From Bacteroidales bacterium (GTDB lineage Bacteria > Bacteroidota > Bacteroidia > Bacteroidales > CG2-30-32-10): a stretch of 31,760 bases of DNA. A program made the translations under genes and the position numbers. The stretch lies in assembly GCA_035421345.1 (NCBI GenBank), contig DAOLWT010000001.1, positions 1 through 31,760 on the forward strand. Reading direction: 5' to 3'. This document shows positions 1-31,760 of the stretch, one piece after another; the first letter of the stretch is position 1; every line of letters begins with the position of its first letter. Below the pieces are notes generated by a model. That model ran no database searches and was not told the origin of the DNA. It saw only the letters and a list, made by a program, of their open reading frames with translations.

Positions 1-7453: not shown

Positions 7454-7915
7454 ATGAAATTACATAAGTTTTTGTTTATCTTACTTATAATAATAAATTT
7501 TTCATCCTGTTCAAATAATTATTATAACTCATATGAGATAAAAAATATTACATTTAAAATAACCCAAATAAATTTATTAGGGTTTACAGAATATTTTTAT
7601 GTTATAAATAATAAACAGATAACAATAGATTCAATAATAAATGAAACTGATTTTAAAAGAGTTTATACAAAAAAGATTAATATAAATGAATATAAAAAGA
7701 TTGCAGTTATTTTGCCAGAATTAATAAAATTAGATAGTGTATATATAAATGATTCTGTTATAGATGGAATTGATGATGAAATTTGTATTTATAACAAAAA
7801 CAAAGAAATAAAAAAAATAACAATTAGTAATAGTAAAATATCGATAATAGATTCTTTGTATTTTAATATAAATAAATTAATAATAAATAAATCATTAATG
7901 TTGTTATCTCTTTGA
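7454..7915 (+). CDS. Putative immunity lipoprotein 4
   Basis: Lipobox FSSC after a hydrophobic stretch; first sizeable ORF after toxin 4. Confidence 0.55.
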   Translation: MKLHKFLFILLIIINFSSCSNNYYNSYEIKNITFKITQINLLGFTEYFYVINNKQITIDSIINETDFKRVYTKKININEYKKIAVILPELIKLDSVYINDSVIDGIDDEICIYNKNKEIKKITISNSKISIIDSLYFNINKLIINKSLMLLSL

Positions 7916-7950
7916 AGGAGATCGTTTAACGCATTGTGTCCCTCAGTTCC

Positions 7951-7988
7951 CTCCGTTCGCGCGCGTTTTAGCGTAGCGTAACGCGTGC
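7951..7988 (+). repeat. REP, inverted partner of 8969-8997
   Basis: CTCCGTTCGCGCGCGTTT[TAGCGTAGC]GTAACGCGTGC equals the reverse complement of 8969-8997 plus a 9-nt loop insertion. Confidence 0.9.
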
Positions 7989-8058
7989 AGAAATAATAAA
8001 ATTAAAGCGCCAAATAATACCGAAAGCATATATTTAATGGTCCAATAAATGAACTCTA

Positions 8059-8182
8059 GATGGCGCTCGTTGCAGCCGTTAGCACTTCAGATGGCGCTCG
8101 TTGCAGTCGTTCGCGCGCGTTTAACGCAGTGTAACGCGCCTGCCTTGCCGCCTGCATACCGATAGGCATGGTAGGCAGGTGC
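8059..8182 (+). repeat. REP cluster with doubly nested palindromes
   Basis: Two 21-mers (8060, 8091), then CGCGCGCGTT..AACGCG[CCTGCCTTGCCG[CCTGCATACCGATAGGCATG]GTAGGCAGG]TGC. Confidence 0.85.
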
Positions 8183-8264
8183 AAAATAGACGATTAAAGC
8201 GCCATCATAACAATCATAGCAAATATTTTTTTCAAATAAAAAAATAATTTATCTTCGTTTTGTT

Positions 8265-8952
8265 ATGTCAGAAAAATACAAAACAGCAGATTATACCAAT
8301 TGTTAATTTAAAATAATCCAACGGATATTTTAAATTTTACAATGGTAATACCGATGACATAGATTTTATAGTACAATTTATTGGACTATTATATCTATGC
8401 AATCGGTAAAAGGAAAAAGCGTATTTTGTAACGTTTACAATTATTGAATGGCTAAAAGTATTGCAAGATGATTCAAATAAAATGATTATCGTTGATGCAA
8501 TAAAATTTTATCAACAGCACCGGGGCTTGATTATATATGCATATTGTATAATGCCAAATCATGTGCATTTAATGGCTCAATCGAATGGAAAAGAAACACT
8601 TTCGGCAGTGTTACGCGATTTGAAAAAATACACATCGAAAGCGATGATAAAAAAATTAGAAAAAGAAAACAATGTTGAAACAAATAACGCATTAACTATT
8701 TTTAAAGAAGCCGGAGAAAAACTTAAACGAATAAAAAATTACAAAGTGTGGCAAGATGGAAATCGCCCCATGGTATTATATACGAACAAGTTTATTTGGC
8801 AAAAAATAAATTATATACATAACAACGCAGTGGAAGCAGGATTAGTATCAATACCAGAGGATTATATGTTTAGTTCAGCCCGGAACTATGCAGAATTGAA
8901 TAGTTTGCTTGAAATTGATTTGATTTCAAGAGAGTTAATAACAGTAAAATAA
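8265..8952 (+). pseudogene. REP-associated tyrosine transposase (RAYT, HUH/Y1 family), interrupted by the 118-bp element
   Basis: MSEKYKTA + insertion + KEKAYFVTFTIIEW...AYCIMPNHVHL (HUH)...VWQ...INYIHNN (catalytic Tyr)...SSARNY. Removing 8291-8408 gives a 189-aa ORF. Confidence 0.85.
8291..8408. mobile_element. 118-bp double-hairpin insertion element, copy 2
   Basis: Three substitutions relative to 135-252. Confidence 0.85.
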
Positions 8953-8968
8953 AAAAATAATTAATAAG

Positions 8969-8997
8969 GCACGCGTTACAAACGCGCGCGAACGGAG
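8969..8997 (-). repeat. REP at the 3' flank of the RAYT gene
   Basis: GCACGCGTTACAAACGCGCGCGAACGGAG, 16 nt after the RAYT stop. Confidence 0.9.
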
Positions 8998-9191
8998 TCT
9001 TTAAGTTTTCTTAATCGGCTTAAATAGATTTCTCGTTGTATCATTTGTTTTTTATACAAAGCTATAACTTATTGACGAAAAATCAAATAAATGTCATTTT
9101 TAGTCAATATAAATTGTTTTTACTTGCAAATGAAGTAATTAAAAAAAGTACCTTTTAAAGAAATATCGTTCGTGGGCAAAGCTTACCTCAA

Positions 9192-9263
9192 ATGGCGCCC
9201 GTTGCAGCCGTTAGCGCCTACCTAACGCCTGCCTTCCCTTTAGGCGGGCTACAAAGCAGGTGC
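9192..9263 (+). repeat. REP-like repeat with CCTGCC-type insertion (9228-9260)
   Basis: ATGGCGCCCGTTGCAGCCGTTAGCGCC...AACG[CCTGCC...GCAGG]TGC. Confidence 0.8.
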
Positions 9264-9279
9264 AGAAAACAATAAAATA

Positions 9280-9290
9280 TCTTGTCCTGA
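9280..9290 (+). repeat. Inverted repeat left of the DUF1016 gene
   Basis: TCTTGTCCTGA; its reverse complement is at 10481-10491. Confidence 0.5.
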
Positions 9291-9318
9291 TTTTTTAAAC
9301 AAATCTTTAAAATCACAA

Positions 9319-9350
9319 TTTGTGACCTTAAAATATATATATTAAATTTG
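9319..9350 (+). promoter_or_regulatory. Bacteroidota primary-sigma promoter of the DUF1016 gene
   Basis: TTTG (9319-9322), 20-nt spacer, TAAATTTG (9343-9350), 13 nt before the ATG. A short TCACA-ATT-TGTGA palindrome overlaps the -33 element. Confidence 0.75.
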
Positions 9351-9363
9351 TAAAAAAGTCACG

Positions 9364-10395
9364 ATGAATTTAGTACGAAATCCGGAAGATATATTTAATG
9401 ACCTGGTTAAACAGATCAGGTCTATTATATTAACATCACGCAAGAAGGTTTACGAAGTAATCAATAACGAATCATTAAAAACATATTGGGATATTGGCAA
9501 ACAAATAATAGAAAAAGAACAAGAAGGCAATCTCAGGGCGAAGTATGGCTCACAACTATTAATAAAATTATCCAAACAACTTACCAAGGATTTAGGTAAA
9601 GGGTTTTCCCGCTCCAATCTTCAAAATATGAGAAATTTTTATGTAGCTTATCCAAATTGCCAGACAGTGTCTGGCAATTTAAAATGGTCTCATTACTGCG
9701 AATTATTATCATTGGAAGATAAGGATAAACGCTCATTTTATGAACAGGAAAGCATAAACTCAAGCTGGAGTGTACGAGAACTGCAAAGGCAAATTGACAC
9801 ATCTTTATTTGAAAGGCTATTGCTATCGGATGGGAAAGCCAATAAACAAACTGTTTTGAAGCTATCACAACAAGGGCAGATTTTAGAAACTGCAACAGAT
9901 ATTATTAAAGATCCATATGTATTTGAGTTCTTAGGAATACCTGAAAAGAAACCCATATTAGAAAAGGAACTTGAAGAAAAGTTAATCCGGCATATAGAAA
10001 ATTTTTTATTAGAACTTGGAAAGGGGTTTATGTTTGTAGGATCGCAGCAACGTATAACCCTTGGTAATAGGCACGATTATGTTGATATGGTGTTTTACAA
10101 CAAAATAATTAAAGCGTATGTATTGATTGATTTAAAATCTAGAAAGATGAAACATGCTGATGTCGGACAAATGAACACTTATCTGAATTATTATAAAACC
10201 GAAATAAACGAAGAAACCGACAATGCTCCAATAGGAATAATATTATGTACATCGAAAGATAAAATCGAAGCTGAATACGCTTTAGGAGGTTTGAGTAATC
10301 AGATTTTTGCATCTACTTATGTTTTATATTTACCCGACAAAGAAATGTTATTAAAAGAAGTAGAAGATTTGTTACGTGAAGAAGCAGAAGAATAA
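9364..10395 (+). CDS. DUF1016/YhcG family PD-(D/E)XK nuclease
   Basis: YWDIGK.I, A.YG..L...LS..L, GFS..NL..MR.FY, L.WSHY, KDPY.FEFL, LLELGKGF.FVGSQ.R, DMVFYN, GQMN.YLNYY, PIGIILC. Confidence 0.92.
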   Translation: MNLVRNPEDIFNDLVKQIRSIILTSRKKVYEVINNESLKTYWDIGKQIIEKEQEGNLRAKYGSQLLIKLSKQLTKDLGKGFSRSNLQNMRNFYVAYPNCQTVSGNLKWSHYCELLSLEDKDKRSFYEQESINSSWSVRELQRQIDTSLFERLLLSDGKANKQTVLKLSQQGQILETATDIIKDPYVFEFLGIPEKKPILEKELEEKLIRHIENFLLELGKGFMFVGSQQRITLGNRHDYVDMVFYNKIIKAYVLIDLKSRKMKHADVGQMNTYLNYYKTEINEETDNAPIGIILCTSKDKIEAEYALGGLSNQIFASTYVLYLPDKEMLLKEVEDLLREEAEE

Positions 10396-10404
10396 AAGCC
10401 CTGC

Positions 10405-10493
10405 TGTCTCGTCCTAAATAAATTTACAGTTTAATACTTAAATTCTTATATAAATTTACCCTTTTTTGTTTAAACTTATTTCAGGACAAGACA
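10405..10493. repeat. Inverted repeat doublet right of the DUF1016 gene
   Basis: TGTCTCGTCCTAAAT (10405-10419) and ATTTCAGGACAAGACA (10478-10493). Confidence 0.45.
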
Positions 10494-10542
10494 TAAACAG
10501 ATTTATTTTATAATTTTACACTAAATAAAGATTTTATATAAG

Positions 10543-12225
10543 ATGAATTATATTATTAATATTCTTTCATTAGCAGGGTGTATCGGTTTATTCCTCTACG
10601 GTATGAAACTGATGAGCGAAAGCCTTCAACGCATAAGCGGGAATAAATTACGGTCGTTTACCAAATATATTGCTTCTTCCCGAATAAAAGCCGTTTTTTC
10701 GGGTTTATTTATTACTGCTCTATTACAAGCTTCTGCCGTTGTTAGCGTTATTACCCTTAGTTTTGTTAATGTCGGCATGCTCTCTCTTTCCGAATCTATC
10801 GGTATTTTATTGGGCGCCAATATTGGGACTACCATTAAAATATGGTTGCTATCGTTCATCGGGTTTAATTCGGAAATGGGATTAATTGCCTTACCCATAA
10901 TGGGTATTGCATTGCCTTTTTTATTTTCCAAAAAAGAAATTAGAAAAAATTGGAGTGAGTTTGTTTTTGGCTTTGCCCTCTTATTTTTTAGCTTAGACTT
11001 ACTTAACTATTTTTTCGATCAAACAAACGCAAATTCAGCATTAATGAGCCTGCTCGACGGTTTTTATTCGAATAGTTTTAGTGCTATTTTAATTTTTTTG
11101 TTGGCCGGAATTATTATTACTGCCTTGGTTCGCTCATCGAGTGCTATCATTGCGCTTACATTGGTTATGTGCGCCAATCAATGGATTTCGTTCGAATTAG
11201 GAGTAGCTACAATACTCGGTGCAAATATAGGAACCAGCATTACAGCAAATATAGCGGCCTTAGGAGCCAATGTTCATAGCAAACGGATGGCTATTTCGCA
11301 TACGCTGATAAAAGTAATCGGAGTAATATGGGTATTACTTATTTTTCAATGGTTTATTCAAGCAACAGATTATTTAACCCGACAAATTATAAATGAATCG
11401 CCACTTTCCAATGCTTCGGCAGCTCCTTTAGGACTTGCTGTATTTCATACTTTTTTTAATATTGCCAATACCATTCTTTTAATAGGGGCTATTCCTTGGC
11501 TGGCAAAAATAGCCGAGAAGTTAATTCCGGCAAAAAATAAAAAAGATGAGCTCTTTGGTTTAAAATATATTAATTCTCCGTTTTCTTCTTCCGAAATTGT
11601 TTTACAAGAAGCCGAAAAAGAAATTGTAAACTTAGCAAAGAGCTGTCGCAAACAATTTAGTCGTATTCCCGATTTGCTTAACGAAAAAGATGAAAATACA
11701 TATGAAAATCTTTTTAAAACTATTAAAGAACAGGAAGAAATAATAGATAAAATTGAAGATGAAATTAATGCCTATTTAAATCAAACGTACCGTGGCAAAT
11801 ACAGCGAGAAAGGCTTAAAGCGGGTAAAATCGATGCAGCGTATTATTAAAGAACTCGAGAATGTAGGCGATTTGGTTTATCACATGGCTAAAAGCATAAA
11901 CCGAAAAAATGTTCAACGGGCATGGTTTACAAACGAACAACGCGATAATTTAAAAGGAATGTATGCCTTGTTGTATTCCAGCTTTGAAGTTCTTATTGAA
12001 AACCTGGAAAAAGATTACGATAAGGTTGCTATTGATAAAGCGCAAATGCTCGAACTACAAATTAATAAGCTTAGAAGCGATTTAGTAAAGGAGCAGTTCG
12101 AAATACCCAATACTCCCGATACAAACTATAAAGGGATGATTATTTATGCCGACTTAATTTATGCTTCCGAGAAATTGGCCGATCACATATTTAATATCAA
12201 TGAAGCCATAATGGGCTTAAAATAA
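10543..12225 (+). CDS. Na+/phosphate cotransporter family protein with PhoU-like C-terminal domains
   Basis: GLFLYGMKLMSESLQ, two GANIGT repeats and a C-terminal helical region with ELENVGD and EKLADH. Confidence 0.92.
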   Translation: MNYIINILSLAGCIGLFLYGMKLMSESLQRISGNKLRSFTKYIASSRIKAVFSGLFITALLQASAVVSVITLSFVNVGMLSLSESIGILLGANIGTTIKIWLLSFIGFNSEMGLIALPIMGIALPFLFSKKEIRKNWSEFVFGFALLFFSLDLLNYFFDQTNANSALMSLLDGFYSNSFSAILIFLLAGIIITALVRSSSAIIALTLVMCANQWISFELGVATILGANIGTSITANIAALGANVHSKRMAISHTLIKVIGVIWVLLIFQWFIQATDYLTRQIINESPLSNASAAPLGLAVFHTFFNIANTILLIGAIPWLAKIAEKLIPAKNKKDELFGLKYINSPFSSSEIVLQEAEKEIVNLAKSCRKQFSRIPDLLNEKDENTYENLFKTIKEQEEIIDKIEDEINAYLNQTYRGKYSEKGLKRVKSMQRIIKELENVGDLVYHMAKSINRKNVQRAWFTNEQRDNLKGMYALLYSSFEVLIENLEKDYDKVAIDKAQMLELQINKLRSDLVKEQFEIPNTPDTNYKGMIIYADLIYASEKLADHIFNINEAIMGLK

Positions 12226-12264
12226 ACCTTTTTTAATTTTACTAAAAATAAGGAAACGGAAATA

Positions 12265-12786
12265 TTATTGTTTTTTTACAATAATTTCGGGTGTTCTAAT
12301 GGTATTGCTTTTGTTTAAAGCCCTGTCAATTATAAAAACATCAAAACAAATGGTATCGAAAGGCGAAGGGGGTTTTGGATTATTAATAAAAAGCTCCACA
12401 TTAATATCTCCTTTTATGGCTTTATTTTTTCCTTCGGGGGTAATTACCATAATACGACCGTTATTGGTCATAGGGAGTGAATCAGCCAAAAATATTCCGT
12501 TATGCTTACGATAATAGGTAATATATAAATTATAATAATATTCACTTTCAATATTATAAGGGGGTAAGGTATCCGATTCTGCCAAGCCTATATCTCCGTT
12601 GCCATCGGTAAAAGAAAAAGCAAGAATTCCTTTTTGGTCTATCCCTAAATCGTTTTCAATTTTGTAAAAACTTAGAAATTCAATAATAGGCGTTTCGGGA
12701 TAGGTCACTTTTTCCCTACAGGCCGTTTGCAAAAAAATTGCTGCAAAAAACAGAATTAACAGTATATTTGATTGTTTTTTCATCAT
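12265..12786 (-). CDS. Conserved hypothetical Bacteroidota lipoprotein
   Basis: Lipobox QTAC, FTDGNGDIG motif and its own TAnnTTTG promoter. Confidence 0.7.
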   Translation of the reverse strand: MMKKQSNILLILFFAAIFLQTACREKVTYPETPIIEFLSFYKIENDLGIDQKGILAFSFTDGNGDIGLAESDTLPPYNIESEYYYNLYITYYRKHNGIFLADSLPMTNNGRIMVITPEGKNKAIKGDINVELFINNPKPPSPFDTICFDVFIIDRALNKSNTIRTPEIIVKKQ

Positions 12787-12795
12787 ATTCTATTG

Positions 12796-12803
12796 CAAAT
12801 ATA
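12796..12803 (-). promoter_or_regulatory. -7 promoter element (TATATTTG) for the lipoprotein gene
   Basis: Matches TAnnTTTG, 9 nt upstream of the ATG. Confidence 0.6.
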
Positions 12804-12835
12804 ATAAAATAGAACGTAATAACCTTAACAATATT

Positions 12836-13831
12836 ATGTTACCTCCTTTCAAAAATAGCATATTTGAAATTAATAACGAAAACGATTTTAATGAATTAGC
12901 CATTCGTGTTTTTCAATATCAATATCAACATATTGAAATTTATACCCGTTATGTTAATCAAATTTGTAAGGATATACGTAATATTACGCATTATTCACAA
13001 ATTCCTTTTCTTCCTATTTCTTTTTTCAGAACTCACCCTATTCTTGCAACAAATAAACCTGCCGAAGCCGTATTTGAAAGCAGTGGTACTACGGGTTCTA
13101 TAAAAAGCCATCATTACGTTAGCGACCTTAGTATATATAAAAAAAGTGCCCTCCTTTCGTTCGAAAGATGCTATGGCGCTGTTTCCGATTATATTTTTTT
13201 AGCTCTATTGCCTTCTTATTTAGAAAGAAATAATTCTTCGTTAGTGTGGATGGCTCGTCTTTTTATGCAGGAAAGTAAATATAGTTCCGACTGCGGATTT
13301 TACTTAAATAATTACGATGAATTGCTTGAAAAACTTAAAAAATTATCGGAAAATAATTCCCCAAAAATAATTTTATTAGGCGTTTCTTATGCCTTGTTAG
13401 ATTTAGCAGAAAAAATGAAATCCCCTTTAAATAACGTTATTGTTATGGAAACCGGCGGTATGAAAGGGCAAAGAAAGGAAATAATAAGGGAAGAATTACA
13501 TGAAATTTTATGTCAAAAAATGGGTGTTAATTTTATTCATTCCGAATATGGCATGACTGAGCTTTTATCGCAAGCCTATTCCAAGGGGAAAGGTATTTAC
13601 AAAGCACCTCCCTGGATGAAAGTATTGATTCGCGAATTGAATGATCCTTTCTCGTATGTAGCAAGCGGCCGACAAGGAGGAATTAATATAATTGATTTGG
13701 CGAATATCAATTCCTGTTCTTTTATTTCTACAGAAGATATAGGGAAAACAACCTCCGATGGCTGTTTTGACGTATTAGGGCGTTTTGATTATAGCGATAC
13801 CCGAGGATGTAATTTAATGATACTCGATTAG
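12836..13831 (+). CDS. LuxE-like acyl-protein synthetase / acyl transferase (ANL superfamily)
   Basis: IPFLPISFF, FESSGTTG, METGGMKG, HSEYGMTELLSQAY, GGINIIDLAN, GRFDYSDTRGCN. Confidence 0.85.
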   Translation: MLPPFKNSIFEINNENDFNELAIRVFQYQYQHIEIYTRYVNQICKDIRNITHYSQIPFLPISFFRTHPILATNKPAEAVFESSGTTGSIKSHHYVSDLSIYKKSALLSFERCYGAVSDYIFLALLPSYLERNNSSLVWMARLFMQESKYSSDCGFYLNNYDELLEKLKKLSENNSPKIILLGVSYALLDLAEKMKSPLNNVIVMETGGMKGQRKEIIREELHEILCQKMGVNFIHSEYGMTELLSQAYSKGKGIYKAPPWMKVLIRELNDPFSYVASGRQGGINIIDLANINSCSFISTEDIGKTTSDGCFDVLGRFDYSDTRGCNLMILD

Positions 13832-13860
13832 GCTATTTTCCGAAATTTCCTTACTCCGTT

Positions 13861-15246
13861 TTATTTTCTGAATTTTTTAATAAAATCTTCCACTTCGGGA
13901 ACGCCTCCTTGGTAAACCAAATAACCATTATATGGTTCACGAGGGGTAATTTCATCGTTAATTGGGGTAAGCATAATTTCTCTCACCTTTTCCAGATCGT
14001 TGGTTTGGCCTAATGCCCATCCTAATTTAATATAGGCTGTTTCGGGTAACATATTTTCGGCAGGAATAATTCCTTTTGCCATAAGGTCGCGACCGGTATC
14101 ATATACAAACATATGCACGTATCCCCAAAGGGTTTGTAAGGTCATATAGATAGCAACTCCTTTTTTTGTTGCTCTTTCAATAGCCGGATAAATAGGTTTG
14201 TTAACATGCCCTAAGCCGGTTCCAATAATAATAATTCCTTTATATCCATTGTCTACCATAGAATCGATCATGTCGGGATTCATATTGGTATAATAATAAA
14301 GCATGCCCACTTTTTCTTCGAAATAAGGTAGAATCTTTACATTACGGTCTTTCCGACGAGGATTATATAAGCTTTTAATTGGTTTAACCCCTTCTCTAGT
14401 AACCGTAGCTAAAGGAGTATCACCAATAGTACGGAATGTTGAACGATACGAAGAATGCATTTTTCTTACACGGGTACCTCTGTGAAGAAACCCATATTCA
14501 TCGGATGTTGGACCATACATACAAACCATTACTTCTGCAATATCGCCGTGTCCGGCAGCGGTTGTTGCATGCATAAGATTAAGGGCCGCATCGGAAGAAG
14601 GTCTATCTGATGATCGTTGCGAACCTACCAAAACAATGGGAATAGGTGAATTCTGAACCATAAATGTTAAGGCAGCAGAAGTATAATGCAAGGTATCGGT
14701 ACCATGACCTATTACAATGCCGTCAATACCATTTTCTATTTCTTTTCCAATAGCAATGGCTAATTTCTTATATTGTTCCGGACCCATATTTTCGCTAAAA
14801 ACAGCAAAAACTTTTTCGGTAGTCAAATTACAAATATCGGCTAATTCAGGAACGGCACCATACAGTTCTCCCGGACTAAAAGCGGGAATAACGGCACCTG
14901 TTCTGTAATCGAGGCGCGAAGCAATAGTTCCACCGGTTCCTATGAGCTTTACTTTAGGTAAGCCTTCGGTATAGGGGAATTCTTTTTCAGGAATTTTATA
15001 ATTGGCTTTTTTATAACCAGTTTCTTTCATGTTGATAACGGTACTTGTGTCAATTCCAATATTATAACCAGTAGGAATTTTCAGTACGATATGCGTATCG
15101 TCATCATTTTCGGAACGAGGTAAAATAGTACCAATAAAACCCCCTCTCTTTGTTTCTATTTCTGCTTGTCCCCAAACTCGAACATTGAATTTTTTCAGCA
15201 TTTCTAATGCTGTTCCTTTATATCCTTGAAAAAAATCTTCTAACAT
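13861..15246 (-). CDS. gatD: Glu-tRNA(Gln) amidotransferase subunit D (archaeal-type)
   Basis: GatD-specific N-domain (GTILPRSE...HIVLKIPTGYNIG) plus asparaginase core GTGGTIASR, HGTDT, GSQRSSDRPSSD and RKMHSSYR. ATG at 15246 is preferred over TTG at 15270. Confidence 0.9.
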   Translation of the reverse strand: MLEDFFQGYKGTALEMLKKFNVRVWGQAEIETKRGGFIGTILPRSENDDDTHIVLKIPTGYNIGIDTSTVINMKETGYKKANYKIPEKEFPYTEGLPKVKLIGTGGTIASRLDYRTGAVIPAFSPGELYGAVPELADICNLTTEKVFAVFSENMGPEQYKKLAIAIGKEIENGIDGIVIGHGTDTLHYTSAALTFMVQNSPIPIVLVGSQRSSDRPSSDAALNLMHATTAAGHGDIAEVMVCMYGPTSDEYGFLHRGTRVRKMHSSYRSTFRTIGDTPLATVTREGVKPIKSLYNPRRKDRNVKILPYFEEKVGMLYYYTNMNPDMIDSMVDNGYKGIIIIGTGLGHVNKPIYPAIERATKKGVAIYMTLQTLWGYVHMFVYDTGRDLMAKGIIPAENMLPETAYIKLGWALGQTNDLEKVREIMLTPINDEITPREPYNGYLVYQGGVPEVEDFIKKFRK

Positions 15247-15256
15247 GCTATAATTT

Positions 15257-17227
15257 TTAATTTGCTGCAATAACTTTGCTTAATTCATTTAACGCTATAT
15301 TTCCGATAGCACTTTTTCTAAGTTCTCCCATTATCCAGTGTTTCTCCACTTCTACTTCTTTTTTTCTTCTAATCGTATTGAATTTATCTTTCAATAAAGA
15401 GATAGTTGAAATAATTTCTTTTTTATCGATTCTTTTAAATTGAATGGTAACCAATGCCGATTCAAAATCTATTTGAGGGTGCTCATAAATAACCGGAAGT
15501 ATTCGTTTTGCTATTTGAATATCTAATTTTTCATCTTTTATAAACTTAAAAAGATCGTAAATTTTTTCGTAATTAAATTTAGAGGCAGGAACATAATGAC
15601 CTTCTACAAATTTTAATTTATGTCCGAAGAAAGTACCTATAAATTTAGGGTCATACCCTAGTTCTGTACAAATTTTTTCAATTAGCGGGAAGTGATTTCG
15701 TTTAAAAATAAAGGTATATGTATCTTCCGGCACATTCCATTTTTTCAACTGATTATATCGTTCAATAATATCGTGAGGAAGATTTTTGCTAAGTTTATCT
15801 AAATAATCGTTTGGTAAAGGAATCGGCTTCGAGTCGGTATCTGGATACATTCGGTCGGCACCGGGAAGTACTCTTTCAAAAATAGTAGTTCCGTCTTTAA
15901 ACGATTTTCTGGTTTCGGGAGGAACGCCGGCAAATGCCATTTTACAACGTTCTTCAATGGTTTCTAAGGCAGTGGGAATATCTTCTTCGGGACCCCAGAA
16001 AATAAGTTGAGCATCCTCGTCGGCACTTTTTAGCAGTTTTTTTATTTTAATAAAATCGGCTTCATTTACAATAGGGGTAAATTCTTCCGAATGAGTCATA
16101 TTAGGCTTTTCGAGACAAGCAATTACTTTTAGTCGATCGCTAATTTCGTGGGCAAACATTTTATCGGGTTGTGTAAAATGAGACAGAATTCCCTGAAAAT
16201 GGGGAAGGTTAACAGCTACTAAAATATTTTTTTCTTTTTTAGCTTCTTTCAAAGGAGCATAAGAACCTTTAACCATGGTATATGGAATTACGACCTGGTT
16301 TATTTTCCAGTTTTTAGGTTCTGAATATCTATTGTTTAATATTTTTTTAATGTTTAACAATGCCCACTGACGGAAACATTCATTATGCGTTAATTCAGGA
16401 ATCCATTTGGTGTGAGCCACCCCTTTTATTTCTACACGGGTTCCTCCTTTACAGCTCACATTAACATCTTCTCTACCGGCACCAATACCAACTCTTACCA
16501 ATCCGGTACTTCTATTTAAAAAACGAATATAATCGCAGGCTTCTTTTACCTCATTGGGGTTAGTCATATCGGGATAAGTAACTGTTTCTATGAGAGGCAT
16601 TCCCAATCGATCCGTTTTATATATGCGGGTATGTTTAATATCGCTAACTTCACGACAAGAGTCTTCTTCTAAACTTAATTGGATTAAACGTACTTTTTTA
16701 TTTTTTAATGGTATTTCACCTTCTACTCCAATAATCGCGGTACGTTGAAAACCGGCAGGAATACTGCCATCGAGATACTGTTTACGGGTTATATGAACTT
16801 CTCCAACAATTTTAAGTTTAGATAAAAAAGATATTTTAATTGCATTTTCCAACGCTTCTCTGTTGAGCGGGAAAGGGGGTGTATCATCTACATCGTAAGT
16901 ACACGTTGTTTCATTTTTTATCCGATACACAATATTTTTACGGGTTTTAAATTCCATTAAAGCGGTCCCGTCGTACTCGCCTAGTTCGCTTAATGTAGGG
17001 CGCATATGTCGAATAACTTCGGCGTCGTACACCTCATTATCATTAAAACAACCGGCAGGACAACGACAAAACAATTTTTGTTTCGTATAAATTTGCTGGT
17101 GAACTTCCAGTCCCGACATAAAACCTATTTCATCGTATGTTTGTTGTGTTGCTTTTTTTCGAGGAACATATCCAATGGCTTGTTTCGTTTCGTTGTAATT
17201 CTGTAAAGAATCAAATTTATTTTTCAT
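15257..17227 (-). CDS. gatE: Glu-tRNA(Gln) amidotransferase subunit E (archaeal-type)
   Basis: GLEVHQQ..T..KLFC.CP, SELGEYD, DGS...GFQRT, LEED..R, DRLG.PLIE, DVNVS..GG.RVEIKGV, a GAD-sized insertion and LPGADRMYPDTD; 656 aa; adjacent to gatD. Confidence 0.9.
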   Translation of the reverse strand: MKNKFDSLQNYNETKQAIGYVPRKKATQQTYDEIGFMSGLEVHQQIYTKQKLFCRCPAGCFNDNEVYDAEVIRHMRPTLSELGEYDGTALMEFKTRKNIVYRIKNETTCTYDVDDTPPFPLNREALENAIKISFLSKLKIVGEVHITRKQYLDGSIPAGFQRTAIIGVEGEIPLKNKKVRLIQLSLEEDSCREVSDIKHTRIYKTDRLGMPLIETVTYPDMTNPNEVKEACDYIRFLNRSTGLVRVGIGAGREDVNVSCKGGTRVEIKGVAHTKWIPELTHNECFRQWALLNIKKILNNRYSEPKNWKINQVVIPYTMVKGSYAPLKEAKKEKNILVAVNLPHFQGILSHFTQPDKMFAHEISDRLKVIACLEKPNMTHSEEFTPIVNEADFIKIKKLLKSADEDAQLIFWGPEEDIPTALETIEERCKMAFAGVPPETRKSFKDGTTIFERVLPGADRMYPDTDSKPIPLPNDYLDKLSKNLPHDIIERYNQLKKWNVPEDTYTFIFKRNHFPLIEKICTELGYDPKFIGTFFGHKLKFVEGHYVPASKFNYEKIYDLFKFIKDEKLDIQIAKRILPVIYEHPQIDFESALVTIQFKRIDKKEIISTISLLKDKFNTIRRKKEVEVEKHWIMGELRKSAIGNIALNELSKVIAAN

Positions 17228-17293
17228 TCAGAAGAAATATATAATAGTAAATTAATAACAAACAAAAGTAAAAATAACTTTAGTATGATAAAA

Positions 17294-17701
17294 TTAAATA
17301 AGCTGTTTATTTTTTTCTTTTATTAACTTTATTTTTTTCATAAAAAGGAACACATATACCCCACCAAAACATCCCACTACATCAAAAATAAAATCGTTTA
17401 TATCGGCTGTTCGTCCTTTAAAAACGAATGCCTGTAATAGTTCGGTTAATCCGCTGTAAGCTATTCCAATAACTAAAACCAAAGGGATAGTAAAACGATA
17501 AAGAAAAGAAAATTTTTGTTGAAATAAGAAACCTCGTGATAATAAAAATACCAATATAAAAAATAAACCGGTATGTATTATTTTATCGAAATAAGGAATT
17601 TGTAAAAAAGGCCGATTCGAAAGTTGATCGCCAGGAATTCCCAGTACGATTAAAATAAAAATAGCCCACGTAATTCCAGGATAGTTATATTTAAGAAACA
17701 T
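17294..17701 (-). CDS. VanZ-family membrane protein
   Basis: DKIIH, TELLQ and GRTADINDFIFDVVG motifs. ATG at 17701 is preferred because 17706-17734 is a terminator hairpin. Confidence 0.8.
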   Translation of the reverse strand: MFLKYNYPGITWAIFILIVLGIPGDQLSNRPFLQIPYFDKIIHTGLFFILVFLLSRGFLFQQKFSFLYRFTIPLVLVIGIAYSGLTELLQAFVFKGRTADINDFIFDVVGCFGGVYVFLFMKKIKLIKEKNKQLI

Positions 17702-17705
17702 AAAG

Positions 17706-17734
17706 AAAAAAGCCGGAGAAAATTTCCGGCTTTT
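17706..17734 (-). terminator. Intrinsic terminator after gcvH
   Basis: AAAAGCCGGA/TCCGGCTTTT stem followed by a T-run on the minus strand. Confidence 0.7.
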
Positions 17735-17740
17735 CATATT

Positions 17741-18121
17741 TTAATGAACGGTTAGTTCTCTATATTTACTTGCCGATAAGAGCTCATTAACTTGAGCTGG
17801 TTCGGTTAATTTTATTTTTACAATCCAACCTTCTCCGTAAGGATCTTTGTTAATTAATTCCGGATTCGATTCAAGTGCTTCGTTAAATGCGAGTATTTCG
17901 CCCGAAACAGGCATAAACATATCGGATACAGTTTTAACCGCTTCAATAGTTCCAAATGTTTCTTCTTTTTCTATAATTTCTCCAATGGTATCTACTTCTA
18001 CAAAAACGATATCGCCTAATTCACTTTGAGCAAAATCGGTAACGCCTATATAAGCTTCGCCACCTTCTACTCTTAACCATTCATGATCTTTGGTGTATTT
18101 TAAATTTTCAAGTATATTCAT
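17741..18121 (-). CDS. gcvH: Glycine cleavage system H protein
   Basis: [23 protein letters not shown], lipoyl-lysine motif EAVKTVSD and NKDPYGEGW. Confidence 0.97.
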
Positions 18122-18150
18122 TGTATTATTTATTTTTTAAATTATGTTGC

Positions 18151-18158
18151 CAAAATTA
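18151..18158 (-). promoter_or_regulatory. -7 promoter element (TAATTTTG) upstream of gcvH
   Basis: Matches TAnnTTTG in the sprA-gcvH intergenic region. Confidence 0.5.
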
Positions 18159-18196
18159 CATTTTTTAACAAAACAACGCAACAATTTTAATAAATT

Positions 18197-21100
18197 TTAT
18201 TGAGCAAGGGTAAATTTAAGACTAAAACCTGCATTTGTGCTCGAATTTAAGAACATGGAAGGCACATATGGGTTTGTTACAATTTTATCGAAGAAGAATT
18301 TAATGGTAAACTTATCGTTTATTAAGTAATCAGCAGAAACACTAATAGAAATAATACGCTGACCGGTAGAAATCTGATTTATATCTTCCACAATTTTTCT
18401 TAATACTGTTTTATTCGATTTAATAGAAACATCCGATTTAATATTTAAATCGCTTTTTAATTTTTTCGATTTTCCACCATTTAAGCCTTTTACATTTAAC
18501 ACTACATCTTTTATTCTATATCCTAGTCCTACAACTATTTCGTTGCTACTTATTTCCGTAAGTTGATTGTTGGCAAAACTGAGTGATAAATCGCGACTTC
18601 TTTTGAATTCAATATTTGAAATTAAACTATTATTCCAAGTCATATCAATATTTAACAATGGGTTAAATTGTTCGGTTAATACCACTTGTGCAATTTCGTG
18701 TTGAGGAACATAATTACTGCTTAATTTATCTTTAATATCGGATAATCCATCTTGGTTGTTATCGGCATACAAAATATCGGAAGTATAGGCTCCAATGGTA
18801 TATGTAGATTTGTAAGCATGACTAATAGAAAGCGTTTTTAAATATTTTTTAACAAAGGTAAGCTTAGATAATCCGTTATACGTAATTCTCCAGTTTGGAA
18901 TAGGAATATCTCTGAGCGAAAATTTTTCGGAGAATGCATTTAGTTTAACCTTTTCGGGTTCTTTATTGGTATAAGCTGAAAGGAAAGCGGGAATAAGAAC
19001 ATCTTGGGAAGTTGGTCCATATCCAAGCGGATAAACATCGCCGGAAATGGAATCAACCATGGTTAACGAATTTGCTTGCCAATGTTTATTATTTTCGGCT
19101 AATCGCCATGCAATTACCAATCTGTTTTCTTTAAATTTCTCAAATACTTCGTTAGAATGGGTAATCTTATCTTCTTTGTTCATAAATGCCGTAGGCCAAG
19201 TTAAATAAGAAACACTATACGCTCCTTTTTCTATGGGACTATATTCTTTATATTTAGAAGAAACAGGATCCCATTTAATATATTCTGAATGATTTTTAGA
19301 GAATGTACGTGTTGATGTTAATTCAATAATAAATTTACTGAAAGGTTCAATAGTTGCACGTGCAGTAAAATTATCGGTTAATTTGGAAGCAAACTGGCTA
19401 TTAAGCATCGAATCTTTCGATATCCAATTGTTTTCCATAGCACGTTCTCGAATTTGATTAATATCGCCAAAAACATAGCCCCAACCCGGTGATTTCCACT
19501 TATTATCCATACCTAGAATAGATGGGTTATTTACAAAACCGGGGAGATAAGTTCCATTTCCTTGAGAATAGGTAAACGAAACTGTTTTAATGCCCATAAA
19601 GAACTTAAGTATATTGTCAACTATCGATTTAGATATATTCGTTTTATTAGAATCAACACCGGTGCTATCGGTCGATTTTTTAGCTTTAGCAACAATAGTA
19701 GTCGATGATTTTTCTTGGTTCAACTTTTTTAAATAATTAATCTTATTGTATAAATTGGTAAAACTAAAACTTCCGTTAAGTTGTTTAGAGTTAGAGTTTT
19801 CAATAATATTTCCCAGATTAACCGATGAAAGTGGAGCTCCCTGCCAAGAATAAATACCTGTATATTTTGCAGAAGAAGTAACCCAATTAAACCATGAAAT
19901 TTTATTAATAGGAATGGTATAATTTACATTTAAGGTTTGATCGTAATTGGTAATTCTTCCAAAATTTTTCATATTTTCCATTATAGAATCCGTTTTCCAT
20001 CCATAATCGGAGTCTTCTTTATCAATACGGCCATCCGGTTCATCTATTCTGGCATCGGCTGTTGCTGTAATATCGGCTTTCAGGTTTTGTGTTAAATCGA
20101 ACTTCATCCCATAATCTCTTGCCCATGAGAAAGATTTAATATAGGTAGTATCTATTAATATATCGGCTTTTGACTTATTTCTTAGTTTATTTTCGGCATA
20201 CATTCTATCTAAATCGGTTCTGAATGTTAACGATTTAGGCATTAAATAAAAGTTGAAATCTTTTACAATTTTAAGTGGCTTAGCAGAAAAAAACTTGACT
20301 TTAGATAAAGGGGTAAAGTTTTTAGGTGAATTTGTAAATGTATATCCTATAGAACCTTTATATGTTTTTTTAAAGTCATGTTCAATATCAATATTGCGAT
20401 GATATTGTTCTGTATAAGAATAGGTAAAGTCAAGATTTTCAACATCATAAATATGCGATTTAGAGGATGTCCCCGTTTTTTCTTTTTTAACATTTACAAA
20501 ATTTAAACTTTTTCTTACAGTAAGTTCTTGTCCTAACGCTTTTACCGAATCTCTTTCTTCTTTACTGGCATATGTATCAATATCTTCATCAAACAATAAA
20601 TCCGGATTCAGCGGATTATATTGAGGATCGCTTACATTATGGGAATAATCGAAGTGCATTGGAATTTTAATACCCGTTTTTTCCGGTAGGAATTTACCTA
20701 ATTCCAAGCTGGTTGCAATAGCATATTCTTTAATCGTTTCTTTCGATCTTTCGCTAATTTTTTTCTCAATACTTCCGAATCCGGGAGTACTTATTTTACC
20801 GGCCATGGTAGCTGTTCCTAAATCGGCGAGTGTTGCATTTACAGTAGAAGTAGCAGCCCATCCGCCTTTTTCATTAAAATCGGTTAATCTTAACTCGTTA
20901 ACCCATACTTCGGCCGATTTAGCCATTCCGTCATCATTTATTGTACCCGCTGATTTTTTAGGATTTCTTAACCCTATCATAATTACTTTCACGCTACTTA
21001 ATGTAGGCATTCCCACAACTGTTACTTTTCGTCCATTATCAGAAGTAGTGTAAGGTGTTGATAAAGTAACTCCTGACCCGGGAACCCGCATCTGAATATT

Positions 21101-24100
21101 TCTCTCCATTTTTAAGTTCTGCAAAACATTTAATGTAATGTTAAACTCGTTGGAGTCGGGCCAAATAATATCGGGATTTGATGTTGTTGTATACCATGGT
21201 GTTGGAGTAAGCGGTATTTCATATTCATAGTAATTGTCGGTAAAATCGGTACCTAATCGCATAAAAATGGTAAGGTCTCCTTCTTTAATGTTATCGTTTG
21301 TGCCAACAGCTTCTTCGTGAACAAACATCCTCAATGTTTTAAATTCACGCATATCAAAATCGCATGTTTTATAGCAAACACGAGCATCACCATCCATAAG
21401 ATGAACCACTTTCAGTGAAAGCGATTGTTCATTTAATTCCTGAAGATTGGTTGTCCCCAAATTAATTTCTCTTTCAATACCGGGAGGTATTACATATGGG
21501 ACAGGGATTTTTTCAGCATTCTCTTCAATATTAACCACCGACACATCAAAAGTGGTATTGTTATTATCATCCATTTCGTATTCACCCGGAACTAATGAAA
21601 GGTTGTATTTGCGCCATTCTCCGCGTACTAATTCTAAAGAAGCAAAACGAAGAACCGTACTTTCAGCCCATCCTTTCATAAACATACGCATAAACCGAAT
21701 AGATTTAAAATCTTGTATATTTCCTACAACTTTATCGGGGTTTTTGATTGGAATTTTAAACTGATACCATTTAACCTTGGCTTTCTTATCGTTCGAAAGT
21801 AGAACAGCAGGTGCTTCATACATATCGGTAATATAATTTTCTCCAACTACCATTTTGTTCGGAGTTAATTCAATGCGATATTGGAAATAACGTTCCGATT
21901 CGCTTAAGGTATTATCCTTGTTTATATCTTCTGTATTGGGAATAGTTGATGATTGTGTCGGATAGTCTTCTGCTGACTGTGTAGAAGCCGGTGAATTTCC
22001 ATCAACCCCATTATATTTTTTATATCTCTCTAAGATGCTTTTGCTTTCATTATCGTAATCAGAACCTCTGAAATAATGATAATTATCGGAAGAAGGATCT
22101 GTTTTTGCCGCTGCTTGTAGATTTGCCGGCAGTTTCTGAATATAAACTGAATCAAAATAACTACGTTCATCTTCATCCATCAAACCATCATACCCAACAT
22201 CCTGATATTTTCTGGCATCCGGATTATTATCGAATGAATTGGTTAATGCCTGAATGGTTGGTACTCTTCCCCAAACAGTTGTATCAACATCAGTAACAGT
22301 CGTGGTTGTTGGCAAACCATTTTCGAAACTTTTTCTAGAGTCGCGCAATACATCTTCTGAAATATCTCCTAAATTAAAATATATTTCTCCTGTAGGCGGG
22401 TTGGGTAAAGTTTCTCCCAAGCCTTCCGGATTTATAAAAGGATCCATTAACCAGAATTCGATATATTCCATATTAGTGGCTTCAAAATCGGTTGTTTCTA
22501 CCTTTCGCATTATACCACCCCACATTTTTTCGGGATTCAAAAATTCACCGTTTGCAGGGTTAATATTTTCTGTATTATAATTATAAGGACCTCTTTCTTT
22601 CGGATAATATGCTAAATCGAGCATGGCTAAAATAACAGGCTGACCGGTAGGAGTTTCTTTATTAGGAAATATTTCATCTTCATAAATTATTCTTACATGA
22701 TGATTTGATAATTCATCTTTTGTAATATTAGATGGTAATAAATTACTATTTAATCTGAAGACAGAATGATCGATGGTATACCAGCATAATTTTGCAACAT
22801 TAAAACGAAACTTTAAACCGGTTCCCAGGGCTCCTTCCGGAAATAAATTCGTTTGGTTTTGAGGTGTACTGGCAAGCTGCCATGTTGAAATATTTTTCAT
22901 ATCGATAGAAGATTTACTTCCTTCAAAATCATCGATATATGAAGTTCCTGTTTTGCCTACTGCACGGGCATGTCCGGGTATTAAATGGGCAAATTCGCCG
23001 GTAATACTTATTTTAGATGGTGTTTTTGTGCTATAAAAAGGTAATTTATCCAGTAATTTAGTAATAAATACCGACTCTTTTTCATAGGATCCATTTAATC
23101 CCCAAATGGTATTTGATATTGGTTCGTCTCCAAAATTGGTTTTTTGAGTTATTGGTTTTTCCGTTAAATTTAAAATAGTAGCACCGAGCATAAAGTTTTT
23201 ATTTACTTCATGATCAATGTGTGTTCCCATTAATGTTTTGGTTTGAATATTAAACAAGGAATTACTTTCAAGATTAATTTGAATAGGAGTGCCTGAATTT
23301 AATATGCCTTCGTTAATAACTTTTACTCTTCCTAAGGTATAATCTACCGTATAATCAACGTTTTCGGTGAGTTGTATTCCACCTGCAGTAACTTTAACAG
23401 AACCTTGTGGAACATTCATCGCATTCAACGAAATTTCAGAACTCGAAGAAGATTTATAGGTGCCAATAATAGAGAATTTATTTTTATCAGGATATTGCTG
23501 CGCCCCTGTTTTGGTCATTGTGTACAAGGAATCGTAACAATATTTATCAGCGATGGTATTATCGTTAAATTTATTTCTAAGATCTTTCCCAAAAGGTTCC
23601 AGTACTGGAAAAAATATTCTTCCATTGGAAGATTGAACCGTTCCTCCCTGCGTAGCAGCCATATCAATAAAGTCGAAAACCCCATCGGGAGAGGGATCTA
23701 ATTGTGTATTTAAATTATCTAAATTTAATATTCTTATAATAGGAATTCCTTTTACATCGCTATTTCCTTCCGAGAAATAACCTACCGGAACTCCATTTTC
23801 GCTATTGGTATATACAATATTTAAACGAAAATCTTCTTGGTTTACCTGATAAGCACCTAACGCATACACGTTTTTCATCATTAAATTCCAAAGGGGTACT
23901 TTTGTATTTAAAGAAGTACTTTTTATTAATTTTACGATTAATGCATTAGGACCGGCAATATCGGTTGAAAAATCTCCCACCTGATAAACCGAATCATCTC
24001 CAACAATGGTATATTGGTATGCCACAGCAAGAACCTGATCGGCATTTAAGGTAGAACTTAATGAAATAAACCCCAACTTACTATTGTATGTAAATTCGGT

Positions 24101-25429
24101 GGGTAACAATTTTTTAGCTAACTCCACTTTTTCAAAATCAACTCCAGAAACTAAGTTAAGAGTACCTCCTAAATAATTACTAGCCTGATTAATATCGCGT
24201 ATGCTTGAATTATTGGTTAAGGAGTATAAATTATTTGAATAATTCGATGGATTTACAATAGAACCGGGAGTTATAACATTCGTATTATACGGATTGTATT
24301 CTCCTAAATCTGTTAAGGCTACTACATTTCGGTTATCGGTAGTAGCAGCACCAATATTGGTTATCCAAACTTCAATTTTAGTTATATTAATATTTGAATT
24401 TACGATAGGCAAGGATTGCAATGCCCCATTATATTTATTTCTGTAATATTGAGAAAGAAAATAATGCTTGTTTTCTTCATATTGATCTGCTTTTACTTCA
24501 AATTCACTGATTTGTGCTCCTCCCGAGACTTCAATGGTAGAGGATTTACTTTTTTGCTGGGAGAAAACACTGGTTACGGTTGTTTTTCCGAATTGCAGTT
24601 TTGTTTTTATACCAAAAAGGCTCTGACTTCCAGTAATAAGCGTACTATTTAAAGGCAAGGTAACATCGCCGGCTTCAATTATTTTAATTATCTCATCTTC
24701 TTTCCCTTCGTAAGCTAATTTCATCTTGTTTTCAAATTCGAAGGTTGCTTCTGTATTATAATTCATGCCCAATTGAATTTTATCGCCGATTTTAGCGGTA
24801 ACATTCATCTGGATTTTTTCTTGAAAATCGAAATTGGCATTTCTTCTTTGTTTTACATCTAAAGAGGGGTCTTCCCTCCTCATGGCATTAATTCCGAAAA
24901 TTAATTCGGCCGAACCTTGCGGACGAATATCGATGGCATTGCTACCAAAAATTTTATCGAAGGCTTCCCCTCCTATATGTATTTTAGGAATTAAAGACGA
25001 CCCTTTCGCTGTATTATAAGCATCGCTTTTATTTTTCCAATATTCTTTTAATGATTTATTTGATTCAAATTTCTGATATTCTTCAAAAGACATTTCGTTG
25101 GGCGGAGAAAGATTATAATCGCCAATTTTTTTGGTAAATATATATGAGTTGCTAATTGGGTCGTAATAAACACTATCGGCAACATTCGCCGGATTTTTTA
25201 AATAAAAAGGGCTTTCATTCGTATTCCCATTAAACGGATATTCGTCCTTATCGTTAAAGGGGAAAGGAAGATTTAGGGTGTCGTCTTTAATGGTATCATC
25301 ATTTATGAAAGACTTTGGAGTAGAAGCAATATACTCAAGTGGATAAAAAGTTGCATTCGATATCCAGCCGATGAATATAAAACAACCTATTAAAAATATT
25401 TGAAGTATAATTTTTATTTTTCTATTCAA
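18197..25429 (-). CDS. sprA: Type IX secretion system translocon SprA (Sov)
   Basis: 2410 aa; FGSNAIDIRPQGSAEL, FDFQEKIQMNV.AKIGDK, GKEDEIIK.IEAG.V and WVNELRL; in the malic enzyme-ruvA-sprA-gcvH-vanZ gene order typical of Bacteroidota. Confidence 0.95.
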   Translation of the reverse strand: MNRKIKIILQIFLIGCFIFIGWISNATFYPLEYIASTPKSFINDDTIKDDTLNLPFPFNDKDEYPFNGNTNESPFYLKNPANVADSVYYDPISNSYIFTKKIGDYNLSPPNEMSFEEYQKFESNKSLKEYWKNKSDAYNTAKGSSLIPKIHIGGEAFDKIFGSNAIDIRPQGSAELIFGINAMRREDPSLDVKQRRNANFDFQEKIQMNVTAKIGDKIQLGMNYNTEATFEFENKMKLAYEGKEDEIIKIIEAGDVTLPLNSTLITGSQSLFGIKTKLQFGKTTVTSVFSQQKSKSSTIEVSGGAQISEFEVKADQYEENKHYFLSQYYRNKYNGALQSLPIVNSNINITKIEVWITNIGAATTDNRNVVALTDLGEYNPYNTNVITPGSIVNPSNYSNNLYSLTNNSSIRDINQASNYLGGTLNLVSGVDFEKVELAKKLLPTEFTYNSKLGFISLSSTLNADQVLAVAYQYTIVGDDSVYQVGDFSTDIAGPNALIVKLIKSTSLNTKVPLWNLMMKNVYALGAYQVNQEDFRLNIVYTNSENGVPVGYFSEGNSDVKGIPIIRILNLDNLNTQLDPSPDGVFDFIDMAATQGGTVQSSNGRIFFPVLEPFGKDLRNKFNDNTIADKYCYDSLYTMTKTGAQQYPDKNKFSIIGTYKSSSSSEISLNAMNVPQGSVKVTAGGIQLTENVDYTVDYTLGRVKVINEGILNSGTPIQINLESNSLFNIQTKTLMGTHIDHEVNKNFMLGATILNLTEKPITQKTNFGDEPISNTIWGLNGSYEKESVFITKLLDKLPFYSTKTPSKISITGEFAHLIPGHARAVGKTGTSYIDDFEGSKSSIDMKNISTWQLASTPQNQTNLFPEGALGTGLKFRFNVAKLCWYTIDHSVFRLNSNLLPSNITKDELSNHHVRIIYEDEIFPNKETPTGQPVILAMLDLAYYPKERGPYNYNTENINPANGEFLNPEKMWGGIMRKVETTDFEATNMEYIEFWLMDPFINPEGLGETLPNPPTGEIYFNLGDISEDVLRDSRKSFENGLPTTTTVTDVDTTVWGRVPTIQALTNSFDNNPDARKYQDVGYDGLMDEDERSYFDSVYIQKLPANLQAAAKTDPSSDNYHYFRGSDYDNESKSILERYKKYNGVDGNSPASTQSAEDYPTQSSTIPNTEDINKDNTLSESERYFQYRIELTPNKMVVGENYITDMYEAPAVLLSNDKKAKVKWYQFKIPIKNPDKVVGNIQDFKSIRFMRMFMKGWAESTVLRFASLELVRGEWRKYNLSLVPGEYEMDDNNNTTFDVSVVNIEENAEKIPVPYVIPPGIEREINLGTTNLQELNEQSLSLKVVHLMDGDARVCYKTCDFDMREFKTLRMFVHEEAVGTNDNIKEGDLTIFMRLGTDFTDNYYEYEIPLTPTPWYTTTSNPDIIWPDSNEFNITLNVLQNLKMERNIQMRVPGSGVTLSTPYTTSDNGRKVTVVGMPTLSSVKVIMIGLRNPKKSAGTINDDGMAKSAEVWVNELRLTDFNEKGGWAATSTVNATLADLGTATMAGKISTPGFGSIEKKISERSKETIKEYAIATSLELGKFLPEKTGIKIPMHFDYSHNVSDPQYNPLNPDLLFDEDIDTYASKEERDSVKALGQELTVRKSLNFVNVKKEKTGTSSKSHIYDVENLDFTYSYTEQYHRNIDIEHDFKKTYKGSIGYTFTNSPKNFTPLSKVKFFSAKPLKIVKDFNFYLMPKSLTFRTDLDRMYAENKLRNKSKADILIDTTYIKSFSWARDYGMKFDLTQNLKADITATADARIDEPDGRIDKEDSDYGWKTDSIMENMKNFGRITNYDQTLNVNYTIPINKISWFNWVTSSAKYTGIYSWQGAPLSSVNLGNIIENSNSKQLNGSFSFTNLYNKINYLKKLNQEKSSTTIVAKAKKSTDSTGVDSNKTNISKSIVDNILKFFMGIKTVSFTYSQGNGTYLPGFVNNPSILGMDNKWKSPGWGYVFGDINQIRERAMENNWISKDSMLNSQFASKLTDNFTARATIEPFSKFIIELTSTRTFSKNHSEYIKWDPVSSKYKEYSPIEKGAYSVSYLTWPTAFMNKEDKITHSNEVFEKFKENRLVIAWRLAENNKHWQANSLTMVDSISGDVYPLGYGPTSQDVLIPAFLSAYTNKEPEKVKLNAFSEKFSLRDIPIPNWRITYNGLSKLTFVKKYLKTLSISHAYKSTYTIGAYTSDILYADNNQDGLSDIKDKLSSNYVPQHEIAQVVLTEQFNPLLNIDMTWNNSLISNIEFKRSRDLSLSFANNQLTEISSNEIVVGLGYRIKDVVLNVKGLNGGKSKKLKSDLNIKSDVSIKSNKTVLRKIVEDINQISTGQRIISISVSADYLINDKFTIKFFFDKIVTNPYVPSMFLNSSTNAGFSLKFTLAQ

Positions 25430-25450
25430 AGCAAGATAAAAAATTTGTTT

Positions 25451-26053
25451 TTATAATAATTTTAAGGCTTGTTTAATCGCTTCTTCTAAGCTAATATTAG
25501 CTGCTTCGGTTTTAAGTACCCTATCTAACGCTTTTTCGGCTGTATTTTTCTGAAAACCGAGCATAACCAAAGCACTTAACGCTTCATTTCGAAAAGTATT
25601 GTTTAAAGGCAATAATATTTCTTTGGCGAGGATGCCTTTTCCTATTTTATCTTTTAAATCAATAATGAGTCGTTGTGCTGTTTTTTCGCCTATCCCTTTT
25701 ACTTTTCTAAATGTAGAAACTTCTCCCAAGCTTATGGCCGATACTACTTCGGATGTAGTTAGCGATGAAAGAATTAATCGGGCTGTATTATTTCCCACTC
25801 CCGAAACGGAAGTTAATTCTAAAAAAATATTTTTTTCTTGTTCGGTGGCAAATCCATAAATAACCATGCCTACCGGAGTGGTTGCTTCGGATTTTATAAT
25901 AGCATGAGCAAATAATTTACAAGTATTATTTACCTCAGGCAGAGCCGAATACGTGTTTAAAGAAATCAAAAGTGCAAACCCAACACCGCTACAATCTATT
26001 ACAGCATATGTTGGCGTTTTTTCCGAAAGTCGTCCTTCTATATATGAAAACAT
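25451..26053 (-). CDS. ruvA: Holliday junction branch migration protein RuvA
   Basis: VIDCSGVG, LTSVSGVG..TA..ILS, VKGIGEKTAQR.IIDLKDK and EALSALVMLGF. Confidence 0.96.
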   Translation of the reverse strand: MFSYIEGRLSEKTPTYAVIDCSGVGFALLISLNTYSALPEVNNTCKLFAHAIIKSEATTPVGMVIYGFATEQEKNIFLELTSVSGVGNNTARLILSSLTTSEVVSAISLGEVSTFRKVKGIGEKTAQRLIIDLKDKIGKGILAKEILLPLNNTFRNEALSALVMLGFQKNTAEKALDRVLKTEAANISLEEAIKQALKLL

Positions 26054-26056
26054 GTA

Positions 26057-31760: not shown

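Follow-up and report, generated by a model that had tools for sequence, protein, structure and literature searches.

The gatE-gatD locus

The window, i.e. the whole stretch of 31,760 nucleotides analyzed here, derives from a fragmented Bacteroidales metagenome-assembled genome (MAG) from sludge (340 contigs, completeness 82%, contamination 1.3%). It carries the genes of both subunits of a GatDE amidotransferase. The groups of bacterial GatDE are here named type A and type B; these names are our own. The features of the locus are:

15257..17227, minus strand: gatE, 656 aa with an ATG start, kinase/amidotransferase and tRNA-binding subunit, bacterial type A
15247..15256, minus strand: spacer of 10 nt from the gatE stop to the gatD ATG, read directly from the sequence
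13861..15246, minus strand: gatD, 461 aa from the ATG at 15246, asparaginase-type glutaminase subunit
17228..17293, minus strand: vanZ-gatE intergenic region, read from the sequence

The earlier note on this DNA had described two adjacent, co-oriented and uninterrupted ORFs with a 10-nt gap. Both were found as described on the minus strand, and the gap is exact with the ATG at 15246. The longest ORF of gatD spans 13861-15270, its open frame reaching back to a TTG at 15270; the gatD genes of relatives were also called at 461 aa. In these relatives gatE likewise precedes gatD at a short distance. The co-oriented genes upstream encode VanZ, GcvH, SprA (2637 bits), RuvA and malic enzyme, which is the Bacteroidota context stated before.

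The gatE-gatD pair shares its 31.8-kb contig with SprA, RuvA and GcvH, and the stretch was present in at least 14 DNA runs. The spacer was bridged by DNA contigs and by one RNA-library contig (X16 record 12, 14838-16448). DNA contigs from two other, independent metagenome studies spanned the vanZ-gatE junction, and a chimeric assembly at 17230-17290, considered in the earlier note, is thereby excluded. Within the intergenic region, positions 17240-17251 showed indel variation between strains.

No tRNA genes were found within the window. Across about 90 gatDE loci no recurrent neighbour such as a linked tRNA, a GluRS2 or another partner was detected; the two largest neighbour "families" at these loci turned out to be antisense shadow ORFs inside gatE.

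Both genes were covered by RNA-library contigs, while the adjacent convergent gene had zero depth in run X16. Another RNA-library contig (X15 record 8) continued from gatE across vanZ and gcvH; transcription may therefore also read through from upstream. Roughly 35 nt ahead of the gatE ATG, at 17263-17270, lies a TAnnTTTG-like element that is a possible promoter of the Bacteroidota type. A scan for sigma-70 promoters and terminators gave sites no more frequent than expected by chance.

The dN/dS values were 0.03-0.09 for gatE; for gatD, compared to a relative of the same family, dN/dS was 0.036. Both genes are under strong purifying selection.

Identity and relationship of the encoded proteins

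GatD contained the Pfam domains GatD_N, Asparaginase and Asparaginase_C. It exceeded the cut-offs of the NCBIfam equivalogs NF003217 (496.6 bits, cut-off 310) and TIGR02153 (495.9 bits, cut-off 324), whereas its scores with the asparaginase equivalogs stayed below their cut-offs. Among PDB structures it matched 1ZQ1_A with an E value of 1.1e-115. The motifs GGTI (GGTIAS), HGTDT and RKMH, which had been claimed together with the GatD-specific N-domain, were all present and aligned with their counterparts in 1ZQ1_A and 2D6F_A. The roles of the catalytic Thr nucleophile and of the Thr-Asp-Lys triad of GatD have been described (PMC2330236).

For GatE the scores were 470.1 bits with NF003107 (cut-off 456) and 393.8 bits with TIGR00134 (cut-off 319.55), in contrast to just 118-124 bits on the GatB models with their cut-offs of 315-338. 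Matches to 1ZQ1_C and 2D6F_C had E values of 4.8e-81 and 4.7e-80, respectively. GatE covered positions 3-618 of the 622 positions of its HMM. The alignment to the two archaeal structures was unbroken through residues ~295-430, i.e. the AspRS-like insertion domain is present, and a close homologue of GatE (P0028) had a Pfam GAD match. This agrees with the kinase motifs and the GAD-sized insertion reported for this ORF. An identity as ordinary GatB and AnsA, named beforehand as the outcome that would overturn the assignment, is ruled out by the cut-offs of the curated models.

The Mg ligands of GatE are kept as H43, the second Glu of LEED (E188) and the Glu of PLIE (E214), corresponding to His15, Glu157 and Glu184 of the archaeal enzyme (Mth). 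All three were invariant in an alignment of 15 bacterial and archaeal GatE sequences and conserved across a set of 132 sequences. Since the equivalog cut-offs are passed, the catalytic residues are invariant, dN/dS does not exceed 0.09 and RNA-library contigs cover the genes, the pair is, by homology, a working tRNA-dependent amidotransferase.

It represents a derived bacterial subclade. The earlier note had proposed trees with archaeal and bacterial homologues, and in the GatB-rooted GatE tree the bacterial sequences formed one clade (support 100) adjoining Asgard sequences of Heimdallarchaeota. Type A is a derived clade, again with a support of 100, nested inside type B, and the gatE of the window belongs to it.

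The two types differ in the YqeY-like tail domain. In GatE of the window this domain is present, but the archaeal D-loop pocket (LMG..MK..RGK.DG) is absent and the pocket reads WIMG.LR..A.GN..L. A tail with x-G-N was found in 22 of 23 type A, none of 25 type B and 1 of 60 archaeal sequences. Conversely, [RK]-G-[RK] occurred in 49 of the 60 archaeal sequences and in none of the 23 of type A. The remodelled region is the part that binds the tRNA D-loop (PMC2811023). The loop at 235-250 on the acceptor side is also less basic than in archaea. Within the catalytic core there was no shift towards GatB specific to type A: the four GatB-like positions were all shared with type B. Typing by bit score against the archaeal model proved to be wrong, as reading the tails assigned 8 of 32 Acidobacteriota GatE genes to type A.

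GatDE had been called an archaeal signature. Reviews up to 2022 do state that it is restricted to archaea (PMC2330236, PMC2811023, PMC8007984, PMC9499178), and our literature search found no paper describing a bacterial form. The databases, in contrast, already name bacterial GatDE by automatic annotation; it is widespread and occurs in hundreds of bacterial species of many phyla. Type B is found in Ignavibacteria, Kapaibacteria, other Bacteroidota classes, Planctomycetota and many Acidobacteriota. Complete chromosomes of Bacteroidales also contain the pair of the window, and so do cultured strains (Marinifilum flexuosum DSM 21950, Labilibaculum sp. K2S and Perlabentimonas gracilis). Among 61 sampled genomes of the order, 31 carried GatDE and 30 did not.

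Synthetases, tRNAs and asparagine synthesis of the host

Searches for glnS, gatCAB and gltX had been suggested. The host genome encodes GlnRS (760.5 bits, cut-off 425.8) and AsnRS (638 bits), but neither GatA nor GatB was found in it. Its single GluRS has an Arg at the position of Arg358 of Thermus thermophilus, the residue that underlies the rule for GluRS discrimination (PMC2978374). The same Arg was found in 31/31 aligned GluRS sequences, with no difference between carriers and non-carriers of GatDE. AspRS is present once, as a bacterial-type protein of 597 aa (contig C123); a reliable marker in the sequence for its discrimination was looked for and not found.

Inspection of the 1-72 pair of tRNA(Gln) showed U1-A72 in both host genes (CTG on contig C81 and TTG on C162), as is typical for bacteria; neither has the archaeal A1-U72 pair. 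Their D-loops are small with 7-8 nt, compared to 10 nt in tRNA(Glu). The host tRNA(Asn) also has U1-A72.

GlnRS was present in 60 of the 61 order genomes and in 41 of 42 genomes with type A GatE, and AsnRS in all 36 type A carriers tested. No carrier was found that lacks both GlnRS and GatB, as would prove a role in Gln-tRNA formation, and none of the 36 genomes lacked both AsnRS and GatB, as would prove one in Asn-tRNA formation. With GlnRS and AsnRS directly charging tRNA(Gln) and tRNA(Asn), GatDE is an accessory enzyme in the host. An essential role in translation fails by the earlier note's own rule, since GlnRS is present.

The order was also compared for asparagine synthesis. Matches of GatB strength were found in 0/61 genomes, and the same model detects GatB elsewhere. 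AsnA or strict AsnB was present in 7 of 31 carriers versus 22 of 30 non-carriers, and with one genome per family in 5/19 versus 22/29. The host genome, which is 82% complete, had no AsnA and no strict AsnB. It contains two long AsnB-like paralogues that pass the broad model TIGR01536, one of which heads a polysaccharide cluster.

The scarcity of AsnA and AsnB among the carriers suggests tRNA-dependent synthesis of asparagine, as a tendency and not as an absolute rule. Marinifilum and Labilibaculum carried both AsnA and AsnB besides GatDE, Perlabentimonas carried AsnA, and eight non-carriers had neither synthetase. An independent-pairs test of GatDE against the asparagine synthetases on the GluRS tree was not significant; with three supported pairs its power was low.

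In the GlnRS- and AsnRS-containing bacteria Deinococcus, Thermus and Bdellovibrio it is GatCAB that converts Asp-tRNA(Asn) to Asn-tRNA(Asn) (PMC4206432). The host has the features of a tRNA-dependent asparagine setting: a U1-A72 tRNA(Asn), GlnRS together with AsnRS, a retained GatDE, and neither AsnA nor strict AsnB.

Possible functions and comparison with known systems

By homology, GatD would release ammonia from glutamine or asparagine and pass it to GatE, which would use ATP to activate an acidic aminoacyl group on a tRNA by phosphorylation before amidating it. We tentatively prefer, at somewhat below an even chance, that type A GatDE is an Asp-tRNA(Asn) amidotransferase replacing GatCAB; type A GatDE may also act on Glu-tRNA(Gln). 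A non-discriminating AspRS would supply Asp-tRNA(Asn), and its conversion to Asn-tRNA(Asn) would provide asparagine to genomes without AsnA, AsnB and GatCAB. The enzyme could have entered bacteria as an Asgard-related Glu-tRNA(Gln) amidotransferase and become redundant once GlnRS arrived. The tRNA-binding tail of one subclade would then have been remodelled and GatDE would have taken over from GatCAB as the tRNA-dependent asparagine route.

This preference is based on the AsnA/AsnB pattern, the lack of GatB in the order, the U1-A72 pair of tRNA(Asn) and the restriction of the remodelled tail to type A; in addition, all 13 type B carriers tested (13/13) have GatCAB. A role in Gln-tRNA formation is disfavoured since every aligned GluRS has the Arg358-equivalent residue. 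An asparagine role would also explain why GatDE is retained in Bacteroidales, Cloacimonadota, Aminicenantes and others without GatCAB and mostly without AsnA and AsnB. The earlier suggestion that GatDE was repurposed for a different amidotransfer gains some comparative support.

Several observations speak against an asparagine role. To our knowledge, all GatDE enzymes characterised so far act on Glu-tRNA(Gln), and we know of no GatDE with activity on Asp-tRNA(Asn). The insertion domain of GatE, for which modelling predicted a clash with AspRS in a transamidosome (PMC2330236), is retained in the window. The reading is further weakened by the carriers with AsnA or AsnB, the eight non-carriers lacking both and the non-significant test on three contrasts, by the AsnRS of every carrier and the missing type A-specific change of the core towards GatB, and by the incompleteness of the host genome. 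The position of glnS weighs in the same direction: in one case (L112) it is head-to-head with a type A gatE at a distance of about 630 bp, and in another (G113) 1.4 kb separate it from a type B gatE. The long AsnB-like paralogues could moreover be real asparagine synthetases.

It is also quite possible, if somewhat doubtful, that the enzyme is an accessory Glu-tRNA(Gln) amidotransferase with archaeal chemistry and substrate that reads the bacterial U1-A72 tRNA(Gln). Here it would clear Glu-tRNA(Gln) arising from residual mischarging by GluRS, or provide, under certain conditions, a second route alongside GlnRS. Homology to the sole characterised GatDE enzymes and the proximity of glnS in both types argue for it, as do the small D-loops of tRNA(Gln), the classic discriminator from tRNA(Glu). 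Furthermore, bacterial GatDE, type A as well as type B, is over-represented among genomes with GlnRS (27/31 vs 78/119 in Acidobacteriota). On the other hand, GluRS of the carriers, like that of the non-carriers, has the Arg that makes the T. thermophilus enzyme discriminating, so a supply of substrate is not evident despite the strong selection on the genes. Not one genome depends on type A alone, and bacteria encoding both routes to Gln-tRNA are not known (PMC4206432). This reading also leaves the remodelling of the type A tail and the distribution of AsnA and AsnB unexplained.

A change to another tRNA-bound or a non-tRNA carboxylate, or a regulatory role, is unlikely. Both known roles in translation appear redundant on paper, both tRNA-reading elements (loop 235-250 and tail pocket) are altered, and type B carriers already have GlnRS and GatCAB, which leaves even the ancestral role in bacteria without an explanation. 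However, the tRNA-binding architecture of cradle, insertion, helical and YqeY-like tail domains is under purifying selection, and no conserved neighbour in the ~90 loci hints at another pathway.

The primary reading of the earlier note, by which Gln-tRNA(Gln) is formed mainly or solely in the archaeal way, is very improbable: an intact pair in a genome without GatCAB would fit, but the host and nearly all carriers have a bona fide GlnRS, the only GluRS is of the discriminating type, tRNA(Gln) is U1-A72, and GatDE is missing from roughly half of the order. That the locus results from misassembly or misbinning, or is a decaying relic without function, is hardly credible at all, even for a fragmented MAG, given the bridged junction, the shared contig with SprA, RuvA and GcvH, the recurrence in DNA runs, complete chromosomes and cultured strains, the intact frames and the low dN/dS.

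The supposed restriction of GatDE to archaea feeds arguments on the entry of glutamine into the genetic code and on archaea never having acquired GlnRS. Bacterial GatDE is intact, under selection and nearly always accompanied by GlnRS, a combination which the literature calls unknown in bacteria. This coexistence means either two Gln-tRNA routes in bacteria or a GatDE lineage with a changed substrate. If type A GatDE indeed forms Asn-tRNA(Asn), the present prediction of asparagine auxotrophy is wrong for many environmental Bacteroidales, and this would be the first substrate switch found in the GatDE family.

Compared with archaeal GatDE (Methanothermobacter thermautotrophicus, 2D6F with tRNA(Gln); Pyrococcus abyssi, 1ZQ1), the enzyme agrees in both subunits and in their domain order, with the Thr/Thr-Asp/Lys motifs of GatD and the His/Glu/Glu Mg ligands, AspRS-like insertion and YqeY-like tail of GatE. 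It differs by its position in a separate bacterial clade beside Heimdallarchaeota, by a tail pocket with A-x-G-N..L instead of R-G-K..D-G and by the less basic acceptor-side loop. Archaeal GatDE reads an A1-U72 tRNA(Gln), whereas the host combines U1-A72 with GlnRS and a discriminating-type GluRS; because of these two synthetases, GatDE is not its Gln-tRNA route.

The genomic setting is the same as that of the Asn-only GatCAB of Deinococcus radiodurans, T. thermophilus and Bdellovibrio bacteriovorus (PMC4206432). The glutaminase of GatCAB, however, is the amidase GatA with GatC, and that of the host is the unrelated asparaginase-type GatD. GatB reads U1-A72 by a 3-10 turn where GatE has a short loop, and it is without the insertion domain of GatE (PMC2811023). 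Type B GatDE resembles the pair in belonging to the same bacterial clade, in its operon and in mostly coexisting with GlnRS, but has the archaeal-like tail LMG..M..RG[KR]..G..V and, in the 13 genomes tested, occurs together with GatCAB.

The gatE-gatD pair and its integrity

Two adjacent genes of the archaeal-type amidotransferase GatDE were identified in the window:

15257-17227, minus strand: gatE, 656 aa, upstream of gatD
13861-15246, minus strand: gatD from ATG, 461 aa (longest frame from a TTG at 15270)

Read from the sequence, the ATG at 15246 leaves a spacer of 10 nt, which bears out the gene order and gap described in the earlier note; the gatD genes of relatives were likewise called at 461 aa, in agreement with this start. 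GatD contained GatD_N and both asparaginase domains, scored 496 bits with each of the two GatD equivalogs (cut-offs 310 and 324) and kept all asparaginase-type motifs listed in that note (GGTI, HGTDT and RKMH). GatE passed its two equivalogs with 470 and 394 bits (cut-offs 456 and 320, respectively). An assignment to GatB, which the note had considered, was rejected, with at most 124 bits on models requiring at least 315. Archaeal GatDE subunits were the best matches among solved structures, namely 1ZQ1_A for GatD (E 1e-115) and 1ZQ1_C (E 5e-81) and 2D6F_C (E 5e-80) for GatE. The essential GatE Mg ligands Mth His15, Glu157 and Glu184 (PMC2330236) are conserved as H43, E188 and E214. VanZ, GcvH, SprA (2637 bits), RuvA and malic enzyme are encoded alongside on the same strand, as the Bacteroidota cluster previously claimed. 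The G+C content falls to 0.22 at 7001-8000, compared to 0.30-0.39 elsewhere in the window.

The window is one entire contig of a MAG of 2.25 Mb (340 contigs, 82% completeness, 1.3% contamination). Contigs of two DNA runs (X2 record 24 and X3 record 32) bridged the vanZ-gatE junction, where a chimeric assembly had been envisaged, and further DNA-run contigs bridged the gatE-gatD junction; the pair is not an artefact. Between 0.68 and 0.98 of the sampled words of region 13000-18500 were present in 14 DNA runs of at least 12 studies on sludge, digesters and wastewater. Several small insertions were found at 17240-17251, within the vanZ-gatE spacer, in related strains of other metagenomes, the flanking genes staying collinear.

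Both genes were covered by contigs of metatranscriptome libraries, one of which (run X16, record 12) crossed the gatE-gatD junction. Plain DNA carry-over in this run is argued against, because the convergent neighbour gene (13000-13735) had zero depth. Among relatives of the same family dN ranged from 0.06 to 0.27 and dS was saturated, with dN/dS of 0.03-0.09 for gatE and 0.036 for gatD.

Distribution and subtypes of bacterial GatE

More than 8000 close homologues were found, many already named GatE of Bacteroidales or Bacteroidota MAGs by NCBI. In 61 genomes from 49 families of the order Bacteroidales, GatE was above cut-off in 29 and GatD in 30, the two co-occurring. A scan of named-species genomes gave at least 600 matching stretches. 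Among them were stretches in cultured strains (Marinifilum flexuosum DSM 21950, Labilibaculum sp. K2S, Perlabentimonas gracilis), in complete Bacteroidales and Cloacimonadales chromosomes, and in MAGs of Acidobacteriota/Aminicenantes, Zixibacteria, Omnitrophota, WOR-3, Planctomycetota and Ignavibacteria.

In a quick LG+G4 tree of 78 sequences rooted with GatB, in which the exact sister group is provisional, a branch with SH-aLRT 100 set all 37 bacterial GatE rows apart. The labelled rows across this branch were all archaeal; next outward stood a Heimdallarchaeota sequence (support 99), then a group with a Thorarchaeota sequence. This topology fits a single ancient transfer between bacteria and an archaeon of Asgard type, after which the genes spread among bacteria. 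Eight MAG records with GatE 51-63% identical to that of the window were labelled "Eubacteriales" (L083, L084, L095), "Lentisphaeria" (L093), "Saprospiraceae" (L101), "Thermotogae" (L128, L130) and "Hyphomicrobiales" (L140). L093 and L101 nest within the Bacteroidales subclade, and the taxon labels may reflect mistakes in binning or naming instead of gene transfer.

The gatE of the window belongs to a subclade with support 100, here named type A, nested among the remaining bacterial sequences (type B). Catalytic residues are identical in both types. Two GatE elements have been assigned to tRNA discrimination, a loop replacing the 3-10 turn of GatB and a tail pocket (PMC2811023), and type A carries clade-specific changes in both. 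The loop consensus is STGkVRTGiGAGRED in type A versus tGkvKRGlGTIRQD in archaea, with a mean K+R count of 3.65 versus 4.61 and, at position 246, Thr instead of the Arg of 96% of archaeal sequences. For the tail pocket, the type A sequence is W-I-M-G-x-L-R-x-x-A-x-G-N-x-x-L, compared to L-M-G-x-x-M-K-x-x-R-G-K-x-D-G in archaea.

Tail motifs of GatE (type A; type B; archaea)
x-G-N: 22/23; 0/25; 1/60
[RK]-G-[RK]: 0/23; 17/25; 49/60

In other Bacteroidota classes, the 12 GatE genes detected had type B tails and all 12 genomes carried GlnRS and GatB; a Phycisphaerales chromosome had type B GatE with GatB and without GlnRS. A third tail subtype (..VTGRVIAKIG.RYPGRE..) was present in three Acidobacteriota genomes (G375, G393 and G409; loci L160, L157 and L159) in which GlnRS was not found; for Gln-tRNA, such bacteria could be truly dependent on either GatDE or GatCAB.

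Charging of tRNA(Gln)

The earlier note had raised an archaeal route to Gln-tRNA. The genome of the window encodes GlnRS (760 bits), AsnRS (638 bits) and a single GluRS, neither GatA nor GatB was found in this 82% complete MAG, and both tRNA(Gln) genes as well as tRNA(Asn) show the bacterial U1-A72 pair. In Thermus thermophilus, the exchange Arg358 to Gln turns the discriminating GluRS into a non-discriminating enzyme (PMC2978374). The GluRS of the organism retains Arg at this position, which was invariant in all 31 GluRS of the order aligned (18 carriers of GatDE, 13 non-carriers). GlnRS was found in 60 of the 61 genomes and a GatB-strength match in none, using a model that readily detects GatB in other classes. 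GatDE is thus not the route to Gln-tRNA in this organism, and the archaeal proposal is not supported.

The tRNA(Glu) has an enlarged D-loop of 10 nt, and the one at G000:C51:530-605 was drawn with a G1-U72 wobble as first pair. ARAGORN additionally called a tRNA-SeC(TCA), and the tRNA list of the incomplete MAG comprises 27 genes only, with no tRNA(Asp).

GlnRS was present in 41/42 type A genomes (order 30/31, other phyla 4/4, further Acidobacteriota 7/7) and AsnRS in all 36 tested; neither amide aminoacyl-tRNA thus depends on type A GatDE alone. Probably the enzyme of the window is a working tRNA-dependent amidotransferase, accessory to direct charging.

Putative substrate and comparison with known systems

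Some bacteria with both GlnRS and AsnRS are described as retaining an amidotransferase because AsnA and AsnB are missing and asparagine is formed on tRNA(Asn) (PMC4206432). We therefore compared GatDE with asparagine synthetases across the order.

Asparagine synthetases in 61 genomes (GatDE carriers; non-carriers)
AsnA: 5/31; 15/30
Strict AsnB (NF006949): 3/31; 20/30
AsnA or strict AsnB: 7/31; 22/30

With one genome per family outside the family of the window, a synthetase was found in 5/19 carriers versus 22/29 non-carriers. GatDE or a synthetase was present in 53 of the 61 genomes, both in 7 and neither in 8. Naive Fisher tests, which ignore kinship, gave p values of about 1e-4 and 1e-3; an independent-pairs test on a GluRS tree had three supported contrasts only, in which the direction was either opposite or tied, in no case the same; it was not significant. 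The genome and family of the window fit the pattern of GatDE without synthetase: strict AsnB was found in 0/13 and AsnA in 2/13 members, and GatD in the genome itself and 11 of 12 sampled relatives. AsnA and AsnB were likewise missing from complete chromosomes of Cloacimonadales and Bacteroidales that carry type A.

The two AsnB-like genes of the genome, with 322 and 337 bits, stay below the AsnB equivalog cut-off of 499. One of them (631-635 aa) heads a polysaccharide-export cluster (G000:C7:10666-19792, L154) with a GT1 glycosyltransferase, Poly_export, a GNVR/AAA tyrosine-kinase-like protein, a dTDP-sugar epimerase, a GT4 family transferase and an SLT transglycosylase.

We lean slightly, and tentatively, to Asp-tRNA(Asn) as substrate, possibly with dual specificity. 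A metabolic role would account for the strong long-term selection better than proofreading, and this reading would also explain the remodelled type A tail and the missing GatCAB; a glutamine role has no visible substrate supply. However, Marinifilum and Labilibaculum have GatDE with both AsnA and AsnB, Perlabentimonas has GatDE with AsnA, and the long AsnB paralogues passing the broad TIGR01536 might be real synthetases. Furthermore, the GatE insertion domain, modelled as clashing with AspRS (PMC2330236), is kept in the window, and the catalytic core showed no type A-specific shift toward GatB.

Canonical mop-up or back-up of Glu-tRNA(Gln) is a somewhat doubtful but serious possibility. A tie to glutamine is hinted at by glnS beside gatE in two genomes: head-to-head about 630 bp upstream of type A gatE (L112:290-4468, MAG "bacterium isolate WY4.bin59") and 1.4 kb from type B gatE (G113:C45:508058-512924, L152). 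Two in about 92 loci is above chance for one named gene, but four aaRS genes were examined. In Acidobacteriota, types A and B taken together, GatDE was enriched in GlnRS-bearing genomes (27/31 vs 78/119). Some other substrate is unlikely, and a main Gln-tRNA route, a relic or an artefact jointly share the little that is left.

GlnRS frames of Acidobacteriota often exceeded the usual length of about 560-600 aa by 200-300 or more residues (for example, about 830 aa in G364, G431, G444, G492 and G504, more than 1100 aa in G421 and G435, 1886 aa in G452). They are reminiscent of GlnRS in Deinococcus, to which a YqeY-like domain is appended (PMC1865053).

Our literature search found the phrase "bacterial GatDE" in no paper, and among the listed publications since 2016 mentioning GatDE no title or abstract concerned a bacterial form; the proteins themselves are already named in databases. 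To this the present analysis adds the GluRS Arg test, the division into types A and B with its tail motif, the co-occurrence patterns with GatCAB and AsnA/AsnB, and the junction and RNA-library evidence for the window.
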